A stretch of 64,000 nt of DNA from a virus. The stretch lies in IMG/VR virus record IMGVR_UViG_3300017971_000261, positions 1-64,000 of that record, one strand, 5' to 3'. Below the pieces are notes generated by a model. The model searched no databases, was not told where the DNA came from, and worked only from the letters and a program-made list of their open reading frames with translations. A program made the position numbers and the translations under genes. This document shows positions 1 to 64,000 of the stretch, piece after piece (the first letter of the stretch is position 1; every line of letters begins with the position of its first letter).

Positions 1-2
1 AA

Positions 3-698
3 AACGAGCTGATACAAAGGAACGCAGAGCTTGAGGAATTCACATATATCGTTAGCCACGACCTGCAAGAACCACTCAGACGCATCAAGACCTTCAGTCA
101 GCTTCTGAAGAAATCCCTGGGTGACAACTTGTCTAAAGACCAAAAGCGGCATTTCGGTTTTCTCATTGATAGTGCTGAACGTATGGGAAAATTGATCAAG
201 GATCTATTGGAATTATCGCGTATCGGTTCCGCGCCAAGAAATGGCGACACGTGCAATATGAGTAGATTGGTGCGTAAAGTGGTGGAAGATTTAGGAGACC
301 TTATGGGTGAGTCTAATGCTGAGATTGAAGTTGCCAAATTGCCAACCATAAAAGGAAATGCGTCTTTGATTAGTCAGTTAATGGGGAACATACTGAGTAA
401 TGCTCTAAAGTATCATCGCAAAAACACAAAATCTTACGTAAAGGTCTACGCCTCCACGAGATCAGGACAGGAAGTTATTTGCGTAGAAGACAACGGAATA
501 GGCATAGACGAGAAATATCATGACCAAATATTCAAACCGTTTACAAGATTACATCGTTCCGACGAATACACGGGAAGCGGCGTTGGCCTTACAATCTGTA
601 AACGGATCGTTGATAAACATGGATGGACTATGGACTTCGAGTCCACCCCAGGAAAGGGTTCGATCTTCTGGTTCACTTTCGGAGAAAGAAATGAGTAA
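3..698 (+). CDS. Sensor histidine kinase, Cph1/bacteriophytochrome-like HisKA + HATPase_c (5'-truncated by window)
   Basis: Frame open from base 3: ELEEFTYIVSHDLQEPLR (H-box), NILSNALKY (N), EDNGIGI (G1), IFKPF (F), GSGVGL (G2). Confidence 0.93.
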   Translation, partial: NELIQRNAELEEFTYIVSHDLQEPLRRIKTFSQLLKKSLGDNLSKDQKRHFGFLIDSAERMGKLIKDLLELSRIGSAPRNGDTCNMSRLVRKVVEDLGDLMGESNAEIEVAKLPTIKGNASLISQLMGNILSNALKYHRKNTKSYVKVYASTRSGQEVICVEDNGIGIDEKYHDQIFKPFTRLHRSDEYTGSGVGLTICKRIVDKHGWTMDFESTPGKGSIFWFTFGERNE

Positions 699-1140
699 GA
701 ATCACGTTCGGATACTCTTGATTGACGATGACGACAGTTACCAAGTTATTCTTGAGACAGCACTTAAAGCTGAAGATTCGACCATCGAATACGACATCGA
801 TTGGTATAGCGGGCTTGAAGAAGGAATTCAGTTTGAGCACGACCTATACATCATCGACCACCGAATTGCTAACCGCCCGATGTCGCAGAAAATCATCAAA
901 GCTATACGTGAACAAGATCCGCACGGGGCCATCATTGTGCTATCCGGTTTTGGGTCATATCAGTTACTCAAAGAGCTAGGTGCTCTAGGTGTGATTTGTT
1001 TTGTTGACAAAGATGATTGTGACATTCGTCCAATCGCTGAGGCAGCAAAGGAAATCGCATCAACCAAGTCGAGGCTTCAGGTGATGAAGCAGAAGATCAC
1101 CTCAGTCGAAAGTCTACTTAACGGTGGCCAAAACGTGTAG
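691..1140 (+). CDS. Response regulator receiver (REC) protein
   Basis: ILLIDDD, DLYIID, IIVLSG, FVDK; start overlaps kinase stop. Confidence 0.85.
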   Translation: MSKNHVRILLIDDDDSYQVILETALKAEDSTIEYDIDWYSGLEEGIQFEHDLYIIDHRIANRPMSQKIIKAIREQDPHGAIIVLSGFGSYQLLKELGALGVICFVDKDDCDIRPIAEAAKEIASTKSRLQVMKQKITSVESLLNGGQNV

Positions 1141-1150
1141 GGATCTTTCT

Positions 1151-1570
1151 ATGGACACAAACCATATTATCCTCATCGAGGATGACGATGCCGACGCTGA
1201 ACTCTTCGTTTCAGTGGCGTCAGATCTCTGTAGTGACATTAGGAGAATTAAAGATGGTGAAGAAGCCGTACAGTATTTCTCTAATCCTTCTCTGAGTCCT
1301 CCTGATGTAGTTTTCCTAGATTTGAACATGCCCAAACTCGATGGGAGGCAAATACTAAGTTTCTTGCGCTCAGAGGATAGACTTCGACGAATCCCTGTGG
1401 TTGTTCTGACTTCTTCAAAATCAGAGAGAGATGTAGATCTGTGCTACGAAAACTGTGCTAATATCTACATTGTGAAGCCTCTAGATTTGGCAGATTTCAC
1501 GCATGCTGTCACCAGCATTCTTACAACATGGTTTGTCTTAGCGACGATCCCTACCTGTGTGCGGGATTAG
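1151..1570 (+). CDS. Single-domain response regulator, Rcp1-like
   Basis: ILIEDDDADA, PDVVFLDLNMPKLDG, IPVVVLTSS, ANIYIVKP. Confidence 0.92.
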   Translation: MDTNHIILIEDDDADAELFVSVASDLCSDIRRIKDGEEAVQYFSNPSLSPPDVVFLDLNMPKLDGRQILSFLRSEDRLRRIPVVVLTSSKSERDVDLCYENCANIYIVKPLDLADFTHAVTSILTTWFVLATIPTCVRD

Positions 1571-1613
1571 AAGTCGCAAGTTTCTGGCTGTTTTTGTGTG
1601 TAAGGAGGATCGC

Positions 1614-2042
1614 ATGATGGCAGCTCGGCTTCCCAAAGACTGGAAAGACAGAATCGAATTAGCCTATGAGAATGAGTGTGACAAGATCATCTATTATCTC
1701 ATGTTCAAGAAGACCAAGATTCCTAAGGGGTTTAACCGTGAGATCGGCGACCTAGCTGTTGAAACCAACGGCCTCCATATCGTTGAGGGTCCAAACATCG
1801 TCAAATGTATGCAGAGACGGGGCCTAGGAACTATGCTCTATGAACGCGCTATCAGGGACCTTGGTTTCATCAGTGTCGAATGGAGCGATGTGACAGTACC
1901 AGGCAAACACGCATGGAGAAGTCTCACAACACGCTGGCCATTCAGTTTAGATCTTTCCGATGGTGTGATAACGGTTTACAGGAAACGCCAGAGACGTAGC
2001 AGACGAAAGTGCGACGTGTTCGTTTTCCCGCATACGGCATAA
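1614..2042 (+). CDS. GNAT-like acetyltransferase-fold protein
   Basis: QRRGLGTMLY resembles acetyl-CoA motif A; AAGGAGG RBS. Confidence 0.5.
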   Translation: MMAARLPKDWKDRIELAYENECDKIIYYLMFKKTKIPKGFNREIGDLAVETNGLHIVEGPNIVKCMQRRGLGTMLYERAIRDLGFISVEWSDVTVPGKHAWRSLTTRWPFSLDLSDGVITVYRKRQRRSRRKCDVFVFPHTA

Positions 2043-2478
2043 AGTGTCGTTCATCGTAGCAATCTTTGATGCAGTCTATTCCCATTGACGTGATTCGCAC
2101 TTTCTTGCCTGAAAGTTCCACCATTCCGTAGGATGCAAGCCGTTCTAGTGATTCACTGAGTTTAGAGAGCGACACGAAGACCTTGAGATCAACCCCGGGA
2201 TTCAACGGAACGACAAGTGAAGCACCGAATTGGAAGTAATCCTCAACGTCTATCTGAGTCCAGCATCCGACATAGGCGTACATGAGACCGAGCCATATCA
2301 GACAATGATCATCTCCGGGTTGCAGCGGGACTTCCGGTTCTTGTACTTTGGCGGAATTCGCCCAGAAGGGAGCCACATGGACGGTGATCTTTTCAGGAAA
2401 CTGCCCTGGACCGAAGTTCAACATGTCTCCGGGCTGAATCTCTTTCAGGATGTTACCACCCGAGCAGGAAGTCATCAT
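1942..2478 (-). CDS. Hypothetical protein, GxW/wHTH-like paralog family
   Basis: YVGCWTQIDVED...LERLASYGMVELSGKKVRITSMG. Confidence 0.55.
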   Translation of the reverse strand: MMTSCSGGNILKEIQPGDMLNFGPGQFPEKITVHVAPFWANSAKVQEPEVPLQPGDDHCLIWLGLMYAYVGCWTQIDVEDYFQFGASLVVPLNPGVDLKVFVSLSKLSESLERLASYGMVELSGKKVRITSMGIDCIKDCYDERHFMPYAGKRTRRTFVCYVSGVSCKPLSHHRKDLN

Positions 2479-2986
2479 CTTCGGACCTTCTCACAAAGTC
2501 TTCCATCAATCTCTTCGCTAGATCGCTGAAGTAATACTTGCCTTCCTTGTCAATTTCAAAGAAGCCGTACCACTGAAGTTTTTTGCAGTATTGCCTGTAG
2601 TCCTTCAATTGAGGCGATGTAACCGGTATTCCAAATCGTTCATGTTCAGATTGAAGCAGTTCTTCCGGAGTCCAACTTACCCAGATGCCGGTCAAAAAAC
2701 AATGTCGGTATGCACTCAGAATGAGCGGTATCGCGCATTCCGGTGTAATCAGGTTGTCTTCGACGGACCATCCTTCCCATTTGCCCGTCTCAGAAGGCAT
2801 ATCGGACTTCAAAGCTGATGGTGGCGGCACTTCCTTTCTTCTTTCGGCAGCATCCATTCTACAGTTGATTGCTTCAGCATCGGCGAAGAGCAGCTTCAGG
2901 AAGTGTCTCTTCCAAACTGAGGTAAGAACATCAAGAACTCTTATGTCTTGTGGTTGATCCTTAAGTTCTTGCGGCCGTTTTGCCAT
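2453..2986 (-). CDS. Hypothetical protein, GxW/wHTH-like paralog family
   Basis: AGGAG RBS and upstream promoter; LTGIWVSWTPEEL...KKLQWYGFFEIDKEGKYYFS. Confidence 0.7.
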   Translation of the reverse strand: MAKRPQELKDQPQDIRVLDVLTSVWKRHFLKLLFADAEAINCRMDAAERRKEVPPPSALKSDMPSETGKWEGWSVEDNLITPECAIPLILSAYRHCFLTGIWVSWTPEELLQSEHERFGIPVTSPQLKDYRQYCKKLQWYGFFEIDKEGKYYFSDLAKRLMEDFVRRSEDDDFLLGW

Positions 2987-3004
2987 GCCGGTTTCTCCTT
3001 AGAC

Positions 3005-3033
3005 AGTATACCACATCATCTGATCGCCGTCAA
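3005..3033 (-). promoter_or_regulatory. Sigma70-type promoter with extended -10
   Basis: TTGACG-N17-TATACT, with TGTGG before the -10. Confidence 0.75.
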
Positions 3034-3115
3034 ATCCAAGGAGGTTTGATGGGCCTTTGTGGTCAACTCATATAGTGTTAGTAGGACAATAGGGTTCTAC
3101 GAAGGACGGAACGAT

Positions 3116-3256
3116 ATGACAACCAAAATGAAGGCCAAATTGGCGATTCTTGGTGTTGGCGGTTTCCTATTGATCTGCCCGTACACAGTTGGCTGTGCTG
3201 CTCTTAGTGCATTGGCGGCTCTGCTACAGATCACGGGCGGTCAACTTCCGCTGTAA
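3116..3256 (+). CDS. Small hydrophobic membrane protein
   Basis: MTTKMKAKLAILGVGGFLLICP...; followed by terminator. Confidence 0.5.
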   Translation: MTTKMKAKLAILGVGGFLLICPYTVGCAALSALAALLQITGGQLPL

Positions 3257-3277
3257 ACCAAGTCTCACGAAGCACAT

Positions 3278-3314
3278 GGCGGGGCCGGACATTCGTTCGT
3301 CCCCGCCTCTTTTC
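3278..3314 (+). terminator. Intrinsic terminator
   Basis: GGCGGGG...CCCCGCC stem then TCTTTTC. Confidence 0.65.
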
Positions 3315-3394
3315 GTATCAACCGCAGATGCATAGGAATATACCTGTTTTTGCCGCAATGAATGATAGGCAACTGATCCTGAACGGAGACCCAG

Positions 3395-3940
3395 ATGGCA
3401 CGCGCGTCCCGCTACTCGCCACAGCGAACCGGCCAATATTTCAACTACCTTGAGAGGTTTATAGTTCGCAATAGAACTAATCGTCTAATCTCTTTGGGGC
3501 CGGATACGGACTGGGTTCTCAAACCGGGTCAACAAATAGACCTTCTGAAGCGATGTACGAGAGAACAGATCAGCCAATCCAAGCGTCTTTCTCGTCTTGC
3601 GAAACGCGGTCTCATTTCGGTGCGGTGGGTAAAGCCAAAAGGCAGGATTGACCGCGATCTAAGCTTCATCAACGATGCTACTGCTGGCCTAAGTTCCTTG
3701 CCGGACCACGACCATCCTCTGGCCGACCATGAACACAGTTGTACCGACATCGTAATGGATGATCCATACTGTTGCTTCCCGCCGTGTGATCATGAACACC
3801 CTGAACTGGCTGATGCTGACCACACCCATACTGGTTTTGCTGAAGAAGATCATGAACATAGTTGTGCTGATATTGTGATGGATGACCCATACTGTTGCAC
3901 TTTCGCGATTTATGTCTTCCGTAGAGGTAGTTACTGTTGA
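3395..3940 (+). CDS. Putative virion protein with His/Cys-rich DHEHSCxDIVMDDPYCC repeats
   Basis: 181 aa ORF; HxH repeats resemble tail-fibre metal sites. Confidence 0.6.
   Translation: MARASRYSPQRTGQYFNYLERFIVRNRTNRLISLGPDTDWVLKPGQQIDLLKRCTREQISQSKRLSRLAKRGLISVRWVKPKGRIDRDLSFINDATAGLSSLPDHDHPLADHEHSCTDIVMDDPYCCFPPCDHEHPELADADHTHTGFAEEDHEHSCADIVMDDPYCCTFAIYVFRRGSYC
3725..3898 (+). repeat. Two 51-nt imperfect direct repeats (3725-3775, 3848-3898)
   Basis: Both encode DHEHSCxDIVMDDPYCC with mostly synonymous differences. Confidence 0.9.
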
Positions 3941-5342
3941 CTTCACGGTTAATGCAGGGAATCTAGTAGGAAACAATTCGACTATAGCCTTCTATGTTTA
4001 CGAACATTCACGTATGAGTATAGGATTAGAATTGGTTCCTGGATTCTGTTTCGGTCTCCGCAACGCAACAGGAATATCACAGCTAGTAAAAGTTGACACC
4101 GGCTCCATGCTTGTCTTCTATATCGGGCTTTATGGTTTAGATGCAGAAATGGATGGCAATGCTGTCGCTGACAACTTTGTTGAAGTGCGACGTAATTCTA
4201 CGATGTACATATATGACACACCATATTTGCACGTCGCTGATTTGCTATTCGGAGCAGCCATCAGCACATTGACAGCTATCATATATCAAGATTTGTCACT
4301 AACAGATAGAACCTTGTTTTTTGTTGATGGTACGAGTTCTCTAGACTATCCCTTGCCATATTACTATACTGGTGGCGTGCCCACCGGGCCATTCTCGTGC
4401 AATTTGCAGATGAGACATTTCAAGAAGATCTTCTACGCAGACGGTGGATCTATCAGCTCAGGTTCTCTCAAGCCATACAAGTCAAATTCTGAGTCAGACA
4501 GCGTGTTTGCTCAGTCAGACAATGGAGGTTTGATAAAGCTTAATCTAGTAAATGGTGTTGGCCAGGACAACACAACGAGTTGGTACAGAATGTTACAAGC
4601 AAGCAGCGGAAGTGCTATTGCATGTGATCTGACAGAATACGTTTTCATCTTCGTTATCGCACCAGCCCCCATAGATTATTACCAAGACAATGCTGCCACT
4701 CATTCGATGATTCTTGCAGAAAATCAGTCGAAAATTGAGTTGTATTCCGAATCAACGACTAACGACAGAATGCTGGAAACAGGGAACAACAACAGCATTC
4801 ACATGGAGACATCAGAATCTTCTTCTATCGTTTGGCACTACAGTGATGAAGATTTGTACTTTGATGGTTTAGCTAACGAACCTGTCGTGGAGAATGGAGA
4901 TTCTGGCAATTTAACCGGTTTGGATTACTTCTATCTGTCAGATGGTACCAAAATGGGTCAAGGCTGCTACATTAGCCAACGACAGTCCGGCGAGAATGTA
5001 CTTGAAGACCCATATCTTGAGTATTGTTTCCCATCATGCACTCATACACATGAGCACGAATATCCTGTTGATATTAAGACCATAACATCTGATTACACGA
5101 TAGAACCAGAGTATGAGTTGATTCTATGCAACGCCTCCTCTACTGATATTACCGTGACGATGCCAGCCGTGGCATCCGAAAATGGAAGCCGCTATTACAT
5201 TAAGAGGATCGACGATTCGGCCAATTCTGTTACTGTTGATGGGCATGGATCTGAAACAATTGATGGACAATATACGCAATCTCTGTCGCACCGAGATTGT
5301 ATACTTGTGGTGTGTGATGGCACATCATGGCACATCATATAG
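3882..5342 (+). CDS. Putative tail-fibre/virion protein
   Basis: Beta-rich body; C-terminal ILCNASSTDITVTMP...YYIKRID...TIDG...DGTSWHII module typical of phage fibre ends. Confidence 0.6.
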   Translation: MTHTVALSRFMSSVEVVTVDFTVNAGNLVGNNSTIAFYVYEHSRMSIGLELVPGFCFGLRNATGISQLVKVDTGSMLVFYIGLYGLDAEMDGNAVADNFVEVRRNSTMYIYDTPYLHVADLLFGAAISTLTAIIYQDLSLTDRTLFFVDGTSSLDYPLPYYYTGGVPTGPFSCNLQMRHFKKIFYADGGSISSGSLKPYKSNSESDSVFAQSDNGGLIKLNLVNGVGQDNTTSWYRMLQASSGSAIACDLTEYVFIFVIAPAPIDYYQDNAATHSMILAENQSKIELYSESTTNDRMLETGNNNSIHMETSESSSIVWHYSDEDLYFDGLANEPVVENGDSGNLTGLDYFYLSDGTKMGQGCYISQRQSGENVLEDPYLEYCFPSCTHTHEHEYPVDIKTITSDYTIEPEYELILCNASSTDITVTMPAVASENGSRYYIKRIDDSANSVTVDGHGSETIDGQYTQSLSHRDCILVVCDGTSWHII

Positions 5343-5353
5343 GAGGAATACTG

Positions 5354-5977
5354 ATGGCCAATCTGCCTAAATTTCCAAACGTAACTGCATTTGTGGAGGC
5401 TGCCACTGAACGTATGGAGGCCATGAGTTCACCAGATCCCGATGCGACCTATCCTGACTTCGCAGGTACTTACAACGTCCAGTTTCTTGAATTCAATTGT
5501 CGGACGAAATGGAACCTAAACGCCGAGGGTAGGCAAAGCAGTGTGGTCTCCGATCTGCCTGTGCCATCGCTTGATTTGTCCAGTGTGCCTTCTTTGTACG
5601 GTGGTGTTCTATCAAGCGCAAACGCGTATCTTTCAGATCTTTCGTCAAAGTTGCCGAACATTCTCTCCAGCTCTATTGTTATCTACCATCATGACCCGTG
5701 GCTAGTTCGTGTGGCAAATAACGGTCAAAAGAATGTTCACTTCATTGGGCTTAACGATCCGGAAGGTTTCACATTGGACCCATCTGAGGTTTCTATGGAC
5801 ATCTTAATGGAATACATAGATGGTCTGCAGAGTATTCAGGTGGTTGGTTTGTGGAATGGGGCCAACCGCATAGGTGGAAGACTTTTGATAACATCACTAT
5901 TCAGCGAGTCTAGACCACGAAGCGGTGTCGGGATCGAACTCTCGATCGCTGCCAGGTATAGGGCCATCAGATCATGA
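5354..5977 (+). CDS. Hypothetical protein
   Basis: AGGAGG RBS; 207 aa. Confidence 0.7.
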   Translation: MANLPKFPNVTAFVEAATERMEAMSSPDPDATYPDFAGTYNVQFLEFNCRTKWNLNAEGRQSSVVSDLPVPSLDLSSVPSLYGGVLSSANAYLSDLSSKLPNILSSSIVIYHHDPWLVRVANNGQKNVHFIGLNDPEGFTLDPSEVSMDILMEYIDGLQSIQVVGLWNGANRIGGRLLITSLFSESRPRSGVGIELSIAARYRAIRS

Positions 5978-6364
5978 CCAGGCCTCGATGTATCGATCTT
6001 TCATCAGAGATCTAACCCGGTATCTTCCTGGCCTTCCTAAGTCAAGCATTCCAGTCGTAACAAGCCCGGCCAAGAGCTTGTGCTTCTGTGCTTTTGTTAA
6101 CCTCTTGTACCCTGGAAGGTTAATTTGATGTTCTCGAACAAATGTGTCTAGTTCTTTCAGGGTGAAAGAAATCCAGGTTCCAATATGTCGCATATATCGA
6201 ATGACAACTGATCCCACCACGACAAGATCGATGAGCGGACAATCGGCCTGTAAACACTCATCGTCATTGATAGGGAACTCTGGCAGATTGGTTCTTCCGG
6301 CCGGGAATACGGGATTCGGCCACGGCGAGGTGGCTGGCACATCTATGGGCAGAGGTGCTAGCAT
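5972..6364 (-). CDS. Hypothetical protein, GxW/wHTH-like paralog family (probably leaderless)
   Basis: RYMRHIGTWISFTLKEL...LVTTGMLDLGRPGRYRV; ATG 6 nt after -10 box. Confidence 0.65.
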   Translation of the reverse strand: MLAPLPIDVPATSPWPNPVFPAGRTNLPEFPINDDECLQADCPLIDLVVVGSVVIRYMRHIGTWISFTLKELDTFVREHQINLPGYKRLTKAQKHKLLAGLVTTGMLDLGRPGRYRVRSLMKDRYIEAWS

Positions 6365-6370
6365 GATGCT

Positions 6371-6399
6371 AGTATACCACAAGATTGGTCTTATGTCAA
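6371..6399 (-). promoter_or_regulatory. Sigma70-type promoter
   Basis: TTGACA-N17-TATACT with TGTGG. Confidence 0.8.
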
Positions 6400-6401
6400 G
6401 C

Positions 6402-6600
6402 AAAAAGAAAGCACTAGGTGCCCCATGGCTCGCCCAGTGCTTTCCGGAGGGGAAAAGGCCGGATCAACACTGTGTTACTCAGTGCCCTGACTCAAGGCGT
6501 GAGTTCGACCAACTGGTGATCCGACCTCTTCGGAATCGCCGCCAACGCACCGCGCCGTGCGTAGCGGCTGCCACGGCAAAATACTACCATTTTGCTGTAT
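6402..6600 (-). ncRNA. Candidate ~200-nt structured small RNA
   Basis: Own promoter (TTGACT 6633-6628, CATACT 6611-6606), several hairpins, terminator 6444-6402. Confidence 0.5.
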
Positions 6601-6726
6601 GCTCTAGTATGACACAAGTAGCGGGCAAGTCAAGTAACAATTCACTTTTTTTCGTTGATCTATGGCGGCATTGCCCAAAGGTCATTCCACAGTTCGGGCA
6701 AAAGACAAGATGAGAGGAGTTGCACC

Positions 6727-7578
6727 ATGCCACGAGATTTCAGATCTATTCCATTGGGTTGGGTTCCGGATCTTCCGGACGCTAGAGATTGGTCCTACAG
6801 AGACAAATATCCTCTTAAGATCATGAGACTTCCGAGTATAGTTGATTTGCGCCCTAAATTTGGGTCAGTCAATGACCAGGGTGAAATAGGATCATGTACA
6901 GCACAAGCTGCTACAGATTCAATGGAATATTGTGAGTATGTTGAATCAACAGACAGAAATGACTATAGTAGACTATTTCTTTACTACAACTCACGAGAAC
7001 ACAAAAACATTGACGAGGGAGCCTATCTGCGTGATGTTTTCAAATCCATGAATTCAACCGGTGTCAGCCTAGAAAATCTTTGGCCGTATGATACTTCGAA
7101 ATGGGCCGATAAACCTATAGAGGCTGCCTATGATGATGCCGGAAGCCATACAGCCATCGAATATTTGTCAGTTTCACAAAACGCTACGGAACTGAAATCT
7201 GTGTTAGCTGAAGGTTTCCCGATCACATTTGGCATGACTATCTACGTGTCGTTTTATGAGACAGGACAAAATGGCATGGTCCCGACACCTACTCTAGACG
7301 AGACTGCTGAAGGCGGTCATGCAATGCTCATTGTTGGTTATAACAGCACTAAACAGGTATACATCGTCAGGAATAGTTGGGGCGATGATTGGGGCGAGCA
7401 TGGATACTGCTACATACCATCTGCAATGGTAGAGAGCAGAAACTATTCAGATAATTTTTGGGTTGTAAAGCGTATTGGACAAGAGGTACCAACCGAGAGA
7501 GCTTCATCTTGTTGTGGTGTTGCTCAATCGGCACGCAGAAAAATCAAAGCAGCCTGGGACGGTCTGAAGTATGGATAG
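6727..7578 (+). CDS. Papain-like cysteine protease (C1A, xylellain-like)
   Basis: GWVPDLPDARD, DQGEIGSCTA, GGHAMLIVGY, RNSWG. Confidence 0.93.
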   Translation: MPRDFRSIPLGWVPDLPDARDWSYRDKYPLKIMRLPSIVDLRPKFGSVNDQGEIGSCTAQAATDSMEYCEYVESTDRNDYSRLFLYYNSREHKNIDEGAYLRDVFKSMNSTGVSLENLWPYDTSKWADKPIEAAYDDAGSHTAIEYLSVSQNATELKSVLAEGFPITFGMTIYVSFYETGQNGMVPTPTLDETAEGGHAMLIVGYNSTKQVYIVRNSWGDDWGEHGYCYIPSAMVESRNYSDNFWVVKRIGQEVPTERASSCCGVAQSARRKIKAAWDGLKYG

Positions 7579-7600
7579 CGCCAGGCTATAATAGGTTATC

Positions 7601-8569
7601 ATGAAACGTTTTCTGAAGTACTCCGGTGTTGTTTTGATTATCGTTGCTGGTTGGGGATTAGTTGTCGCCTCGTTCTTTGGAGATCAAATCAAACAAGCAT
7701 ATGACTCCTACTTTCCGCCGCCCACATCCCAACCCGCTTATGTTGAGAAAGAGTTCTTGATTGGCGAAGGCTTGCGCCCACTTATCCCTCTAGAAGATGA
7801 GATAATCGGGCCTCCAAGCCCCGTACCAGACAAACCGTGCAGCAAACTGCGAACCCAGGTTTTCGATCCAACCGTTAAGATCATTGTGAAGAAAGATGTC
7901 GCTGTCCTTACTCTCCAGCCAACATCTCAAACCTTCTTTGATGTTTATGAGAAGATTGTTCCATCTAGTCTAGGCGGCGTGAAATATGAAGTGCATGCAT
8001 GCGGTACTGGCTTTGTTGTCAAACGAGACGAAAGAGGATCTGTTGTTGCTACAGCGGCACATGCTGTTCGCGGTGCTACTGTTGTTGGGGTAATATCCTA
8101 TGAATGGGAAGATGGCAAAACCATAGAGAAGGCACATGCAGCGTCAGTTATTACGGTATTTGCCCCTGAGGCTGGAGAAGATGCTGATCGCTCCGATGTC
8201 GCCCTGTTACGTGTGCCGAACCTGTTCACGGTCGAACCTGTGAAGTTAGCTGAATGTGGAGCAGAATGGGGAGAACCGCTTCTTGGTTCGCACTGCAGCC
8301 TGAGCAAACCACCTATTTTGACGACAGGCCTAGTTTCTCAATTGCCTGAAGACGAAGGTGGAAAAGGTTTTCTTCGATGTTCGGTTCCTATCTACCCCGG
8401 AGCAAGTGGAGGACCACTTTTTGTACGTCGAGACAGTGATTATCAGGTTGTGGGAGTTATCGCTGCAGGAGCACGATCAGACCATCCGGATGTGAACAAA
8501 TGGGCTATTTTCATGACATTTGTTGTTGGAGTCGAAAAGGTACATGAGATCATGAAAAGCTGTCCTTAA
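7601..8569 (+). CDS. Membrane-anchored trypsin-like serine protease (S1)
   Basis: N-terminal TM; TAAHAV, SDVALL, PGASGGP triad motifs. Confidence 0.9.
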   Translation: MKRFLKYSGVVLIIVAGWGLVVASFFGDQIKQAYDSYFPPPTSQPAYVEKEFLIGEGLRPLIPLEDEIIGPPSPVPDKPCSKLRTQVFDPTVKIIVKKDVAVLTLQPTSQTFFDVYEKIVPSSLGGVKYEVHACGTGFVVKRDERGSVVATAAHAVRGATVVGVISYEWEDGKTIEKAHAASVITVFAPEAGEDADRSDVALLRVPNLFTVEPVKLAECGAEWGEPLLGSHCSLSKPPILTTGLVSQLPEDEGGKGFLRCSVPIYPGASGGPLFVRRDSDYQVVGVIAAGARSDHPDVNKWAIFMTFVVGVEKVHEIMKSCP

Positions 8570-8659
8570 AGTAGTTTCTGGGCCAATTCCTTGCAAGAAT
8601 TCGTATTGTTGTTTTGGATAAATGTAGTGTCCCGTCTGTCTTTAGATAGATGGTGCCAT

Positions 8660-8820
8660 CCTTCAACATCTTTTTCAGACCGTTCTCCAAAACTTATGAA
8701 AATCTGAAACCACTCAAATCCTCTGTTTGGTTCTCAGTTCATCGAGGGACACTGGGCGGCAACGCCGCCCTGCAACCTTCCCTCTCCCTGAGCGTCAATT
8801 CCCGTGGAACTCACGGTATG
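8660..8820 (-). ncRNA. Putative TnpB omegaRNA (reRNA) plus guide
   Basis: Overlaps tnpB 3' end; hairpin GGGCGGC-GTT-GCCGCCC; element end ...TTTTGGAGAACGG at 8680; guide would begin TCTGAAAAAGATGTTGAAGG. Confidence 0.6.
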
Positions 8821-9897
8821 ATATCGTTCTAGGTTAATAGCTGCATTCAAATCTCTGTCGATGGACAGACCGCAGCCATCACAATGATAGGTTCGATCAC
8901 TCAACTTCAGATCGTCCTTGATACATCCGCATTCAGAGCACAACTTGCTGGATGGAAACCAACGGTCAGCTAATTCTACGTTGACTCCATTCCAGTCAGC
9001 CTTGTACTCGATCTGTCTTCGAAACTCAGAGACGGATGCATCCGCAACTGCTCTTGCCAACTTGTGATTCTTCAACATTCCTGACACGGAGAGATCCTCC
9101 AAGACTACAGTCCCAGATCGTTTGGTTTTCACGACCCAAGATGTAGCCTTGTGGATTGCGTCTCTCCGAATGTTGGAGATCCTGTAGTGCAAACGAGCGA
9201 TGCGTTGTCTGGTCTTCTCCCTCCTGTTGCTGCCCTTCTTCTGCCTAGAATGACGCCTCTGAAGGCGTCCGAGTTGCCGTTTCTTCGAGATCAGGGCTTT
9301 GGGATTCTCAAAGGTCGTCCCATCAGAGCAAGTCGCCAAGGTCTTGACGCCGACATCTATGCCTACAACCTTGTCAGAGCCGTTGTGCGGCATCTCGTAC
9401 TCTTCTTGGACGCTGAGAGAGACAAACCATCGTCCTGCTCGTTCTGAGAGCGTAGCCGAGAGTACGTGAGCATCCAGAGGTAGATAGCCCGCCTCTTTCA
9501 GCCTCAACCATCCGAGCCTGGGCAGTTTGATCCTTCGACTCTCGACACAGATTGATCCTGTCAGTCGAAACGATCCGGAGCAACCCGCCATCTTCTTCTT
9601 GAACTTCGGAAACCCGACTCCATCCTTGCGTCTCTCGAAGAAGTTCTTGAATGCTTGCTGGAGATTGCGGAAACTTTCCTGGGGAGCGGCTTTTGAGACC
9701 TCGACCCACCAGGGGATGTTCTGCTTTTTCCAGGCATTCCACTCTTTGTGGAGTTGCATGGCGTTTGGTTTGGATTCTTTGTTCTTCACCCGAGCAAGAG
9801 CCCAATTCCAAGCATACCGAGCCGTGCCAGCGTGCTTGCGAAGCAGAGTACGCTGGCAGTTGTTGGGATCGAGTTGTGTTTTGTAGCTTCTTAGCAT
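8734..9897 (-). CDS. tnpB: RNA-guided endonuclease TnpB (IS607/IS605 OrfB)
   Basis: N-terminal HTH (YKTQLDPN), GIDVG (RuvC I), LEDL (II), CSECG/CDGCG Zn ribbon, DRDLNAA (III). Confidence 0.95.
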   Translation of the reverse strand: MLRSYKTQLDPNNCQRTLLRKHAGTARYAWNWALARVKNKESKPNAMQLHKEWNAWKKQNIPWWVEVSKAAPQESFRNLQQAFKNFFERRKDGVGFPKFKKKMAGCSGSFRLTGSICVESRRIKLPRLGWLRLKEAGYLPLDAHVLSATLSERAGRWFVSLSVQEEYEMPHNGSDKVVGIDVGVKTLATCSDGTTFENPKALISKKRQLGRLQRRHSRQKKGSNRREKTRQRIARLHYRISNIRRDAIHKATSWVVKTKRSGTVVLEDLSVSGMLKNHKLARAVADASVSEFRRQIEYKADWNGVNVELADRWFPSSKLCSECGCIKDDLKLSDRTYHCDGCGLSIDRDLNAAINLERYHTVSSTGIDAQGEGRLQGGVAAQCPSMN

Positions 9898-9901
9898 CTT
9901 T

Positions 9902-10258
9902 CTATGACAGTTCATTAATTAGTTGTCTGTATTCTTCGTAGTCTAGACACCGATCACAACCGCAGTGCCCGCAGCCGTTGTAACACCAATCATCTGGATC
10001 TGAAGGTCCGTTCTTTTTGAGTATACGGACCAGCCGATCCACCTTCGCCTTCAGTTTGCTCATGGGGTGTTCAGGACATTCCTCAATGTGTTGTTTGAGG
10101 ACATCAGCCATTGATGCAGGGACTTCGTCTTCTGGTCCATACCGATGTCCACAATACACGCAGTTGATGTACATGCCAGACTGAAGATCGGCGACCCAGA
10201 TTTTGAGCCGCTCATTCTCTTCTTGAAGATCATGAAGTCTTTCGTACATCGTTTCCAT
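9902..10258 (-). CDS. Hypothetical Zn-binding phage protein
   Basis: CVYCGH...HIEECPEHPM. Confidence 0.65.
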   Translation of the reverse strand: METMYERLHDLQEENERLKIWVADLQSGMYINCVYCGHRYGPEDEVPASMADVLKQHIEECPEHPMSKLKAKVDRLVRILKKNGPSDPDDWCYNGCGHCGCDRCLDYEEYRQLINELS

Positions 10259-10272
10259 TGTATCGCTCCGAT

Positions 10273-10923
10273 TCAGAATTCCGTTTCCACGGAAATTGTT
10301 TCTCTTTTGCTGTCGTAAAACATGGTCACAACATCCTTGTCTTCACCTCCGTTATGGGTGAAAAACAACTCTTCGTAGGCAGAAGATGATTTGTCGTACT
10401 GCCAGACAAATTCATTGTTTTTATCCGTACAGAAGTGCTTGTTGAGTCTCCCATTGCCGATCAAGAGACATCTCAATTCACCCTTGGAGGCATCAACCGC
10501 CAAAACTCCGAAGCTTACGTCTAAGTCCTGGTAATCCTTGTTTGGAAGCCTGCGACTGTCGTATTGGGTGTAAACCCGACCTATCTTTGGCCATTTGTCG
10601 GTGTCAATAGTCTGTTCATCAGATTTCTTCTTGGTCGTAACTGCACCAGCAATGCTAGACAGCACTTCACGTTTGGTTGGCTCGTCTAAACGAACATAGG
10701 CTCTTGGGTTGTGCCCTTGCCTAACGAACCCGTCCTCCCACAGTTTATCAAGATGATCGTCTCTCCAGATGAGCCGTAATTCACAAGACCAGTGCTTTTC
10801 TAGCCATGCTTGAATTTCGGCGTCATGGTCACCCAGAAGCGATGCAGAACAAGAGGGATTGCTCACGAACATGTCTATTGCTTCGCCGCACGCATCGCAG
10901 ACTGCTTTGTACCAGGTCTTCAT
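10273..10923 (-). CDS. Hypothetical protein
   Basis: 216 aa ORF in packed minus-strand operon. Confidence 0.65.
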   Translation of the reverse strand: MKTWYKAVCDACGEAIDMFVSNPSCSASLLGDHDAEIQAWLEKHWSCELRLIWRDDHLDKLWEDGFVRQGHNPRAYVRLDEPTKREVLSSIAGAVTTKKKSDEQTIDTDKWPKIGRVYTQYDSRRLPNKDYQDLDVSFGVLAVDASKGELRCLLIGNGRLNKHFCTDKNNEFVWQYDKSSSAYEELFFTHNGGEDKDVVTMFYDSKRETISVETEF

Positions 10924-10938
10924 GGCTGTTATCCCCAG

Positions 10939-11271
10939 CTATACTTTACCATCAGGATCACACTTTCCCCACGATCCCATTTCAACGAAACCAACAACCA
11001 AATCATCGCAGAAAGATCGTACGCACGCACAGTGGGCTGTGACACCGATCTGAAGATTGTCAGGACGATCAGGTATCCGCTCAGCGGTCGTTGAGGTATA
11101 GACTCTATCGACCAGGGCACTTCGCAAATGCTGCAATGCGGCTTTGGCAGATCTCAGACCGGAACGTAATTCAACGCCATTCTCTTTTTCCGCAGAAATG
11201 TGTTCGAAATGAAAGATCGCATGCTCCAGATCGTTGCGGGCGTCAATGATTACCTGTTTGTGTTTATCCAT
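10939..11271 (-). CDS. Hypothetical protein
   Basis: GGGAG RBS; 110 aa. Confidence 0.6.
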   Translation of the reverse strand: MDKHKQVIIDARNDLEHAIFHFEHISAEKENGVELRSGLRSAKAALQHLRSALVDRVYTSTTAERIPDRPDNLQIGVTAHCACVRSFCDDLVVGFVEMGSWGKCDPDGKV

Positions 11272-11283
11272 TCGCAGTACTCC

Positions 11284-12264
11284 CTATAATTCACAGCGTT
11301 TTCTATTTTCTGAAAACCTCATGTCCAGATTTTCAATTGCCCTGAGGTTCTCGTCGTGCATGTTCAGCTTATAGAACATACATTTAGGTAATTCGAATTT
11401 CTCAGCGTACATTCTCCACGAAGGTATGACTATTCTGAAATCTCTGCGGCGAAACTTCACGGAATTACAGTGACCATCACGATGCTTGTTCCGGACAACA
11501 TGTAAGCTTAACGAAAATCGTTTGTTCAGGCTCTCGCAGAGGGATACCAGACCATCATAATCGAACAGTTTTGCTGAGATGCTTAGATTTGGCTTGGCAG
11601 CATGATGGCTACTCCCTCTCGTTCCGTCTTTTTTCATGCCAATGTTACCATCATCCAGATACCAAACCATCAAACCTAACAGATCAAGATCTTCTAGCAA
11701 ATCCAGAGGTACTTTCCCTTTTCTAGAATTTGTCATTTGATGGTAGAATTTCTCACGCAACAAAGAAAAAATGGGGTGAGAAACCGTCCACATTTCAGGT
11801 CTACCGCCGTCACCGTTAAAGTACTTAGGAAGGAAAACAGACAGCATCTTCATTTTCCACTTCACATAATCAGTCTGCTTACCACGATGTCCCTCATAGA
11901 ACAAATAGTTCCTTATTTTCCATCGGCGTTTATTCTTTCCAAGGCTGTTCTTTTTGATACAACCGTCTCCAAGTATGCTACCGAAGAGCACTTGTTTAGT
12001 TATATTGTCGAGATCACCTAGTGTAAGGCTCTGATCGAGCTTACACAGGTTGTTCTCATCAACAAACGAACGGCGGTATCTGCCGACTTTCGATAGATAA
12101 TCCTTATCTAGTTGTACCCCCAGCCTTTTCCGTTGACGCCTTATTGCCTCTTCGGTATGACGAGGTATTAGCTTCGACAACTCGTTTATCATCAACGTCG
12201 CTCCTTGTCGCCGAAGAATCTCGTTTTCTTCTTCTGTCCATCTTGCTTGGCTTTTTGTTTTCAT
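11284..12264 (-). CDS. Free-standing LAGLIDADG homing endonuclease with N-terminal Myb/HTH-like domain
   Basis: VLFGSILGDG and LMVWYLDDG; WTEEENEIL...RHTEEAIRRQ. Confidence 0.88.
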   Translation of the reverse strand: MKTKSQARWTEEENEILRRQGATLMINELSKLIPRHTEEAIRRQRKRLGVQLDKDYLSKVGRYRRSFVDENNLCKLDQSLTLGDLDNITKQVLFGSILGDGCIKKNSLGKNKRRWKIRNYLFYEGHRGKQTDYVKWKMKMLSVFLPKYFNGDGGRPEMWTVSHPIFSLLREKFYHQMTNSRKGKVPLDLLEDLDLLGLMVWYLDDGNIGMKKDGTRGSSHHAAKPNLSISAKLFDYDGLVSLCESLNKRFSLSLHVVRNKHRDGHCNSVKFRRRDFRIVIPSWRMYAEKFELPKCMFYKLNMHDENLRAIENLDMRFSENRKRCEL

Positions 12265-12631
12265 TGCTCCTCCGGACTAAATCTGCCAAGTTATAGGTAT
12301 TATACCCGCCTTCTAGCTTTCTTACCGCCAGAAGAAACTCTGACAGAGTCTCCTCAGAAGAGCATACTACTATTTTATGGAATCCTCCTTGTGTCTTTTC
12401 ACAAAAATCAAGAAAATCTTTTTCGGGTGTTACAACTCGGTTTCTCTCTGCTGGCTTGTCCGGTGGGTTCTCGTTGAGGAGTCGCTTGATGTCCGAAACC
12501 TTGTAGCGTCTGTGGTTGCCAGCAGTACGAATGGGCACAAGCACGCCCTGCTTGTCCCATATCCGAAGGGTGTCATCATGGACACCCAGCATTTCTGCTG
12601 CCTTGCTGACGCTAACTAGATTCCTGCTCAT
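12104..12631 (-). CDS. MerR-type HTH protein (IS607 TnpA-like N-terminus, no resolvase domain)
   Basis: VSKAAEMLGVHDDTLRIWDKQG...RTAGNHRRY; tail runs out of frame into the LAGLIDADG gene. Confidence 0.8.
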   Translation of the reverse strand: MSRNLVSVSKAAEMLGVHDDTLRIWDKQGVLVPIRTAGNHRRYKVSDIKRLLNENPPDKPAERNRVVTPEKDFLDFCEKTQGGFHKIVVCSSEETLSEFLLAVRKLEGGYNTYNLADLVRRSNENKKPSKMDRRRKRDSSATRSDVDDKRVVEANTSSYRRGNKASTEKAGGTTR

Positions 12632-12800
12632 CTTCTGAAACCAATCCCTCTTCTCTGAAGATCTTCCACCAGCGATCCATGAGCTTCTGGAATTCCTTGA
12701 CGGACGGAACTCTGTCCAGTTCGAAGGGAATTGGATGCTTTTTGCCGTCATCCGTCTCGAAATGCGTTTTGGTGACTTTGGTGATCACTGGTCTAACCAT
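12612..12800 (-). CDS. Small hypothetical protein upstream of MerR-HTH
   Basis: MVRPVITKVTKTHFETDDG...PSVKEFQ; TATAAT upstream. Confidence 0.65.
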   Translation of the reverse strand: MVRPVITKVTKTHFETDDGKKHPIPFELDRVPSVKEFQKLMDRWWKIFREEGLVSEDEQESS

Positions 12801-12987
12801 CCTTTTTCTCCCTGTATGTACTCCTTCCATTATACGGTTTCCTGGAAGAATTCAGAATTTTTCAGAAGTTTTTTGGAGCAGTTAATCAACCCCATAAGGT
12901 CGAAATGCCCACACAGGTTGACATCAATATCTTCTGGCGGCGTCATGTCAAGCGAACATGTCACACGCCATTATAGCTAGTAGGTGA

Positions 12988-13440
12988 TCAACTCGTTCGC
13001 TGATTGAGTTGTTCTACATCCCAGATGAGTTGTTCTACATCCCAGATTTGGCAGAGGCATTCGATGGCGTCCGGGTCGAAACGCAATCCATCTTCGATCT
13101 CTTTGTCCGGCACAACGACCTCGAATTCCTTCAGTAACCCGAAGCCTTCGACGATGGCCTTGGCTCCCTTTTCGACGTCATCGCCTTTCACACGGCCGCT
13201 TTGGTTGCCGCCATCTTCTGACTGCTCGCCGACCTCGCGGTAATGTTTGACGATGTCGTCCGGCGTGAAGACTGCCCAGGCACCCACGTGCTTGCAATAT
13301 CGGACGATCCACGACAGGGTGAAAAGCGAATCTCCGGTCAACCCCTCGATGTCTCCGCTCTTGTTTATGACATTGGCGTATTCTGTTGCGTCTACAACAG
13401 ATACGACATCTGTTGGTTGAGAAGTGGGACTGAGTGCCAT
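12988..13440 (-). CDS. Hypothetical protein, GxW paralog family
   Basis: AAGGAG RBS; RYCKHVGAWAVFTPDDI. Confidence 0.7.
   Translation of the reverse strand: MALSPTSQPTDVVSVVDATEYANVINKSGDIEGLTGDSLFTLSWIVRYCKHVGAWAVFTPDDIVKHYREVGEQSEDGGNQSGRVKGDDVEKGAKAIVEGFGLLKEFEVVVPDKEIEDGLRFDPDAIECLCQIWDVEQLIWDVEQLNQRTS
13006..13047. repeat. Perfect 21-bp tandem duplication
   Basis: GAGTTGTTCTACATCCCAGAT x2, giving IWDVEQL x2. Confidence 0.95.
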
Positions 13441-13559
13441 CAGGTGCTCCTTGGATTAACAGTAGTTGCTTGAAGTATACCCCAAGATCGCCTAGAATGC
13501 AAGCCAAGACCAGGATTTATGACGTTAAGCACGAATAGAAAGTAGTGCGGTGAGGTCAC

Positions 13560-14297
13560 ATGGCAAGCTGGATGCGAAAAATTGCTGATGACGAAGATCT
13601 GGTTACTGAAGAAGATCTGTGGGCGAAGATCGAGTCCATGGGACCGCGCGAGCAGTACAATATACAAAGATACCTGGATAACCCTGACGAAGACCTCGAT
13701 TTCAAGGAGTATGTTTCTGAATACGAGCGTAGAATGGAGTTTATTAAGGAACTTGCCTGGGCCGTACCTACCAAAGAAGCAGTCAAAGCAATCGCTGGGT
13801 TCGTAGGCGGCGGTAGGGCTCTTGAAATAGGTGCCGGGACGGGGTTGTGGTCCTATCTCATCCAGCAGGCGGGTGTGAATCCTGACAAGTACGCTCCGAC
13901 AGATGTTTCATCCGGGGTTGCCCCAGGTAAAAAAGGAAAGAGCTGGATCGGACGGAAGTACCACGGCATGGGGAAGATGCAAAGAAGAACCACGTTCGTT
14001 CCTGTCCAAAAGATGAGTGTCGATCAAGCGATTGAAGCTTATGGAGACTATGAGGTTCTCATATTGGTTTGGCCTCCCTATAATACACCAATGGCAGCGA
14101 ACGCACTCAAAGGTTTCCGTGGTAACCGGATCATTTACGTCGGCGAAGGCGAAGGTGGCTGTACAGCAGACGATGAGTTTCATGCCATGCTATCGAAAGA
14201 TTGGAAGGTTCACAAGAAATTCACAACCGCAGCATCCAAGAATTGGAAACAGTGGAATGCGATCCACGATTGCATTACCTTCTATGAAAGGAAGTAG
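13560..14297 (+). CDS. Class I SAM-dependent methyltransferase-like protein
   Basis: ALEIGAGTGLW motif I; LVWPPY; IYVGEGEGGCTAD. Confidence 0.75.
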   Translation: MASWMRKIADDEDLVTEEDLWAKIESMGPREQYNIQRYLDNPDEDLDFKEYVSEYERRMEFIKELAWAVPTKEAVKAIAGFVGGGRALEIGAGTGLWSYLIQQAGVNPDKYAPTDVSSGVAPGKKGKSWIGRKYHGMGKMQRRTTFVPVQKMSVDQAIEAYGDYEVLILVWPPYNTPMAANALKGFRGNRIIYVGEGEGGCTADDEFHAMLSKDWKVHKKFTTAASKNWKQWNAIHDCITFYERK

Positions 14298-14308
14298 GGA
14301 GAACAAAG

Positions 14309-14509
14309 ATGTCAGAAGACAACGAAAAAACTGCCCAGAAGGGAGTTGGACAAGGTGGTGAGGGACTTGGCCTAGGCCCATGCGGAAGAGGCGAAAAGAA
14401 GCAACGCGGCCTCGGACCTGGGAGAGGACGCGGCCGACGACGCAAGAATTGGCTACGCCGCCTCAAGGAACAAGACAACAAAGAGAAAGACATGGAGGAG
14501 ACGCAGTAA
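14309..14509 (+). CDS. Small Gly/Arg-rich protein (DUF5320-like)
   Basis: GLGPCGRG...GLGPGRGRGRR. Confidence 0.45.
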   Translation: MSEDNEKTAQKGVGQGGEGLGLGPCGRGEKKQRGLGPGRGRGRRRKNWLRRLKEQDNKEKDMEETQ

Positions 14510-14535
14510 AGCATCTCCCCCATAGTCTTCTAGGT

Positions 14536-16420
14536 CTATGGTTCAAATGTCAGCTCCACCTGGTGTTCGGCGGATGTCTGTCCTGTGCTTGCTATGAATT
14601 GGATGTTGTACGTTACAGATGCATCTGGAACCGTGACTACGATTGACATGTATCTTAGATGACCGCCCCATTCCTTCTTGTAACCACTGAAGGAGAAACC
14701 CGGTGTGATTCCACCAGGAATGGTATCTAGGCCAGCAATCTGTATTCTATCTATCGCAGACTGCATACATTTAGCCAGCAAGGTTATGGTTATTTTCTTA
14801 CCGGCCTTACCTCGGTATGTGGCTTTACCTTCTTCTGCGTTATAGTAATCAGGAGATGGTATTGCTCCGTAGAACAGTTTAACCACAGGTACAATGGTTG
14901 GTTTTGAAGATGAATCAAATCTATCACTTCCAAGCTGTTGTTCATCTGAGTCACTGACGCCGTCACCATCACTATCGGTAATCTCTCCGGGTATCTGCTG
15001 GATTTTGGCTCCCCATGCGACTTGTCTAATACGCCAACAAAACTGGTCATCGCCGGTTGTCTCGTAATCTATACCGTTTCTGGTGAGCGTGCCCGTTTGG
15101 AAGAAACCCTTCTCAGGAATCCACATGTTCACTGCTTGGCCGATGCCGACGTATCCAGACAGTCCCCACTTCCCGAATATGTTGGTTTCGGTATCGACAC
15201 TGAAGTGGTAAGCAACCGTTGTATCGTGACGATCCCCATTGCCATGCCAGATGTCTATATCTGTATTTGGGTCTGTCTTGTCTACAATGACAGAACCGGC
15301 CTGTAAGTGTGGACCTGAGTTAGTCCAGGACGCAGGATGAGTAAAATGACCGTTTGCCAAGGTTAGCCACACATCAGGCCCATAGTATGTAACGTAGTTC
15401 CTGGTATACGCAGGGGAATACATGGGACCCCATTCTGGGTTCATGTTTACTTGTTCCCAGTACTGGAAGGTTTTCCGGTCGTTCGGATTGAAGTTGTTAA
15501 TCCATTTCTCGACCGTGGCTGCTTTGGCAGGGAACGCCTCGCCGTAGATCCTAAGAGCATCGATCATTGCTTGGTTGTTTGGATCATTTACAGGCGGCAC
15601 ATTGAAGTATGACCATATGGCCCAGCCTTTGATTGCTTTCTGAATTTCTGCCTTCAGATGCTGCACCTTCGTGACATAACGTCCTTCTTTTTCAAGTCCG
15701 TCCGCAAAAATGTAAGCCTTGATTAGGACTTCTGGCATGAATGATTTGGTGAGCCAGAAACGCCCAGGCCCTTCAGTCCCACGAGCGAAGCAAGGATAAC
15801 CAGATTTGTCGGAACCATCGTTGAACCAATACTCTGCTCCCCAACCGCCTTCACCTTGAGCATCAGCGTTGATTCGCTGAAGATCACAAACATATTGTGC
15901 GTTGTAGAAAACGCTGTCCAGATAATCGTTTGGTTCGTAGATCTTGCCAGATTTGCTTGGCCCTGCTTGTGCAAGCATCTCTGGATTTCGATCTACCGCC
16001 TCCCAGAAAGCAATCTGAAAATGGACCACTCTCAACAGTGCGGCATCGTTACCAGTTGGCATCAGATTGGATGGGTAGTAATTGGGAAAACCGTGTGATT
16101 TCAGGGCCTCTTTGTATCCCTCTGATTCGTCTATACCCCATTGGCTATCTTTGAGAACATGATAAGGAAAAGCTTGTGGAACACCACCACCGTTGGGAAT
16201 TGGCCCACGTCCGGTTGGCCCATACGGATAGAACTCTCCGTCTTCGTCGTACACGTCTTTGAACTCAATGATGGTATCCGCCAACCACTTTGCTGATTTG
16301 AAGAACTTGATCTTATCACTATCCCCGTCGGGGAGAGCCTCTGCTAGTCTTAGTTGGTAATAACCGCACAGCTGAGATATGCCGTCAAAGCAGGATAGAT
16401 TCCGAAATTGCTCTTGATAG
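14536..16420 (-). pseudogene. Large extracellular-type protein, apparently 5'-truncated
   Basis: Over 620 open codons; DSDGDGVSDSDE Ca-binding repeat; 5' end collides with opposite-strand AAA gene. Confidence 0.55.
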
Positions 16421-17127
16421 TTGGCATGACCGGCCCGCCCGGTAACGGAAAGACCATGGCGATTCGACACATACGAACACTTTGCCGCAAGCACAGGCTC
16501 TCGTATGACAACATCACGGCTAGCCAACTTGATGGAGCCTACAAAGAAGGAACGCTCTCTGATATCTTCAACAAGGCAAACGTCATCTTTTTCGACGACA
16601 TAGATATCTCTTTCTTCATGCGGAAAAGAGACGGTGATGCTAGGATGTGCTGTTCAATATTGGCTGCTATGGATGGCGTAAATGCTGGCAAGCATTCGGT
16701 GAGAATCTTCACTACCAATGAAGAAATCAAATGCATCGATGACGCTTTTCTCCGGCCCGGTAGAATCGATCGCATTTTCGATGTCGGGCCTCCGAGCCGC
16801 GAAATGAGAGGCGAATTGATACGAACGCGATGGAGTGAAGAAATCCTTGCAAACGTAGCAGTTGACAAAATGGTCGACAGGACTGAAGATTGGAGCTTTG
16901 CTCAACTGGAAGCACTTAAGGGTGCTCTCGTTATCAATTGTCTGCTGACGGATCTCGGTTGGGATTTGGACGCCGCCATTAACGAAGTTAACTCACGTGA
17001 CATTCCTTCTCAACAGAAGACAAAAGCCGGTTTTGCTGCAATTACTGAGAAAACAGTAGCAGCAAACGCACCCGTTCTAGTGAATGGGAAACGTCAGATC
17101 GGTTTCTCTTCAGAATGGGACGACTAA
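16408..17127 (+). CDS. AAA+ ATPase, apparently lacking its N-terminus
   Basis: TGPPGNGKT, IFFDDID, FTTN, DDAFLRPGRIDR. Confidence 0.85.
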   Translation: MLLIVGMTGPPGNGKTMAIRHIRTLCRKHRLSYDNITASQLDGAYKEGTLSDIFNKANVIFFDDIDISFFMRKRDGDARMCCSILAAMDGVNAGKHSVRIFTTNEEIKCIDDAFLRPGRIDRIFDVGPPSREMRGELIRTRWSEEILANVAVDKMVDRTEDWSFAQLEALKGALVINCLLTDLGWDLDAAINEVNSRDIPSQQKTKAGFAAITEKTVAANAPVLVNGKRQIGFSSEWDD

Positions 17128-19478
17128 CTACAACTGGACATCGCGCATCTCGGACAAACCAAACAACTGCCTCCCGGGACCATTTTGGTTACGATGTCTT
17201 CTTCCGCGCACTTGGGACACACCTTGTCACCTGATATCTCTTGGAGATCTTCTAGTGAGAGATACTTGGTTCTAAATATACGTCCAACAGCCTTACTGAA
17301 AGATGTGATGAACAGATTGGAAGCGTCTATCTGCTCTACAATAAATCTGGGATGGATGCCATGCCTCAACTCTAGGCTAAATCTACGGGTTTCGTAATTG
17401 ATTCTGCGCCATGCTTCCTCAGTGGTTGGATCGACCTTTCCTTCGTCTTCAAGGATTCCCTCAATCTTGTCGGCCAAGATGTTGTCAACTATTGTGTTGC
17501 CATCCTTATCCTCTATTGAGTAGTGCCTGGAACGCCGTTTAACTACAACCCCTTCGTTTGGAAGTGCTGTCCTGCCGTTCATGGCGAAGACTTCGTATGG
17601 AACATCATTGACCTTGCCGATAATGATATGCCATTCGATTCCCTCTGCGGTAGACCTGAATATGTCGCAGTCCACTCGTTTTGGTCTTTTAAGAGCATTG
17701 TTCCAACCTAGATGTGTAACTTGTTTGCCCTTTGTCATCAAAACCTGTGTAGTCTTGCTTTCGTCCCGATAGATTGTGATTCCCTTACATCCTGACTTCC
17801 ATGCGTACATGTAAGCATTGTAGACATCGTCCATCGTGGCTGAATTTGGCATGTTCACCGTCTTAGAAATACCAGAATCAACGAACTTTTGGAAAGCGGC
17901 TTGCATGTCAATGTGCTGTTGCCACGTTACCTCCCTCCCCTGTTTTTCAGGATCTACTGCACACCGGAAGTAACGCTTATCAGCCTTGGGATGCGGCATC
18001 TCATACTTGCCCGTATTATCATAGCGGTAGATGACGGGAGAGAAGATGGGCTCAATCGAGCTACTGCATCCAGCCAAGAGACTAATAGAACCTGTTGGCG
18101 CGATAGTAAGAAGAGTTACGTTTCGTCTGTGATCAAGTTCGTCATGCTGGCATGATTTTGGTGTACCTTTCTCTTTAGCAAGTTGAACAGAGCATTTATG
18201 CGCTTCTGTATAGAAGAAGTCCATCAGACGCTGAGCAAGCTCAAGAGAGGTGTCGCTTCCGTAAGCGATTCTCAAGGAAAGCAATAGATCGGCGAACCCC
18301 ATAACACCCAGACCAATAGGACGATTGTCCTGGGCCCATGATGCGAAATCATCGGTTGGAAAGACGTTGGCGTCGATGATGTTGTCCAAGAACCGCACGG
18401 CCGTCCAAATGGCATCACGCAGGTTGTCCCAGTCCAGATCACGAGATGATGGGTTGTAGAACTTCGACACATCAGTCGAACCGAGATCGCAACATGCCAG
18501 CTCAGGAAGGGGCATTTCACCGCATGGGTTGCAACAGTCTATCGTTTGTCCGCTGTATCTGTAAGGTGTCTTTTCGTTTATGCGATCTTTGAAAAGAAGA
18601 CCGGGATCTCCGTTTCGCCATGCATTCTCAACGATGTGAGCAAACAGATCTTTCGCTTTGATAGTGTCGTAAACCTTTCCGTTGAAAACAAGATCGATTG
18701 TACCATCTTCTTCTACGGCTTGCATGAATTCGTCTGTTACCAGAACAGAAAGGTTGAAATTGTGCATGAACTTATCAAGAATGACCTTTAGCTGGTCGCT
18801 TTGGTTGCTAAGAAAGTCATCATATTGCGAGAAGATGTCCTCACGTAGCATCGTCTTAAGAGCACGTTCTGACTGTTTGCACTGTATGAATTTGATGATG
18901 TCAGGATGATCGTGTCGCATCGTTGCAAGCATTGCCATTCCACGAAAGCCTGATTGGGTAATGCTCGTCATGACCTCAGAGATCATTCTCATATGCTCGA
19001 TTGGGCCGCACGCTTTGGCATGCGTTGAACCGAATACAGGATCGCCTTCCGGTCGTATGTTGGATATATTGACTCCAGCACCGCCTCCTTGGCGTGCAAT
19101 ATCCCCAAAGGCCTCGATGTTCCTCACCATGGCTTTCCATGAATCTTCTGGGCTTTTGGCAACGAAGCAGGCTAGCAAACCGCGTGATTTGGTGTTGGTT
19201 CCAGAATTTACGAGACAAGGGCTGTTTGGCAAGAACTTCAATGAATGGATCAGGTCGAATGCCTTCTGTTTGTATTCCTTGGTGTCATCAGGGCATACAT
19301 GATTAACCACCCTCCAACACATTTTGATCCAGTCTTCCGCTGGGTTCCCATCCGCGTCCTTCATGTAATAACGTTTCTGACATATTGATTCCGCCATCTG
19401 GCTCAGGTGACCGTTGCTGCTTTCTTCCATCTCCATTCCCTTCTTGGTGTGTTTGATTTTCTTTTTGGCACGACTCAT
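17124..19478 (-). CDS. nrdJ: Adenosylcobalamin-dependent (class II) ribonucleotide reductase
   Basis: PNSPCL, ACFV, NPCGEMPL, TIAPTGSIS, SKTVN; C-terminal CPKC/CPRC; no nrdB nearby. Confidence 0.92.
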   Translation of the reverse strand: MSRAKKKIKHTKKGMEMEESSNGHLSQMAESICQKRYYMKDADGNPAEDWIKMCWRVVNHVCPDDTKEYKQKAFDLIHSLKFLPNSPCLVNSGTNTKSRGLLACFVAKSPEDSWKAMVRNIEAFGDIARQGGGAGVNISNIRPEGDPVFGSTHAKACGPIEHMRMISEVMTSITQSGFRGMAMLATMRHDHPDIIKFIQCKQSERALKTMLREDIFSQYDDFLSNQSDQLKVILDKFMHNFNLSVLVTDEFMQAVEEDGTIDLVFNGKVYDTIKAKDLFAHIVENAWRNGDPGLLFKDRINEKTPYRYSGQTIDCCNPCGEMPLPELACCDLGSTDVSKFYNPSSRDLDWDNLRDAIWTAVRFLDNIIDANVFPTDDFASWAQDNRPIGLGVMGFADLLLSLRIAYGSDTSLELAQRLMDFFYTEAHKCSVQLAKEKGTPKSCQHDELDHRRNVTLLTIAPTGSISLLAGCSSSIEPIFSPVIYRYDNTGKYEMPHPKADKRYFRCAVDPEKQGREVTWQQHIDMQAAFQKFVDSGISKTVNMPNSATMDDVYNAYMYAWKSGCKGITIYRDESKTTQVLMTKGKQVTHLGWNNALKRPKRVDCDIFRSTAEGIEWHIIIGKVNDVPYEVFAMNGRTALPNEGVVVKRRSRHYSIEDKDGNTIVDNILADKIEGILEDEGKVDPTTEEAWRRINYETRRFSLELRHGIHPRFIVEQIDASNLFITSFSKAVGRIFRTKYLSLEDLQEISGDKVCPKCAEEDIVTKMVPGGSCLVCPRCAMSSCS

Positions 19479-19489
19479 CTATACGTCCC

Positions 19490-19698
19490 TTTCCTGACCG
19501 CATCTTCCAGTTTTTTGTCGAGCGAAATCAAATTTTGTTAGCCCTTACTACGACAAAAGATATGAGTTCGGCGATTTGGCATCGCGCCTTCTCGTCGTGA
19601 AACTCACTCATAAAGGTAGCGTTAACTAGCCTGCGGGAAGACCTCAAAGGGTCGGCTGGTAGGCTCTAGGAACTAACAAATAAGGCAACGGAATTATA
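19490..19698 (-). promoter_or_regulatory. Long structured 5' leader of nrdJ
   Basis: TATAAT 19698-19693; 11-bp enclosing stem with G-U pairs valid only on minus strand; alternative hairpin. Confidence 0.45.
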
Positions 19699-19733
19699 GT
19701 GTGTGACGCATCGGAACCAGCTTGGCATTCGGT

Positions 19734-20195
19734 ATGAATCAGGAGAAAATCTCAAACAAGGAACCGTGGCAAATGACACTAGATGAATACCTGTCATCGA
19801 TGCCTGAAACAGCACGAAACCAAACTGTTTCAGCGCGACTTCTAGTGCCCATACGCAACCCAATAGGCCCCCCAAATTGTATCGAAGAAGACCGCAACCA
19901 TCAGTTGGGACATATGCTGAGGCTGAATGATGCTAACGGTGTAGGTCGAGCAATCGTTGTGGTCAAAAACGGTTACATCATTTACGCAGAAGTAGATCCT
20001 AAATTAGAGGGATATGGTTTGATCCATGCGTTGACTAGTGCCTTTGAGTCTGCTGGTGCGACACATGCTTCCATTGGCACTATTGGGGGCGCGAAGGCTG
20101 CCCACCGATGGCAGGTTTACCTTGCTGCACGAAAAGGGAAACAAATCCCGAACCATGTTCTATTGGATTATCCTGAGTTATTCAATCTCATCTAG
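19734..20195 (+). CDS. Hypothetical protein with polyvalent-protein-like motif
   Basis: PWQMTLDEY...H...GKQIPNHVLLDYPEL; central GNAT-like segment. Confidence 0.6.
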   Translation: MNQEKISNKEPWQMTLDEYLSSMPETARNQTVSARLLVPIRNPIGPPNCIEEDRNHQLGHMLRLNDANGVGRAIVVVKNGYIIYAEVDPKLEGYGLIHALTSAFESAGATHASIGTIGGAKAAHRWQVYLAARKGKQIPNHVLLDYPELFNLI

Positions 20196-21170
20196 AAATT
20201 CAAGATCGTTTTCTAATTTGTCCCGTTGGATCATTATGACGTATTTGACTTTAGAAGCATCATCTTCCGTTATGATCTGCTCACGAATGCTGTCTGGAAA
20301 ATCGAGCTGGATGAACTTCTCTACAGGATCGTAGCCTGTTACTATCAATTCGGTGCCTTCGGTGATCTGTCTACAGTCTGTGGACTTGAAGCAAGATGGT
20401 ATCTTTTCGATGCATTCGTTGTAATAAGAACCGGGGTCGAAGTTAACTGGGCTCTTTGTTTTGACTCTTGGTTTTCTATCGGCATTCTGCTTCCTCCATT
20501 CTTGGATTCGTCGGTTTCGTTCCCTGTTAAGCTTTTCGAATGACTTTCCCCTCTCTTTGATCTCTCTTGGGTCTCTCTCGCCTTTTAGGTAGGCTATTTG
20601 CATTCCCAGAAGATATCGAACTCGTTTGTTCTCAAGTTCTTGGGCCTGTTGCGGGGATAGATCTAAGTTGTGTTTCTTGTTGAAGTTTTCGACATTTGTC
20701 TTGATTTGTGGCGGCGACATAGGCCCTTCAGACGAGTAGTCCTCGAACCACTTTGTTTCTCTTCCGGTGATCGCCATCTCTATCAACATGTCCACCGGAT
20801 TCCAGTTAGGCTTTTGTGTTGTATCTGGCCCCACTTTAGTGTCTTCCATGTTTTGTCCTTTCATTTTGATTACACGATTGTGTCCGATTTCTGAGAGAAT
20901 AGAGTTTGAGATTGATTGGATTTTCGGCAGCTCTCTTTCGAGAGCGTTTGATATACCTGTCCGCTCGTACTCACCAGCCAGAATCCAGAAGCACTCTGTT
21001 CCTAGTATCTCTTTGCCATCACACACAAAAACTGGCGTCTCGTGCTTGTACCCATCGAGATCTATTTCCCTGTATTCAAGGAACTCAGCATCTATAGACG
21101 TAGAACCAAAATCTCGTCTATAGACGATTTTGACAGAATCTCCGCTGTTTAGTCTCCTTCTCTTTGGCAT
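20178..21170 (-). CDS. Hypothetical protein
   Basis: 330 aa ORF. Confidence 0.7.
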   Translation of the reverse strand: MPKRRRLNSGDSVKIVYRRDFGSTSIDAEFLEYREIDLDGYKHETPVFVCDGKEILGTECFWILAGEYERTGISNALERELPKIQSISNSILSEIGHNRVIKMKGQNMEDTKVGPDTTQKPNWNPVDMLIEMAITGRETKWFEDYSSEGPMSPPQIKTNVENFNKKHNLDLSPQQAQELENKRVRYLLGMQIAYLKGERDPREIKERGKSFEKLNRERNRRIQEWRKQNADRKPRVKTKSPVNFDPGSYYNECIEKIPSCFKSTDCRQITEGTELIVTGYDPVEKFIQLDFPDSIREQIITEDDASKVKYVIMIQRDKLENDLEFLDEIE

Positions 21171-21188
21171 ATCGCTTTTGGATTATAG

Positions 21189-22022
21189 CTATGCGGCTGG
21201 TGTCCAGGCATCATCCTGATATGGATCTTCCACATCCAGTTGTTGTCGGATTTGTTCAATTCGTTCCTGTTCGGCAGGATTACCTTCGAAGTATGAACCT
21301 ATAAGGGTTCTCTCTATATCGACTACTCTTGAGTGAGCCATGTGCCCTAATGTGTCTTCTAGTTTCTTGTTCGTCAATTCGCTTATCGCCCTTAGATAAA
21401 CTGCTGGACCTCTATTCATACCATAGGAGCAATGAACATATATGAGACTTTGTTGGTCCGGAGGAAGTTGTGCTTGTGCTCTGATGGTCTCGGCCAACTT
21501 CCCCGCTGCCGCTGTATAGAGATTGTGATATTCGCGGCTAATCTCGTTCAATCGTTCGTCTCGGCTGTTGAAACCTAGACGAGGGGGTTCGGAAAGTGGG
21601 AAGTTATAGCGTTTTGTGACACCTTCAAGAGCTTCGTGGGATTGATCATCTGTCACATTGAACTCTATAACCTCTGGTTTCCGGCCGTAGGTTTGTATGA
21701 ACTTTTGCTTGGCGTCGTCCAGTTCGAGGTTATTTGCTCCCCCTACAAAGACAAACGGGAATTCCGGCGATTGGTATGCTGGGTTATAGATGTCTCCGTC
21801 ATCTGCGATCTGAACCTGAGCACGTGGACGATCCCCTCTTGGGTCATAGAAGGTGTTTGTGCGCGGATCGCTCCCTCTAATTCCCTGGTCTAGTTGATAA
21901 GCTAGTTTTCGTACCCAGTTTACGCGTCTTACTCGCACTTTTGCTCTGATCCGGTCTTTGAGTTTTCTTCTTTTTTGCTCGCCTTTTCCTTCTTTGGTAT
22001 TCGGTGGCGGCATGTTCGACAT
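21189..22022 (-). CDS. Protein tyrosine/dual-specificity phosphatase
   Basis: IYVHCSYGMNRG (CX5R P-loop); FVFVGG; NVTDD acid loop. Confidence 0.8.
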   Translation of the reverse strand: MSNMPPPNTKEGKGEQKRRKLKDRIRAKVRVRRVNWVRKLAYQLDQGIRGSDPRTNTFYDPRGDRPRAQVQIADDGDIYNPAYQSPEFPFVFVGGANNLELDDAKQKFIQTYGRKPEVIEFNVTDDQSHEALEGVTKRYNFPLSEPPRLGFNSRDERLNEISREYHNLYTAAAGKLAETIRAQAQLPPDQQSLIYVHCSYGMNRGPAVYLRAISELTNKKLEDTLGHMAHSRVVDIERTLIGSYFEGNPAEQERIEQIRQQLDVEDPYQDDAWTPAA

Positions 22023-22420
22023 GACACCGATTTCGACGTGGGGGATCGGCGTTCAAACAGATCGCACATGTGTTTGTCTGCTACGTCGATTCCTCGTATT
22101 TCGCAAGTGTTTTTGCATCGTTTGCTTGGCTTCATGCCTTTCTCCGATCAAACGATCTATAGGACATCTTGTGTCCCTAAGAGTTTAGGGCCATTGTCGT
22201 CTTTCGGATCTCAGGACTTACCCTCTGATTTCTTATACCCAGCCACAGATGACGAACCCTTGCTCATATCCTGTTAGTCTTAGGAACATAAGTTAGCAAA
22301 CATAAACAGATTACGAGCCCCAATGCTTCGAAGGATGACCCTCTGGCTTGACAAAGCGGGAAAAGTAGGGTACTTATATTCATGGCAGTTCGTCAGTACC
22401 TGTGAATGTGAGGCATTTCC

Positions 22421-22792
22421 ATGACCACCAAGGCAAGAGGAAAAATCTCAATCAAGGCAAAAAGATGTCCGGGTTGCGGCCGATTCTTCTCGAAGAGGCC
22501 GCATGAAGGACCTAAGCGGTTTCAGCAACGCACCTTCTGTAACCGTGAATGTCAACGTAGATTGATGGTCAGAGATCCAGAGAGAATCAAGAAATATCGC
22601 CGCACCATGCGTAACAAGCGTGCGGAGCCCCATGCTGTCACACCAGAGGAAGTTGAGAAAACGATTGCAGAAATCAGGGCGGAGAAGATCGCAGCCGGGC
22701 AGAAGACTATTATGGAGAAGATGAATGACGAACGTTGGCACGCCAGAGTGGTGTCAACCAGGTTCATTCCAAGGTCATTTTTGTCCGGTTAA
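22421..22792 (+). CDS. Single C4 (FCS/TRASH-like) zinc-finger protein
   Basis: CPGCGRFF...RTFCNREC. Confidence 0.7.
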   Translation: MTTKARGKISIKAKRCPGCGRFFSKRPHEGPKRFQQRTFCNRECQRRLMVRDPERIKKYRRTMRNKRAEPHAVTPEEVEKTIAEIRAEKIAAGQKTIMEKMNDERWHARVVSTRFIPRSFLSG

Positions 22793-22801
22793 GGCACGCC
22801 C

Positions 22802-23233
22802 GTGGAAGCAAACGTCAAAGAGTTCGTACAAAAGCTATCAGAATTGATTGATCTTGCCGAGGCCACTGATGAAATCAAAGAATTCGATCGATTGATGGTT
22901 AAGCTCTGGCGTATGGTGCATAAGGTGTACGTTGCTTGTCTTCATTCGCCATCGGTTTATAACGATGTCAGCATCGAAGATCTTGACAAAATGATTGCTT
23001 TGCTGCAATCTCTTGAGAACAAGCTGAAGGTTAGGCCAGATAGCCTAAAAATGAGTAAGGAGAAGAAAGAGTATTACGACATGGTGATTGCATGCATAAA
23101 GATGAATCGCCTTCTGATTAGACGACGAAAACGTCGCATTCAGAAACTTCCCACAATGCCAATAGATGACCCCAGAACGATAGGCCAGGAACCTGCTGAA
23201 CCTGAGCCTGCTCCCAATCCAATCGGTCGGTAA
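22802..23233 (+). CDS. Hypothetical protein
   Basis: 143 aa helical ORF. Confidence 0.6.
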   Translation: MEANVKEFVQKLSELIDLAEATDEIKEFDRLMVKLWRMVHKVYVACLHSPSVYNDVSIEDLDKMIALLQSLENKLKVRPDSLKMSKEKKEYYDMVIACIKMNRLLIRRRKRRIQKLPTMPIDDPRTIGQEPAEPEPAPNPIGR

Positions 23234-23250
23234 AATTCAGCCTTATTGGT

Positions 23251-23279
23251 TTGACAAATCCGCTGCCCCGTTGTATACT
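23251..23279 (+). promoter_or_regulatory. Sigma70 promoter
   Basis: TTGACA-N17-TATACT. Confidence 0.8.
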
Positions 23280-23280
23280 T

Positions 23281-23340
23281 GTCATCCGTAGTCCGTTGCT
23301 GTCTAACGATGTCCACTCGTGTCCACTGTAGTCCAAACGG
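23281..23340 (+). repeat. Six 10-bp-phased GTC(C) repeats
   Basis: gtcatccgta gtccgttgct gtctaacgat gtccactcgt gtccactgta gtccaaacgg. Confidence 0.8.
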
Positions 23341-25077
23341 ATGCGACTTGAACAAAGCAAAACGTCGGTCGAAGAATCGATTGGGCTCACCGCAAACCAG
23401 ACGGTACCAACCTTAGGACATTCCGACGATATTTCAGACGACGGCAGGCTCTCGAAAGAATGCAGGGTCTGTAAATCCATATTCTACAAAAGGAGCAAGC
23501 GAACACTCAAAGAGTGGGAGACCACCAAATGCTGTTCTAGAAGATGCAGCGCGATCCACATGCATCGTGTACTTGCTGCCCGCCGCAGACTCGCCGAGAA
23601 GGAAACCAAAACATACTGCAAGGTCTGCAGAAAACTCATCAAACGACGCGAAAATGAACCGCTTGCAACCTATCGCCAGCGCAAAGTCTGTAGTGATGCA
23701 TGTAGGATTCTTAGCATCAAGAAACAGGCTCAACGCCGCACCCAGCTACGTTCGACTCCAAAGAAATGCATTGCCTGCGGCAAACGCTTCAAAAGACGTG
23801 CAAACGAGCAAGTGTCCAAATTCGAGGAAAGGCAAACATGCGGTCGAAAATGCACGTGGAAGCTAAAGGTCGTTCGTCCAACCAAGACCTGCTTAGCATG
23901 CGGGAAAGAATTCGCCAAGAACAAGAGGGACTCATTGGAGCAGTGGTCTAACAGAAAGGTCTGCAGTAGGAAATGTGTCGCTAAATTGGCTAGGGCTAGA
24001 TCCAAATACTCACACAGCAAGATAAGCAGCAAGAAAACATGCAGCCCTACCAAGCGGTGTCTTGTCTGTGGAAAGAAGTTCTCGAAACGGCGAAAAGAGA
24101 GCATTACCAACTTTACATCACGCAAAACGTGTGGTATGTTTTGTGCGGATGAGTTGAACTCTCTGCACATGAAGGAACGCTACAAGAAAACAGCTGAACA
24201 ACGAAGAAAACGGACCAAGCAGTGGAAGAAATGCCGCATTTGTGAATCAAGGTTCTACAGGAGAGAAAACGAAACGGACAAGGAATGGAAAAAGCACTCA
24301 TATTGTTCCAGCACGGAGTGCCGTGACAGACTTTTCAAGCTTGCTTCTGCTCGTCTCAACGAAAAACGCCGTCAACGACGCCAGAAAATCGAGACGAAGC
24401 AGTGTGTCATCTGTGGCAAGAAGATCGAACGACGATGGGGAAAGGAAAGCGCAAGACGATGGAAAGAGAGACAGTGTTGTGGGCGTGATTGTGCCCAAGA
24501 ACTTGGGGCTCGAACCAGACGACGTCAAGGTCTAGAAATCAAACGCCAATGCGTAATCTGTGGGAGAGAGCTGCCTGCTGGTTACACAAAGCGAAAACTC
24601 TGTGGTAGATTAAGCTGTAAAAAACGCTTGAGACGCCTCAGGCTTGAGGAAAGAAAGAAGAATAGACCCAAGAAAACATGTCAAACCTGCGGCCGAATCT
24701 ATATGCGTCCCAGCAATCTGTCTGATGAACAATGGAAGAAACGGAGCGCATGTAGTAGCAAGTGTGTTTTACTACTGAAACAGCAGAAAAACATGGTGAA
24801 AACGAAGGATGTCATTCGCTCCGAGGCGACGCCAAAGGCCAATTACGCGTCCTTCGTGGGTAAAGATGCTGGATATGTCAAGTTAGCCGCCGAACTGGTC
24901 GGCGAAGAAATGATAAGGCAGCTTCTTTTAGACCAAATATCTCTTGATTCGGTGCTGCCGAAATACCCCATTACACCAGGAGAACCGGAAACATGTCACG
25001 CCGAAGAAGAAAAAGGACACGAAGAGACAGAAGGACAGATGGACCGGCCTCAGGAAGCAACGTCAATCGCAGTGTAA
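23341..25077 (+). CDS. Tandem array of nine C4 zinc-finger repeats, very basic, no catalytic domain recognised
   Basis: Nine CxxC-x13-21-C[SG]x2-3C units. Confidence 0.85.
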   Translation: MRLEQSKTSVEESIGLTANQTVPTLGHSDDISDDGRLSKECRVCKSIFYKRSKRTLKEWETTKCCSRRCSAIHMHRVLAARRRLAEKETKTYCKVCRKLIKRRENEPLATYRQRKVCSDACRILSIKKQAQRRTQLRSTPKKCIACGKRFKRRANEQVSKFEERQTCGRKCTWKLKVVRPTKTCLACGKEFAKNKRDSLEQWSNRKVCSRKCVAKLARARSKYSHSKISSKKTCSPTKRCLVCGKKFSKRRKESITNFTSRKTCGMFCADELNSLHMKERYKKTAEQRRKRTKQWKKCRICESRFYRRENETDKEWKKHSYCSSTECRDRLFKLASARLNEKRRQRRQKIETKQCVICGKKIERRWGKESARRWKERQCCGRDCAQELGARTRRRQGLEIKRQCVICGRELPAGYTKRKLCGRLSCKKRLRRLRLEERKKNRPKKTCQTCGRIYMRPSNLSDEQWKKRSACSSKCVLLLKQQKNMVKTKDVIRSEATPKANYASFVGKDAGYVKLAAELVGEEMIRQLLLDQISLDSVLPKYPITPGEPETCHAEEEKGHEETEGQMDRPQEATSIAV

Positions 25078-25088
25078 CCATTAAGCGG

Positions 25089-27857
25089 ATGGGGTTAATT
25101 GCTCTGTCCGTGTCGTTATGCATTGGGATCGGCATTGCATGTGTTCACTCCGAAGGAGGCCGCTGGCGATCCGTTGACGAACAACTCAGGGCCGAGGCTG
25201 TGCAGCGTCTGATTGTTCCCACTGACTATCCAACGATACAAGCAGCAGTTAATGCCGCCGATAATACTGATATCATTATCCTGGAGAATCGTGAGTTCAC
25301 AGGAGAAGGGAACAGAGACATCGACCTCGGTGGCAAGTCTGTTACAATACAGTCTGTAAACCCAGACATGCCGACCATCATCCAGTCAACGATCATAGAT
25401 TGCCAGGGTACTGAATCAGATCCTCATCGTGCCTTCATTCTGAATGAGGTAAATCAAGGCTATGCAACAATCGAAGGCATAACCATCACAAATGGCACAG
25501 CATATGGTTCATCAAGTCCGGACGAAAGGGGTGGTGCTGTCCTTTGCCAGAATAGCAATGTCCATTTTAACTACTGCCGATTCATTGGCAATAAGGCCCA
25601 AAAGTACGGAGGGGTCATGATTGTTACTGGCAGTGGAGCACAGGTCATACGAAACTGCCTTTTTGAGAACAATCATGCCGGTAATGAAGGCGGATGTATT
25701 GATTCTGGTTCTACGACCATGATCATCGAGAACACCATATTCCGCAACAATCATGCATCCGGCGGTGACAATACGATGGGTGGTGCTATTGCTTTCGGTG
25801 GGAATAGCTTGGAAATCCATAACAGTACCATCATCGATTGCTCTGTGGAAGGCAGGGGCGGTTCGATTTCTACCTGGGGAACTGCTGCACTTAGCTTTCA
25901 GAATGTAAGCATTGTGGACAACAATGCAGGAAACAGAGGTGGCGGAATCTACCTGTCGCCGGATGCCAATCTGACTGCTGTTAACACGATCCTATGGGGA
26001 AACACAGATCAGGGCGGTTCGGATTGGAGTGCCCAGATCCACGATGGTAGACGCGGCACGTTTTCTTACTCGTGTGTGCAAGGCTGGGACAGGGGAGGGG
26101 AAGCGAACATCAACACCGATCCTAAACTGACCGACTTCCATATTGCTGTTGATTCGCCCTGCAAGGACGCCGGTGACGCGAGCCTTTCTTATGTCGAGCT
26201 TCAGAAAGACATTGACGGACAGATGCGTGTATCAGATGGACATGTGGATATTGGTGCTGATGAATACGTCAGCCTCATCACGCGTCATGTTCCATCTGAT
26301 CATACTACCATCCAAGAGGCAATTGATTCCTGCAATGATGGAGATACCGTCCTTGTCTCGGATGGGACTTACAGTGGCCCGGGCAACCGAAGCATCTATC
26401 TGAGGGGCAAAGCTATCACTGTGGCGAGCGAGAATGGCCCATCTGCTTGCATCATCGATTGCGAAGGTCAAGCGAGAGGATTTTACCTACGCCAGGGAGA
26501 GAAAGACACAACAAAGATTAAAGGGTTTACAATCAAGAATGGTACTGCCTTCTACGGCGGCGGTGCCATTTTCTGCTATACATCCAGCCCATGGATAGAA
26601 AACTGCGTCTTTGAGTCCAACACTGGCTCATGGGAAGGCGGAGCCATCCGATGTTCGACCAATTCTAGTCCGATCATCATGAACTGCAAGTTTGCACTCA
26701 ACACCAGTACAAGCTGTGGCGGTGCTCTCGCGGCCAGGGGTGACTCCAGACCCACTGTGATGAACAGCCTTTTCGTGCTGAACAGTAGCGAGAAATTCGG
26801 CGGTGCGATCTACTGCGGTCGAGGCACAACCCTTACCGTTGTTGGTTGCACGATCTTGCGTAATGATACCAACCACATGGGCGGTGGTATTGCTTGTATC
26901 GGGGGCAACATCAATATCTTTGACACAATCATGAGAGAGAATACATGTGGAAACGTCAATCTGGCAACGACACTTCCTGCCTATGGTATCTCTGGGCATG
27001 TTATGCACGAAGTGAACGGAACACCAATAAAGGATGTTGCCATCAACCCAGATCCCAACACAATGAATGGTGCAACAACGGATGAATACGGATACTACGA
27101 AACCGCTGTCGCCGCGACCCTTACGCCTATCAACCAGGAGGAAACCACGGATGGGAAACAGCTGGCTCTGATAGGCGGCGGTGGCAGCGGCATCATGTTC
27201 CACTGCAATATCGAAGGCGGTATCGATGGTGTAGCGATTGATCCCAATTCGCCTCTCACACACCGGCCAGAGGCTACAACTGACGCTGATCCGCTATTTG
27301 TTGATTCAGATGGAGCAGATAACGACGCGAATACATGGCAAGATAATGACTACCATCTTACCGTTGGATCACCTTGTATCGACGCCGGATATGAGGGCCT
27401 ACTGCCGATATATGCTGGCTCAGTCGATCTGGACAATGAAACGAGAGTCCTTCAGGGGAAGGCCGATCTTGGTGTCGATGAAGTCAATTACTTCAAGGTT
27501 GGAGGAAACGTTCCTATCGCCGCGTGTGAGATACAACCACCGCCTTACGTTACGAGCGGGGACGAAGTCGTAGCACGATACATGTCCGGTACGCAGCTTT
27601 CGATAGCAGTCACGGATCTTAAGGTTGCGGCACTGACTGAGGGATGGCTTGTCTGGGATGACCCTAATCTCAGGGGAGACGCGAACTACGCCAGATCTTA
27701 CATGGGTTCATCGCTCATTCTGGACGTAGACAGCGACAAACACATAGCCATCAAACTTCGCACCGGCCAGTGTGGGAAGGGCAATTTTGTTGCTATAGTA
27801 GGTGTTCTTCTCGTTCTCTCAATTGCCAGATTTTGTACCGGCAGAAGAGGACGATAG
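25089..27857 (+). CDS. Secreted/surface parallel beta-helix (pectin-lyase-like) repeat protein
   Basis: Signal-like N-terminus; two VPxDxxTIQxA modules; GGAI repeats; DIDG...DIGADE; C-terminal CGKG-TM-RRGR. Confidence 0.85.
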   Translation: MGLIALSVSLCIGIGIACVHSEGGRWRSVDEQLRAEAVQRLIVPTDYPTIQAAVNAADNTDIIILENREFTGEGNRDIDLGGKSVTIQSVNPDMPTIIQSTIIDCQGTESDPHRAFILNEVNQGYATIEGITITNGTAYGSSSPDERGGAVLCQNSNVHFNYCRFIGNKAQKYGGVMIVTGSGAQVIRNCLFENNHAGNEGGCIDSGSTTMIIENTIFRNNHASGGDNTMGGAIAFGGNSLEIHNSTIIDCSVEGRGGSISTWGTAALSFQNVSIVDNNAGNRGGGIYLSPDANLTAVNTILWGNTDQGGSDWSAQIHDGRRGTFSYSCVQGWDRGGEANINTDPKLTDFHIAVDSPCKDAGDASLSYVELQKDIDGQMRVSDGHVDIGADEYVSLITRHVPSDHTTIQEAIDSCNDGDTVLVSDGTYSGPGNRSIYLRGKAITVASENGPSACIIDCEGQARGFYLRQGEKDTTKIKGFTIKNGTAFYGGGAIFCYTSSPWIENCVFESNTGSWEGGAIRCSTNSSPIIMNCKFALNTSTSCGGALAARGDSRPTVMNSLFVLNSSEKFGGAIYCGRGTTLTVVGCTILRNDTNHMGGGIACIGGNINIFDTIMRENTCGNVNLATTLPAYGISGHVMHEVNGTPIKDVAINPDPNTMNGATTDEYGYYETAVAATLTPINQEETTDGKQLALIGGGGSGIMFHCNIEGGIDGVAIDPNSPLTHRPEATTDADPLFVDSDGADNDANTWQDNDYHLTVGSPCIDAGYEGLLPIYAGSVDLDNETRVLQGKADLGVDEVNYFKVGGNVPIAACEIQPPPYVTSGDEVVARYMSGTQLSIAVTDLKVAALTEGWLVWDDPNLRGDANYARSYMGSSLILDVDSDKHIAIKLRTGQCGKGNFVAIVGVLLVLSIARFCTGRRGR

Positions 27858-27946
27858 AAGGCAGGGATCATGTTTAACATGTTTGTAATCCTAAAGATGT
27901 GTCGTCCGGGGTCTACTCTCTCGGCACATACTCGTTGGAGGGTAGT

Positions 27947-28384
27947 ATGTGCAGTTCCGCGTCAAGCACAGAGGATTTACAAGAGTTAGAAAGTCAAATC
28001 AGGTCTCAGGAAAGTCGGAGGGTTCGAACTGAATTCTCCAGGATGCTCCTTCCTTTAGCCGACATATTACAGGAGATGCTTAACAAATGTCGTGATGGCG
28101 ACGGCCATCTCGTCGTCAATTCTTTGACTGTGGGCACTCTTGTCGAGATGATGCAGGCCGTTCTTTGCGAGGAAGGCGTATGCAGATATGCTCCGTCATG
28201 CGGTGAGGAGTATAATCAAGAGATGCACGACGCCGTTGAGATAATACTGTCCGAGGAAGTATCCGAGGGACATGTCGTCACAACGGTTCAAGATGGTTAT
28301 GAAATAGACCGGTCTTGCCTCCGAAAGGCAAGAGTCGTGATCTCGAACGGAGCCCAGATTGCACCTGAGAACACTGACGCATGA
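27947..28384 (+). CDS. grpE: GrpE-like nucleotide exchange factor
   Basis: LLPLAD, GEEYNQEMHDAV, VQDGYEI...LRKARVVI. Confidence 0.8.
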   Translation: MCSSASSTEDLQELESQIRSQESRRVRTEFSRMLLPLADILQEMLNKCRDGDGHLVVNSLTVGTLVEMMQAVLCEEGVCRYAPSCGEEYNQEMHDAVEIILSEEVSEGHVVTTVQDGYEIDRSCLRKARVVISNGAQIAPENTDA

Positions 28385-28640
28385 GGAAGCGGAGTATCTA
28401 GCCGCAGGACCACAAGAATCGTCCCTGTCCAATACTGCCGAGATCGAAGATCTCCAGGCAACAATACCTGATGATCATTGTCGTGAATACTACCACGGCA
28501 TGGTACGCGGCCTCCAGCTCTCCGAAGTTGTCTGGAGGTTGATGTCAGAAGAAGAACCAGAGATGTTTCCCTTCATCCTTGGCCTTCTGATTGCTAGATC
28601 AGCGAATCTCTTCCTTGACAGCAGCGAATCATACCTCTAG
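28359..28640 (+). CDS. Hypothetical protein
   Basis: 93 aa ORF. Confidence 0.5.
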   Translation: MHLRTLTHEEAEYLAAGPQESSLSNTAEIEDLQATIPDDHCREYYHGMVRGLQLSEVVWRLMSEEEPEMFPFILGLLIARSANLFLDSSESYL

Positions 28641-28700
28641 GCCCAGGACAGGGATACCCCTCCAGAGAATATCAAGGTATCGCAAACAAGGAGATGCGTC

Positions 28701-29066
28701 ATGCTTAAGATCAAAAGTGCTGCTGTGCCCAAGAAAGAGACAGAAACGGTCCGTATAACAGAGAAGGTTAAATCTCGTGCTAATGCCGCCTTGGCCCCCT
28801 TTTTGAGCGGTTCTCCGATGAGAGAAATTCCTTTGGGTGACATGTTTGCTACTCTTAAGAATCTTGGTATAGTAGTTGTACAAGAGGATAATACACCATG
28901 GTCAGGCATAATAAGTGCCCCAACAGAGCAAGATACAAGGATGACTTTCGATCTATCATGGCAAGACGAGGTTAAGGGTTTGGTTCCAATTAGCAATTCA
29001 CAATTAGTTCTTTCGATCTACAAGTTTGCTACTGGGACATATGAGGTTACCGGCTACGTCGCGTAA
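28701..29066 (+). CDS. Hypothetical protein
   Basis: AAGGAG RBS; 121 aa. Confidence 0.7.
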   Translation: MLKIKSAAVPKKETETVRITEKVKSRANAALAPFLSGSPMREIPLGDMFATLKNLGIVVVQEDNTPWSGIISAPTEQDTRMTFDLSWQDEVKGLVPISNSQLVLSIYKFATGTYEVTGYVA

Positions 29067-29071
29067 TATCA

Positions 29072-29902
29072 ATGGACACTCCCTACAAATCCAGCCAGGT
29101 CGCTGCGGTCGATTGGTTCCGTTACAATACGGTGCCGGGCAATGTTACCCTTCCGGACGATTGGGAGAGCCCATCAGATCGATGGACCACGAACTCTGAG
29201 TTCGACGTCCGAACATACAGGGGCGGAGAGCTGATCTATATGGGAGAACTCAACGGAGATTTGACCGATGCATCAGGTAGATCTAACTACTATGTGACTG
29301 TAGTTATCCAACCACGACGTAATCTTGCTTTTGAAATACGAGGTAGACGTTCTAACGCATCAAATTATGTTGCATTTCGTGTAGACTTTGACAACGACCT
29401 GATCTCTCTTCTGGAATGTAACGCAGGGGCTCGATCTACCATCGCCACATCAAGCCATACGCTATTTACGAATATAGAAAGAAAGTATATCGTCTCTTTC
29501 TACATGTATAGCTCTCGACTCATAGGCCAGATACATGGATATCCGATTATCGAGAAAAGGACATCACACAACATAGGCGTTGAGGGTGTTTCACTGAACG
29601 TGGATGACTTCACAGACGACCCGTATAACGACACAACGTTTCATAGTCTGCATTTCTTCTTGGTACGTGGCCTTTACAGACAACCGCCGATGGCTCTTGA
29701 GGGTGACCCAACACGTCTGGATGTTATCTTCCGTAAGCAAATGAAGGAATGGATAGAGAATCCATACCTCGACTATAGGTCATTTGCCGATGCTTATAGG
29801 ATCAATAGAATTTACAATCCTGAATCAGTCGATATACCATGGAGACAATTAGGCTATCCTATCCGAGAACCCAGTACAGAGCAATGGGTAGACGTACTTT
29901 AG
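29072..29902 (+). CDS. Hypothetical, possibly virion beta-sandwich protein
   Basis: 276 aa, beta-rich; DDPY/ENPY motifs. Confidence 0.6.
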   Translation: MDTPYKSSQVAAVDWFRYNTVPGNVTLPDDWESPSDRWTTNSEFDVRTYRGGELIYMGELNGDLTDASGRSNYYVTVVIQPRRNLAFEIRGRRSNASNYVAFRVDFDNDLISLLECNAGARSTIATSSHTLFTNIERKYIVSFYMYSSRLIGQIHGYPIIEKRTSHNIGVEGVSLNVDDFTDDPYNDTTFHSLHFFLVRGLYRQPPMALEGDPTRLDVIFRKQMKEWIENPYLDYRSFADAYRINRIYNPESVDIPWRQLGYPIREPSTEQWVDVL

Positions 29903-29903
29903 T

Positions 29904-29932
29904 TTGCAAAACCCTGTGGCTTGTGGTATAAT
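29904..29932 (+). promoter_or_regulatory. Sigma70-type promoter
   Basis: TTGCAA-N17-TATAAT with TGTGG. Confidence 0.7.
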
Positions 29933-29955
29933 CCTAAGTGAACAAGGAGGCCCAC

Positions 29956-30957
29956 ATGCCTGCAGGGAAAGAAGTTGATCCTCACGTCGTCTCGCTAGCA
30001 GTCAAGGGAGCACTATTAGGTTATCTCGTTGGAGATTCAGTGGCCTATCCATACCGCGATATGACGGCTGAACAAATCGGAGATCTCAAAAAGATCGATC
30101 CAACCAAGACGCACGAGAGCCAAGAATCCCCGGGCGTTTTTACTAACCATGGCTCTACGATGCTCTGTTCGCTGGCCATGCTCAATGATTGTTCGGCGGC
30201 TGATGCTTCAGTGCTGCTCGAAAAATTCCAAGCCTGGCATGTCGGATCTTCATTTGCACCAGAAGTTGAGTCGGCTGAATGTGTCGAGATTGACATTGCC
30301 ACCTCAGAAGCGATCAAGAACTTCAACGACTCTATCCCTGCCGAAAGCTGTACCAGTCAAGGTGACAGCGCGTTGTCGAATGCGTGTTTGTCAAGAGTTC
30401 TTCCTGTTGCATTGTATTACGGGCCACTATCAGTCGACGAGACCATTGAAAATGCCATTGCTGTCTGTCGTGTAACTCACCCATGTGTCACAAGCGAAAC
30501 GGTCTCTGCCGCGTATGCCCTAGCCGTTCGCAATCTCATGCTCCGCAAGAAGGAAAAAATCTTCGATCTTCTTAAGGACTATCTCTCGTTTCGCAATCTG
30601 GAGGAACACCGACAAGAGGCCGAAAGAATCGCATCTTCCTCACGAGAACGCATGGCATCTCAGAACGTTCTTGACTGTTTCTGGGTGGGCTGGCAGGCCT
30701 ATGCTGCTTCGGGTCTGAACTTCGAACAAGCCATAATCTCTGCCATATCGATTGGTTCGGACACGTCCGCATCTGCGGCTCTTGCTGGCTCCCTTGTTGG
30801 TCTCTCTATTGGTGCTTACGAGATACCACAACGTTGGGTTGACGAACTCAAGCTGGACGCCGAGTCCAATGAGGAAATATCGGGCTTCGTCAAAACGGTA
30901 ACGAAGCGTGCGGTCAAGGCAATCTCCAAACCACAGGGGGTGCAAACTGATGCTTAA
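29956..30957 (+). CDS. ADP-ribosylglycohydrolase (DraG/ARH) family, degenerate metal ligands
   Basis: GALLGYLVGDS, SNACLSRVLP, RVTH, GSDTSASAALAGSL. Confidence 0.85.
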   Translation: MPAGKEVDPHVVSLAVKGALLGYLVGDSVAYPYRDMTAEQIGDLKKIDPTKTHESQESPGVFTNHGSTMLCSLAMLNDCSAADASVLLEKFQAWHVGSSFAPEVESAECVEIDIATSEAIKNFNDSIPAESCTSQGDSALSNACLSRVLPVALYYGPLSVDETIENAIAVCRVTHPCVTSETVSAAYALAVRNLMLRKKEKIFDLLKDYLSFRNLEEHRQEAERIASSSRERMASQNVLDCFWVGWQAYAASGLNFEQAIISAISIGSDTSASAALAGSLVGLSIGAYEIPQRWVDELKLDAESNEEISGFVKTVTKRAVKAISKPQGVQTDA

Positions 30958-31198
30958 GGTCAAAGCGAAGGGCAATGAAGCTGCTGAACACATGTGGCGG
31001 CGTTTCCAGAAGATCTGCGAGAAAGAGGGCCTGATGCGCGACATTAAGCGTCGCATGTACTACGAGTCACCCTCTGAGGAACGCCGAAGGAAGAGGCTTA
31101 AAGCCAAACGCCGAAGAATCAAAGAAACCCAAAGAAACAAACAGAAGACGAAAAGACGTAAACCTTCGCGTGGAAGGATCGCATTCCGGTCTAACTAA
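30950..31198 (+). CDS. rpsU: 30S ribosomal protein bS21
   Basis: RRFQKICEKEGLMRDIKRRMYYESPSEERRRK. Confidence 0.9.
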   Translation: MLKVKAKGNEAAEHMWRRFQKICEKEGLMRDIKRRMYYESPSEERRRKRLKAKRRRIKETQRNKQKTKRRKPSRGRIAFRSN

Positions 31199-32195
31199 AC
31201 CCATGCTCGGCTAGAAGTTTTGCATATTTTGCTACGCAGTGTCTTATGTGTAGGAATTTGTCAAAGTGTGCTTTGGTTGATTTGCGCAGGCGTCGCAGTA
31301 CCGGACGTTTTCGGATTAGTCGCCGTATTTGTTTCTGCACATCCTCATAGGTCTTGAAATAGATTCCATTCACTCCATTTTGGACGAGTTCATTTGTTCC
31401 GCCCTTGTCACGGCAGAGTATTGGGACACCAAGTGACAATGTCTCCAGCACTGCCATTGATGAGCCTTCCGAGATCATATTGTCGTAGAAATAGAGGTGG
31501 AGCGACGACAGAAGTGACATTTTCCAGTCCTGATCGTCTATAACGCCTAGGTATCTGACATTGTCCATCTCGTTGTGATAAGGTTTGCCTATCATGTAGT
31601 GAACGTGCCCCTTTATACCGTTCAGATATTCGGTTGCCTTATCAGAGAACTTTCCTCCGCACAGACGATGACAACGACCCGTTCTAAACTTATCCTGCTC
31701 CAAGACGGGACATCCGGGTTTTAGCCCAGATTCTGGCGGCTCCCAGTATTCCATACCATTAACGATGATGACATGCTTTTTCTTACGTGGATATCTAGCA
31801 ATGCCATCCAAAAATGCAGAAACAGAGACAAAGACATCAGCTTCCTGGAATCTACGTAGTTCTCCTGGACCCTGCACTGTGTGGTTGACAACGATATAGA
31901 ATGGGTCAATATCTTCAAGACATGGAGCACCGAAAAGCCTATGCTGTATGACAACATCGTACTTTCGGGCAATCTTCTTCTTGAAATCCTTGTAGCGATG
32001 GTAGCCTGCCACGTTAAGACCACTAGTTTCGATGAGATTCTTATTGGTGGTCTCGTCATCACCACGTTTGTTCACAACAAGAAGATCGCCATCAATGTCA
32101 TAATACTTCTTGAGGCCACGTATTATCTGACAAACAGATGTCGTCCCGCCATTCAAATTGGGGTGAGCGATGATGTGTGCAATTTTAGCAGGCAT
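31191..32195 (-). CDS. Glycosyltransferase GT-B (family 4-like)
   Basis: NGG at N-terminus; EGSSMAVLETLSLGVPIL (EX7E); GGTNELV. Confidence 0.85.
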   Translation of the reverse strand: MPAKIAHIIAHPNLNGGTTSVCQIIRGLKKYYDIDGDLLVVNKRGDDETTNKNLIETSGLNVAGYHRYKDFKKKIARKYDVVIQHRLFGAPCLEDIDPFYIVVNHTVQGPGELRRFQEADVFVSVSAFLDGIARYPRKKKHVIIVNGMEYWEPPESGLKPGCPVLEQDKFRTGRCHRLCGGKFSDKATEYLNGIKGHVHYMIGKPYHNEMDNVRYLGVIDDQDWKMSLLSSLHLYFYDNMISEGSSMAVLETLSLGVPILCRDKGGTNELVQNGVNGIYFKTYEDVQKQIRRLIRKRPVLRRLRKSTKAHFDKFLHIRHCVAKYAKLLAEHGFS

Positions 32196-32205
32196 AAGCC
32201 CCTAA

Positions 32206-33306
32206 TTATACACCGTTTTCTTCCATGAGCTTCTTGACATCCACAAGTCCATAACCGGTTTTCTTGTCTTTTCCGGCCGAAGAAAGATCGATAGCGGTCT
32301 TTCTGAGATGCTCACGTATTTCTTCTACGGTATCGACAGGTGTAGCTCCGCCGAGTTTTCTGTGTTTCGCGATCATGAGTGCTACAACTCCGGCCACCCA
32401 CGGTGTTGCCATGCTCGTTCCGCTCATAACTCCATATCTGTTCTTTGGCAGGGTGGACAGGACTTTAACTCCTGGTGCAACGAAATCTAGATTAGGCCCA
32501 GTTTGGCTAAAACTCGCGCGACTCATATCTTTGGATACTGCACCTATGGAAATCGTTTCCTTCAGTCTGGCTGGATAATCTAGCTTGCCTATGTTCCCCG
32601 CATTGCCAGCCGCACATATGACAGGGACATTCTTGCTATATGCACGCTGGACAGCGGCACGCATGGCCTTATTGTTGTCCGGGCCACCGAGTGACATGCT
32701 GATCACATCAGCCCCCTTGGCTAAAGCGTAATCAATACCCGTCGCAATGTCTACGTATCTTCCGCAACCGTTGTTGTCTAAGACTTTGATTGTGATTATT
32801 TTCGCATCCGGAGCCACTCCGACTACGCCGATGCTATTGTTGTTTGCAGTTACGATACCTGTGCAATGTGTACCATGACCATCGCCATCATAAATTTTTG
32901 TTCTTATCTTCTTGATCTTCTTATTTACCGCACTAATCCTGCGCTGGTTTAGTCTGATGGATTTTCTCATTCTTTTCTTAGCACCTTTGCTCTTTGTTCG
33001 TCTGATTCGCTTCTTAAGTGTAGAAATTGATGATTTGTATCTTGACCTAGTCTTCAGAAGGTTTTTGATACTACTATCTCCGCTGAAATTGTGTTTTGCA
33101 CCAAATGAATTTTTGAGGTCTTTGTGTTTTGTGTCGCAACCGGTATCCAATATGGCAACAGTTACGCCCTCTCCTTTGGTTGTAGCCCAAATCTCTGGGA
33201 TGTTGAATTTCGATATATGGTATCCGAGCCTTTGGGCACTGCTAGTCGAAATATCGTGTTTCACTAGATCCGGCGGTAGTTCACATTCTGGTCTTTTTGC
33301 TGGCAT
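32206..33306 (-). CDS. Subtilisin-like serine protease (S8) with basic insertion
   Basis: ILDTG, HGTHCTG, AAGN, SGTSMATP. Confidence 0.95.
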   Translation of the reverse strand: MPAKRPECELPPDLVKHDISTSSAQRLGYHISKFNIPEIWATTKGEGVTVAILDTGCDTKHKDLKNSFGAKHNFSGDSSIKNLLKTRSRYKSSISTLKKRIRRTKSKGAKKRMRKSIRLNQRRISAVNKKIKKIRTKIYDGDGHGTHCTGIVTANNNSIGVVGVAPDAKIITIKVLDNNGCGRYVDIATGIDYALAKGADVISMSLGGPDNNKAMRAAVQRAYSKNVPVICAAGNAGNIGKLDYPARLKETISIGAVSKDMSRASFSQTGPNLDFVAPGVKVLSTLPKNRYGVMSGTSMATPWVAGVVALMIAKHRKLGGATPVDTVEEIREHLRKTAIDLSSAGKDKKTGYGLVDVKKLMEENGV

Positions 33307-33413
33307 GATTTCCCCCCTAAATACGTTTCTCCATGGAAAAGGCGCTATCCTTTACTTGCTCAAAGGGTCTATCTAAATAGATGGTGAAATCTATAGTAGA
33401 CAGGAGGTTAGTT

Positions 33414-33788
33414 ATGAGAAGCTGGTTGTTAGCAACGTTGCTGATTGGTTTTCTTGCTCTTTCGTCCGGACAGGCATACGCCAGACCGCATCACGGAAGG
33501 CATCATGGACGTTCGTATACCACCTGCCGAAAACTTTGCCCTACGAAGTGCCACAAGCCACGGTTTTTGGCCTCTCATCATTGTTGGAAGGCACGATGTG
33601 AAGAACACAGACGCCTCACTGGTGGTTCTCTTGTTGTGGGTGGGCCCGGTGGATATCTGAGTATCCGAATCGGACGTGTATCACCAAGGCCAACTTGCGG
33701 CAATGGCAGATACTACTTCGAGCGAGACTATGGACATAGAGGCCCGTTCTATCACCAAGGTCTGGGCCGCATGCGAGGATGCAAGTAG
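33414..33788 (+). CDS. Hypothetical secreted His/Arg-rich protein
   Basis: AGGAGG RBS; signal peptide ending AYA. Confidence 0.6.
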   Translation: MRSWLLATLLIGFLALSSGQAYARPHHGRHHGRSYTTCRKLCPTKCHKPRFLASHHCWKARCEEHRRLTGGSLVVGGPGGYLSIRIGRVSPRPTCGNGRYYFERDYGHRGPFYHQGLGRMRGCK

Positions 33789-33860
33789 GCTACGTTAGAT
33801 TCCGCTTGCAAACATCGCACGAATAGTGTATGATTGGGTTGTACGCGAGGCCAACCCAAG

Positions 33861-34223
33861 ATGGAAGTAAGTCGCTCCGACACACGATATGTTTGTGTGC
33901 TTCATTGCAACAGGGCCAAGAAGAATTTGGCCCACAGTCTAGCCAAAACTCCCTATCAATACGAAATCGAGCAGATTCCTGATTGCCCAACTCAGTACAG
34001 GGAAATCTTCGTTCGTGCCACCCTCGCTCGGTTAGCAGGATCGTTTCGGAACGGTAAACCGTTTGAGGTCATTCTGGATCATATAATGTCTTTGGACAAT
34101 GCTGTAATTGTCGTTTTTGGACATGAAGATCTTTTACCACTGATTCAGTCATGGGCAGAGCAAAATTCTTGTAAGTTTCGTTGCTGGAAAACTTGCCACA
34201 GCGTCGATCTTGTGGTATCCTAG
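33861..34223 (+). CDS. Hypothetical protein
   Basis: ORF behind TTGCAA-N17-TATGAT. Confidence 0.55.
   Translation: MEVSRSDTRYVCVLHCNRAKKNLAHSLAKTPYQYEIEQIPDCPTQYREIFVRATLARLAGSFRNGKPFEVILDHIMSLDNAVIVVFGHEDLLPLIQSWAEQNSCKFRCWKTCHSVDLVVS
34193..34221 (+). promoter_or_regulatory. Sigma70-type promoter for the ncRNA/tRNA unit
   Basis: TTGCCA-N17-TATCCT with TGTGG. Confidence 0.65.
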
Positions 34224-34227
34224 GGTG

Positions 34228-34390
34228 TGCGGGAGCGTGAGCTATGTCACACTCGAAGGGGAACAAGCATGCTGGCAAGCGAAATTACGTCCACCAGGGT
34301 TGGGTAGGATCAAAATGGTGGAAACAGGCTCGGTATGCTCGTTGGGATGACCACAGACAGAAGGATAGTGGCCTTCCTTTCAGGCGAAAA
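34228..34390 (+). ncRNA. Candidate structured RNA leader ahead of tRNA-Leu
   Basis: GAGCGT/ATGCTC, GAGC/GCTC, TCCACCA/TGGTGGA, GAAGG/CCTTC pairings. Confidence 0.4.
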
Positions 34391-34410
34391 GACAAAAAGA
34401 AGAAACGTTA

Positions 34411-34623
34411 GGTCGGGTGGCGAAATTGGCAGACGCGCAGCGACAAGCATTGGCGACAACTGTACCAGGCGTTGCCGTGCTGTCGACTCTACAACACCTT
34501 GCCGCCATCGAGTGGCGTACGACGCCACTGGTACCGGCGAACAGCCATGGCGGATGCCGTAGGGTCTACATTGAGGACGCTGTGTCCCATAGGGGCGTGC
34601 TGGTTCGAATCCAGCCCCGGCCT
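34411..34623 (+). tRNA. tRNA-Leu(GAG) interrupted by a 128-nt insert (34443-34570)
   Basis: Acceptor GGTCGGG/CCCGGCC, Leu-type D arm, anticodon stem CAGCG/CGCTG, loop TTGAGGA after insert, long variable arm, GCTGG-TTCGAAT-CCAGC; discriminator T. Confidence 0.85.
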
Positions 34624-34658
34624 TTACTTCGCCCATTTTTTGCCGACTGGAGACAGAC

Positions 34659-35741
34659 ATGATCACATTCGAAGTTTCGGATGCACCGCAAGTGAGGGGT
34701 CCTGCAACGGGCATCAACCCCAAGCAGTTCATCGAGGAGGGGCTGCTCAATGGCCCCATCGAACAGTGTTGCGATTATCAGGCGACACTCAGGCATGTCC
34801 CTACATCGCATCCCTTGTTCGGTGCGGCCTATGCTGCGTTCTGTGAGCACAAACCGCTGGTTCTCTCGCCGGACATGATCTGGATCACGATCATGCAGGG
34901 GTTGGCGAACCATATCAACCTCGACCCGGAGAAGTACAGACACCAGTTCGTGGAGCACGAAGGCAAAGAAGAGATCAAGATTCGTCATGACGGTCTTGTC
35001 AAAGGCAGCCCGGAGAATCCGTGGCACGAAGTAATCGGCATGTTCTCCGCTCAGCTGAGACCACGGATCTTGAACAATGTTCACGATTATGTGGTCTGTG
35101 ACTTCAGCACAACCGATCTCGTCGAGCGTGTTTCCTCAATCATGGTCTTGATGGATGCCATGCAGGGATACTTCGACTACAGGGTGATGACTATCTGTGG
35201 TATTCCGAAGGTTACATTGGAGGGGGAACCGTCTGACTGGCAGGCAATCGCTGAGAGAGTCCCGAAGCTGAATGATTACGGCCTCGATTGGTGGACGCAG
35301 CGACTCGGGCCGGTGTGCGACGAGTTTGTGAAGGCCTCGCTCGGCGATGTCGACGAGGAACACTGGATGAACATCTTCCAGGAACAAAGCATGGGAAGCG
35401 GCGGTCCTAACTTGTTTGGGTGGCTGTTCTACTTCTTGCCTTACACGAAAGACCATCAAACCAACGCCCCGACAGTCGTGAACCGGATGTTGACACAGCC
35501 GGAACGCAGACTGAGAAAAGGAAGCCATCGTGCTGGGCCAGGAGCGTCACTTGACACTGACGACATCCCGATGTCCCTTTCTAAGGTTCCCTTCATATGG
35601 GAATATCACGGGAATGTGTCCAATTACGAGTTCCTGGCGGGCATCATCGGAGCTACTGAGTCTGAAGAGGATTGCTCAATCCGACCGAAAGTCGGTTGGG
35701 CCGTCCGTCCGAAGCCGGAGGAACAGGCAGAACAAGCGTGA
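34659..35741 (+). CDS. DUF4419 family protein
   Basis: HKPLVLSPDMIW, HEGK, FSTT, CGIPKVTLEG...DW. Confidence 0.85.
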   Translation: MITFEVSDAPQVRGPATGINPKQFIEEGLLNGPIEQCCDYQATLRHVPTSHPLFGAAYAAFCEHKPLVLSPDMIWITIMQGLANHINLDPEKYRHQFVEHEGKEEIKIRHDGLVKGSPENPWHEVIGMFSAQLRPRILNNVHDYVVCDFSTTDLVERVSSIMVLMDAMQGYFDYRVMTICGIPKVTLEGEPSDWQAIAERVPKLNDYGLDWWTQRLGPVCDEFVKASLGDVDEEHWMNIFQEQSMGSGGPNLFGWLFYFLPYTKDHQTNAPTVVNRMLTQPERRLRKGSHRAGPGASLDTDDIPMSLSKVPFIWEYHGNVSNYEFLAGIIGATESEEDCSIRPKVGWAVRPKPEEQAEQA

Positions 35742-35821
35742 CTGACAGGTTCACGACTCGCAAGTATCTACTGAAGGTGCGGCACAGGTGATGACAGGCT
35801 CTGCGGCCAGGAAACTTAGGA

Positions 35822-36241
35822 ATGCCGGATTGGGATCGTGTACATGACGTCATCCAGTCTCAACTGAAGATCGTTGCCGACGCTATTGTAGAACAGGGTA
35901 GCTCAGTCGACATCGAAATTCGGTTTGAGTCCGGGAAAACGAGCAGCGACTACTGTCATCTGCTGACATCTATCAAATTGATGCCACAGAGCCAAGATTG
36001 TATCGATCCAATCTTGTTGACCGTGAGCTTCGTGCCTGCTGGTGATGGCATGGTACAAGTGACAGGAGATGCTTCCGGAGAGAATCTGGGTGACATGATT
36101 GCCAGCTATGGCAGCATGGGTGCTGTACCGGACTTGGATGTATGGCTGCTATTCGCTGGCTGTCAGGTTGTAGGATACTTGGGGTCGCACATCAATGACA
36201 TAACCAACGCATGCAGGGACCCCTCACGCACGAGCCCGTGA
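35822..36241 (+). CDS. Hypothetical protein
   Basis: 139 aa ORF. Confidence 0.6.
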   Translation: MPDWDRVHDVIQSQLKIVADAIVEQGSSVDIEIRFESGKTSSDYCHLLTSIKLMPQSQDCIDPILLTVSFVPAGDGMVQVTGDASGENLGDMIASYGSMGAVPDLDVWLLFAGCQVVGYLGSHINDITNACRDPSRTSP

Positions 36242-36254
36242 CGAAAGGAATCAT

Positions 36255-36602
36255 ATGCGGGTTGAACATTGGAGAAGGAAAGTCTGCGAAGGTTTCGTAG
36301 ATTACATTCACGGCGGTGGTTACATCATCGACGAGTTTGTAATACCTGATCTTCGATTGGTCGTCAACAAAGAGGCCTTTTTCATACAAACGCCTGAGCA
36401 GTACACCCGTAAGGAAGAGGCAGAGAACGCCGAAGAATGGCAACCCAGGTTCGTTACGGCCGTAGAAGTCGAAGACGAGCAGGTCACCAACAACCTGAGA
36501 AGGCTCGCCGCATTCGCAGAGATGAAAGAGGAAGCGAAAAATGCTGAAACTCAAGTACTTACAGAATTGAGTACCCGTTTCGGTGTGAATCTGTTGGATT
36601 AG
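36255..36602 (+). CDS. Hypothetical protein
   Basis: AAGGA RBS; 115 aa. Confidence 0.7.
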   Translation: MRVEHWRRKVCEGFVDYIHGGGYIIDEFVIPDLRLVVNKEAFFIQTPEQYTRKEEAENAEEWQPRFVTAVEVEDEQVTNNLRRLAAFAEMKEEAKNAETQVLTELSTRFGVNLLD

Positions 36603-36604
36603 TA

Positions 36605-36688
36605 GTCCCGGTGGTGGAACTGGCAGACACGCGGGCCCGAGGAGCCCGTGCTCGAAAGAGCGTGAGGGTTCGAATCCCTCCCGGGACA
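36605..36688 (+). tRNA. tRNA-Leu(GAG), C at position 33
   Basis: GTCCCGG/CCGGGAC, stem CGGGC/GCCCG, loop CCGAGGA, long variable arm, A73. Confidence 0.92.
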
Positions 36689-36714
36689 TTCATGCCGCAG
36701 TTCAAACGAATCTC

Positions 36715-36743
36715 TTGACATGAGCAGGATCATGTGGTATACT
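36715..36743 (+). promoter_or_regulatory. Sigma70 promoter
   Basis: TTGACA-N17-TATACT with TGTGG. Confidence 0.8.
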
Positions 36744-36875
36744 AGAAGCACGGATGAAGGTTCGCGCTCTGAGGTAACGGTAGCGATATAATGAGATGAC
36801 GAATAAGGCAGAGCTGTAAAAAGAAAGGTGCCTGCCTCTGCTGTTTCGAATGTTAGTTTAACGGAGGAAACTAAC

Positions 36876-37658
36876 ATGACAGCAAGAAGCCGCAGACGAT
36901 ACAGCGAAAGCCAATTTCGTGAAGCCGTAAGAGAGTCGCGTTCAGTTGCAGAAGCATTGAGGAAACTTGGTCTTTCACCCCATGGCGGTGGAGGATATGA
37001 GTCATTCTACTCATATTGCGAGGAGACCGGAACGGATTGGAGCCATTTCAAGGGCCAGGGTTGGTTGCGTGGCGGTTCATGTTCGTGGTCTCAGTTCAAA
37101 GCAAGACCTCTTGAGGAGATATTAGTAGAAGATTCTACTTATCTTTCTACTGCCAATCTGAAGCGCAGGCTTATCAAAGAGGGCGTGTTTGAGGACAAAT
37201 GTTACGAATGTGGTCTTAAGGAATGGCGTGGGAGCAAATTGCCGACTGAGCTGCATCATAAGAACGGCAACAGACGTGACAATAGGCTGTCCAACCTAAT
37301 AATACTTTGTCGGAATTGTCACGGTCTAACACAGAATTTTCGCCAGCGTAACGGGAGATCGTCCAATGGCGTCCTGGGACAACGGAAACACAAACCAGGG
37401 CGAAACAGAACAGGACGAAAACGAGAGCTTAATGACAGAACGTGCCCTACTTGTCATAAAGAATTCAGGCCTCGCCGTAGGGAACAGAGATTCTGTTCGT
37501 ATACCTGCAGTTCTCTGTCGAGGCGAAAACGAGATCGGCCGAATAAGGCCGTCCTTTTGCGGATGGTTAACGAATCTTCTGTCTGTGCTGTCGCCAGGGA
37601 CATGGGAGTATCGGACAACACTATACGCAAATGGATCAAATTCGGAGAAGACTGTTAA
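36876..37658 (+). CDS. HNH endonuclease with Zn finger and C-terminal HTH
   Basis: CYECG, ELHHKNGNRRDNRLSNLIILCRNCH, CPTC...FCSYTC, ARDMGVSDNTIRKW. Confidence 0.9.
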   Translation: MTARSRRRYSESQFREAVRESRSVAEALRKLGLSPHGGGGYESFYSYCEETGTDWSHFKGQGWLRGGSCSWSQFKARPLEEILVEDSTYLSTANLKRRLIKEGVFEDKCYECGLKEWRGSKLPTELHHKNGNRRDNRLSNLIILCRNCHGLTQNFRQRNGRSSNGVLGQRKHKPGRNRTGRKRELNDRTCPTCHKEFRPRRREQRFCSYTCSSLSRRKRDRPNKAVLLRMVNESSVCAVARDMGVSDNTIRKWIKFGEDC

Positions 37659-37662
37659 ATTA

Positions 37663-37747
37663 GGCCCAGTGGCGAAACGGAAAACGCGGCACGCTCAAAC
37701 CGTGTTGTCCCATCGTGGACTTGAAGGTTCGAATCCTTCCTGGGCTA
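37663..37747 (+). tRNA. tRNA-Leu(CAA)
   Basis: GGCCCAG/CTGGGCT, stem GCACG/CGTGT, loop CTCAAAC, T arm GAAGG-TTCGAAT-CCTTC. Confidence 0.93.
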
Positions 37748-37768
37748 TTAAATTCAACAGGTGTAGTT

Positions 37769-38536
37769 ATGTCGGCCACCAAGGAAATCTACTCGAACTG
37801 CAGACTACTGTCTCCGGACGGTGTTCTCATGTGCTACTGCGGCCACGACAAGGTCAAGTGGTACTTGGACAGAGGCGTTGCAGAGGTCGTAGAGATACGG
37901 CCGCATCTAACGGTGCGTCTACTGTTCGAGCCTGAGGGTCTTGGCAAGGCCGGAGACCCCTTCTACCTGCAGGTGCGTGAGAACAAGTGCTGTGTGTGTG
38001 GTAGCAAGGAAGACCTAACGAAGCACCACGTTATTCCTTTGTGCTACAGAAGGCACCTGAATGGATCGCGAAACACGCACCATGATGTTCTGCCGATCTG
38101 TAGAACCTGCCACAACAAGTATGAGCGTGACTACGCGATCGAAGTAAGACAAAACTTCGCGAAGCGTTACAAGGCACCGCTGGGTGGTCTCGTTGGTGAC
38201 GTTGATGCTGCAGTATTTGCACGCGTCAGCCGTTGTGCAAGTGCTCTGGTTCGATACGGCGACCGTATTCCGGCAAACCGTCGTAACGAACTTCGGGATG
38301 TGATCGATCAGTTTCTCGGTCGTCTCGCTACGTGGGACGAAATCTTGGAGCTGTCGGAGAACTACCGAGAGCGTGATGACTATCTCAGCCATCCGGAGAT
38401 CGTCGCACAGAAGATCACGGACTTGGATACGTTCTACAAGATCTGGAGACGACACTTCGTTCACACGATGCGACCGCGCTTCTTGCCGGAGCACTGGTCC
38501 ATCAATCGAAGTATCGTAGAGGAAACCATGAGCTGA
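37769..38536 (+). CDS. HNH-like protein resembling the EXD2 C-terminal domain
   Basis: YSNCRLLSPDG...KWYL...LLFEP...CCVCG...HHVIP.CYR...HDVLPICRTCH. Confidence 0.7.
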   Translation: MSATKEIYSNCRLLSPDGVLMCYCGHDKVKWYLDRGVAEVVEIRPHLTVRLLFEPEGLGKAGDPFYLQVRENKCCVCGSKEDLTKHHVIPLCYRRHLNGSRNTHHDVLPICRTCHNKYERDYAIEVRQNFAKRYKAPLGGLVGDVDAAVFARVSRCASALVRYGDRIPANRRNELRDVIDQFLGRLATWDEILELSENYRERDDYLSHPEIVAQKITDLDTFYKIWRRHFVHTMRPRFLPEHWSINRSIVEETMS

Positions 38537-38835
38537 TGACGCATAGTGCTCACGATCCAATCAAGATCGTCAAACTGCTAAGCCTGGGAGGGCCGTGCCC
38601 CACTCAGTGGGAAGCATGGGACGATCAGGGTCGTGAGTACTACATGCGTTATCGGTGGGGTCATCTGACTTTCTGTCGTTGGGACGTGAGCCCTCCTGAA
38701 TACTATCTGTCCGAGCAGATCGGAGACCAATATGATGGCATGTTAGACGATGACACCATGAAACAACGTCTGATTGGCATCGTGGATTGGAGTGAATGCA
38801 AACAGGTCGACAACCGACCTGTTGATCCCTATTGA
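38536..38835 (+). CDS. Hypothetical protein
   Basis: CPTQWE...YMRYRWG. Confidence 0.7.
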   Translation: MTHSAHDPIKIVKLLSLGGPCPTQWEAWDDQGREYYMRYRWGHLTFCRWDVSPPEYYLSEQIGDQYDGMLDDDTMKQRLIGIVDWSECKQVDNRPVDPY

Positions 38836-38919
38836 GCCTCTGTGGCGGAACAGGCAGACGCGCGGATTTTAAGAGTCCGTGTCCTTAGTGGCGTACAGGT
38901 TCGAGTCCTGTCAGGGGCA
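38836..38919 (+). tRNA. tRNA-Leu(TAA)
   Basis: GCCTCTG/CAGGGGC, stem CGGAT/GTCCG, loop TTTAAGA, ACAGG-TTCGAGT-CCTGT. Confidence 0.93.
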
Positions 38920-38921
38920 GT

Positions 38922-39173
38922 ATGAAGGCGAGCGTACCATTGGCCCTTAAGGATGCAGCCGACTTGATGTCTTCCTTTCGGGATTTTAAGAAGGTAACTT
39001 TTCGTCCACAGGATGAAATAATCTTTCAATGCCTTGACCCCGGCATAGGTTACACAAGATGGAGGGGACGAATAGGTTTGCGTTCTTTATGTGTACAAGA
39101 GGTATGGACGGATCATGAGCCTGAGGGCGTAAAGACATGGTTGCTTGCGGTCGAGAGAAAGCGTGAAGATTGA
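38922..39173 (+). CDS. Hypothetical protein (tandem paralog 1)
   Basis: ALKDAADL...GRI...TWLLAVE. Confidence 0.6.
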   Translation: MKASVPLALKDAADLMSSFRDFKKVTFRPQDEIIFQCLDPGIGYTRWRGRIGLRSLCVQEVWTDHEPEGVKTWLLAVERKRED

Positions 39174-39426
39174 TTTCAAACAGGCATTAACAGACGCTGC
39201 TGATTTGTTTTGTGCCTACATGTACTTGAAAATGCGATACGTCAGGGAACCAGACAGCATCGTAACCGGCAACCTTAAGCCAGAGAAAGGAACAATCAGG
39301 TTTACTCGCGGGAGAATGCAACTGCTGATCAAAGTGAAGTATGCTTCTTTGGCAGCAGATGCGACCACTGGACTCTTCCCGCATACTTGGATTTTGGATG
39401 TCCAAAAGCAAGCCAAATCCGGATGA
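39163..39426 (+). CDS. Hypothetical protein (tandem paralog 2)
   Basis: ALTDAADL...GRM...TWILDVQ. Confidence 0.6.
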   Translation: MKIDFKQALTDAADLFCAYMYLKMRYVREPDSIVTGNLKPEKGTIRFTRGRMQLLIKVKYASLAADATTGLFPHTWILDVQKQAKSG

Positions 39427-41389
39427 GTACAGTGAAAAGTCAATCAAGATCCTTGAGGGTCTGACTGCTGTACGCAAGCGTCCATCCATGTATATCGGCG
39501 ATGTCGGTCATGCCGGTCTCCATCATCTCGTTCAAGAAATCATCGACAACAGTGTAGATGAAGCACTTGCTGGGCACTGCACTGCAATACAGGTTGTTCT
39601 ACACAAGAACGGCTCTTGTACGATCTCAGACAATGGCCGTGGCATCCCAGTCTACAAAATGAAGCACGAGAACCCAAAGATCAACGGCAAGCCAGCCGCC
39701 GAGATCTGCCTGACTACTCTTCATGCCGGTGGTAAGTTTGACCGATCGATCTACAAGGTTTCCGGTGGATTGCATGGCGTCGGTGTCAGTGTTGTCAACG
39801 CCTTAAGCAAGTGGCTATGGCTTGAAGTAAAACGCGATGGCAAGATGTGGCAGATGGAATTCGAACAAGGCAAAACCACCAAACCGATGAAGTCCAAGGG
39901 TGCAACGAATGCAACTGGAACGACCATTCAGTTTCAGCCGGACCCGAAAATCTTCAAGAAGGATCGGACCTTCTCATATGAGCTGTTACGGGATCGCTTG
40001 CGTGAACTTGCCTTCCTGAATGATGGACTCAGCATATCTATCAAAGACGAGAGAACTGGGAAAAAAGATCGTTTCAAATTCAGGGATGGACTGAAACAGT
40101 TTGTCAAGGCGGTTGCCAGTGGAAGTGAGCCTATCCATCCCGTGCTTCGTCTTTCCGGCCGGGAAAAGGAAACCGGTCTTCAGATGGATCTGGCACTCCA
40201 GTATACCGATGAGTATTCAGAAAATACTCTCGTGTTTGCCAACAACATCCGCAACATGGATGGTGGCACACATCTTTCTGGTTTGCGGTCTGCCCTGACA
40301 CGTACCATCAACACCTATGGTAGAACTGCCGGTATCTTCAAGGATGGTATGAACCCAACAGGAGATGATATACGAGAGGGTCTTTGTGCCGTTCTTTCTG
40401 TCCGAGTCCCGGAGCCACAGTTTGAGGCACAAACCAAAGTTCGCCTGATGAATCCGGAGGTAGGAACCTTCGTAGAACAGACTGTAAACCGTCTCCTGTC
40501 CCAGTGGTTGGACTCAAACCCACATGATGCTAAGAAGATCGCCCTGAAGGGCCTGAGGGCCGCTAGAGCACGAGAAGCAGCCAGGAAGGCCAGAGAGCTG
40601 TCACGGAAGGGTTCCCAGGCCAAGGATGACATGCCAGCAAAGCTCTGGGATTGCACGAGCAGACGTGTCAGGGAGCGTGAGATCTTTTTGGTTGAAGGCG
40701 ATTCGGCCGCTGGCAGTGCGAAGAGCGGCAGGGATAGTAAATTTCAGGCCATCCTTCCCTTGCGTGGCAAGATACTGAACGTTGAAAAGGCCAGAATCGA
40801 CAAGGTCCTGTCAAACGAGGCCCTACGTCAAATGGTGACGGCAATCGGCTGCGGCATTGGACGTCTGGATTTTGATCTGAATAAGCGTAGATACGACAAG
40901 ATCATTATCATGACAGATGCCGACGTTGATGGAAGCCATATCAGGACCTTGATCTTGACCTTCTTATTCAGACACATGAGGCCACTGATAGAAGGTGGGC
41001 ATGTCTATGTCGCGTTACCGCCGCTGTTCGAGATCAGAAAGAAAGGTGGCCGCAAAAGCATCTATCTAAAAGACGAATCAGACCTCAATAGATGGGCCCA
41101 ATCTGAGGAAGTAGACATCAAGGAGTCAAAGGATTACGTGATGAAGCGTTTCAAGGGTCTCGGCGAGATGAACGCTGAGCAGCTTTGGGACACCACCATG
41201 AATCCTGAGAATCGTCAACTTCAGAAGGTTGTCATGTGCGACAGGACGGATGATGAAAGTAGCATGGAATACCAGATGGATGCACGTGAGGCGGATCGAA
41301 TGTTCAAGGTTCTGATGGGCTCAAATGCAGAAATACGAAGGACATACATCGAGGAAAACGCCTTGCATGTTGGCCAGCTGGATGTCTGA
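39398..41389 (+). CDS. gyrB: Type IIA topoisomerase B subunit (GyrB/ParE)
   Basis: VRKRPSMYIG, EIIDNSVDE, GGLHGVG, EGDSA, PLRGK, MTDADVDG, RFKGLGEM. Confidence 0.95.
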   Translation: MSKSKPNPDEYSEKSIKILEGLTAVRKRPSMYIGDVGHAGLHHLVQEIIDNSVDEALAGHCTAIQVVLHKNGSCTISDNGRGIPVYKMKHENPKINGKPAAEICLTTLHAGGKFDRSIYKVSGGLHGVGVSVVNALSKWLWLEVKRDGKMWQMEFEQGKTTKPMKSKGATNATGTTIQFQPDPKIFKKDRTFSYELLRDRLRELAFLNDGLSISIKDERTGKKDRFKFRDGLKQFVKAVASGSEPIHPVLRLSGREKETGLQMDLALQYTDEYSENTLVFANNIRNMDGGTHLSGLRSALTRTINTYGRTAGIFKDGMNPTGDDIREGLCAVLSVRVPEPQFEAQTKVRLMNPEVGTFVEQTVNRLLSQWLDSNPHDAKKIALKGLRAARAREAARKARELSRKGSQAKDDMPAKLWDCTSRRVREREIFLVEGDSAAGSAKSGRDSKFQAILPLRGKILNVEKARIDKVLSNEALRQMVTAIGCGIGRLDFDLNKRRYDKIIIMTDADVDGSHIRTLILTFLFRHMRPLIEGGHVYVALPPLFEIRKKGGRKSIYLKDESDLNRWAQSEEVDIKESKDYVMKRFKGLGEMNAEQLWDTTMNPENRQLQKVVMCDRTDDESSMEYQMDAREADRMFKVLMGSNAEIRRTYIEENALHVGQLDV

Positions 41390-41403
41390 TATGCAGGTTC
41401 CTT

Positions 41404-41432
41404 TTGACTTTCGGGCCAACGTGTGGTATAGT
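41404..41432 (+). promoter_or_regulatory. Sigma70-type promoter
   Basis: TTGACT-N17-TATAGT with TGTGG. Confidence 0.75.
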
Positions 41433-41449
41433 AGAGGTAGGAGAACGGA

Positions 41450-41665
41450 ATGTACATATTGCCGATCATAATTGGCATATACATAGTGATCGGTGTGATC
41501 ATCGTCATTGCGATGATGTTCGACCGTGATATGCTTGTTTTCTTCTTCAACCCATCTGAGGCGTCCTACGAGCATTCCTTCAAGCTGATCTTCTCTACGT
41601 TCCTCGCACCTGTTGCGTTGTTCGTTGGTGTATTGAAGGTCTGTGCTTCTCGATTAAGCAGCTGA
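41450..41665 (+). CDS. Small two-TM membrane protein
   Basis: AGGAG RBS; two hydrophobic segments. Confidence 0.65.
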   Translation: MYILPIIIGIYIVIGVIIVIAMMFDRDMLVFFFNPSEASYEHSFKLIFSTFLAPVALFVGVLKVCASRLSS

Positions 41666-42196
41666 TGCTGTATCCATCTCCCTGATGCGATCGATCAACT
41701 TCTCCAACCATAATCCAAGGGTTTGCAAAACTGATTCGGCCGAGGAAAGTGTAGATTTTGCAAGCTTAGACATGTAAGCAACATCATCATCGCTACGTTT
41801 AGGATCAGAAAGATCAACGATTTGAGGCATGAAGGTTTGCAGACTCAGATCTAGGATGGTTGTGTCTTTTGAAATGGACTCAACCAGACGTCGTATCGGC
41901 CAATGTTTCTCATATCCTGCTGATTCTATGTCCTGTTGAACTTTATCAAATGTTCCGCCGGACGAGAAGTGTTCGCCAAGAGCTTTCAGTATCGCATTTT
42001 TGATGTTACGGATTCTCCCCAATTCTTCCGATGTGATTCGCATCTTTTCTAGTAGCCCTTTGATGATTTGAATCCCACGCTGCATTTCTAGGACGGACTG
42101 CCTACAGATCATCAGCTCGCCATTTCTGTAGCACATCTTATATAGCCCCTCCGCGAATCGATCGCGGGCCAGTTTTGACGAGATAATTTGTTTCAT
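41654..42196 (-). CDS. Hypothetical protein
   Basis: Helical ORF starting MKQIISSKLAR. Confidence 0.6.
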   Translation of the reverse strand: MKQIISSKLARDRFAEGLYKMCYRNGELMICRQSVLEMQRGIQIIKGLLEKMRITSEELGRIRNIKNAILKALGEHFSSGGTFDKVQQDIESAGYEKHWPIRRLVESISKDTTILDLSLQTFMPQIVDLSDPKRSDDDVAYMSKLAKSTLSSAESVLQTLGLWLEKLIDRIREMDTASAA

Positions 42197-42315
42197 CACC
42201 ACCCACCAAAACACTGTAACTTGATTCACTTTCATCCTTTGCTTCTGATCCTCCTGTATAATCAACAACAGGGCATATCCGCCGAAAGGCCAATAAACTA
42301 GTAGAAGGAGACAGT

Positions 42316-44349
42316 TTGGATACCGTGCGCACCCAATCCATACCAGAAGTGAAAGGCTCTCTGAAACAATGGCTTACGAAGCTCGCAGAGAATCCATACG
42401 CTGCGGCAGAGGACCCGTACGCTTGCGGAAACCCCCCACTCTGTTGGGCTGTCGAAATTGACGACAACCTTCTACCAGATGCGTTGCATAACCTCACTGG
42501 TGAGAGGATCTTGTTTTGCTATAATGCAGATAATCCTGAGTCCTTATGGATTGCAAATTACTATGCACGGTACCGATCGGTTCCATCAGACAACCTACTA
42601 GGTCTCACCGGGATCACTGTAGACCCTACTGCCGGGACCGGTGACCCGTGTTGGCCCGGAAGGACAACCGAAGTTGTCATTGATGAGACGGAATTTGACA
42701 TCCGGATACAGACTCCAATCTTGACCAAACTGATTGAGATGGATGTCGACCCATATTCTGTGTATCCTGCCATTTGGTGCATCATCACAGGATTCGATTT
42801 GCCACATGCTTACTATCCCGGCGACGACCCATATGCCCCACCAATCGGCATCACCAGCAGACTCAGCAGGGTCTATCACAGTGTAGATTACAAACATGCC
42901 AACCCTCTTTACAACAAGAAGGACACTTTCCGATTCTACAATGGCTCAGATGCCAATATCGCTTTGATTACGTCTGTCATCGATGGACCAACGAGCTGCC
43001 ATGCAAGACGAATCATAGATCGATCGACCGAGGTCAGCAGACAGAACGAGCTGACTGGAAAGATCTATATTGATCCATACGGCAAGCGTGATACAGAAAA
43101 CGAACTTGAGTACGAATCAGATATATTGGACTTCGTTACTAACGAACTTAGCAACTTAGGATTGACAAGTTTCACAACTTCAGTTGCCCAGTACTTCCTG
43201 CAGGACCCAACAATTCCAGAGCTAGACGGAGATAGCTTTTACTGGGGTTGGTATAGACCAAGATTCTCAAGCCAGCTTGTTGAAGCAACAAGCAATAAGA
43301 GATGCTTCTTGTACAATGCAGATGATGACTCGGCATCTGCGTTGAACGAACGTGTTGACACAAACGCCGGAAACAGGTGGTGCAACATCGCTATAGACAC
43401 TGAGCCACCTTACGCGTCGACAGCAGGAGCGGTTTCAGCTCCTGGTTCTGATGCCCACCTCAGACCTAGGCCATTTTTCGAGGCTCTGCATCAGGGAGCA
43501 TGTTTGGGTGAATGTTTTTTGTATGCTAGCCCATATGTTGATTGGAAAATCATACTGGTTGGCGACCCGTTGATGACGGCTAGATTCCCATCTGCTATTC
43601 CTGATGAGCAAGATCCTACTCATACAACCCTACACAACGACGAGCTTGTCGATCGAGCTAAACGTCGCATTGAACAATCTCTAGCATATGGCTATAGACA
43701 ATGGCGTATTGCAGACCAGATTGTTCAACTGGTAGTCAACACAACCGAACTTGATGAGGAAATCAGGCTGTTAGAACCATCTGCTCTCTATCGCAGGTAT
43801 CTAGATATAGCCAGGCAACGTGAAGGATTTGAGCTAGTGGTTGATTCATTTCTGAGATACATAAGCAGAACTACATTGAGAAGTTTTCAATACTGGCTAA
43901 CATCAAACAACAAGCAGATTACGCCCCTTTTGTCGCAAGTAATCGAACGTCTTCCGCATGACAGTTCTATACCAGCTTCCTTGATATATAGCAGTGGCTA
44001 CTGGGAATACATTTTCACATTCACTTATTATGGGGAAGATCGTCAGAACGTCCATTTTCAGATGCAGATCGCATCTGACGACACGTTTGGCACTGTCATT
44101 TTTGACTTGGTGAGTTCCACTTCTCAAAGCGGATGGACGTATGAATCAGAGCTAAGAACCTTCGTGCAACTGCAATCAGCAGGTTTGCCATCCAATTTCA
44201 GCGGGCGACGAATCAAGTTCTCGGCCACATCCTCTGAGCATTTGTCAACTGGAGATCTGGTTTACGTTAGATGGCGAGTTACTGATGCTTCTGGTGTCCC
44301 TGCTTCAAGTTGGACTTCTGACACAGAGGGCATGATTGTCATAGCGTAG
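42316..44349 (+). CDS. TIGR03790-family protein with C-terminal Ig/FN3-like domain
   Basis: SLWIANYYARYRSVP, FYWGWY, GAVSAP, GACLGE...WKIILVGDPL; AAGGAG-TTG start. Confidence 0.7.
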   Translation: MDTVRTQSIPEVKGSLKQWLTKLAENPYAAAEDPYACGNPPLCWAVEIDDNLLPDALHNLTGERILFCYNADNPESLWIANYYARYRSVPSDNLLGLTGITVDPTAGTGDPCWPGRTTEVVIDETEFDIRIQTPILTKLIEMDVDPYSVYPAIWCIITGFDLPHAYYPGDDPYAPPIGITSRLSRVYHSVDYKHANPLYNKKDTFRFYNGSDANIALITSVIDGPTSCHARRIIDRSTEVSRQNELTGKIYIDPYGKRDTENELEYESDILDFVTNELSNLGLTSFTTSVAQYFLQDPTIPELDGDSFYWGWYRPRFSSQLVEATSNKRCFLYNADDDSASALNERVDTNAGNRWCNIAIDTEPPYASTAGAVSAPGSDAHLRPRPFFEALHQGACLGECFLYASPYVDWKIILVGDPLMTARFPSAIPDEQDPTHTTLHNDELVDRAKRRIEQSLAYGYRQWRIADQIVQLVVNTTELDEEIRLLEPSALYRRYLDIARQREGFELVVDSFLRYISRTTLRSFQYWLTSNNKQITPLLSQVIERLPHDSSIPASLIYSSGYWEYIFTFTYYGEDRQNVHFQMQIASDDTFGTVIFDLVSSTSQSGWTYESELRTFVQLQSAGLPSNFSGRRIKFSATSSEHLSTGDLVYVRWRVTDASGVPASSWTSDTEGMIVIA

Positions 44350-44368
44350 AACTAAACTATGGTGAAAT

Positions 44369-44752
44369 ATGACTGCAACAAAGATACATAGATACATGAA
44401 TCTTATTGCTCTTTCTGTTCGTGCAGGCAACCGTAAGGCCGCAAGGATTGCGTCAGCGCGAACTGACATTGGCAATACTGATGTCTACAGCTTCCCGTCT
44501 GTTCGGGAAGCATATCGAGCAGTACAGCAATTTAGTGAAGACGCCTTTCGCACCTACAGTTCGTTTTCCAGTGCTGCTACAGAAGCCAATGGGCTTCGTT
44601 CTCTGGTTAAGGGATTATCTAAGTATATCATCGAAATCCTAGGAATGACTGTGGATTCATGGCTAACTGCGAACGGTTTTCAGGTGCAAACGGAGTATGC
44701 GACATTGTCAAACTCATTGGGTTATCCTATTAGTTCGGCAAACATAGCATAA
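44369..44752 (+). CDS. Hypothetical protein
   Basis: 127 aa ORF upstream of terL. Confidence 0.7.
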   Translation: MTATKIHRYMNLIALSVRAGNRKAARIASARTDIGNTDVYSFPSVREAYRAVQQFSEDAFRTYSSFSSAATEANGLRSLVKGLSKYIIEILGMTVDSWLTANGFQVQTEYATLSNSLGYPISSANIA

Positions 44753-44758
44753 GGAAAT

Positions 44759-46642
44759 ATGCCAAAGCGAACAGTAAATAGATCCTTTTCAGATGTTCTG
44801 GGAGAATTACGTTCGGATGTTTCTATGAATCGAACTGGAGGAATCCCAGACATCATTGAATTCACGTTCAGTCCACATTGGTTGAACGTTCGTGCCTCAG
44901 GAATCGCTAATCTTTACCCGGTCCAAACGATTATTCTCAAGTCCTTTTATAGAGGAAGCATTGGCAATGAAAATCTCACGCTGACCGAAGAGGAATTAGA
45001 CAAGCTTAAGAAACTAAAGCACGACAATATCATTGACAAATATCACGACCTTGGAAATTTCAGGGAATTGGTGCTTGTGCTCGGTCGTCGTTCTGGCAAG
45101 AACCTCATGACATCGATCGTTGCATTGTATGAAGCCATGAAGCTGATCGAGATTCCAGGCGGATCTCCTTACGAATACTATGGAATTGCTCGCGGTGCTC
45201 CTGTTTACGTGCTAGGAATCGCGAGTGCTGCCGAGCAGGCACAGCTTCTGTTCTCCGAGATTCGTACACGCGCTCAATCATCTGATTACTTCAAACGGCA
45301 TATGGTGCCCGGTGCTATTGGTTCACAGACAATCAGCCTTCTAACACCAGAAGACAGGGAAGTCAATAGGCAACTAGATAGGGATGGCTTGCCAGAGGCC
45401 AAGACAAAAGGCAGTGTTGTCATCTACAGCGGCCACTCGAACAGCAATTCGCTCGTTGGAAAACGTTGCATCATGCTGGTCATGGATGAAGTGGCGTCTT
45501 ACCCACAAACTAGCGGACCATCATCCGGTGATGCCCTATATCAACAGCTCGTGCCCATGACCGCCGACTTCAAGCGTAAGGTTGGTCAAACTGAGGACGG
45601 AAAAGACCGATATAGGCTTGACTCTAAGATTATTGCTATTTCGTCACCAAGAGGCGAGGAAGGTCTTCTTTTCCGCCTATATAGCAACGCCAGAAGACGA
45701 AAAAGCCGATTGGCCTACAAGTTACCAACTTGGGATGTTAATATGGGTGTAACTAAGGAGATGCTTTTTGAAGAATATCCAGAGTTACGTCCTGTTGAGT
45801 TCAATATGCAGTTTGGTGCTGAGTTCTCAGGAACTTCAGGTGAGAAGTTCATACCAGACCGTTATGTGGATGATGCAATCGAACTGGGACGCGTAATGGG
45901 CGTGCTCAAAAGACCTCTCGGCGAACGGGGTTTGGTTTACTATGCTCATCTGGACCCTGCGTCAAGAAGCCACAACTTTGCTCTCGTTATTTTACACATT
46001 GAGGAATACATCAGAGAAAGGGTGAAAGCTGACGGACGAAAGGCTAAAGAAGTAACAAAGGTATTCGTTGTCGACCACCTGATGGTGTGGGAGCCGGGGG
46101 TCAAAGAATCAATCAACGTCAAGGAGGTTGAGGATTATATTGTTGGACTCAGCAAGAAATTCAAGTTTGCCACTGTCACTTATGATGCCTGGAATTCACC
46201 ATCTAGCAAGGATGTTTTGCAGAGGCACGGGATACCTAATAGGGAAACAGCATTCCGAAAACATTACAAGATGGGCATTTATGACCAGCTAGAAGACCTT
46301 TTAGTCAATAATCAGATAGCTTTACCAGCAGGCTCGCCAAGGTACAAGGAAGCAGAATTGCTTGAACTGGAGCTGAAATCCCTGAAGCGGCAATATACTG
46401 CTAACGGTTTTCAGATAAAGCCTGACGAAAACGGCCTTGTACAGACAGATGACTTATGTGATGCACTTGCTGGTGCTGTAGGTTCTGCCATGGGCGGAAT
46501 CTATGATGGATACCCAAAAGGGGCCGTTGCGTATATGCCTGCTTTCAGATCTGGTGGAGCAAACAGGCCATGGTTGATCGGAAGAGGCGTATTTAACAAC
46601 CAAGAGATCAAAACGCTGGGTGGCCGGTTTGGTATGTTCTAG
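44759..46642 (+). CDS. terL: Terminase large subunit
   Basis: LGRRSGKN (Walker A), LVMDE (Walker B), ISSP, nuclease HLDPA, YDAWNS, DDLCDALAG. Confidence 0.9.
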   Translation: MPKRTVNRSFSDVLGELRSDVSMNRTGGIPDIIEFTFSPHWLNVRASGIANLYPVQTIILKSFYRGSIGNENLTLTEEELDKLKKLKHDNIIDKYHDLGNFRELVLVLGRRSGKNLMTSIVALYEAMKLIEIPGGSPYEYYGIARGAPVYVLGIASAAEQAQLLFSEIRTRAQSSDYFKRHMVPGAIGSQTISLLTPEDREVNRQLDRDGLPEAKTKGSVVIYSGHSNSNSLVGKRCIMLVMDEVASYPQTSGPSSGDALYQQLVPMTADFKRKVGQTEDGKDRYRLDSKIIAISSPRGEEGLLFRLYSNARRRKSRLAYKLPTWDVNMGVTKEMLFEEYPELRPVEFNMQFGAEFSGTSGEKFIPDRYVDDAIELGRVMGVLKRPLGERGLVYYAHLDPASRSHNFALVILHIEEYIRERVKADGRKAKEVTKVFVVDHLMVWEPGVKESINVKEVEDYIVGLSKKFKFATVTYDAWNSPSSKDVLQRHGIPNRETAFRKHYKMGIYDQLEDLLVNNQIALPAGSPRYKEAELLELELKSLKRQYTANGFQIKPDENGLVQTDDLCDALAGAVGSAMGGIYDGYPKGAVAYMPAFRSGGANRPWLIGRGVFNNQEIKTLGGRFGMF

Positions 46643-46728
46643 CCGGTATATGACAGGACTAGAGGTACAGCGTAACTAAGTTATAGTATGTACGCGCCTT
46701 ATGGCCAAAGGATAACCGAGGTGATCAA

Positions 46729-47442
46729 ATGACCTTCAATTTCAACGAGCACGTAAAGCAGGCTCAGGTAAAGCCTTACGAAAAGTATCTTCGAGATGAC
46801 AGTGTCGAAGGAGAGGCTGACGACAAACAGCCCGTTGTTGAAAAAATGCTTCCGGATCGCGAAGGCGACAAAGTCGAGGTCGCTGAACGTATGATCTCTG
46901 AGGTCCGAGAGGATGTAACTGATGACACTGAGACTCAGGAAAGGCGTCTGGATACGGCAGAATCTCAATATGACAAGAAGCATAGGGATGACAGTGCATC
47001 CATCTCCGTTCCTCCGTTAGCTGTTGTAGTTGAGAAACTTCGACAAGAACGAATGGCAGACTGGAAGACCGACAAGCAACCAAACTGGACTCTTGAATTC
47101 GATGACAAGAAACAGCTTGGCGACTTGCCACGGTTCCCGAAATCTCCCGGTCAGCATACGGAAATCGCTCTGGAAAACGATCCCAGACGATTTGAGTCGG
47201 GCGGAGATCTACGCAAACAAGAGAAAGCTGAGCCGAAACCCCTTTCTGGTGATTTCACTACAGCAGATGTTGATAGAGTTACTGAGAGAATTAAGATCGG
47301 CAAAAGCAGGGATTTCGATGCTGCCATTGCTGCTGTTCTCTGTGAGGCAGAAGATCAGAGGCGTGAACTGACCGAAGAAGAGAGACAAGCAATCGTACAA
47401 CTTAAAATAGCCCGAACCGAAGCCATGGTTAAAGAAGGCTGA
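46729..47442 (+). CDS. Hypothetical head-module protein
   Basis: GAGGTG RBS; FNFNEHVKQAQ. Confidence 0.7.
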   Translation: MTFNFNEHVKQAQVKPYEKYLRDDSVEGEADDKQPVVEKMLPDREGDKVEVAERMISEVREDVTDDTETQERRLDTAESQYDKKHRDDSASISVPPLAVVVEKLRQERMADWKTDKQPNWTLEFDDKKQLGDLPRFPKSPGQHTEIALENDPRRFESGGDLRKQEKAEPKPLSGDFTTADVDRVTERIKIGKSRDFDAAIAAVLCEAEDQRRELTEEERQAIVQLKIARTEAMVKEG

Positions 47443-47457
47443 ATGAAGGTATAATTC

Positions 47458-47982
47458 ATGAGAACGGTGATCAGCAAAAAGGTTACCGCACTATGGAATC
47501 CGGATTGGGATCTTCTCACCGACTATGAAGACGAGAAGAGAAAGCAGATCGTTCGGGAGCGGGGCGGTCTACGTTCTGACCCGTTCAGGAAGAAAGACGA
47601 ATACAACTTGCCGGACAAAACAAAGAACATCGGAGAATATGGCCAAGATCCCGGACTAGGCCAAAACCGAAGAAAGCCACCTATAGGAGAACCTGGTATC
47701 TCAAGTTTGACGAGAGGCGAGGAACCAGAAGAAAGAAGCGGGACAGATGTGAGTTCAGGTCCCGCATCGGATTCTATGCGATCGGAAGAGAATGAGACCA
47801 ATCTTCGTCCGAATCGCATGAATCCTAATGATGTCTCCAGACAGTTTGCAAATGAGTCGGAGACGGTGCCGCCGGAACTAAAGACGCCCGGCTACACCAA
47901 CCCCAGAGACATGTCGCCTAAGGATCGTGTCAGGTGGCATCTGGACAACATGAGGCAGAGGGGGCCTGTTCGTTACAGGTAA
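47458..47982 (+). CDS. Hypothetical protein
   Basis: 174 aa, disordered/charged. Confidence 0.65.
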   Translation: MRTVISKKVTALWNPDWDLLTDYEDEKRKQIVRERGGLRSDPFRKKDEYNLPDKTKNIGEYGQDPGLGQNRRKPPIGEPGISSLTRGEEPEERSGTDVSSGPASDSMRSEENETNLRPNRMNPNDVSRQFANESETVPPELKTPGYTNPRDMSPKDRVRWHLDNMRQRGPVRYR

Positions 47983-48019
47983 TGGAAACGTGAAGTGAAC
48001 TTGCTAAGGAGGTAAGTTA

Positions 48020-48811
48020 ATGTTCATCGTAGGCACAAAGAAGATTGGAAAAGGCATCCTGATGATTCCAAGTCTCAACTACAAGGTAAAGGCCGGTGGT
48101 AAATATCCTGTTTCAGACATGGATCTTAGGAATCCGGACGTTCGACGACCGCTTCAGGCAGGAAGCATCAAGTTAGAGGGCGCTCCAGATGGTTTCAATC
48201 CCCTTTCCTTGGTCGAGTCAGACGACCTTGTCTTATGCAAGAATGTTCTGTGTAACTCTCTGGTCATTGATGGCCATGACGGGGCCATACGTCGTGGTGC
48301 AGAATTCAAAGTCCATCGTTCAGCTCTCTCTGAACCCGGCCTCAAGAAACTGATCTCCAATCGACTAGTGGAGATCCTTGATGAGGGTGACGATCTTGAT
48401 CTGGAGGAAGAAGCCGTTGTGGATCTTGGCCCAGATGAGCCAGCACTTGGTGCAGAGGCAAGTCCTGAACTAGAGACCAACGAAGAAATGGATATGCCAA
48501 CAGATGTTCTTGAAGAACTACCACAAGAGGTCAAGTCGGTTCCTGACCCCAGAAAAAGTGCCGTGATCTGGAATCCATCCGGAAACGAGCCAGTGGTCAA
48601 GAACAACCTGAAAGCCACTGTTTGGAGCAAAGGAAAGGCAGTACAAGCAGAACAGGGCCCGCCTCCACAACAAACAGAAATTCTTTTCGTGGATCAGGAG
48701 CAGAGAGCCGAAGCAATCAAGAAGCATCCGGTTCTTAGCAAAAAAGCCGAGAAGAAAACAGATGAACCCAACTTCGTATTAGAGGAAAATAACACCGAGG
48801 GGGAAGGATAG
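48020..48811 (+). CDS. Hypothetical protein
   Basis: AAGGAGG RBS; 263 aa. Confidence 0.7.
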   Translation: MFIVGTKKIGKGILMIPSLNYKVKAGGKYPVSDMDLRNPDVRRPLQAGSIKLEGAPDGFNPLSLVESDDLVLCKNVLCNSLVIDGHDGAIRRGAEFKVHRSALSEPGLKKLISNRLVEILDEGDDLDLEEEAVVDLGPDEPALGAEASPELETNEEMDMPTDVLEELPQEVKSVPDPRKSAVIWNPSGNEPVVKNNLKATVWSKGKAVQAEQGPPPQQTEILFVDQEQRAEAIKKHPVLSKKAEKKTDEPNFVLEENNTEGEG

Positions 48812-48812
48812 G

Positions 48813-48995
48813 GTGGAGAAGGACAGCAGAGTCATCTCGCTCAGTCCGTCAGTTTGGACAACGATTTACGCTAAATTATCGCCTAAGAACAAGAAATTCT
48901 TAAGGCGTTACTATAAGTCCATTTATCCGAGAGAGTACGTCAAAGTACTCGTTTCTGCATTGGAACAATATGGATTCTCAGAGAGATACGCTTAA
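48813..48995 (+). CDS. Small hypothetical protein
   Basis: YYKSIYPREYVKVLV resembles the C-terminus of 57227-57880 (YMSIIYPQKFVEELV). Confidence 0.55.
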   Translation: MEKDSRVISLSPSVWTTIYAKLSPKNKKFLRRYYKSIYPREYVKVLVSALEQYGFSERYA

Positions 48996-49740
48996 GGACC
49001 TTAGCCAAAAACAACTGCTTGAGGTTGAGATGCGCATCTTCGAAATTGGCGTAGATGATGGCAAGTACTACACACATGCCGTTCGTGTCGGGGATGATTT
49101 TCGCGAAACCAATGACCTCAATGAGTGTGCTGGGCTTATCAAGAAATCGGTCGAAGAACTGAAGATGGAACTGTGGAAACAATGGGTCCACTTGGGCCAT
49201 CTAGCAGATGAGCTGTCAAACAGTTATGGTTTCAACACAGGCTCTATAGAGAACCTTCTGTTCCTTCACAACCTCAAAAAATGCTACATGCTTGCTGGCT
49301 TCTTCTCCTCGCTTGATGCCATACGAGACAAGGTGAGATCAATTTTCAACATAGATGTCGGAATAAGGGACCCTGATGTCATCGAGGAGTTCAACAATAC
49401 AGCTCTGAGAATCCTGGTCCTGCACAGGTCCGTGATGCGGGAAACATATCGTGTCAAGTTGATCTCTGCATACAGCAGCTTAACAAAAACTGCCCAGATC
49501 TCTGGCCCATGGGCCAATCTTGATTTGCCTCTCAAAGAGCGTGTGTGGCAATGGGATGAGGAAGAAAGCAACCTGATGGAACGAGAGAAAGCACGCAAGA
49601 ACCAGCTCCGGTATAACCCGGAGTATAACATTCAGGGCTTTTATTTCGTCTGGCAGGATCGTAATCGAGATCCATATCTGTTCGAGAAACGCCGGGAGGA
49701 GAGCCCATACCCACAACGAGAAAGGCTTCAGATACCATAG
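48970..49740 (+). CDS. Hypothetical head-module protein
   Basis: 256 aa; LTKTAQ. Confidence 0.7.
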   Translation: MDSQRDTLKDLSQKQLLEVEMRIFEIGVDDGKYYTHAVRVGDDFRETNDLNECAGLIKKSVEELKMELWKQWVHLGHLADELSNSYGFNTGSIENLLFLHNLKKCYMLAGFFSSLDAIRDKVRSIFNIDVGIRDPDVIEEFNNTALRILVLHRSVMRETYRVKLISAYSSLTKTAQISGPWANLDLPLKERVWQWDEEESNLMEREKARKNQLRYNPEYNIQGFYFVWQDRNRDPYLFEKRREESPYPQRERLQIP

Positions 49741-49748
49741 GAATCGGG

Positions 49749-50570
49749 ATGGACAGGGAAACGACAAAAGAGACAACCAAGAATTCAAACTCATCTGTCG
49801 ATGCTGTCGTGGAATCCCTGTCTCGTTTTGCTGATCTGTTTGATTTGCCACATCTCTTTCTGATGGGCGGTTATCCTCGTCACCTATACTACGAAAAGCC
49901 CTGTACGGATAACCGGTTGGATGTCGTTTGCGCTTACGATGATCTTACAGAGGAGATGGCTAATCTGTTTGCATCAGAGATTCTTGGCCGTCTTCCGTCC
50001 TTCAAAGGCCACAGGGGCGATATCATCATCAAGACATCGGACGACGAGCCGAACATCGAGCTGCATTTCCAGTCTTACAGCCCAAACTCTCATCTCTACA
50101 ACCCTGACTTGAAAAATCATTTGGCTGCTAGCGAGGCTGACACCATCCCCATTATGCACAATGCGTATGGAAGAGATTTTACTGTAGATACACTTGCTTA
50201 TGCTTTAGATGATGGTTATCTCTACGACCCAACAGGTCGTGCATCTAGGGATTTGAAAGACAAAAAGCTGGACAGCATGCTCTCTCCAGAAACCCTGTTC
50301 AAGTTCTGCCCAAAAGCAGCTTTTAGGGCACTGAATCTTGCACTTGATGAGGATCTCGACATTTCTCCGAGACTTGGTAAAGGCATACGATCTGCCATAC
50401 CGAGGATCATGGCTGTCATACCAGAAAACGAACGCACCAGAAATGCAATCAGGACAATAGTTAAGCACCGGGAGGATGGCCTCGATTTACTGAAGAAGTA
50501 TAACCTTGACCGGTTCCTAATCAATGATAAGGTCAAGAACATACTGAAACAGGAGGCTAAAGGTGCATGA
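49749..50570 (+). CDS. tRNA nucleotidyltransferase/poly(A) polymerase-like protein, degenerate active site
   Basis: FLMGGYPRH, RLDVV in place of DxD, GRDFTVDTL, LYDPTG. Confidence 0.7.
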   Translation: MDRETTKETTKNSNSSVDAVVESLSRFADLFDLPHLFLMGGYPRHLYYEKPCTDNRLDVVCAYDDLTEEMANLFASEILGRLPSFKGHRGDIIIKTSDDEPNIELHFQSYSPNSHLYNPDLKNHLAASEADTIPIMHNAYGRDFTVDTLAYALDDGYLYDPTGRASRDLKDKKLDSMLSPETLFKFCPKAAFRALNLALDEDLDISPRLGKGIRSAIPRIMAVIPENERTRNAIRTIVKHREDGLDLLKKYNLDRFLINDKVKNILKQEAKGA

Positions 50571-53295
50571 GTCCCAGTGCGTAATACCCGGGCTTAGAAA
50601 CGTCCTGCCTTTCAGTGGCATTGTTGGTCGTTCTGCTCCCATCACTAACAAAGAAGCTCAGACCTTGATGACTCTTTGGGAATCTGATAAGGACGAATAT
50701 GGTGACCCGATTATACCGGATGGCGTAGACGACATTACGCTTGCTGGCCTCATCTCTAAAGGTTATCTATCCGGTCGCCACGCCATGGGCCATACAATGA
50801 CACGTCCCAATACAACGCTTTCACTCACAGAGAAAGCGAAGATGGTCATCAGGAATATCGTTCTACACGCAGAGAAATCGACGTTTGAGAAAGATGCGCA
50901 AGGCAATGTAGACTACGAAGCCATCTATGTTTCCATGCACAAACCGAAAGTGAAAACTTCCTGGGCCAAAAAGATCGCGCAAACATTGCCCGAAGATGGC
51001 GATGAAGACAAAGAAGATGAAATCTTCAATCTCATTGATATAGATCTTGAGTGGCTAGAAAGAAAGCTCAACGCCCTTAACAAGAGGGCACTTAAACTAG
51101 GTTTGAAGCCGCCTCCTGAATCCACAGAATGGTTGCCGGGCAAAGGTCAATTGAAACAGGTTGGTTACGTTGTGCTTGGCCAGACACAAGTCAAAGACAA
51201 GGATAACCTTCGCGTCCATATCTTCAATCAAGTAAAAGTCTTCGGCGAACCACCAGTTCTGGCTGGCTGGAAATTCTTGGCTCGTCTCTATCCGGCCGAA
51301 GACCCAAACGTACCCGGCAATCTTATTAAGGCAGTCCCAGGTGTCGAATTACCTGAGAGATACCGTACTGTACCACCAGATTGTGAGCACTGCCGCAAGA
51401 ACCTAAGACGGTGTTCCACCTATGTTGTCCAGAACGTAGAAACCGGCGAGATGAGACAGGTTGGTAGCACCTGCTTGAAGGACTTCCTAGGCCATAAATC
51501 GCCAGAATCCTATGCCAGATATGCAGAAGGTCTGGCCGCACTGCTTGAAGAGATAGGTGCCAAAGAAGAAGAGGGGTTCGGTGGTGGAGGCGGTGGTGGA
51601 GATCGAGGATATTCTATTCAACCATTCGTTGAACTCGTTTGGGCTATGGTACGAAAATATGGATTCCTTGGCAGAGGAAAAGCATACGAATCAGGTCAGA
51701 CTTCTACCGTTGACGCTGTTTTATCAATGATCTATGGGAAAGGTGAGGCGGACAAGCGTGCCCTAAAAGAATTGCGTGAATCCATTACAGCCGAAGATAG
51801 GGCTAACGCAGAACAGGCAATCATCTGGGCTCGTGGTCTGAAGGAAGGTGACGATGAATACATTAGCCAACTCAGTGACTACTTCTGGAATTTGTCCGTT
51901 GCGTGTTCATCTGAGGTTGTAACAGGCAAGACGGTTGGTATAGTTGGTTCACTTCCAACGGCTTACGAAAGAAACGTCCTACAACAAATCGGTGTACGAC
52001 CAGAGGGTAGAGCAGGAGAAAAGGGAGAAGTCATAGCGGTCAAGGGAAAAGTTCGTGAGGAACTACCCCAGTATGACGAGGCCAACGACTTCTATGACAT
52101 ACTCACCGAACAAGGCACAATTGTACGATGTGCACTCCCAATGGAAACTTCTGTTGGTGAAGATGTTGCTTTAGAAGGTACCGTCGTTGGGTACGCAAGG
52201 CAGTTCCAAAACATTGTCACACTCTTGGCTAATATCAAAGTTTTGAATTCAGAAGAAGTCGCAGCAAGAACTCAAGAAATCCAACAAGAGAGAGAACAGG
52301 CACAACAAGGTGACGCACCGGAATATTCCACCGGTGAGAAGATTACCACTGATGTAACTGTTCTTAAGGCTGACGAGAGAGAAGGAAATTACGGACCTTA
52401 TGTCCTCTATCAGATGGTTGATCCGTGGGGAACAAAACTCACCATCTTCTATAGTGGCAGCACATTCGATCTCGAAACAGGCGAACGTGCCAATATCTCT
52501 GCCAAAGTTAAGAAGGTTGGTGACTACAATGGTGAACCGAGTGTTGTACTAACGAACCCAAAGATTAACAGCAGACTCATGTCCGAAGATGTGACAGATG
52601 TTAGGATGACCAACGCCCAAAGACGTGAAGCCAAAAAACAAGTCAAAACTCTTGAATCACAGAAACAAGGATTGATGGCCGGTTTCGAGACTCCAGACCA
52701 AGTGCAACAAACGGTGTACAACGCTTTGAATCCCATCTATTCTGTGTTCACTGGCGTTCGAGCCGACAATTTTCTGACCACAGGAGTAGGAAATCCAGGA
52801 GACTATGGTCTTGAAGCGGAGTACAACTATCAACTCGGCGGTTATGCTGCGGTGCCATCGGCTCGGATGGCAATGTTTCTCAATCCCGACGCTCTCCCTG
52901 AAATCTACGACCGTGCCCTCCAAGCAATACAAGAGGCCACCCAGAAAAACGAACAAAGACAACAAGATCAACCAGATGACGATTACAACAACAGGGCACT
53001 GAGATCACAGCAAGAAATGCTTCAGGTTCTGCCACAAGTCAAGGACAGTATCATATCCGAGACACAAACAGCCATCGCTCAGAGTCTGCCTGCTGTGCAG
53101 GAATTCCTACGCAACATACCGCAAAGAGAAGAGATAGATCGTCAAATAGAAGAAATACAGAAACGAATTTCTGAAGCCGATCAACAGAAAAAGCAGTATG
53201 GACCACTGCCGGAACCAGAGAAAAAGACGCGTCGTAAGAAGATGCCAATGGCGCGAAGTTTTAGTTGGTTTAGGAAAATATCATGCAGATTATAG
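50563..53295 (+). CDS. Large protein with Zn ribbon and OB-fold-like domains
   Basis: CEHC...RQVGSTCLKDFLG; two beta-rich OB-like segments; C-terminal coiled coil. Confidence 0.65.
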   Translation: MHESQCVIPGLRNVLPFSGIVGRSAPITNKEAQTLMTLWESDKDEYGDPIIPDGVDDITLAGLISKGYLSGRHAMGHTMTRPNTTLSLTEKAKMVIRNIVLHAEKSTFEKDAQGNVDYEAIYVSMHKPKVKTSWAKKIAQTLPEDGDEDKEDEIFNLIDIDLEWLERKLNALNKRALKLGLKPPPESTEWLPGKGQLKQVGYVVLGQTQVKDKDNLRVHIFNQVKVFGEPPVLAGWKFLARLYPAEDPNVPGNLIKAVPGVELPERYRTVPPDCEHCRKNLRRCSTYVVQNVETGEMRQVGSTCLKDFLGHKSPESYARYAEGLAALLEEIGAKEEEGFGGGGGGGDRGYSIQPFVELVWAMVRKYGFLGRGKAYESGQTSTVDAVLSMIYGKGEADKRALKELRESITAEDRANAEQAIIWARGLKEGDDEYISQLSDYFWNLSVACSSEVVTGKTVGIVGSLPTAYERNVLQQIGVRPEGRAGEKGEVIAVKGKVREELPQYDEANDFYDILTEQGTIVRCALPMETSVGEDVALEGTVVGYARQFQNIVTLLANIKVLNSEEVAARTQEIQQEREQAQQGDAPEYSTGEKITTDVTVLKADEREGNYGPYVLYQMVDPWGTKLTIFYSGSTFDLETGERANISAKVKKVGDYNGEPSVVLTNPKINSRLMSEDVTDVRMTNAQRREAKKQVKTLESQKQGLMAGFETPDQVQQTVYNALNPIYSVFTGVRADNFLTTGVGNPGDYGLEAEYNYQLGGYAAVPSARMAMFLNPDALPEIYDRALQAIQEATQKNEQRQQDQPDDDYNNRALRSQQEMLQVLPQVKDSIISETQTAIAQSLPAVQEFLRNIPQREEIDRQIEEIQKRISEADQQKKQYGPLPEPEKKTRRKKMPMARSFSWFRKISCRL

Positions 53296-53687
53296 TAAGA
53301 CCACACAATCGCAGAATCAAACAGAAGGTGGAGAAGGACTTGTACTGGTACAATCCGGACACTTCTGAAGTGGAACACTTCCGGGGCGGGAGTCTCAGCT
53401 TCAAATATGACCGATCTTTGGGACGCCAAGTTCCATATGTTGTTGATGACGAGTGTTTCGTATGGCAGAACTCATGGGATGAGATCAATTCGTGGATCAA
53501 GAAACATAACGGAACTCTTGCTATCAGCGAAATAGTACCAAGAGGCTATGCGGTCATTAAACTGAATAGTGGTTTGTGGCCAAAACTGGAAAGAGAACTT
53601 AGACAACAAAACATTCTTTACGAGATCGAAAACGACGAAGACGAAGAGGAGGAGGCATTGGGTGCCAAATCAGGAAGCGCGGCTTAG
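53283..53687 (+). CDS. Hypothetical protein
   Basis: 134 aa ORF. Confidence 0.65.
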   Translation: MQIIVRPHNRRIKQKVEKDLYWYNPDTSEVEHFRGGSLSFKYDRSLGRQVPYVVDDECFVWQNSWDEINSWIKKHNGTLAISEIVPRGYAVIKLNSGLWPKLERELRQQNILYEIENDEDEEEEALGAKSGSAA

Positions 53688-54534
53688 GGTCGAAATTGCA
53701 GACACGCCAAGCAAACACGAAGAAGGACTTATGTTCCGGAAAGACCTTCCGGGCAATTCCGGCATGGCTTTCGTGTTTCCAAGTCCGCGCCAATTAAGTT
53801 TTTGGGGCCAAAACACATATCTTCCGCTTGACATAGCTTTCATTAGTCCAAATGGAACAATACACGAAATTGAACACATAGCTCCTCTCAGCTCAAGGCC
53901 GGTTCAAAGCTCTGAGGCCTGCACGATGGCTATAGAAGCCAATGCTGGCTGGTTTGATAGCATGGGTGTAGGTCCGGGCGATTCTGTTTTCATAGATCGA
54001 GATCTTCCAACCATCACAGGATTGGCACAAGCAATCTTCCATGCAGAACCGGAAGCACATGCAACACAAAACATTACCAAAGAAGCTGCTTCGAGTGCAG
54101 ACGACTATGCATTCCATGCTGATATCGCAGAACAAGACAGATACACAACTGACCGCATGGAATGTGATGTCTGGTTGAAGGGAAGCAGATGGGGATATAC
54201 CGTTTCTGTTCTGCTGACTCATACCCAGACGGGTTTGGCCAGCATGCCAGCATATTGGAAATATGGTAACAACGAAAAGGCAGCGGCTCAGAGAAGTTTT
54301 CGTGAATGCAAGAGTTTAGTTCAGGACTTTCTTCGAGAATACGAACAAGAACTCTATCCATTTGCGTTAGTCTCACCGAAGATAAGGGGTGTTTTCCAAT
54401 TTCATGATACCGATCACCGAGATACGACCTTCATACCGCTCGTGAATTACAGCACCAACATCAAGCGCGAGACCGATTGGAGGCAAACGATCTACGGAAA
54501 CAGATATCCAGAAAAGCCTCTCGGAATACCTTAA
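53662..54534 (+). CDS. DUF192-domain fusion protein
   Basis: VEIADTP...GLMFR...GMAFVF...FWGQNTYLPLDIAFI...AIEANAGWF. Confidence 0.8.
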   Translation: MPNQEARLRVEIADTPSKHEEGLMFRKDLPGNSGMAFVFPSPRQLSFWGQNTYLPLDIAFISPNGTIHEIEHIAPLSSRPVQSSEACTMAIEANAGWFDSMGVGPGDSVFIDRDLPTITGLAQAIFHAEPEAHATQNITKEAASSADDYAFHADIAEQDRYTTDRMECDVWLKGSRWGYTVSVLLTHTQTGLASMPAYWKYGNNEKAAAQRSFRECKSLVQDFLREYEQELYPFALVSPKIRGVFQFHDTDHRDTTFIPLVNYSTNIKRETDWRQTIYGNRYPEKPLGIP

Positions 54535-54545
54535 GAGGACCACAG

Positions 54546-55280
54546 ATGTTGACTATAATCAGCCACAAGACCTCATTGGTCCTCAGAAAACAAGCACAAA
54601 AAAGCTCTGATGATTTGCTCAGACTTTTAGAGTCGAAGGGCTATACTAGGCACAGACGGCCGAGTCGGCAAGATGTGTGGAATGCCGTGGGCGAACTTAA
54701 ACGCGACCAACCTGATATGTATGGACAATATCAAGATGCATCTTGGTCATCCATTGTAGAGAATGTTTATCAGTATTTCAGAACAGCCTGGTCCGTACCA
54801 TATGGCATGGAAACCAAACCATATCCGGGACCTGTGACAAAGATCGACAAGGACAACTGGCAGGAATATAGCCCCGAAAATGATGATGTAGATGCCCAAT
54901 GGGAACAGCAAGTAGAACCTACTGATGAACCTAGAGAGACCCCAATCGCAATCGATCAAAAGGAAGATACCTCAGGTGTCATCCCTGAATTCAAAGAAAT
55001 CCCCTACTACACGGCCGAAGAACTCATCGAAGACGCAGAAAGAGAAAGGGAATTGATTGGATTTTACTATACTACAATTGAAGGTACTCCAGTAGGTTAC
55101 AGAATTGTTGAGCCCCACTATACTTTTGTAGCGGCCACAACGGGAAACCACATTCTTGTTTCCTACGATCGTGTCGTCGATGACATAAGGGCTTTCGTGA
55201 TAGGACCATCGATGTACGGCGGCGTACGGTACAGTGGTGCAAAATTCCAGCCTAAACCCCAGATTACGGCTGGAGACTAA
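54546..55280 (+). CDS. Protein with C-terminal WYL-like domain
   Basis: IGFYY...YRIVEPH...SYDRVVDDIRAF. Confidence 0.6.
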   Translation: MLTIISHKTSLVLRKQAQKSSDDLLRLLESKGYTRHRRPSRQDVWNAVGELKRDQPDMYGQYQDASWSSIVENVYQYFRTAWSVPYGMETKPYPGPVTKIDKDNWQEYSPENDDVDAQWEQQVEPTDEPRETPIAIDQKEDTSGVIPEFKEIPYYTAEELIEDAERERELIGFYYTTIEGTPVGYRIVEPHYTFVAATTGNHILVSYDRVVDDIRAFVIGPSMYGGVRYSGAKFQPKPQITAGD

Positions 55281-55296
55281 GGAACGGAGAGGCGAT

Positions 55297-57132
55297 ATGG
55301 ACGACGTGACATCCCATCTGGTCAATCTCTCAAATGCTCTTGACAAAGAGGGAGCAAAAGAAGTTGCTGACTTGGTCGACAATCTGCTTATCAGCACTGG
55401 CTCTCTACAAAAGACCGCTCAATATGTCGGTGTGATTGGTTATGTGCTGCGGCAGAATCGTGCTATGGCCAATTGTATCCGCAAAAAGCGTCGAGACATC
55501 GAAGGACCAATGCAAGATGTCGTACTTGGATGTCTCAAAGAGTATCAAACTTCTACACACTACCAGGACAATGAGTGGGTTAGTAAATATGCTCAAACGA
55601 TCGAGGCCCTACCGTTAGAGTTCGACGATGTCCTGCTCGCCTTCACAAACTCAGTAGCAGAACACAATGATATACCTGAACATTTCGACAATGTATGGCG
55701 TGTTGCATCAGCATTGTCAGATCTGAGACGTCCGGACCCAGAGATTGACAAGGTTATTGCGTCAGTGAGAACACTTCATGCTAGCCTGGAGTCCGAGTCG
55801 ACGACATTGGTCAAACAGGCTAAAAAAAAAATAGCCCAGCAGGGGCCTGAACAAAGAGTGCAAGAAAGGTGGTGGCGACGCCCCTTTCGCTCGATAACTA
55901 ACAGGCCTCTTACCGAACGCGGTCGACATCAGCGAAGAACTAACGAGTTCGAGAACCTAGCAGCAACAGCAAGACTCATTTCGCAATCTGCCAACGCAGC
56001 CATCAATAGCCTCAATCAATACGGACGCCTCATAGAGGGTATAAGATCTGAAGTGTCCGCTATGGCTGCTCGTCGCAGATATGGGCCGGTCATCCAAGGC
56101 ATAGTAGATGTTCTGCAAAACCTCGATAGCTACAATGCGTCCTCCAATATGGCCAATATGCAGCGGTACCGCAACCATATAGGCCGTCTAACCAGTGCAG
56201 AGGGTGCTCAGGCATCTGACTTAGCTCAGAGGGCGATTGATGCTTCGCAACAAATGCTTCAAAATGTTGGCTCTCAGATGTCGGATGACACATCTGGCAC
56301 CGAGGGCCGTCTTGATACGCTTCTTGATGAACTCTATCAGCGGGACGCTGGGATCAAGCGTCTTTTGAGTGCTGTGCCTAACCCACAGATAGAATCAGTT
56401 CGACGTTATATCTCAAATCTCAAGAATCAAAGAATTCAATTGTCTAGGGACATGTTCAATCCTCAGCTTTGGCTGTCTATTGCAAATCAAGCCGATCAAA
56501 TTGGCGAAGCTGCTACGGCAGAAGCAGAGGCATCGCCCGAACAACCAGCAACACCGCCACGAGGTTCTTATATGCCAAGCCCAGGTGAAGAGCCGGTCGG
56601 CGAACGTGAACGAGAATATCCTACACCCAGAAGACGAGAAGACAGTTCTGAAGGTGGTTCTCTCGAACCCGCTGATCACCAAGCTAGAGTGAATTCCATT
56701 CTTTCGTCCATGGGAGCTTTAGTCCCACAAACACCCCCTAATCCACCAGAAGAGAGACCCGAGATTGCCAGAGCGGTTCTACGCGGTCTAACAATTGGGG
56801 ATGTGAATTTGCTTAGCGTACTTTCTTCTGCCATGACAGGCACTCCCACAGAAGCCATAATTAACGATGTACTCAATGAGTTACAGCGAATTGCATCTTC
56901 ATCTACTACGACAGAGCCTGCCACAGAACCAGAGACAGCACCAACTGATGCAACCATCTCTAGCCGCCTTGACATGCTTGTAAAACTAGCCAATGCACTA
57001 GATCCGATTGATAGAGAGATTGCAGATCTCATTGATTCATACATTTACAAGGCGAAAGAGGCAAAAGGCGAACTCCCTGAATTGCCTGAATTTTCAGTAC
57101 TTGTAAAGGAGAGGGAAGCCAAAGCGCAGTAA
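55297..57132 (+). CDS. Hypothetical head-module protein with internal A10 tract
   Basis: LVxLxNALD module at both ends; A10 at 55822-55831. Confidence 0.75.
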   Translation: MDDVTSHLVNLSNALDKEGAKEVADLVDNLLISTGSLQKTAQYVGVIGYVLRQNRAMANCIRKKRRDIEGPMQDVVLGCLKEYQTSTHYQDNEWVSKYAQTIEALPLEFDDVLLAFTNSVAEHNDIPEHFDNVWRVASALSDLRRPDPEIDKVIASVRTLHASLESESTTLVKQAKKKIAQQGPEQRVQERWWRRPFRSITNRPLTERGRHQRRTNEFENLAATARLISQSANAAINSLNQYGRLIEGIRSEVSAMAARRRYGPVIQGIVDVLQNLDSYNASSNMANMQRYRNHIGRLTSAEGAQASDLAQRAIDASQQMLQNVGSQMSDDTSGTEGRLDTLLDELYQRDAGIKRLLSAVPNPQIESVRRYISNLKNQRIQLSRDMFNPQLWLSIANQADQIGEAATAEAEASPEQPATPPRGSYMPSPGEEPVGEREREYPTPRRREDSSEGGSLEPADHQARVNSILSSMGALVPQTPPNPPEERPEIARAVLRGLTIGDVNLLSVLSSAMTGTPTEAIINDVLNELQRIASSSTTTEPATEPETAPTDATISSRLDMLVKLANALDPIDREIADLIDSYIYKAKEAKGELPELPEFSVLVKEREAKAQ

Positions 57133-57226
57133 GCAATATAGTTTAGAGTGTCCGTACGAAGGGGCCGTGTAGCCTCGGAGGGATACCATAACCCTGCCTA
57201 GGGTCAGATAAAGGAGAGGTGAAACG

Positions 57227-57880
57227 ATGCGACTTTTCAGCTCGAAGATTGCGAATCCGGTAAGCGGAGGAACTACTTGGGACGAGTTTGTTGCCAAGAC
57301 ACTGTCAGCAATGAACAAGACCGAGGAAGAGACAAAGACCGCTGAGACGGAAGAGCAACCACAGAAGCAGGAAGAGGAAACCCAGGAAGAGGACGAGAAG
57401 ACCGCTGCCAAGATCATCAAAGAAGACGGGGAAGAGGAAGTCAACGTCAACAACGAAGGCACCCCCGAGATGACAAATGATGATTACGAGAAGGACATCA
57501 CAAAGCATCGCGAGAGCGAAGCTGAGTCCACAGAAGAAGTCAAAGAGGCAGAAACCGAAGAGACAACCGAAAAGCAAGCTGAGACCAAAGAAGAGGAAAC
57601 TGAAAAAACAGAAGACGAAGAGCCTGCGAAGGAAGAAGCCAAGAGCACCAAGGCTAGTATGCAGGATAGTTTCCGTAAGATTGCTTCACTGGGACGACGA
57701 GAGAAGCTTATGACATTGGCAGCTCTTGCGGCCGACAAGAATAACCCGATTGAATACTGCGAAGCGATGGTTGGAATCAAGTTGGCAGACATGACCGACG
57801 AGGAAAGACGTTGGTTTGCCGATTATATGTCCATCATCTATCCGCAGAAGTTCGTCGAGGAATTGGTCGCTAAGCGCTAA
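57227..57880 (+). CDS. Acidic E/T/K-rich protein (scaffold-like)
   Basis: AGGAGAGG RBS; long acidic low-complexity centre. Confidence 0.7.
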   Translation: MRLFSSKIANPVSGGTTWDEFVAKTLSAMNKTEEETKTAETEEQPQKQEEETQEEDEKTAAKIIKEDGEEEVNVNNEGTPEMTNDDYEKDITKHRESEAESTEEVKEAETEETTEKQAETKEEETEKTEDEEPAKEEAKSTKASMQDSFRKIASLGRREKLMTLAALAADKNNPIEYCEAMVGIKLADMTDEERRWFADYMSIIYPQKFVEELVAKR

Positions 57881-57922
57881 TCTTCTGGTTCCCTCGTCTT
57901 CGCTCGAAAGGAGTGTGGCCAG

Positions 57923-58585
57923 ATGATTGTGCCCGTAGGGTCTGTCAAGAAAGCGGTGGCACAGGCGGATTTTAAGAACGCCTCTGTCTTCGGCAGCGAC
58001 CTCTTTCAGAAGTTCGCTTTCAGGGCTTCAGAAGAGGACATGGATGGTGTTTCGCAAGTTCAACCTGCTCCTGATGAACAGCAGCAAGTAATGGAGGAGG
58101 CACTGGGACCGGGCTCACAGAGTCCGTCCATAAGCGAACCTTTTCGCCAACAGGACCAAAACCAGTATAATGTAGCCAAGATGTACGGCGTCGAATTCGA
58201 CCAGGGCTTGGCTCAGCAGGTTGGTCAAGGTTTGGGCCAAGGTGTTCCTCTAAAACAGATGATCAATGAATTCGTTGTAAAGAGCCTGCAGGACAAGTTC
58301 CCTGGGCTCAACGGCATCAACGTGCGTGTAGATACAAGCAACGTCAGTGGTGTTGAAGTTTACATGAACGCTTTGCCGGGACAAACACCAGAAAACTTAG
58401 ACGGTGGCCTCGTAGCAGAGGCAGCCGCTTTCTTTTTGGCCACGAATGGCGTCATTCAAGGGCCAATGGAATTTGGCAGTACTACCGAACAGTCTGAGGC
58501 CCTTTTTGAAGCGTACGTCAAAGCAGGAAAGTCAGAAGAAGATGTTGGGCCCGAAGTAAAGAAACCAGGCAAAGGGAGTAAATAA
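57923..58585 (+). CDS. Hypothetical head-module protein
   Basis: AAGGAG RBS; 220 aa. Confidence 0.7.
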   Translation: MIVPVGSVKKAVAQADFKNASVFGSDLFQKFAFRASEEDMDGVSQVQPAPDEQQQVMEEALGPGSQSPSISEPFRQQDQNQYNVAKMYGVEFDQGLAQQVGQGLGQGVPLKQMINEFVVKSLQDKFPGLNGINVRVDTSNVSGVEVYMNALPGQTPENLDGGLVAEAAAFFLATNGVIQGPMEFGSTTEQSEALFEAYVKAGKSEEDVGPEVKKPGKGSK

Positions 58586-59541
58586 TGACCCTCTCCAAAA
58601 ACTCATCGGATAACGAAACAGTCGACGAACTTCTCGGACAACTCATTGACAAAGTAGAGGAAAAAACGGCTGAATCAAGCATAGGAAGTCCCAGCGAACA
58701 GTCTGAGACTTTCTTCCAGTCATTCACAGAAGGTGATATGACCGGCGTGCGCCGTGAGTTCCTTAATGATGTCGGCAAGGAACTATTGTACGCCGCGAAT
58801 AGGGCCGGTGTCAATATCTCGGAAACAGATCTTGCTAAGTTTGCCACTGATGCATGGAATAACAACACCAGAGGTCGAAATCTGGAACTCCAAGCCCGTG
58901 GCTACTGCAGAAAACTAGCAGATATTGAGGCCAACCCAAAGCCAGGGACAACAAGAGTTGCTGGCAATTCTGAGACAGACCGTTTCAATCCTCACCGGAT
59001 TACCTCTGGCAGCTTTGTGCCTAACGAGAATCGACAGGGATACATCGGGATGTCTAAAAGCCCTAACTCCATCTGGGACTCTGAGGCCATCATTCGCCTC
59101 GCTCAGGAAAAGGGCGGTGACGAGAAGATCAAGGAAAGCCATCAAGCACGCCAAGATTACAAAGAGGCCCAGAAGTTCAAAGAACGGTTCCAGCGAGAAA
59201 ACAAAGAGGCCCCGATGGACACCGGTGTACAGCGTTCTGCATCCGCTTTGGATGGTATGAATGAACGTAACGATCCGCCCGTATCCGGTCTCAGAATTCT
59301 TAGCGAGGATCGAGATTTCAACAATGTGCCTGATCTAACAGAAGGTGAGAAGATCAAAGCACGCAGGCGCGACGAGAAAGTTGCGAAGGCCAAGAAAGAA
59401 CTCGAAATACTCAAAGGCACGACCAAGGTTGATAACTCGGCCAGCTCACTATTTGGGATCAACGAGCCGTCAGATGGAATGTCCTCAATTGAACGCAAAG
59501 GCATGGACAATCTTTTCGGCGGTGGTGAAGAAACCAAGTAA
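58585..59541 (+). CDS. Hypothetical head-module protein
   Basis: 318 aa, translationally coupled. Confidence 0.7.
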   Translation: MTLSKNSSDNETVDELLGQLIDKVEEKTAESSIGSPSEQSETFFQSFTEGDMTGVRREFLNDVGKELLYAANRAGVNISETDLAKFATDAWNNNTRGRNLELQARGYCRKLADIEANPKPGTTRVAGNSETDRFNPHRITSGSFVPNENRQGYIGMSKSPNSIWDSEAIIRLAQEKGGDEKIKESHQARQDYKEAQKFKERFQRENKEAPMDTGVQRSASALDGMNERNDPPVSGLRILSEDRDFNNVPDLTEGEKIKARRRDEKVAKAKKELEILKGTTKVDNSASSLFGINEPSDGMSSIERKGMDNLFGGGEETK

Positions 59542-59555
59542 CGAAGGGAACGCTC

Positions 59556-61061
59556 GTGTTCAATCTGACCAAGTTTAGCCAAGAAGAAGGCGAGGGGCCT
59601 CCCACCGAAACAGAGTTCAGTACAGATGTCGAACAAGAGGCCACAGATATAGGTCAGGAATCCGAGGAGCCGACAGAACCAACAGAAACCCTAACTGGGA
59701 CTAGGTTGTTCAATGCACTTCTGGTCGGAAAGCTCCAGGATTACTACGACCCGGGCGTATTCCAGGCTCTCATGGCGGGCGTCTCCCCTCCGCACAATGT
59801 AGACGCGATCGAAGGCGATGTCCGTCGTCTTCCTGAAATCCAGAATACCAATCCAGAATACTTTCAATGGGACCAAAACGCAAACCGAGCGTTTCAGCAG
59901 GTTAAGGCAATTCTTGATTCGGGTGGCACACCAGTTGTCCCACTTCGAGCAGCCAGCTCTGATGAAATCGTCAAGGAAGGCCAAATAACACCAGAACCAC
60001 AAGAAAACCAAGGACCTATGGCATCAGAGGACGCATTTGTTGCTACGTATTTGGCACCCCTAACAGGGTATGACCACGAGAAAAATGCGACCATAGAGAC
60101 TTCAGAATCCGCACGGGCCCAGATACTTGAGAACATTTGTCCAATTGGCGAAGAGGAAGCCAATAGCGAACTCGAAGAAATACAAAGGCTAGACCCAAAA
60201 CTGAATTCGCAGGAAGCAGATCAACAAATGCGGAAGTTTTATCAAAGGTGGATTCCGCCTGCACTTAGGCGAGCCCCCCAAATGGAGCAGACAGTCATGA
60301 GCGAAAATACGCCGGAAGGCATCATCAAACATAACCTCTGCAAGTTCTGCTCACAGTCAGACGATTGTGGGAAGAAAGGCATGAAGAAGGAAGCCTCCGT
60401 TGCGTTCTATGGGCAACCTTACTTACTCTATGGCCCAACAGAGAAACGAAAGTGTCCCAAGATGAGCGGCAAGAATATGGGAGACTTCGTATCGGAATAC
60501 ATCTGCCGACACCACTGTCTAGACGGCATTGTCATTGATGATAACAAAACGGTTTGTGGTGAAGCGCTATGGCGTGCGAACGTTATGGACAAGTACAGCC
60601 GTGACTATGTTGATGCGGATGGCAACTTGGTAGGCGGTTATATCAACAAGCGGTTTGAGGTGAATTACAATGTCCCGGAAGACAATAACATTAGACTTAA
60701 ACCTGGTGAAGTCCGCAAACCGTCAGAACGGTTCTGGAACTACGAAGCCAGGATGCAGCACATGCGGGAGACAGAGGGGAAAAAGAGGGGATACCGCCCG
60801 ACCACAGACACCTCCCCGCCTTTTAACTGGTCTAGAGATGTGGAACAAAACAACGTAGAGGCCTCGCAAGAAGAGAGAGATCGCCGAGAAGAAGCCAGCG
60901 GCCATCAGACCGTACAGTACACCAACAGGGATCAGGGTGAGAATCAACCCAAGAAAGCGTTCAATCTCAACGCATTCAAGGAAGTTACAGCAAGCACAGA
61001 CGAAACAACGATCATTACGACCAGTGCCGTCGATACGGAAGATCCAAAAAAAAAAGACTAG
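59556..61061 (+). CDS. Hypothetical head-module protein ending at an A10 slippery tract
   Basis: 501 aa; ends CCA AAA AAA AAA GAC TAG. Confidence 0.8.
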   Translation: MFNLTKFSQEEGEGPPTETEFSTDVEQEATDIGQESEEPTEPTETLTGTRLFNALLVGKLQDYYDPGVFQALMAGVSPPHNVDAIEGDVRRLPEIQNTNPEYFQWDQNANRAFQQVKAILDSGGTPVVPLRAASSDEIVKEGQITPEPQENQGPMASEDAFVATYLAPLTGYDHEKNATIETSESARAQILENICPIGEEEANSELEEIQRLDPKLNSQEADQQMRKFYQRWIPPALRRAPQMEQTVMSENTPEGIIKHNLCKFCSQSDDCGKKGMKKEASVAFYGQPYLLYGPTEKRKCPKMSGKNMGDFVSEYICRHHCLDGIVIDDNKTVCGEALWRANVMDKYSRDYVDADGNLVGGYINKRFEVNYNVPEDNNIRLKPGEVRKPSERFWNYEARMQHMRETEGKKRGYRPTTDTSPPFNWSRDVEQNNVEASQEERDRREEASGHQTVQYTNRDQGENQPKKAFNLNAFKEVTASTDETTIITTSAVDTEDPKKKD

Positions 61062-61390
61062 CTAGTACCCTCCAGAAGCACGGCCCGACGGAGGCGATTT
61101 CGCCGTCGGGCTCTTCTTGTTTCAACCTGAGCAAACAACCACAGGTAGCAGACCCGATTCTAGAGGTTGACGCCAAAGTTTGTGTCACTCCAGAATTCCT
61201 TCAGCAATTCATAGATGAAGATGGCGATTTTGATGAAGAGCAGTTTGATCTCTTTATTGATTCCCTAAGCGACTCTGAGAAGTCTATAATGGAACAAAAC
61301 CTGAACAATATCGGTGAACTGCTTCGACTTAAGGCTTTGGTTGATTCAGATCATGAAGAGTCCGCCAAAGACCTTGAGATGGATGGGTAG
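61055..61390 (+). CDS. Start-less -1-frame extension of 59556-61061
   Basis: 111 sense codons RLASTLQKHG...FNLSKQPQ...DLEMDG*, fills the gap up to the portal RBS. Confidence 0.7.
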   Translation, partial: RLASTLQKHGPTEAISPSGSSCFNLSKQPQVADPILEVDAKVCVTPEFLQQFIDEDGDFDEEQFDLFIDSLSDSEKSIMEQNLNNIGELLRLKALVDSDHEESAKDLEMDG

Positions 61391-61410
61391 TCCGCCGGTG
61401 AGGTGACCTT

Positions 61411-64000
61411 ATGTCAAAACTAATACTGCCTGATGATCCTGAGTTCCACCAGCCCACAGTGTGGGGTGATGCAATCGCCAAGGGGCTTACGCCAAAGTCG
61501 GCATCCGATAAAATCGTCAAGCAAGCTTCACAAGAAGCAGCCAACCAAGTTCGTTATGCCCAGACCATGCTTACGCCAACCCAAGAATGGTGGTACAAGC
61601 AAGCCCAAATGGCTAGTCCCGGCATCAACAACATGGTGACGAGCCCCATGTGGTTCTCTCCGATACATACACCAATGAATTGGCAAATTGCCTCAAAACG
61701 GAGAGAGATATATAATTGGTGCAGGTTCTTTTATACCAATGAAGCTAAAGTTGCTGCTGCTATAGATTTCTATTGTTTCGATCCCACCATGCAAGTGCTG
61801 CTCGCAGATGGTAGACAAAAAGCTATCTCATCTGTTCAGCCTGGCGATCTCGTACGTTCACATGATGGCTCGTCTAATGTTGTCAAAAACAAGTTCGTGC
61901 GCCGCACCAGAGAAACAATGTTGAGCGTCGCTGTTTCTGGAATATGCGGTGGAAAAACAATGAGGGTAACAACTGGCCACGAAATACTTACCGAACGTGA
62001 CGGAGAGATCACGTTCGTTAAAGCTGGCGAACTTCGAAAAGGTGATTATCTTCTTACCCCTATTCTTTACGATAGTATACCGGACTGCGAGACAATAAAT
62101 AAAGATCTAGCATGGCTGCTCGGCGTTTACGCTGCCGAAGGTTGTGGAATACCCTATGAAAAAGAACTTTCAGATGGCTCGGTCCACAAGAGATTCAAGG
62201 GTGTCTATTTTACTATTAGCATTGATGAAAGAGATTTCGCTGATCGTATACGTTCTGCGGTACACCGAGTATACGGGGAAAATAAAGTAACTATTACAGA
62301 AATACCGGAGAAAGGCAAAATAAGGATATCAGCATATGGTTTGCAGATAGCTGACGACCTGATAGGCCTTTGTCCTGGTATGAGTAGAACAGGAACGAAA
62401 CGATTTGCACCGGTCGTCATGGGATTTGGCAAAAAAACTCTACTGTCCATCCTGTGCGGCTTCCTGGATGGTGATGGATGTTTCAATGCTGCCAACGGTT
62501 TCCAGGGTGTTGGTGTTTCCAAAACTCTGTGCGAGCAGATAGCTAATATTTGTGACATACTAGGACTTGAGTACAGCTTCACAAGCACGCGGATCTCTAA
62601 GGGAAATCGTCAGACGTGTTACAACATAAGAATCTCACGTCGAAGTTGTGACCTGTTGTCTGACGCCTGTTATAAGATTTACGAACATCAAATAGATGAA
62701 AGCAAAATACGCAACACACCTTATTTTGCAAAGGGAAAATACATATACCGTAAGATTAGATTTATCAAAGAGTACGAATATGAAGGAAATGTTTATGATC
62801 TTGAAATAGAAAACTCCCATTCCTATGTTGTAAACAGGGTTGCTGTACACAACAGCGGCTTTCCGCTTAACGGGTTTGATCTGGCCTGCAAAGACAATAA
62901 CGTTCTCAAGTTTTTCGAGCATAAGATAGTAAGAAAGCTTGATCTACTCAATATTCTAAGGCAAGTTGCGTCCGAGTACTATATGCTAGGTGATGTCTTT
63001 GTCCACACCGACATCGAATGTCCGCACTGTGGTGGTACGGCCAGAGACCCGAAGACCGGACGCATGTGCAATCACCCGGACGGGATGATCAGCAAGCTTC
63101 GGATACTGAATCCGGACTGGATCGAGGTGCACCAGCCGGTCATATCTGATGAGCCGTACATCGTACTCATACCGGACGAAGAACTCACTACGATTGTGAT
63201 GCGACGTCGACCGAGACAGATCTATGATAGCTTGCCGGACTACATCAAACAGTACGTCGCGGCCCACCAGCCGATCCCGCTCTCGAACCGCGTAACGTCA
63301 CACCTTAAGCATATGCCCGTTCCATACGGAACCTACGGAACAAGCCTCATTCGTAGGCTTTTCCAGACGTTGGCATACAAGACAAAAATCATGACTGCGA
63401 ACTGGATTGTCGCAGAGAGACTAATCGTTCCGGTACGTATCGTCAAGATCGGTAGCGACCAGCGTCCAGCATCGTCTGCCGACATCTCTGATGTCCAAAT
63501 GCAGTTAGCTGCAACGGCTAATGATCCTAATCTGACCATAGTGACCCACCACAATTTCGAACTCGAATGGTATGGTGCCTGTTTTCCGCAAACCAATGAT
63601 ATACAAGTACTTACGCCAGAAGGATGGAAAACATACGAAGAAATCAATGACGATGATCTTGTCGGAACATTTAACAAGGAATCTGGTATTCTAGAGTTCC
63701 AGCAATTCACACAAAGACATGAATACGAATATGATTCATCACTATACGGGCCGCTTTATTCATTTGGTGATAAATTGATGGATATACCAGTTACGCCGAA
63801 CCACCGCATGCTAGTAAGGAAAGGAAGATGGACTGATCGCTATGACACTGTAATGTCTCAGGATGTAAAAAGACACCATAAAATCCCGTGCCGAGTTGGC
63901 TGGAATGGCAAACTTCCCCCATCTTTGCCTTATCGGTCTTGCTCGGCTTTGTCGAATATGTCGCTCCATGATTTCTTGCGTTTTGCTGGTTACTATGTCT
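61411..64000 (+). CDS. Portal protein with two inteins (3'-truncated by window)
   Basis: GAGGTG RBS; open frame to edge; AIDFY|SGFPL, YYMLGDVF, YGTSLI, KIGS, THHNFELEWYGA; packaging-module context. Confidence 0.75.
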   Translation, partial: MSKLILPDDPEFHQPTVWGDAIAKGLTPKSASDKIVKQASQEAANQVRYAQTMLTPTQEWWYKQAQMASPGINNMVTSPMWFSPIHTPMNWQIASKRREIYNWCRFFYTNEAKVAAAIDFYCFDPTMQVLLADGRQKAISSVQPGDLVRSHDGSSNVVKNKFVRRTRETMLSVAVSGICGGKTMRVTTGHEILTERDGEITFVKAGELRKGDYLLTPILYDSIPDCETINKDLAWLLGVYAAEGCGIPYEKELSDGSVHKRFKGVYFTISIDERDFADRIRSAVHRVYGENKVTITEIPEKGKIRISAYGLQIADDLIGLCPGMSRTGTKRFAPVVMGFGKKTLLSILCGFLDGDGCFNAANGFQGVGVSKTLCEQIANICDILGLEYSFTSTRISKGNRQTCYNIRISRRSCDLLSDACYKIYEHQIDESKIRNTPYFAKGKYIYRKIRFIKEYEYEGNVYDLEIENSHSYVVNRVAVHNSGFPLNGFDLACKDNNVLKFFEHKIVRKLDLLNILRQVASEYYMLGDVFVHTDIECPHCGGTARDPKTGRMCNHPDGMISKLRILNPDWIEVHQPVISDEPYIVLIPDEELTTIVMRRRPRQIYDSLPDYIKQYVAAHQPIPLSNRVTSHLKHMPVPYGTYGTSLIRRLFQTLAYKTKIMTANWIVAERLIVPVRIVKIGSDQRPASSADISDVQMQLAATANDPNLTIVTHHNFELEWYGACFPQTNDIQVLTPEGWKTYEEINDDDLVGTFNKESGILEFQQFTQRHEYEYDSSLYGPLYSFGDKLMDIPVTPNHRMLVRKGRWTDRYDTVMSQDVKRHHKIPCRVGWNGKLPPSLPYRSCSALSNMSLHDFLRFAGYYV
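61774..62853 (+). mobile_element. Intein 1 (360 aa) with LAGLIDADG endonuclease
   Basis: CFDPTMQVLLADG...VTTGHE...LLGVYAAEG...GFLDGDG...VYDLEI...AVHN/S. Confidence 0.93.
63580..64000 (+). mobile_element. Intein 2 (partial)
   Basis: CFPQTNDIQVLTPEGWK (block A), VTPNHRML (block B). Confidence 0.88.

Follow-up and report, generated by a model that had tools for sequence, protein, structure and literature searches.

A nuclease-free array of nine long-loop zinc fingers and a candidate operator in the leader of its own gene, on a phage genome fragment

Introduction

Does a phage protein that carries nine zinc fingers bind the phased repeats that fill the leader of its own gene, and does it thereby control its own expression? 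The question is raised by a locus in an 80,267-bp linear virus record (IMG/VR record IMGVR_UViG_3300017971_000261). We analysed the first 64 kb of this record (the window; all coordinates are window positions). The original prediction was that the protein is a modular reader of nucleic acid, derived from the fingers of homing endonucleases, which might autoregulate through the repeats. Since the protein and a candidate 60-bp site lie side by side, the locus is well suited to asking if such fingers read DNA sequence and, if so, with what step length.

Results

A very basic protein with nine finger units and no nuclease

The gene at 23341-25077 (+) encodes a protein of 578 amino acids that is strongly basic (155 K+R versus 64 D+E; pI 10.1) and contains 40 cysteines. 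Its nine C4 units begin at residues 41, 93, 143, 184, 240, 298, 355, 404, and 447, and the array spans residues 41-475 (23461-24765, +), which confirms the original description. All nine cysteine sets are intact over the 1.7-kb frame, and every unit has the signature C-x2-C ... C-[SG]-x2-C with a spacer of 14-30 residues. Eight units have a long loop of 20-21 amino acids, and the unit at 404 has a short one. The consensus first proposed for the units fits, except that E14 is kept in just five of the eight long units. The linkers are uneven (12-29 amino acids); they had also been described as helical, which appears in structure models alone. At the DNA level, the eight long units are only 34-56% identical to one another, so the array did not arise by recent expansion.

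The array is followed by a C-terminal tail of 103 amino acids (24766-25074, +), which has an acidic end, belongs to no recognised family, and is not a nuclease. No nuclease domain was found by Pfam in the protein or by Pfam or PHROGs in the tail, and none of the three forward frames at the gene's 3' end showed an HNH-like remnant; the protein had been predicted to lack a recognisable nuclease, and this was borne out. By eye, the tail resembles a helix-turn-helix (HTH), which neither a 21-sequence profile, nor hhalign (0.04%), nor a 4-sequence profile supported. When residues 440-578 were compared with shorter proteins, none of 15 candidates matched. As a full-length homolog, the protein found itself alone among 8,000 candidates scored, and there was none in viral contigs or GenBank phages. 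Through its fingers, it matches PHROG 1271, an HNH family (E = 7.6e-14). Its Atlas matches all scored under 0.9 and serve as leads only.

Two other genes in the window encode related fingers, as had been proposed. A paralog of 123 amino acids (22421-22792, +) carries one long-loop finger that aligns with the array units and has no phased repeats upstream. The other is a separate HNH endonuclease gene (36828-37658, +), with one short-loop finger and an HTH. Its finger, at 36876, is of the same class and is a short-loop relative of the array units (hhalign 89%, E = 2.4e-6). This gene has its own near-consensus promoter at 36715 and sits between the first two of three tRNA-Leu genes (36605-36688, 37663-37747, and 38836-38919, with anticodons GAG, CAA, and TAA). 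Between the paralog and the promoter of the array gene lies an ORF of 143 amino acids (22802-23233, +) with no match to an HTH or any other family above the cut-off. Divergent from the finger genes is a 277-aa ORF (21189-22022, -) with a C-x5-R motif and a weak match to dual-specificity phosphatases (E = 0.035).

The finger belongs to a large family that is often joined to nucleases

We built a finger profile from nine units, eight from the array protein and one from the one-finger paralog. It matched 1,358 representative proteins at E ≤ 0.001 and 207 at 1e-10. From the best 150 of the 1,358 matches, we left out the query and classified the remaining 149 by their endings, using motifs and a Pfam scan. 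An HNH was found in 64 of them, a PD-(D/E)xK/DUF559-like domain in eight, and an HTH-like tail in 20; four were false C2H2 matches, and in 53 nothing was recognised, a group that includes a few missed nucleases or HTHs (such as P0002 and P0012) and probably some cut-off genes. In the nuclease-bearing proteins among these 149, the same finger forms arrays of two to eight ahead of the HNH or PD-(D/E)xK domain. That 72 of the 149 join the finger array to a nuclease supports the predicted link to fingers of the homing-endonuclease type. However, about half of these best matches are nuclease-free, so such arrays are not rare; with multi-finger and nuclease-free relatives this common, the array is less unusual than first thought. 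By profile count, the array protein has nine units versus at most eight elsewhere in the best 150 (false C2H2 matches excluded), and a looser count gives 15 C4 units in P0130. A related virus protein is annotated in GenBank as a five-zinc-finger DNA-binding protein and in RefSeq as an HNH protein. Three nuclease-free sub-groups each have a short conserved tail motif of their own (P0137, P0142, P0143, and P0148; P0102, P0114, P0117, and P0133; and P0054, P0088, P0099, P0100, P0108, and P0146).

The family consensus, taken from 444 units, is K-x-C-x2-C-G-x2-[FL]-x-R-R-x2-E-x4-[FWY]-x2-R-K-T-C-[SG]-x2-C. A spacer of 20 dominates among these units, and positions 15-18, 20, and 21 are highly variable. 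Units 1, 4, 6, and 9 of the array protein are altered at several of the conserved positions. A two-finger model based on a 94-row alignment (pLDDT 93) has, in each unit, a hairpin and two helices, one short and within the long loop, the other C-terminal; the variable positions are predicted to lie on the loop helix. (A single-sequence AlphaFold model was poor, with a pLDDT of 54, and we kept it out of our claims about the fold.) No PDB entry matched the finger model under E = 0.001 in Foldseek. The top structural matches were weak: YacG (Z 3.8, rmsd 3.0, 37 residues aligned), the FCS finger of L3MBTL2 (Z 3.5, rmsd 3.3, 39 aligned), chains of ribosomal protein L24e, and the FCS finger of HPH1. 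Weak as they are, all belong to the TRASH clan (CL0175) as listed in PMC4047054, with DUF2256, zf-FCS, YacG/DUF329, L24e, and MYND. Among viral structures, the matches were mostly HNH and zinc-finger proteins. In the model, the unit takes the form of a treble-clef finger with a long loop, similar to those of the TRASH clan, and the four invariant cysteines of each unit suggest zinc binding. In Pfam, the array protein falls below every cut-off; it scores 15.4 bits for DUF2256 (PF10013) versus a gathering score of 25, which some relatives pass (P0003 at 32 and P0007 at 36.7). We found no match to zf-FCS (PF06467) at E = 0.1, and no unit has F before the third cysteine.

Six phased repeats fill the leader of the array gene

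The near-consensus promoter, TTGACA-N17-TATACT (23251-23279, +), is present as originally described; by match to consensus, it is of the sigma-70 type, with agreement at 11 of 12 positions. It is the best of eight promoter-like sites in 20000-28000. The promoters at 36715 (+), 41404 (+), 6399 (-), and 3033 (-) share an extended GTGGTATA -10 element, and the promoter of the array gene is without the extension. Between the promoter and the ATG lies a candidate operator of six WGTC-led units with an exact 10-bp period (23280-23340), which spans the transcription start expected from the -10 element as well as the whole leader; this start probably falls within the first unit. From 23281, all six 10-mers start with GTC and four with GTCC, as originally described, and the preceding base is A or T each time. 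There is no -10 element downstream of the repeats.

This arrangement is well above chance. When we searched for trimer runs of at least five copies at periods of 5-30, the leader array was the sole one in the 80-kb contig. Across 40 Markov-simulated contigs, there were ten runs of five and one run of six, and none of 20,000 shuffles of the leader had more than four phased copies. Four other good promoters in the contig are without such an array. The notion that the repeats are the end of an unrelated insertion sequence, which the original prediction had itself raised, finds no support: none of the 25 longest inverted-repeat pairs lies at the array, and no transposase is adjacent. A structured RNA is likewise unsupported, as the leader folds no better than its shuffles (z = 0.29) and has one Rfam match, at chance level. 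A Shine-Dalgarno-like word, present at 6 of 11 other starts that we checked, is absent before the ATG of the array gene. Read by hand, an out-of-frame ATG in the third repeat opens a 35-codon frame (23309-23416, +) that overlaps the start of the array gene and could lower its translation.

The finger array and the repeats are both rare among related phages

The capsid protein of this phage is 66-83% identical to capsids at 80 viral loci, several of them on records of 460-550 kb, so we regard the record as a fragment of a jumbo phage, with most of the genome unseen. We surveyed 50 of the 80 capsid-related records, mostly the longest (about 6.9 Mb; six near complete and most of them fragments). 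None has a finger array, one has a single weak finger match, and none has a phased WGTC array of four units. In five large records, a wider profile matched nothing beyond HNH proteins and single fingers. Thus, both the finger array and the WGTC array are rare in this clade, yet here they are side by side, and this joint rarity favours a link between them. The occurrence of the finger array among related phages is sporadic, as for a free-standing homing endonuclease.

Most of the region is also present in two metagenome runs (X1 and X2), one from sediment and one from seawater; one of them, possibly X1, may be the sample from which the record came. Contigs of run X1 cover the leader and the ORF at 23341-25077 without any difference, and at 22073, contigs of both runs have a T>C difference. 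No close relative of the region was found in viral contigs or in contigs of metagenome runs. A tblastn search for loci of nuclease-free arrays gave nothing or weak unrelated matches, and we could confirm the DNA context of no other nuclease-free array in the viral contigs, metagenomes, or genomes searched. In samples of phyla, 3 of 401, 0 of 400, and 1 of 301 genomes had matches (6-8 candidates scored in each genome), with no long-loop array.

WGTC arrays at other viral loci have other neighbours

Across viral contigs, WGTC arrays of five units are a common feature, with at least 119 loci. Among the matches listed, there are 109 distinct arrays: 66 with varied units, 32 near-perfect tandems, and 11 microsatellites with a 5-bp period. 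Five loci (L382-L385 and L387) share a 5-bp microsatellite of variable length within one phage gene family, and the frame is split in L382, L384, and L385 and not in L387; this might reflect phase variation. None of the 119 loci among the matches listed has a long-loop finger gene. Of 123 flanking ORFs at the listed loci, we scanned 66, including 40 of the 47 that lie upstream. Ten of these 40 encode HTH late regulators of phrog_36 (four are at near-identical loci), and a WGTC array with a 10-bp period follows directly (L028, L033, L044, L045, L061, L071, L083, L092, L093, and L107). Each of the ten arrays is followed by a -10-like hexamer, located 12-31 nt from the start of its last unit, and none is preceded by a full promoter. 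Another three listed arrays lie inside replication-initiator genes. Read on the opposite strand, the WGTC core gives the -35 core, and we infer that this would suit readers resembling sigma region 4.

The layout in the window, with a full promoter before the array and no -10 after it, is shared by none of the 119 loci among the matches listed. A scan for a promoter with a downstream WGTC array gave seven loci, of which six are microsatellites and one is inside a chaperone gene. Among 387 viral loci, the long-loop finger is encoded at four distinct places, two with an array and an HNH and two with a single finger, and none of the four has phased repeats upstream. The check that had been proposed, for phased repeats upstream of homologous arrays, therefore came out negative at both array-plus-HNH loci that were read. 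One locus (L208, 3914-4999, +) encodes a five-finger array with an HNH and has TATAAT upstream; flanked by the portal/head-morphogenesis and prohead protease genes of another phage, it is placed like a free-standing homing gene.

Discussion

Autorepression and its parts

Our preferred reading, to which we give a probability of roughly 40%, is that the array protein is a targeting array of the homing-endonuclease type that has no nuclease and represses its own gene on DNA. The protein would be a stand-alone, beads-on-a-string DNA binder, built from the finger that mobile phage endonucleases carry ahead of their cutting domain. A strong promoter of its own would drive the array gene, and the phased WGTC units, six in all and covering the start site and leader, would serve as an operator whose sites face the same side of the helix. 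The array protein would then lie along these units, with about one finger per helical turn, and shut off transcription of its gene, as I-TevI does. The parts of this reading differ in strength. That the protein binds DNA is very probable, and it is nearly as probable that the repeats function as an operator. That the protein itself binds the repeats falls a little short of even odds. A stricter form of the original idea seems unlikely to us: that one turn of the DNA helix is read by each of the long-loop treble-clef fingers, whose conserved R/E/R residues would hold the WGTC core while the variable residues of the loop helix recognise its flanks, and that the gene's leader displays the cognate site.

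The position of the array says that the repeats control the array gene and that they do so negatively, as a site downstream of a complete promoter has the geometry of a repressor site. Together with the joint rarity in relatives, this makes autoregulation through the repeats plausible. Autorepression is also supported because a repeat protein faces a repeat site, with the sole phased array in 80 kb filling exactly the leader of the array gene, and because I-TevI (PMC2988022) and CapR (PMC10448857) are precedents. Against it, none of the listed WGTC loci encodes the finger, the two array-plus-HNH loci have no upstream repeats, and our scan for promoters with downstream WGTC arrays gave only microsatellites or matches inside other genes. 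Nine fingers face six units, and the linkers are uneven. Furthermore, the FCS finger of human PHC1 binds DNA and RNA with no known specificity (PMC13449738).

Alternative explanations

The repeats might instead be the operator of another protein, from the phage or the host, that represses the array gene, with the fingers binding DNA elsewhere; we consider this possible, if rather doubtful. Such a protein could be either an HTH regulator of the Ltr/ArpU/RinA-like kind, resembling sigma region 4, or a MraZ/AbrB-like oligomer. The WGTC word does have other likely readers, given the phrog_36 regulators and the arrays in replication-initiator genes among the listed matches, and since most of the phage genome is missing, another regulator may exist. 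Ltr proteins are described as binding direct repeats (PMC3753634), and the boxes described for MraZ recur every 10 bp, the first of them containing the start site (PMC12957436), which is the geometry of the leader here. However, no -10 element follows the array, the upstream 143-aa gene has no HTH match above the cut-off, the 80-kb record contains no match to the Sigma70_r4 domain, and the absence of WGTC arrays from the surveyed capsid relatives argues against a clade-wide regulon. For MraZ in particular, GTGG occurs in just two of the six units and on the minus strand. We think it quite unlikely that the protein recognises the repeats in its own mRNA, as GUC at 10-nt intervals along an open leader running up to the AUG, and acts as a translational repressor of its gene. 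The leader is unstructured, its last unit abuts the AUG, no Shine-Dalgarno-like word precedes the start, the TRASH neighbours of the finger include ribosomal L24e, and an FCS finger, that of PHC1, binds RNA; but a period of strictly 10 nt suggests duplex DNA, the start site probably falls within the first unit, and relatives in the family are fused to DNA nucleases.

It seems equally improbable that the gene is a decaying relic of a homing endonuclease, which lost its nuclease and has no useful function, with the repeats as a leftover. Its sporadic occurrence, the lack of a full-length homolog in our searches, and the changed positions in units 1, 4, 6, and 9 would fit decay, but the long frame with nine intact cysteine sets, the near-consensus promoter, the absence of any nuclease remnant in three frames, and the recurrence of nuclease-free arrays with conserved tails of their own do not. 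It is very unlikely that the repeats serve replication as iterons, or form some other structural element of the DNA with no connection to the finger gene. Besides the arrays in replication-initiator genes, cumulative GC skew reaches a shallow minimum at around 20-22 kb; this minimum coincides with a switch of the coding strand at about 22.0-22.4 kb, however, no initiator gene is adjacent, and the array fits the interval from promoter to ATG exactly. We give just as little weight to the idea that the fingers, in the manner of YacG or MYND, bind protein and that the array serves as a scaffold, for example against gyrase. YacG, a gyrase inhibitor, is the top structural match, and the phage has a GyrB-like ORF (39341-41389, +; recognised by eye), but the Z score is low and tied with those of other TRASH fingers, the protein is very basic, and its relatives are fused to nucleases and HTH tails.

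Why the locus matters

The finger family is large and is placed in front of nucleases. If the array protein does bind the repeats, it would be a second case, like CapR, of homing-endonuclease fingers turned into a regulator, and possibly a new programmable DNA-binding module. If each finger reads one helical turn, the nuclease-bearing relatives would be natural zinc-finger nucleases with a decipherable code. If there is no sequence-specific binding, then the array gene is simply one more nuclease-free representative of a mobile family that is common.

Comparison with known systems

We found no description of such long-loop finger arrays in the open-access literature. The units resemble TRASH-clan fingers in their C-x2-C-x(14-30)-C-[SG]-x2-C spacing and, in the model, in their hairpin and helix. 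They differ in falling below the Pfam cut-offs, in lacking F before the third cysteine, and in having a fixed 20-residue loop with an extra helix and the motif R-R-x2-E-x4-[FWY]-x2-R, with nine copies in one bacteriophage protein.

Free-standing phage endonucleases of the HNH and DUF559/Vsr-like types (PHROG 1271; HFTV1 gp39, MG550112.1) share the tandem arrangement of the same finger, a promoter of their own, and sporadic occurrence. The array protein differs from them in having no nuclease and more long-loop units (among the best 150), and the gene differs from the two array-plus-HNH loci in its phased leader repeats. Because the same finger is fused to nucleases in relatives, we view the array gene as the finger-array portion of a mobile endonuclease, with the nuclease portion absent.

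Among regulators, those described as binding repeats through several subunits include Ltr (RinA/ArpU/LtrC), which acts at short direct repeats of late promoters (PMC3753634), and the phrog_36-linked arrays share the WGTC core with the leader repeats. In the Ltr scheme, the repeats come right after the activator gene and before the -10; the phrog_36-linked arrays fit this scheme (compared by position, not by repeat word), whereas here the repeats follow a full promoter and no HTH gene is adjacent. The operators described for MraZ are also boxes with a 10-bp period over the start site (PMC12957436), as here if the start site is correctly placed from the -10 element. Unlike the leader units, each MraZ unit has a GTG(G/T) box, and the gene downstream here is not mraZ.

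The two closest precedents for the proposed mechanism come from homing endonucleases. The DNA-binding domain of I-TevI is described as occluding its own promoter, so that the enzyme represses its own gene (PMC2988022). It differs from the array protein in having an active GIY-YIG nuclease and a single 20-bp operator that resembles the homing site, with no phased repeats. CapR, from the PLE satellite of Vibrio cholerae, is described as a nuclease-free repressor made from the zinc-finger DNA-binding repeats of a homing endonuclease (PMC10448857). By that description, its finger is a different one (CxxC...CxC; DUF723/DUF4397-like), it is encoded by a satellite, and it targets the capsid operon of the helper phage, whereas the candidate target of the array protein lies in the leader of its own gene. 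What is new at this locus is the candidate operator beside a nuclease-free finger array.

What the first reader, a model, noticed from the sequence alone, without database searches (positions are those of the whole stretch)
34411..34623. tRNA-Leu(GAG) carrying a 128-nt folded insert at position 31/32 that fits no known intron class
Seen: removing 34443-34570 gives a normal Leu cloverleaf (stem CAGCG/CGCTG, loop TTGAGGA, matching the CCGAGGA loop of the tRNA at 36605). The insert is mostly base-paired. Hairpin 1 is CGACA-A-GCA-T-TGGCGAC...GTTGCCG-TGC-TGTCG and invades the last 2 nt of the 5' exon. Domain 2 is closed by GACTCTAC/GTAGGGTC and contains CCGCCAT/ATGGCGG, AGTGGCGT/ACGCCACT and GGC-GAACA-GCC. 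The insert begins and ends with ACA, and the discriminator is T rather than the Leu identity base A73. Known: bacterial group I tRNA introns follow a U, end in G and are longer; group II introns start GUGYG. I could not build a bulge-helix-bulge across these junctions. Inference: this is a new small tRNA intron/ribozyme, or an ncRNA displayed on a natural tRNA scaffold (for example an anticodon-nuclease decoy).
Basis: partly seen in the sequence, partly recalled or inferred. Interest (0 to 1): 0.82.

Follow-up and report, generated by a model that had tools for sequence, protein, structure and literature searches.

The report
Phage leucine tRNA carrying folded insert
A marine phage's leucine-tRNA gene is split exactly between anticodon stem and loop by a 128-base, tightly folded insert that matches no known intron, ribozyme or mobile element; it has no relatives in any database searched, so whether it is spliced out, kept as a tRNA-framed RNA, or marks a dead gene remains open.

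Summary
The exon junction CAGCG|TTGAGG is the junction seen in 17 ordinary uninterrupted tRNA-Leu genes that share the same 23-nt 5' exon end.

The insert folds into a hairpin plus a three-way-junction domain (-57 kcal/mol, z = -3.8). It is not a group I or group II intron, a bulge-helix-bulge intron, a tRNA-shaped mini-intron, any Rfam family, or a repeat. I found no homologue anywhere, so covariation could not be tested. No RNA data exist.

The host is bacterial, probably Planctomycetota.

Points against a working, spliced tRNA-Leu:
- The discriminator is U73, against A73 in the phage's three other Leu tRNAs and in all 17 natural look-alikes.
- No splicing enzyme is seen in the part of the genome held.

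Points for it:
- The anticodon arm is perfectly canonical.
- The "intact" GAG paralogue has an odd C33.

Phages do carry many tRNA-Leu "frames" with roughly 120-130-nt cargo RNAs (T5 RNA1; 32 found here in IMG/VR; also noted earlier in this scan on other DNA).

My best reading (0.4) is an unspliced, tRNA-framed structured RNA. Rivals are a novel intron (0.27) and a recently disrupted gene (0.23).

The parts
34193..34221 (+). sigma-70-type promoter-like site (TTGCCA-17-TATCCT with TG), about 190 nt upstream of the tRNA
   Evidence: Consensus scan. It lies in a motif repeated at 36714-36750 (11/12 match to consensus) and, inverted, at 6364-6400 (inverted repeats I1 and I4). Function is inferred, not shown.
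34244..34411 (+). 55-aa, very basic, Trp-rich ORF. Its TAG stop overlaps tRNA nucleotide 1.
   Evidence: ORF list and translation. No Pfam hit and no usable Atlas hit. Whether it is a real gene, or related to the RNA, is unknown.
34411..34442 (+). 5' part of tRNA-Leu(GAG): acceptor 5' strand, D arm and anticodon-stem 5' strand CAGCG (positions 1-31)
   Evidence: ARAGORN -i. The last 23 nt are identical to 17 natural tRNA-Leu genes.
34443..34570 (+). 128-nt insert (cargo or intron), 60% G+C in a 48% G+C genome
   Evidence: It is single-copy in the 80-kb record. There is no Rfam match.
34446..34481 (+). Hairpin 1 (AGCA-U-UGGCGAC ... GUUGCCG-UGCU). It can extend to 34441-34485 by pairing exon C30-G31 and ACA with UGUCG.
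   Evidence: Minimum-free-energy folds.
34485..34566 (+). Domain 2. An 8-bp closing stem and an internal loop lead to a three-way junction of 34502-34508/34547-34553, hairpin 34511-34529 and hairpin 34536-34546.
   Evidence: Minimum-free-energy fold. The motifs TGGCG (x3) and CGCCA (x2) also allow an alternative 1:2/3:4 pairing.
34462..34468 (+). Hairpin-1 loop segment GUACCAG, candidate pseudoknot partner
   Evidence: A 7-bp duplex with 34528-34534 at -11.8 kcal/mol. This is predicted only, and GGUACC is a palindrome.
34528..34534 (+). Junction segment CUGGUAC, candidate pseudoknot partner
   Evidence: Predicted only; there is no covariation to test it.
34571..34623 (+). 3' part of the tRNA: loop UUGAGGA, stem CGCUG, long variable arm, T arm, acceptor 3' strand and discriminator U73. 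No encoded CCA.
36605..36688 (+). Uninterrupted paralogue tRNA-Leu(GAG), 67% identical, with A73 but loop CCGAGGA (C33)
   Evidence: 49.8 bits to RF00005.

Best explanation
The locus most likely makes one stable, unspliced RNA of about 213 nt: a complete class-II tRNA-Leu body that carries a 128-nt folded cargo domain at the top of its anticodon loop.

Inferred mechanism:
1. The RNA is transcribed from the phage promoter at about 34193 together with the flanking genes.
2. The tRNA body folds independently of the cargo.
3. The host's tRNA-end enzymes (RNase P, 3' trimming) cut it out of the mRNA, and it receives CCA, possibly from the phage's own nucleotidyltransferase.
4. The tRNA frame thus gives the cargo defined ends and stability, as in phage T5 RNA1 and the many phage tRNA-Leu 'frames'.

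With U73 it is probably not charged by LeuRS. The cargo, or the displayed GAG loop, is the working part; its target is unknown.

Because the anticodon arm is still perfect, this would be a young member of that kind, an intermediate between a real tRNA-Leu and an anticodon-less frame.

Shown here: the anatomy, the absence of known intron features, and the existence of the frame class. Inferred: expression, processing, lack of splicing, and function.
For: 1. **No splicing route found.**
   - No Rfam ribozyme or intron hit at E <= 10, with a positive control for group I in a relative.
   - The exon ends in G and the intron ends in A.
   - No BHB.
   - No RtcB, Rnl2-type or EndA genes in the record.
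2. **Discriminator.** It is U73 here. It is A73 in the phage's three other Leu tRNAs and in all 17 natural genes with the same 5' exon end. By established knowledge, A73 is the major LeuRS identity element.
3. **Cloverleaf and cargo are compatible.** The constrained fold is -94.0 against a free fold of -94.7 kcal/mol.
4. **Precedent.**
   - T5 RNA1 is annotated as a 144-nt 'tRNA-like stable RNA'. ARAGORN -i reads it as tRNA-Leu with a 40-nt insert in the anticodon loop.
   - SPP1 has a Leu-type frame.
   - 32 of 119 IMG/VR pattern hits are single tRNA-Leu frames of 197-226 nt with closed acceptor stems.
5. **Same genomic setting as T5.** tRNAs are interleaved with HNH endonuclease genes.
6. 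**Expression context.** There is a promoter-like site upstream and a phage CCA-adding-type enzyme.
7. **Cargo composition.** The cargo is strongly folded and G+C-rich relative to the genome, as structured RNAs are.
Against: - The frames found in IMG/VR have lost the anticodon arm and mostly the variable arm. Here both are perfect, including U33, G37 and a 5-bp stem. That is what a spliced, decoding tRNA would need.
- Most frames keep A73 (22 of 32), so U73 is not a hallmark of the class.
- The cargo shares nothing with the recurrent cargo motifs of those frames.
- There is no homologue, no covariation and no expression evidence for this RNA. The pseudoknot is only a prediction.
- The other GAG tRNA has C33, and CUU plus CUC make up 45% of Leu codons. 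A second working GAG tRNA would therefore be useful to the phage.
Confidence: 0.4

Rival explanations
1. A genuine tRNA intron of a new kind. The 128-nt RNA is removed, either by its own catalysis or by unidentified phage or host proteins (cut and re-join), to give a decoding tRNA-Leu(GAG).
For: - Removal restores exactly the natural 31|32 junction, a canonical loop UUGAGGA (U33, G37) and all stems.
- The compact fold has a possible 7-bp pseudoknot.
- The last 6 exon nt (GCAGCG) can pair with insert nt 36-41 (UGCUGU), read directly from the sequence.
- GAG reads CUU and CUC, which are 45% of Leu codons, and the other GAG gene has an abnormal C33.
- Phages of this lineage do carry tRNA introns (group I in L328).
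- 'Enigmatic' phage tRNA introns are on record (PMC6784885).
Against: - At 128 nt it is far below any known self-splicing intron.
- It lacks the group I, group II and BHB defining features.
- No RNA ligase or splicing endonuclease is found in the 58% of the genome held.
- U73 should cripple leucylation.
- There is no homologue and hence no conserved core.
Confidence: 0.27
2. A tRNA-Leu gene recently disrupted by insertion of foreign structured DNA, with no function for the product. The donor could be a hairpin-ended, non-autonomous IS200/IS605-like (PATE-type) or REP-like element, or a piece of host DNA.
For: - The gene is redundant in anticodon with 36605.
- U73 could be the first decay mutation.
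- The insert has hairpins close to both ends, no target duplication and no terminal inverted repeat, as IS200/IS605-type elements do (established knowledge).
- A TnpB (OrfB_IS605) gene and several homing endonucleases show that this genome is invaded by mobile DNA.
- The insert's G+C (60%) is nearer a planctomycete host than the 48% of the phage.
- The opposite strand also folds well.
Against: - It is single-copy in the record and not similar to the flanks of the TnpB gene.
- No copy is found in phage, plasmid, IMG/VR or metagenome searches.
- No insert-less allele is seen.
- Apart from position 73, every stem and every conserved tRNA nucleotide is intact, so decay has not begun.
- The sense strand folds better relative to shuffles (z = -3.8 against -1.85).
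Confidence: 0.23
3. Assembly chimera: the insert was joined into the tRNA gene by mis-assembly across tRNA repeats.
For: - Logan contigs break inside the 3' exon at 34584/34586.
- The next 156 nt have lower depth (3.1 against about 8), so a second haplotype may exist.
Against: - One contig in each of two runs carries the upstream gene, the 5' exon, the whole insert and 14 nt of 3' exon with no differences.
- The two exons fit each other perfectly (acceptor 7/7, anticodon stem 5/5), which a chimera of different genes would not give.
Confidence: 0.03

Closest known systems
Phage T5 RNA1 (AY543070, misc_RNA 30501-30644, annotated 'tRNA-like stable RNA with unknown functions')
   Same: - Both have a class-II tRNA-Leu-like body (Leu-type D arm, long variable arm, T arm) with extra folded sequence inside the anticodon arm.
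- ARAGORN -i reads both as 'tRNA-Leu with intron'.
- Both lie in a tRNA cluster interleaved with HNH endonuclease genes.
   Different: - The T5 insert is about 40 nt (one hairpin), against 128 nt with a three-way junction here.
- There is no sequence similarity.
- T5 RNA1 is annotated in its GenBank record as a stable RNA; I did not check the underlying experiments. This RNA has never been observed.
Phage tRNA-Leu 'frames' carrying 110-140-nt cargo in place of the anticodon arm
   Same: - The acceptor stem closes over about 200-225 nt.
- The D arm is Leu-type (GTGGYGRAA..AGACRC) and the T loop is canonical.
- The cargo is of similar size at the same place.
   Different: - Those frames have no real anticodon arm, and their cargos share AT-rich motifs absent here.
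- A model of this cargo finds none of them.
- 22 of 32 have A73; this one has U73.
Group I introns in bacterial and phage tRNA anticodon loops (Rfam RF00028), for example the one found here in a relative (L328:1184-1421)
   Same: An insert in the anticodon arm of a bacterial-type tRNA gene, in a phage lineage that has such introns.
   Different: - Site 31/32 instead of within or after the anticodon.
- The exon ends in G, not U, and the intron ends in A, not G.
- 128 nt against more than 200 nt.
- No match to RF00028 at E <= 10, whereas the relative's intron scores 94 bits.
'Enigmatic' tRNA introns of Lak megaphages (Devoto et al. 2019, PMC6784885) and the tRNA-shaped mini-introns noted earlier in this scan
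   Same: Non-group-I inserts in phage tRNA genes, of unknown removal mechanism.
   Different: - Those inserts are themselves tRNA-like, and some end in CCA.
- This one is not called as a tRNA by ARAGORN, is a hairpin plus a three-way junction, and ends UACA.
Engineered tRNA scaffolds for recombinant RNA (Ponchon and Dardel design; from my own knowledge, not checked here)
   Same: Cargo RNA is placed in the anticodon arm of a tRNA so that the cell processes and stabilises it.
   Different: The engineered design replaces the loop. Here the loop is kept on the 3' side, and this is a natural gene.

Membership tests
Group I intron | Match to the catalytic-core covariance model (RF00028) | tested here: not met
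   No hit at E <= 10 on 34300-34750. The same tool gives 94.2 bits for a tRNA intron in relative G004.
Group I intron | 5' exon ends in U (U-G pair in P1) and the intron ends in G | tested here: not met
   The exon ends ...CAGCG and the intron ends ...CTACA.
Group II intron | 5' GUGYG, domain V, 3' AY | tested here: not met
   The insert starts ACAAG. There is no RF00029 or D1-D4 hit.
Archaeal/eukaryal protein-spliced tRNA intron | Bulge-helix-bulge (two 3-nt bulges, 4-bp helix) across both splice sites | tested here: not met
   All 32 registers were scored. None combines a complete 4-bp central helix with flanking helices; the best central helix is 3 of 4 pairs.
Archaeal/eukaryal protein-spliced tRNA intron | Splicing endonuclease (EndA) and RtcB-type ligase available | tested here: not met
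   No PF01974 and no PF01139 in the record. The host is bacterial: bS21, and GyrB nearest to Phycisphaerae. The record is only 58% complete, and the host genome was not testable.
tRNA-shaped phage mini-introns (Lak-type) | The insert itself folds as a tRNA-like cloverleaf, often ending in CCA | tested here: not met
   ARAGORN finds no tRNA inside the insert. The fold is a hairpin plus a three-way junction, and it ends UACA.
Phage tRNA-Leu frame RNAs (T5 RNA1-like) | Class-II Leu-type D arm, T arm and a closed acceptor stem spanning a cargo of about 40-140 nt at the anticodon-arm position | tested here: met
Phage tRNA-Leu frame RNAs (T5 RNA1-like) | Accumulates as an unspliced stable RNA | not testable with these tools
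   No RNA run holds the locus.
Phage tRNA-Leu frame RNAs (recurrent pseudoknot-cargo family) | Cargo homologous to the shared cargo (motifs such as GTAAGACAAGT and GAAAATATTAAG) | tested here: not met
   No blastn-short hit in the cargo. Model R1 finds none of them.
MITE / IS-derived element | Terminal inverted repeats, target-site duplication, several copies | tested here: not met
   The ends are ACAAGCA... and ...GGTCTACA, with no inverted repeat and no duplication. It is single-copy, and there are no copies in the collections searched. Host genomes could not be searched.
Small self-cleaving ribozymes and other Rfam RNAs | Match to any of 4227 Rfam models | tested here: not met
   Only two chance-level hits: tRNA-Sec at 16 bits and Moco-II at 14 bits.
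Functional bacterial tRNA-Leu | Discriminator A73 (LeuRS identity element) | tested here: not met
   T at 34623. The three sister tRNAs and the 17 natural look-alikes have A73.

The most novel reading that the evidence does not exclude
The insert is the first member of a new class of small (128-nt) bacterial or phage tRNA introns sitting at position 31/32. It would be removed either by a compact pseudoknotted ribozyme or by a cut-and-rejoin protein pathway not yet known in bacteria.
Probability: 0.2. Interest if true: 0.9.

Novelty: new variant of a known kind. Interest (0 to 1): 0.5.

Why it matters
**If unspliced.** The RNA would be a natural 'tRNA scaffold' caught at an early stage: a complete, canonical tRNA-Leu that has just acquired a cargo domain. 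It would link ordinary phage tRNAs to the large, almost undescribed set of anticodon-less tRNA-Leu frames (T5 RNA1, SPP1 and many uncultured phages). It would also show how such RNAs arise.

**If spliced.** It would be a new intron class in the bacterial world, with either the smallest self-splicing RNA known or a new protein pathway.

**Either way.** The locus is small enough (213 nt) for direct tests in vitro. Its weakness is that it is a singleton from an uncultured phage, without relatives and without RNA data.

Tried and rejected
**Searches for a homologue of the insert (all empty)**
- blastn 'distant' against phages and plasmids.
- Own genome.
- One IMG/VR pattern taken from the insert.
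- One metagenome pattern.
- Covariance model R1 on about 2.7 Mb of fetched loci and on 50 whole records of TerL relatives.
- The earlier-findings index, by sequence and by relatives.

**Searches for close relatives of the phage**
- DUF4419 and TerL single-protein scans of IMG/VR found none.
- A TerL alignment found only relatives at 39-52% identity, with different tRNA sets.
- The nearest GyrB and DUF4419 homologues are bacterial, not phage.

**RNA evidence**
- No RNA holder is listed among the public runs.
- DNA contigs show no insert-less form. The 'joints' at 34438 and 34442 are other organisms' tRNA-Leu genes.

**Host genomes**
- Phycisphaerae genomes could not be searched.

**Ideas considered and rejected**
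- The cargo as a derivative of a tRNA: local alignment is no better than shuffles.
- The cargo as related to the omega-RNA or ends of the phage's TnpB gene: no similarity.
- A protein-coding reading of the overlapping ORFs (149, 81 and 75 aa): no family hits.

**Other negative or inconclusive results**
- RNA_lig_T4_1 (PF09511) was searched, but its control rang nowhere, so that negative result is uninformative.
- The 55-aa basic ORF has no recognisable family.
- Literature searches found no description of this kind of insert.

Full report
**What is there.** The window is the first 64 kb of an 80,267-bp IMG/VR virus record, estimated 58% complete. Default ARAGORN and Rfam at gathering thresholds report only uninterrupted tRNA-Leu genes in the window: ARAGORN three (GAG 36605, CAA 37663, TAA 38836), Rfam two of them. 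With introns allowed, ARAGORN calls a fourth gene: tRNA-Leu(gag) at 34410-34624, with a 128-nt intron at 34443-34570 placed 'cagcg-Intron-ttgag'. That is between anticodon-stem position 31 and loop position 32. The joined exons give a regular class-II cloverleaf. The boundaries cannot slide, because neither intron end repeats the neighbouring exon end.

**The junction is the natural one.** An exact search of metagenome contigs with the last 23 nt of the 5' exon returned 17 ordinary tRNA-Leu(CAG) genes. In each of them CAGCG is followed directly by a 7-nt loop and CGCTG. The predicted exon junction is therefore the natural one, and the frame is a typical bacterial tRNA-Leu.

**Fold of the insert.**
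- Forcing the whole cloverleaf costs only 0.7 kcal/mol in the 213-nt precursor, so the tRNA body and the insert can coexist.
- The loop of hairpin 1 can form a 7-bp duplex (-11.8 kcal/mol) with the junction strand of the three-way junction. This is a prediction only.
- The opposite strand folds less well relative to shuffles (z = -1.85). G-U counts are similar on both strands, so the strand argument is weak.

**Context.**
- The virus infects a bacterium. It encodes ribosomal protein bS21.
- Its GyrB is about 60% identical to GyrB of Phycisphaerae/Planctomycetota, and no phage homologue is closer.
- The DUF4419 gene just downstream of the tRNA is about 45% identical to bacterial genes that include planctomycetes.
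- All four tRNA genes are Leu, lack CCA, and each starts 0-4 nt after a stop codon. Two HNH endonuclease genes lie between them.
- The phage also has a TnpB gene, a LAGLIDADG endonuclease and a CCA-adding-type nucleotidyltransferase.
- A promoter-like site that belongs to a repeated phage motif lies 190 nt upstream of the interrupted gene.
- The genome is 48% G+C and the insert is 60%.

**What it is not.**
- Rfam (4227 models) at E <= 10 gives only two chance-level hits. The same tool finds a bona fide group I intron (94 bits) in a tRNA of a TerL relative (L328), so the negative result is meaningful.
- The exon ends in G and the insert ends in A, against group I. The insert starts ACAAG, against group II.
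- A systematic scan of all registers finds no bulge-helix-bulge.
- The record has no EndA, no RtcB and no Rnl2-type ligase. The Rnl1 search had no working control.
- The insert has no terminal inverted repeat and no target duplication. It is single-copy, and it resembles neither the TnpB flanks nor the tRNAs.

**No relatives.**
- I found no homologue of the insert in the phage or plasmid collections or in IMG/VR or metagenome pattern scans.
- Covariance model R1 found nothing in about 2.7 Mb of fetched loci or in 50 whole records of TerL relatives.
- The phage itself has only distant relatives, at 39-52% TerL identity and 35-40% G+C, with ordinary tRNA sets.
- No RNA run holds the locus. DNA contigs from two runs carry the insert, and none lacks it.
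- Those contigs break at 34584/34586, and the next 156 nt have lower depth. This hints at a second haplotype of the 3' half, which I could not resolve (note 4).

**Two observations pull in opposite directions.**
- Against a working tRNA: the discriminator is U73. The three sister tRNAs and all 17 natural look-alikes have A73, and A73 is the main LeuRS identity element (established knowledge).
- For a working tRNA: the anticodon arm is flawless (U33, G37, 5-bp stem). The 'intact' GAG paralogue has C33 instead of the near-universal U33. GAG would read CUU plus CUC, which are 45% of the phage's Leu codons.

**The lead that changed my reading.** Earlier notes of this scan describe a large, uncatalogued set of phage 'tRNA-Leu frames' carrying 118-130-nt cargo. 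They name phage T5 RNA1 and RNA2 as the closest annotated RNAs. I checked this.
- T5 RNA1 is annotated as a 144-nt 'tRNA-like stable RNA' in a tRNA/HNH cluster. ARAGORN -i reads it as tRNA-Leu with a 40-nt insert in the anticodon loop.
- SPP1 has a Leu-type frame.
Of these, 32 are single frames of 197-226 nt with closed acceptor stems.
- Their cargos share AT-rich motifs that are absent here, and none keeps a true anticodon arm.

This locus therefore works like that class in its architecture, but it is not a member of the recurrent cargo family. It looks like a complete tRNA that has only recently gained a cargo.

**Verdict.**
- The best-supported reading (0.4) is an unspliced, tRNA-framed structured RNA. 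It would be processed and stabilised through its tRNA body and not charged, because of U73.
- A novel intron (0.27) is kept alive by the perfect anticodon arm and the odd paralogue.
- A recently disrupted, functionless gene (0.23) is kept alive by the singleton status, the mobile-DNA-rich genome and the host-like G+C.
- A mis-assembly is unlikely (0.03).
Its exclusion of known intron classes is supported. Its positive claim remains undecided.

Noticed in passing
window 36605-36688: The uninterrupted tRNA-Leu(GAG) has the anticodon loop CCGAGGA, that is C33 instead of the near-universal U33. It still scores 49.8 bits to RF00005 and has A73. This could be a defect or an anticodon-loop change of the kind proposed to evade tRNA-targeting defences.
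   Followed up: partly
window 34244-34411: A 55-aa extremely basic, Trp-rich ORF (ending in KDKKKKR) has a stop codon that overlaps nucleotide 1 of the interrupted tRNA. It has no family hit. It could be an RNA-binding partner, or not a gene at all.
   Followed up: partly
window 34192-34223, 36714-36750, 6364-6400 (inverted): A repeated phage promoter motif, CTTGaCA-N17-TGTGGTATaCTAG. One copy lies in front of the interrupted tRNA operon and one follows the second tRNA.
   Followed up: partly
window 49749-50570: A phage-encoded PolyA_pol-head nucleotidyltransferase (CCA-adding-enzyme type, 273 aa). All four phage tRNA genes lack an encoded CCA.
   Followed up: partly
window 34584-34742: Public-run contigs break at 34584/34586. 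The 156-nt piece over the tRNA 3' half, the spacer and the start of DUF4419 has depth 3.1 against about 8 on both sides. A second haplotype of this stretch may exist.
   Followed up: no
window 39341-41389 and 34659-35741: GyrB is about 60% identical to Phycisphaerae GyrB, and DUF4419 is about 45% identical to bacterial (including planctomycete) proteins. Both look host-derived and point to a Planctomycetota host.
   Followed up: partly
window 8734-9915 (-), 11284-12264 (-), 36828-37658, 37715-38536: There is a TnpB (OrfB_IS605/Cas12f-like TNB) gene, a LAGLIDADG endonuclease and two HNH endonucleases. The HNH genes alternate with the tRNA genes, as in the T5 tRNA region.
   Followed up: partly
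L328:1159-1466 (IMGVR_UViG_3300033153_013781): A TerL relative carries a tRNA gene interrupted by a bona fide group I intron (RF00028, 94 bits, 1184-1421).
   Followed up: partly
IMG/VR loci such as L013, L043, L044, L061, L075, L135, L139, L159, L162: There are many tRNA-Leu-framed RNAs of 197-226 nt with cargo in place of the anticodon arm. Several share motifs (GTAAGACAAGT..GGTAA, GAAAATATTAAG). Discriminators are A 22, C 7, G 2, T 1 among 32.
   Followed up: partly
window 44759-46642 and its homologues: Many TerL homologues of this phage group are 900-1,440 aa and match in two or three stretches. This suggests inteins or other insertions in the terminase genes of relatives. This phage's TerL (627 aa) is uninterrupted.
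   Followed up: no
window 34502-34553: Four segments of the insert (CCGCCAT, GTGGCGT, ACGCCAC, ATGGCGG) can pair either 1:4 plus 2:3, as in the best fold, or 1:2 plus 3:4. This is a possible conformational switch or the trace of a duplicated hairpin.
   Followed up: no
window 29938-31198: An ADP-ribosylglycohydrolase-family gene is followed by phage-encoded ribosomal protein bS21 (PF01165, 56 bits).
   Followed up: partly
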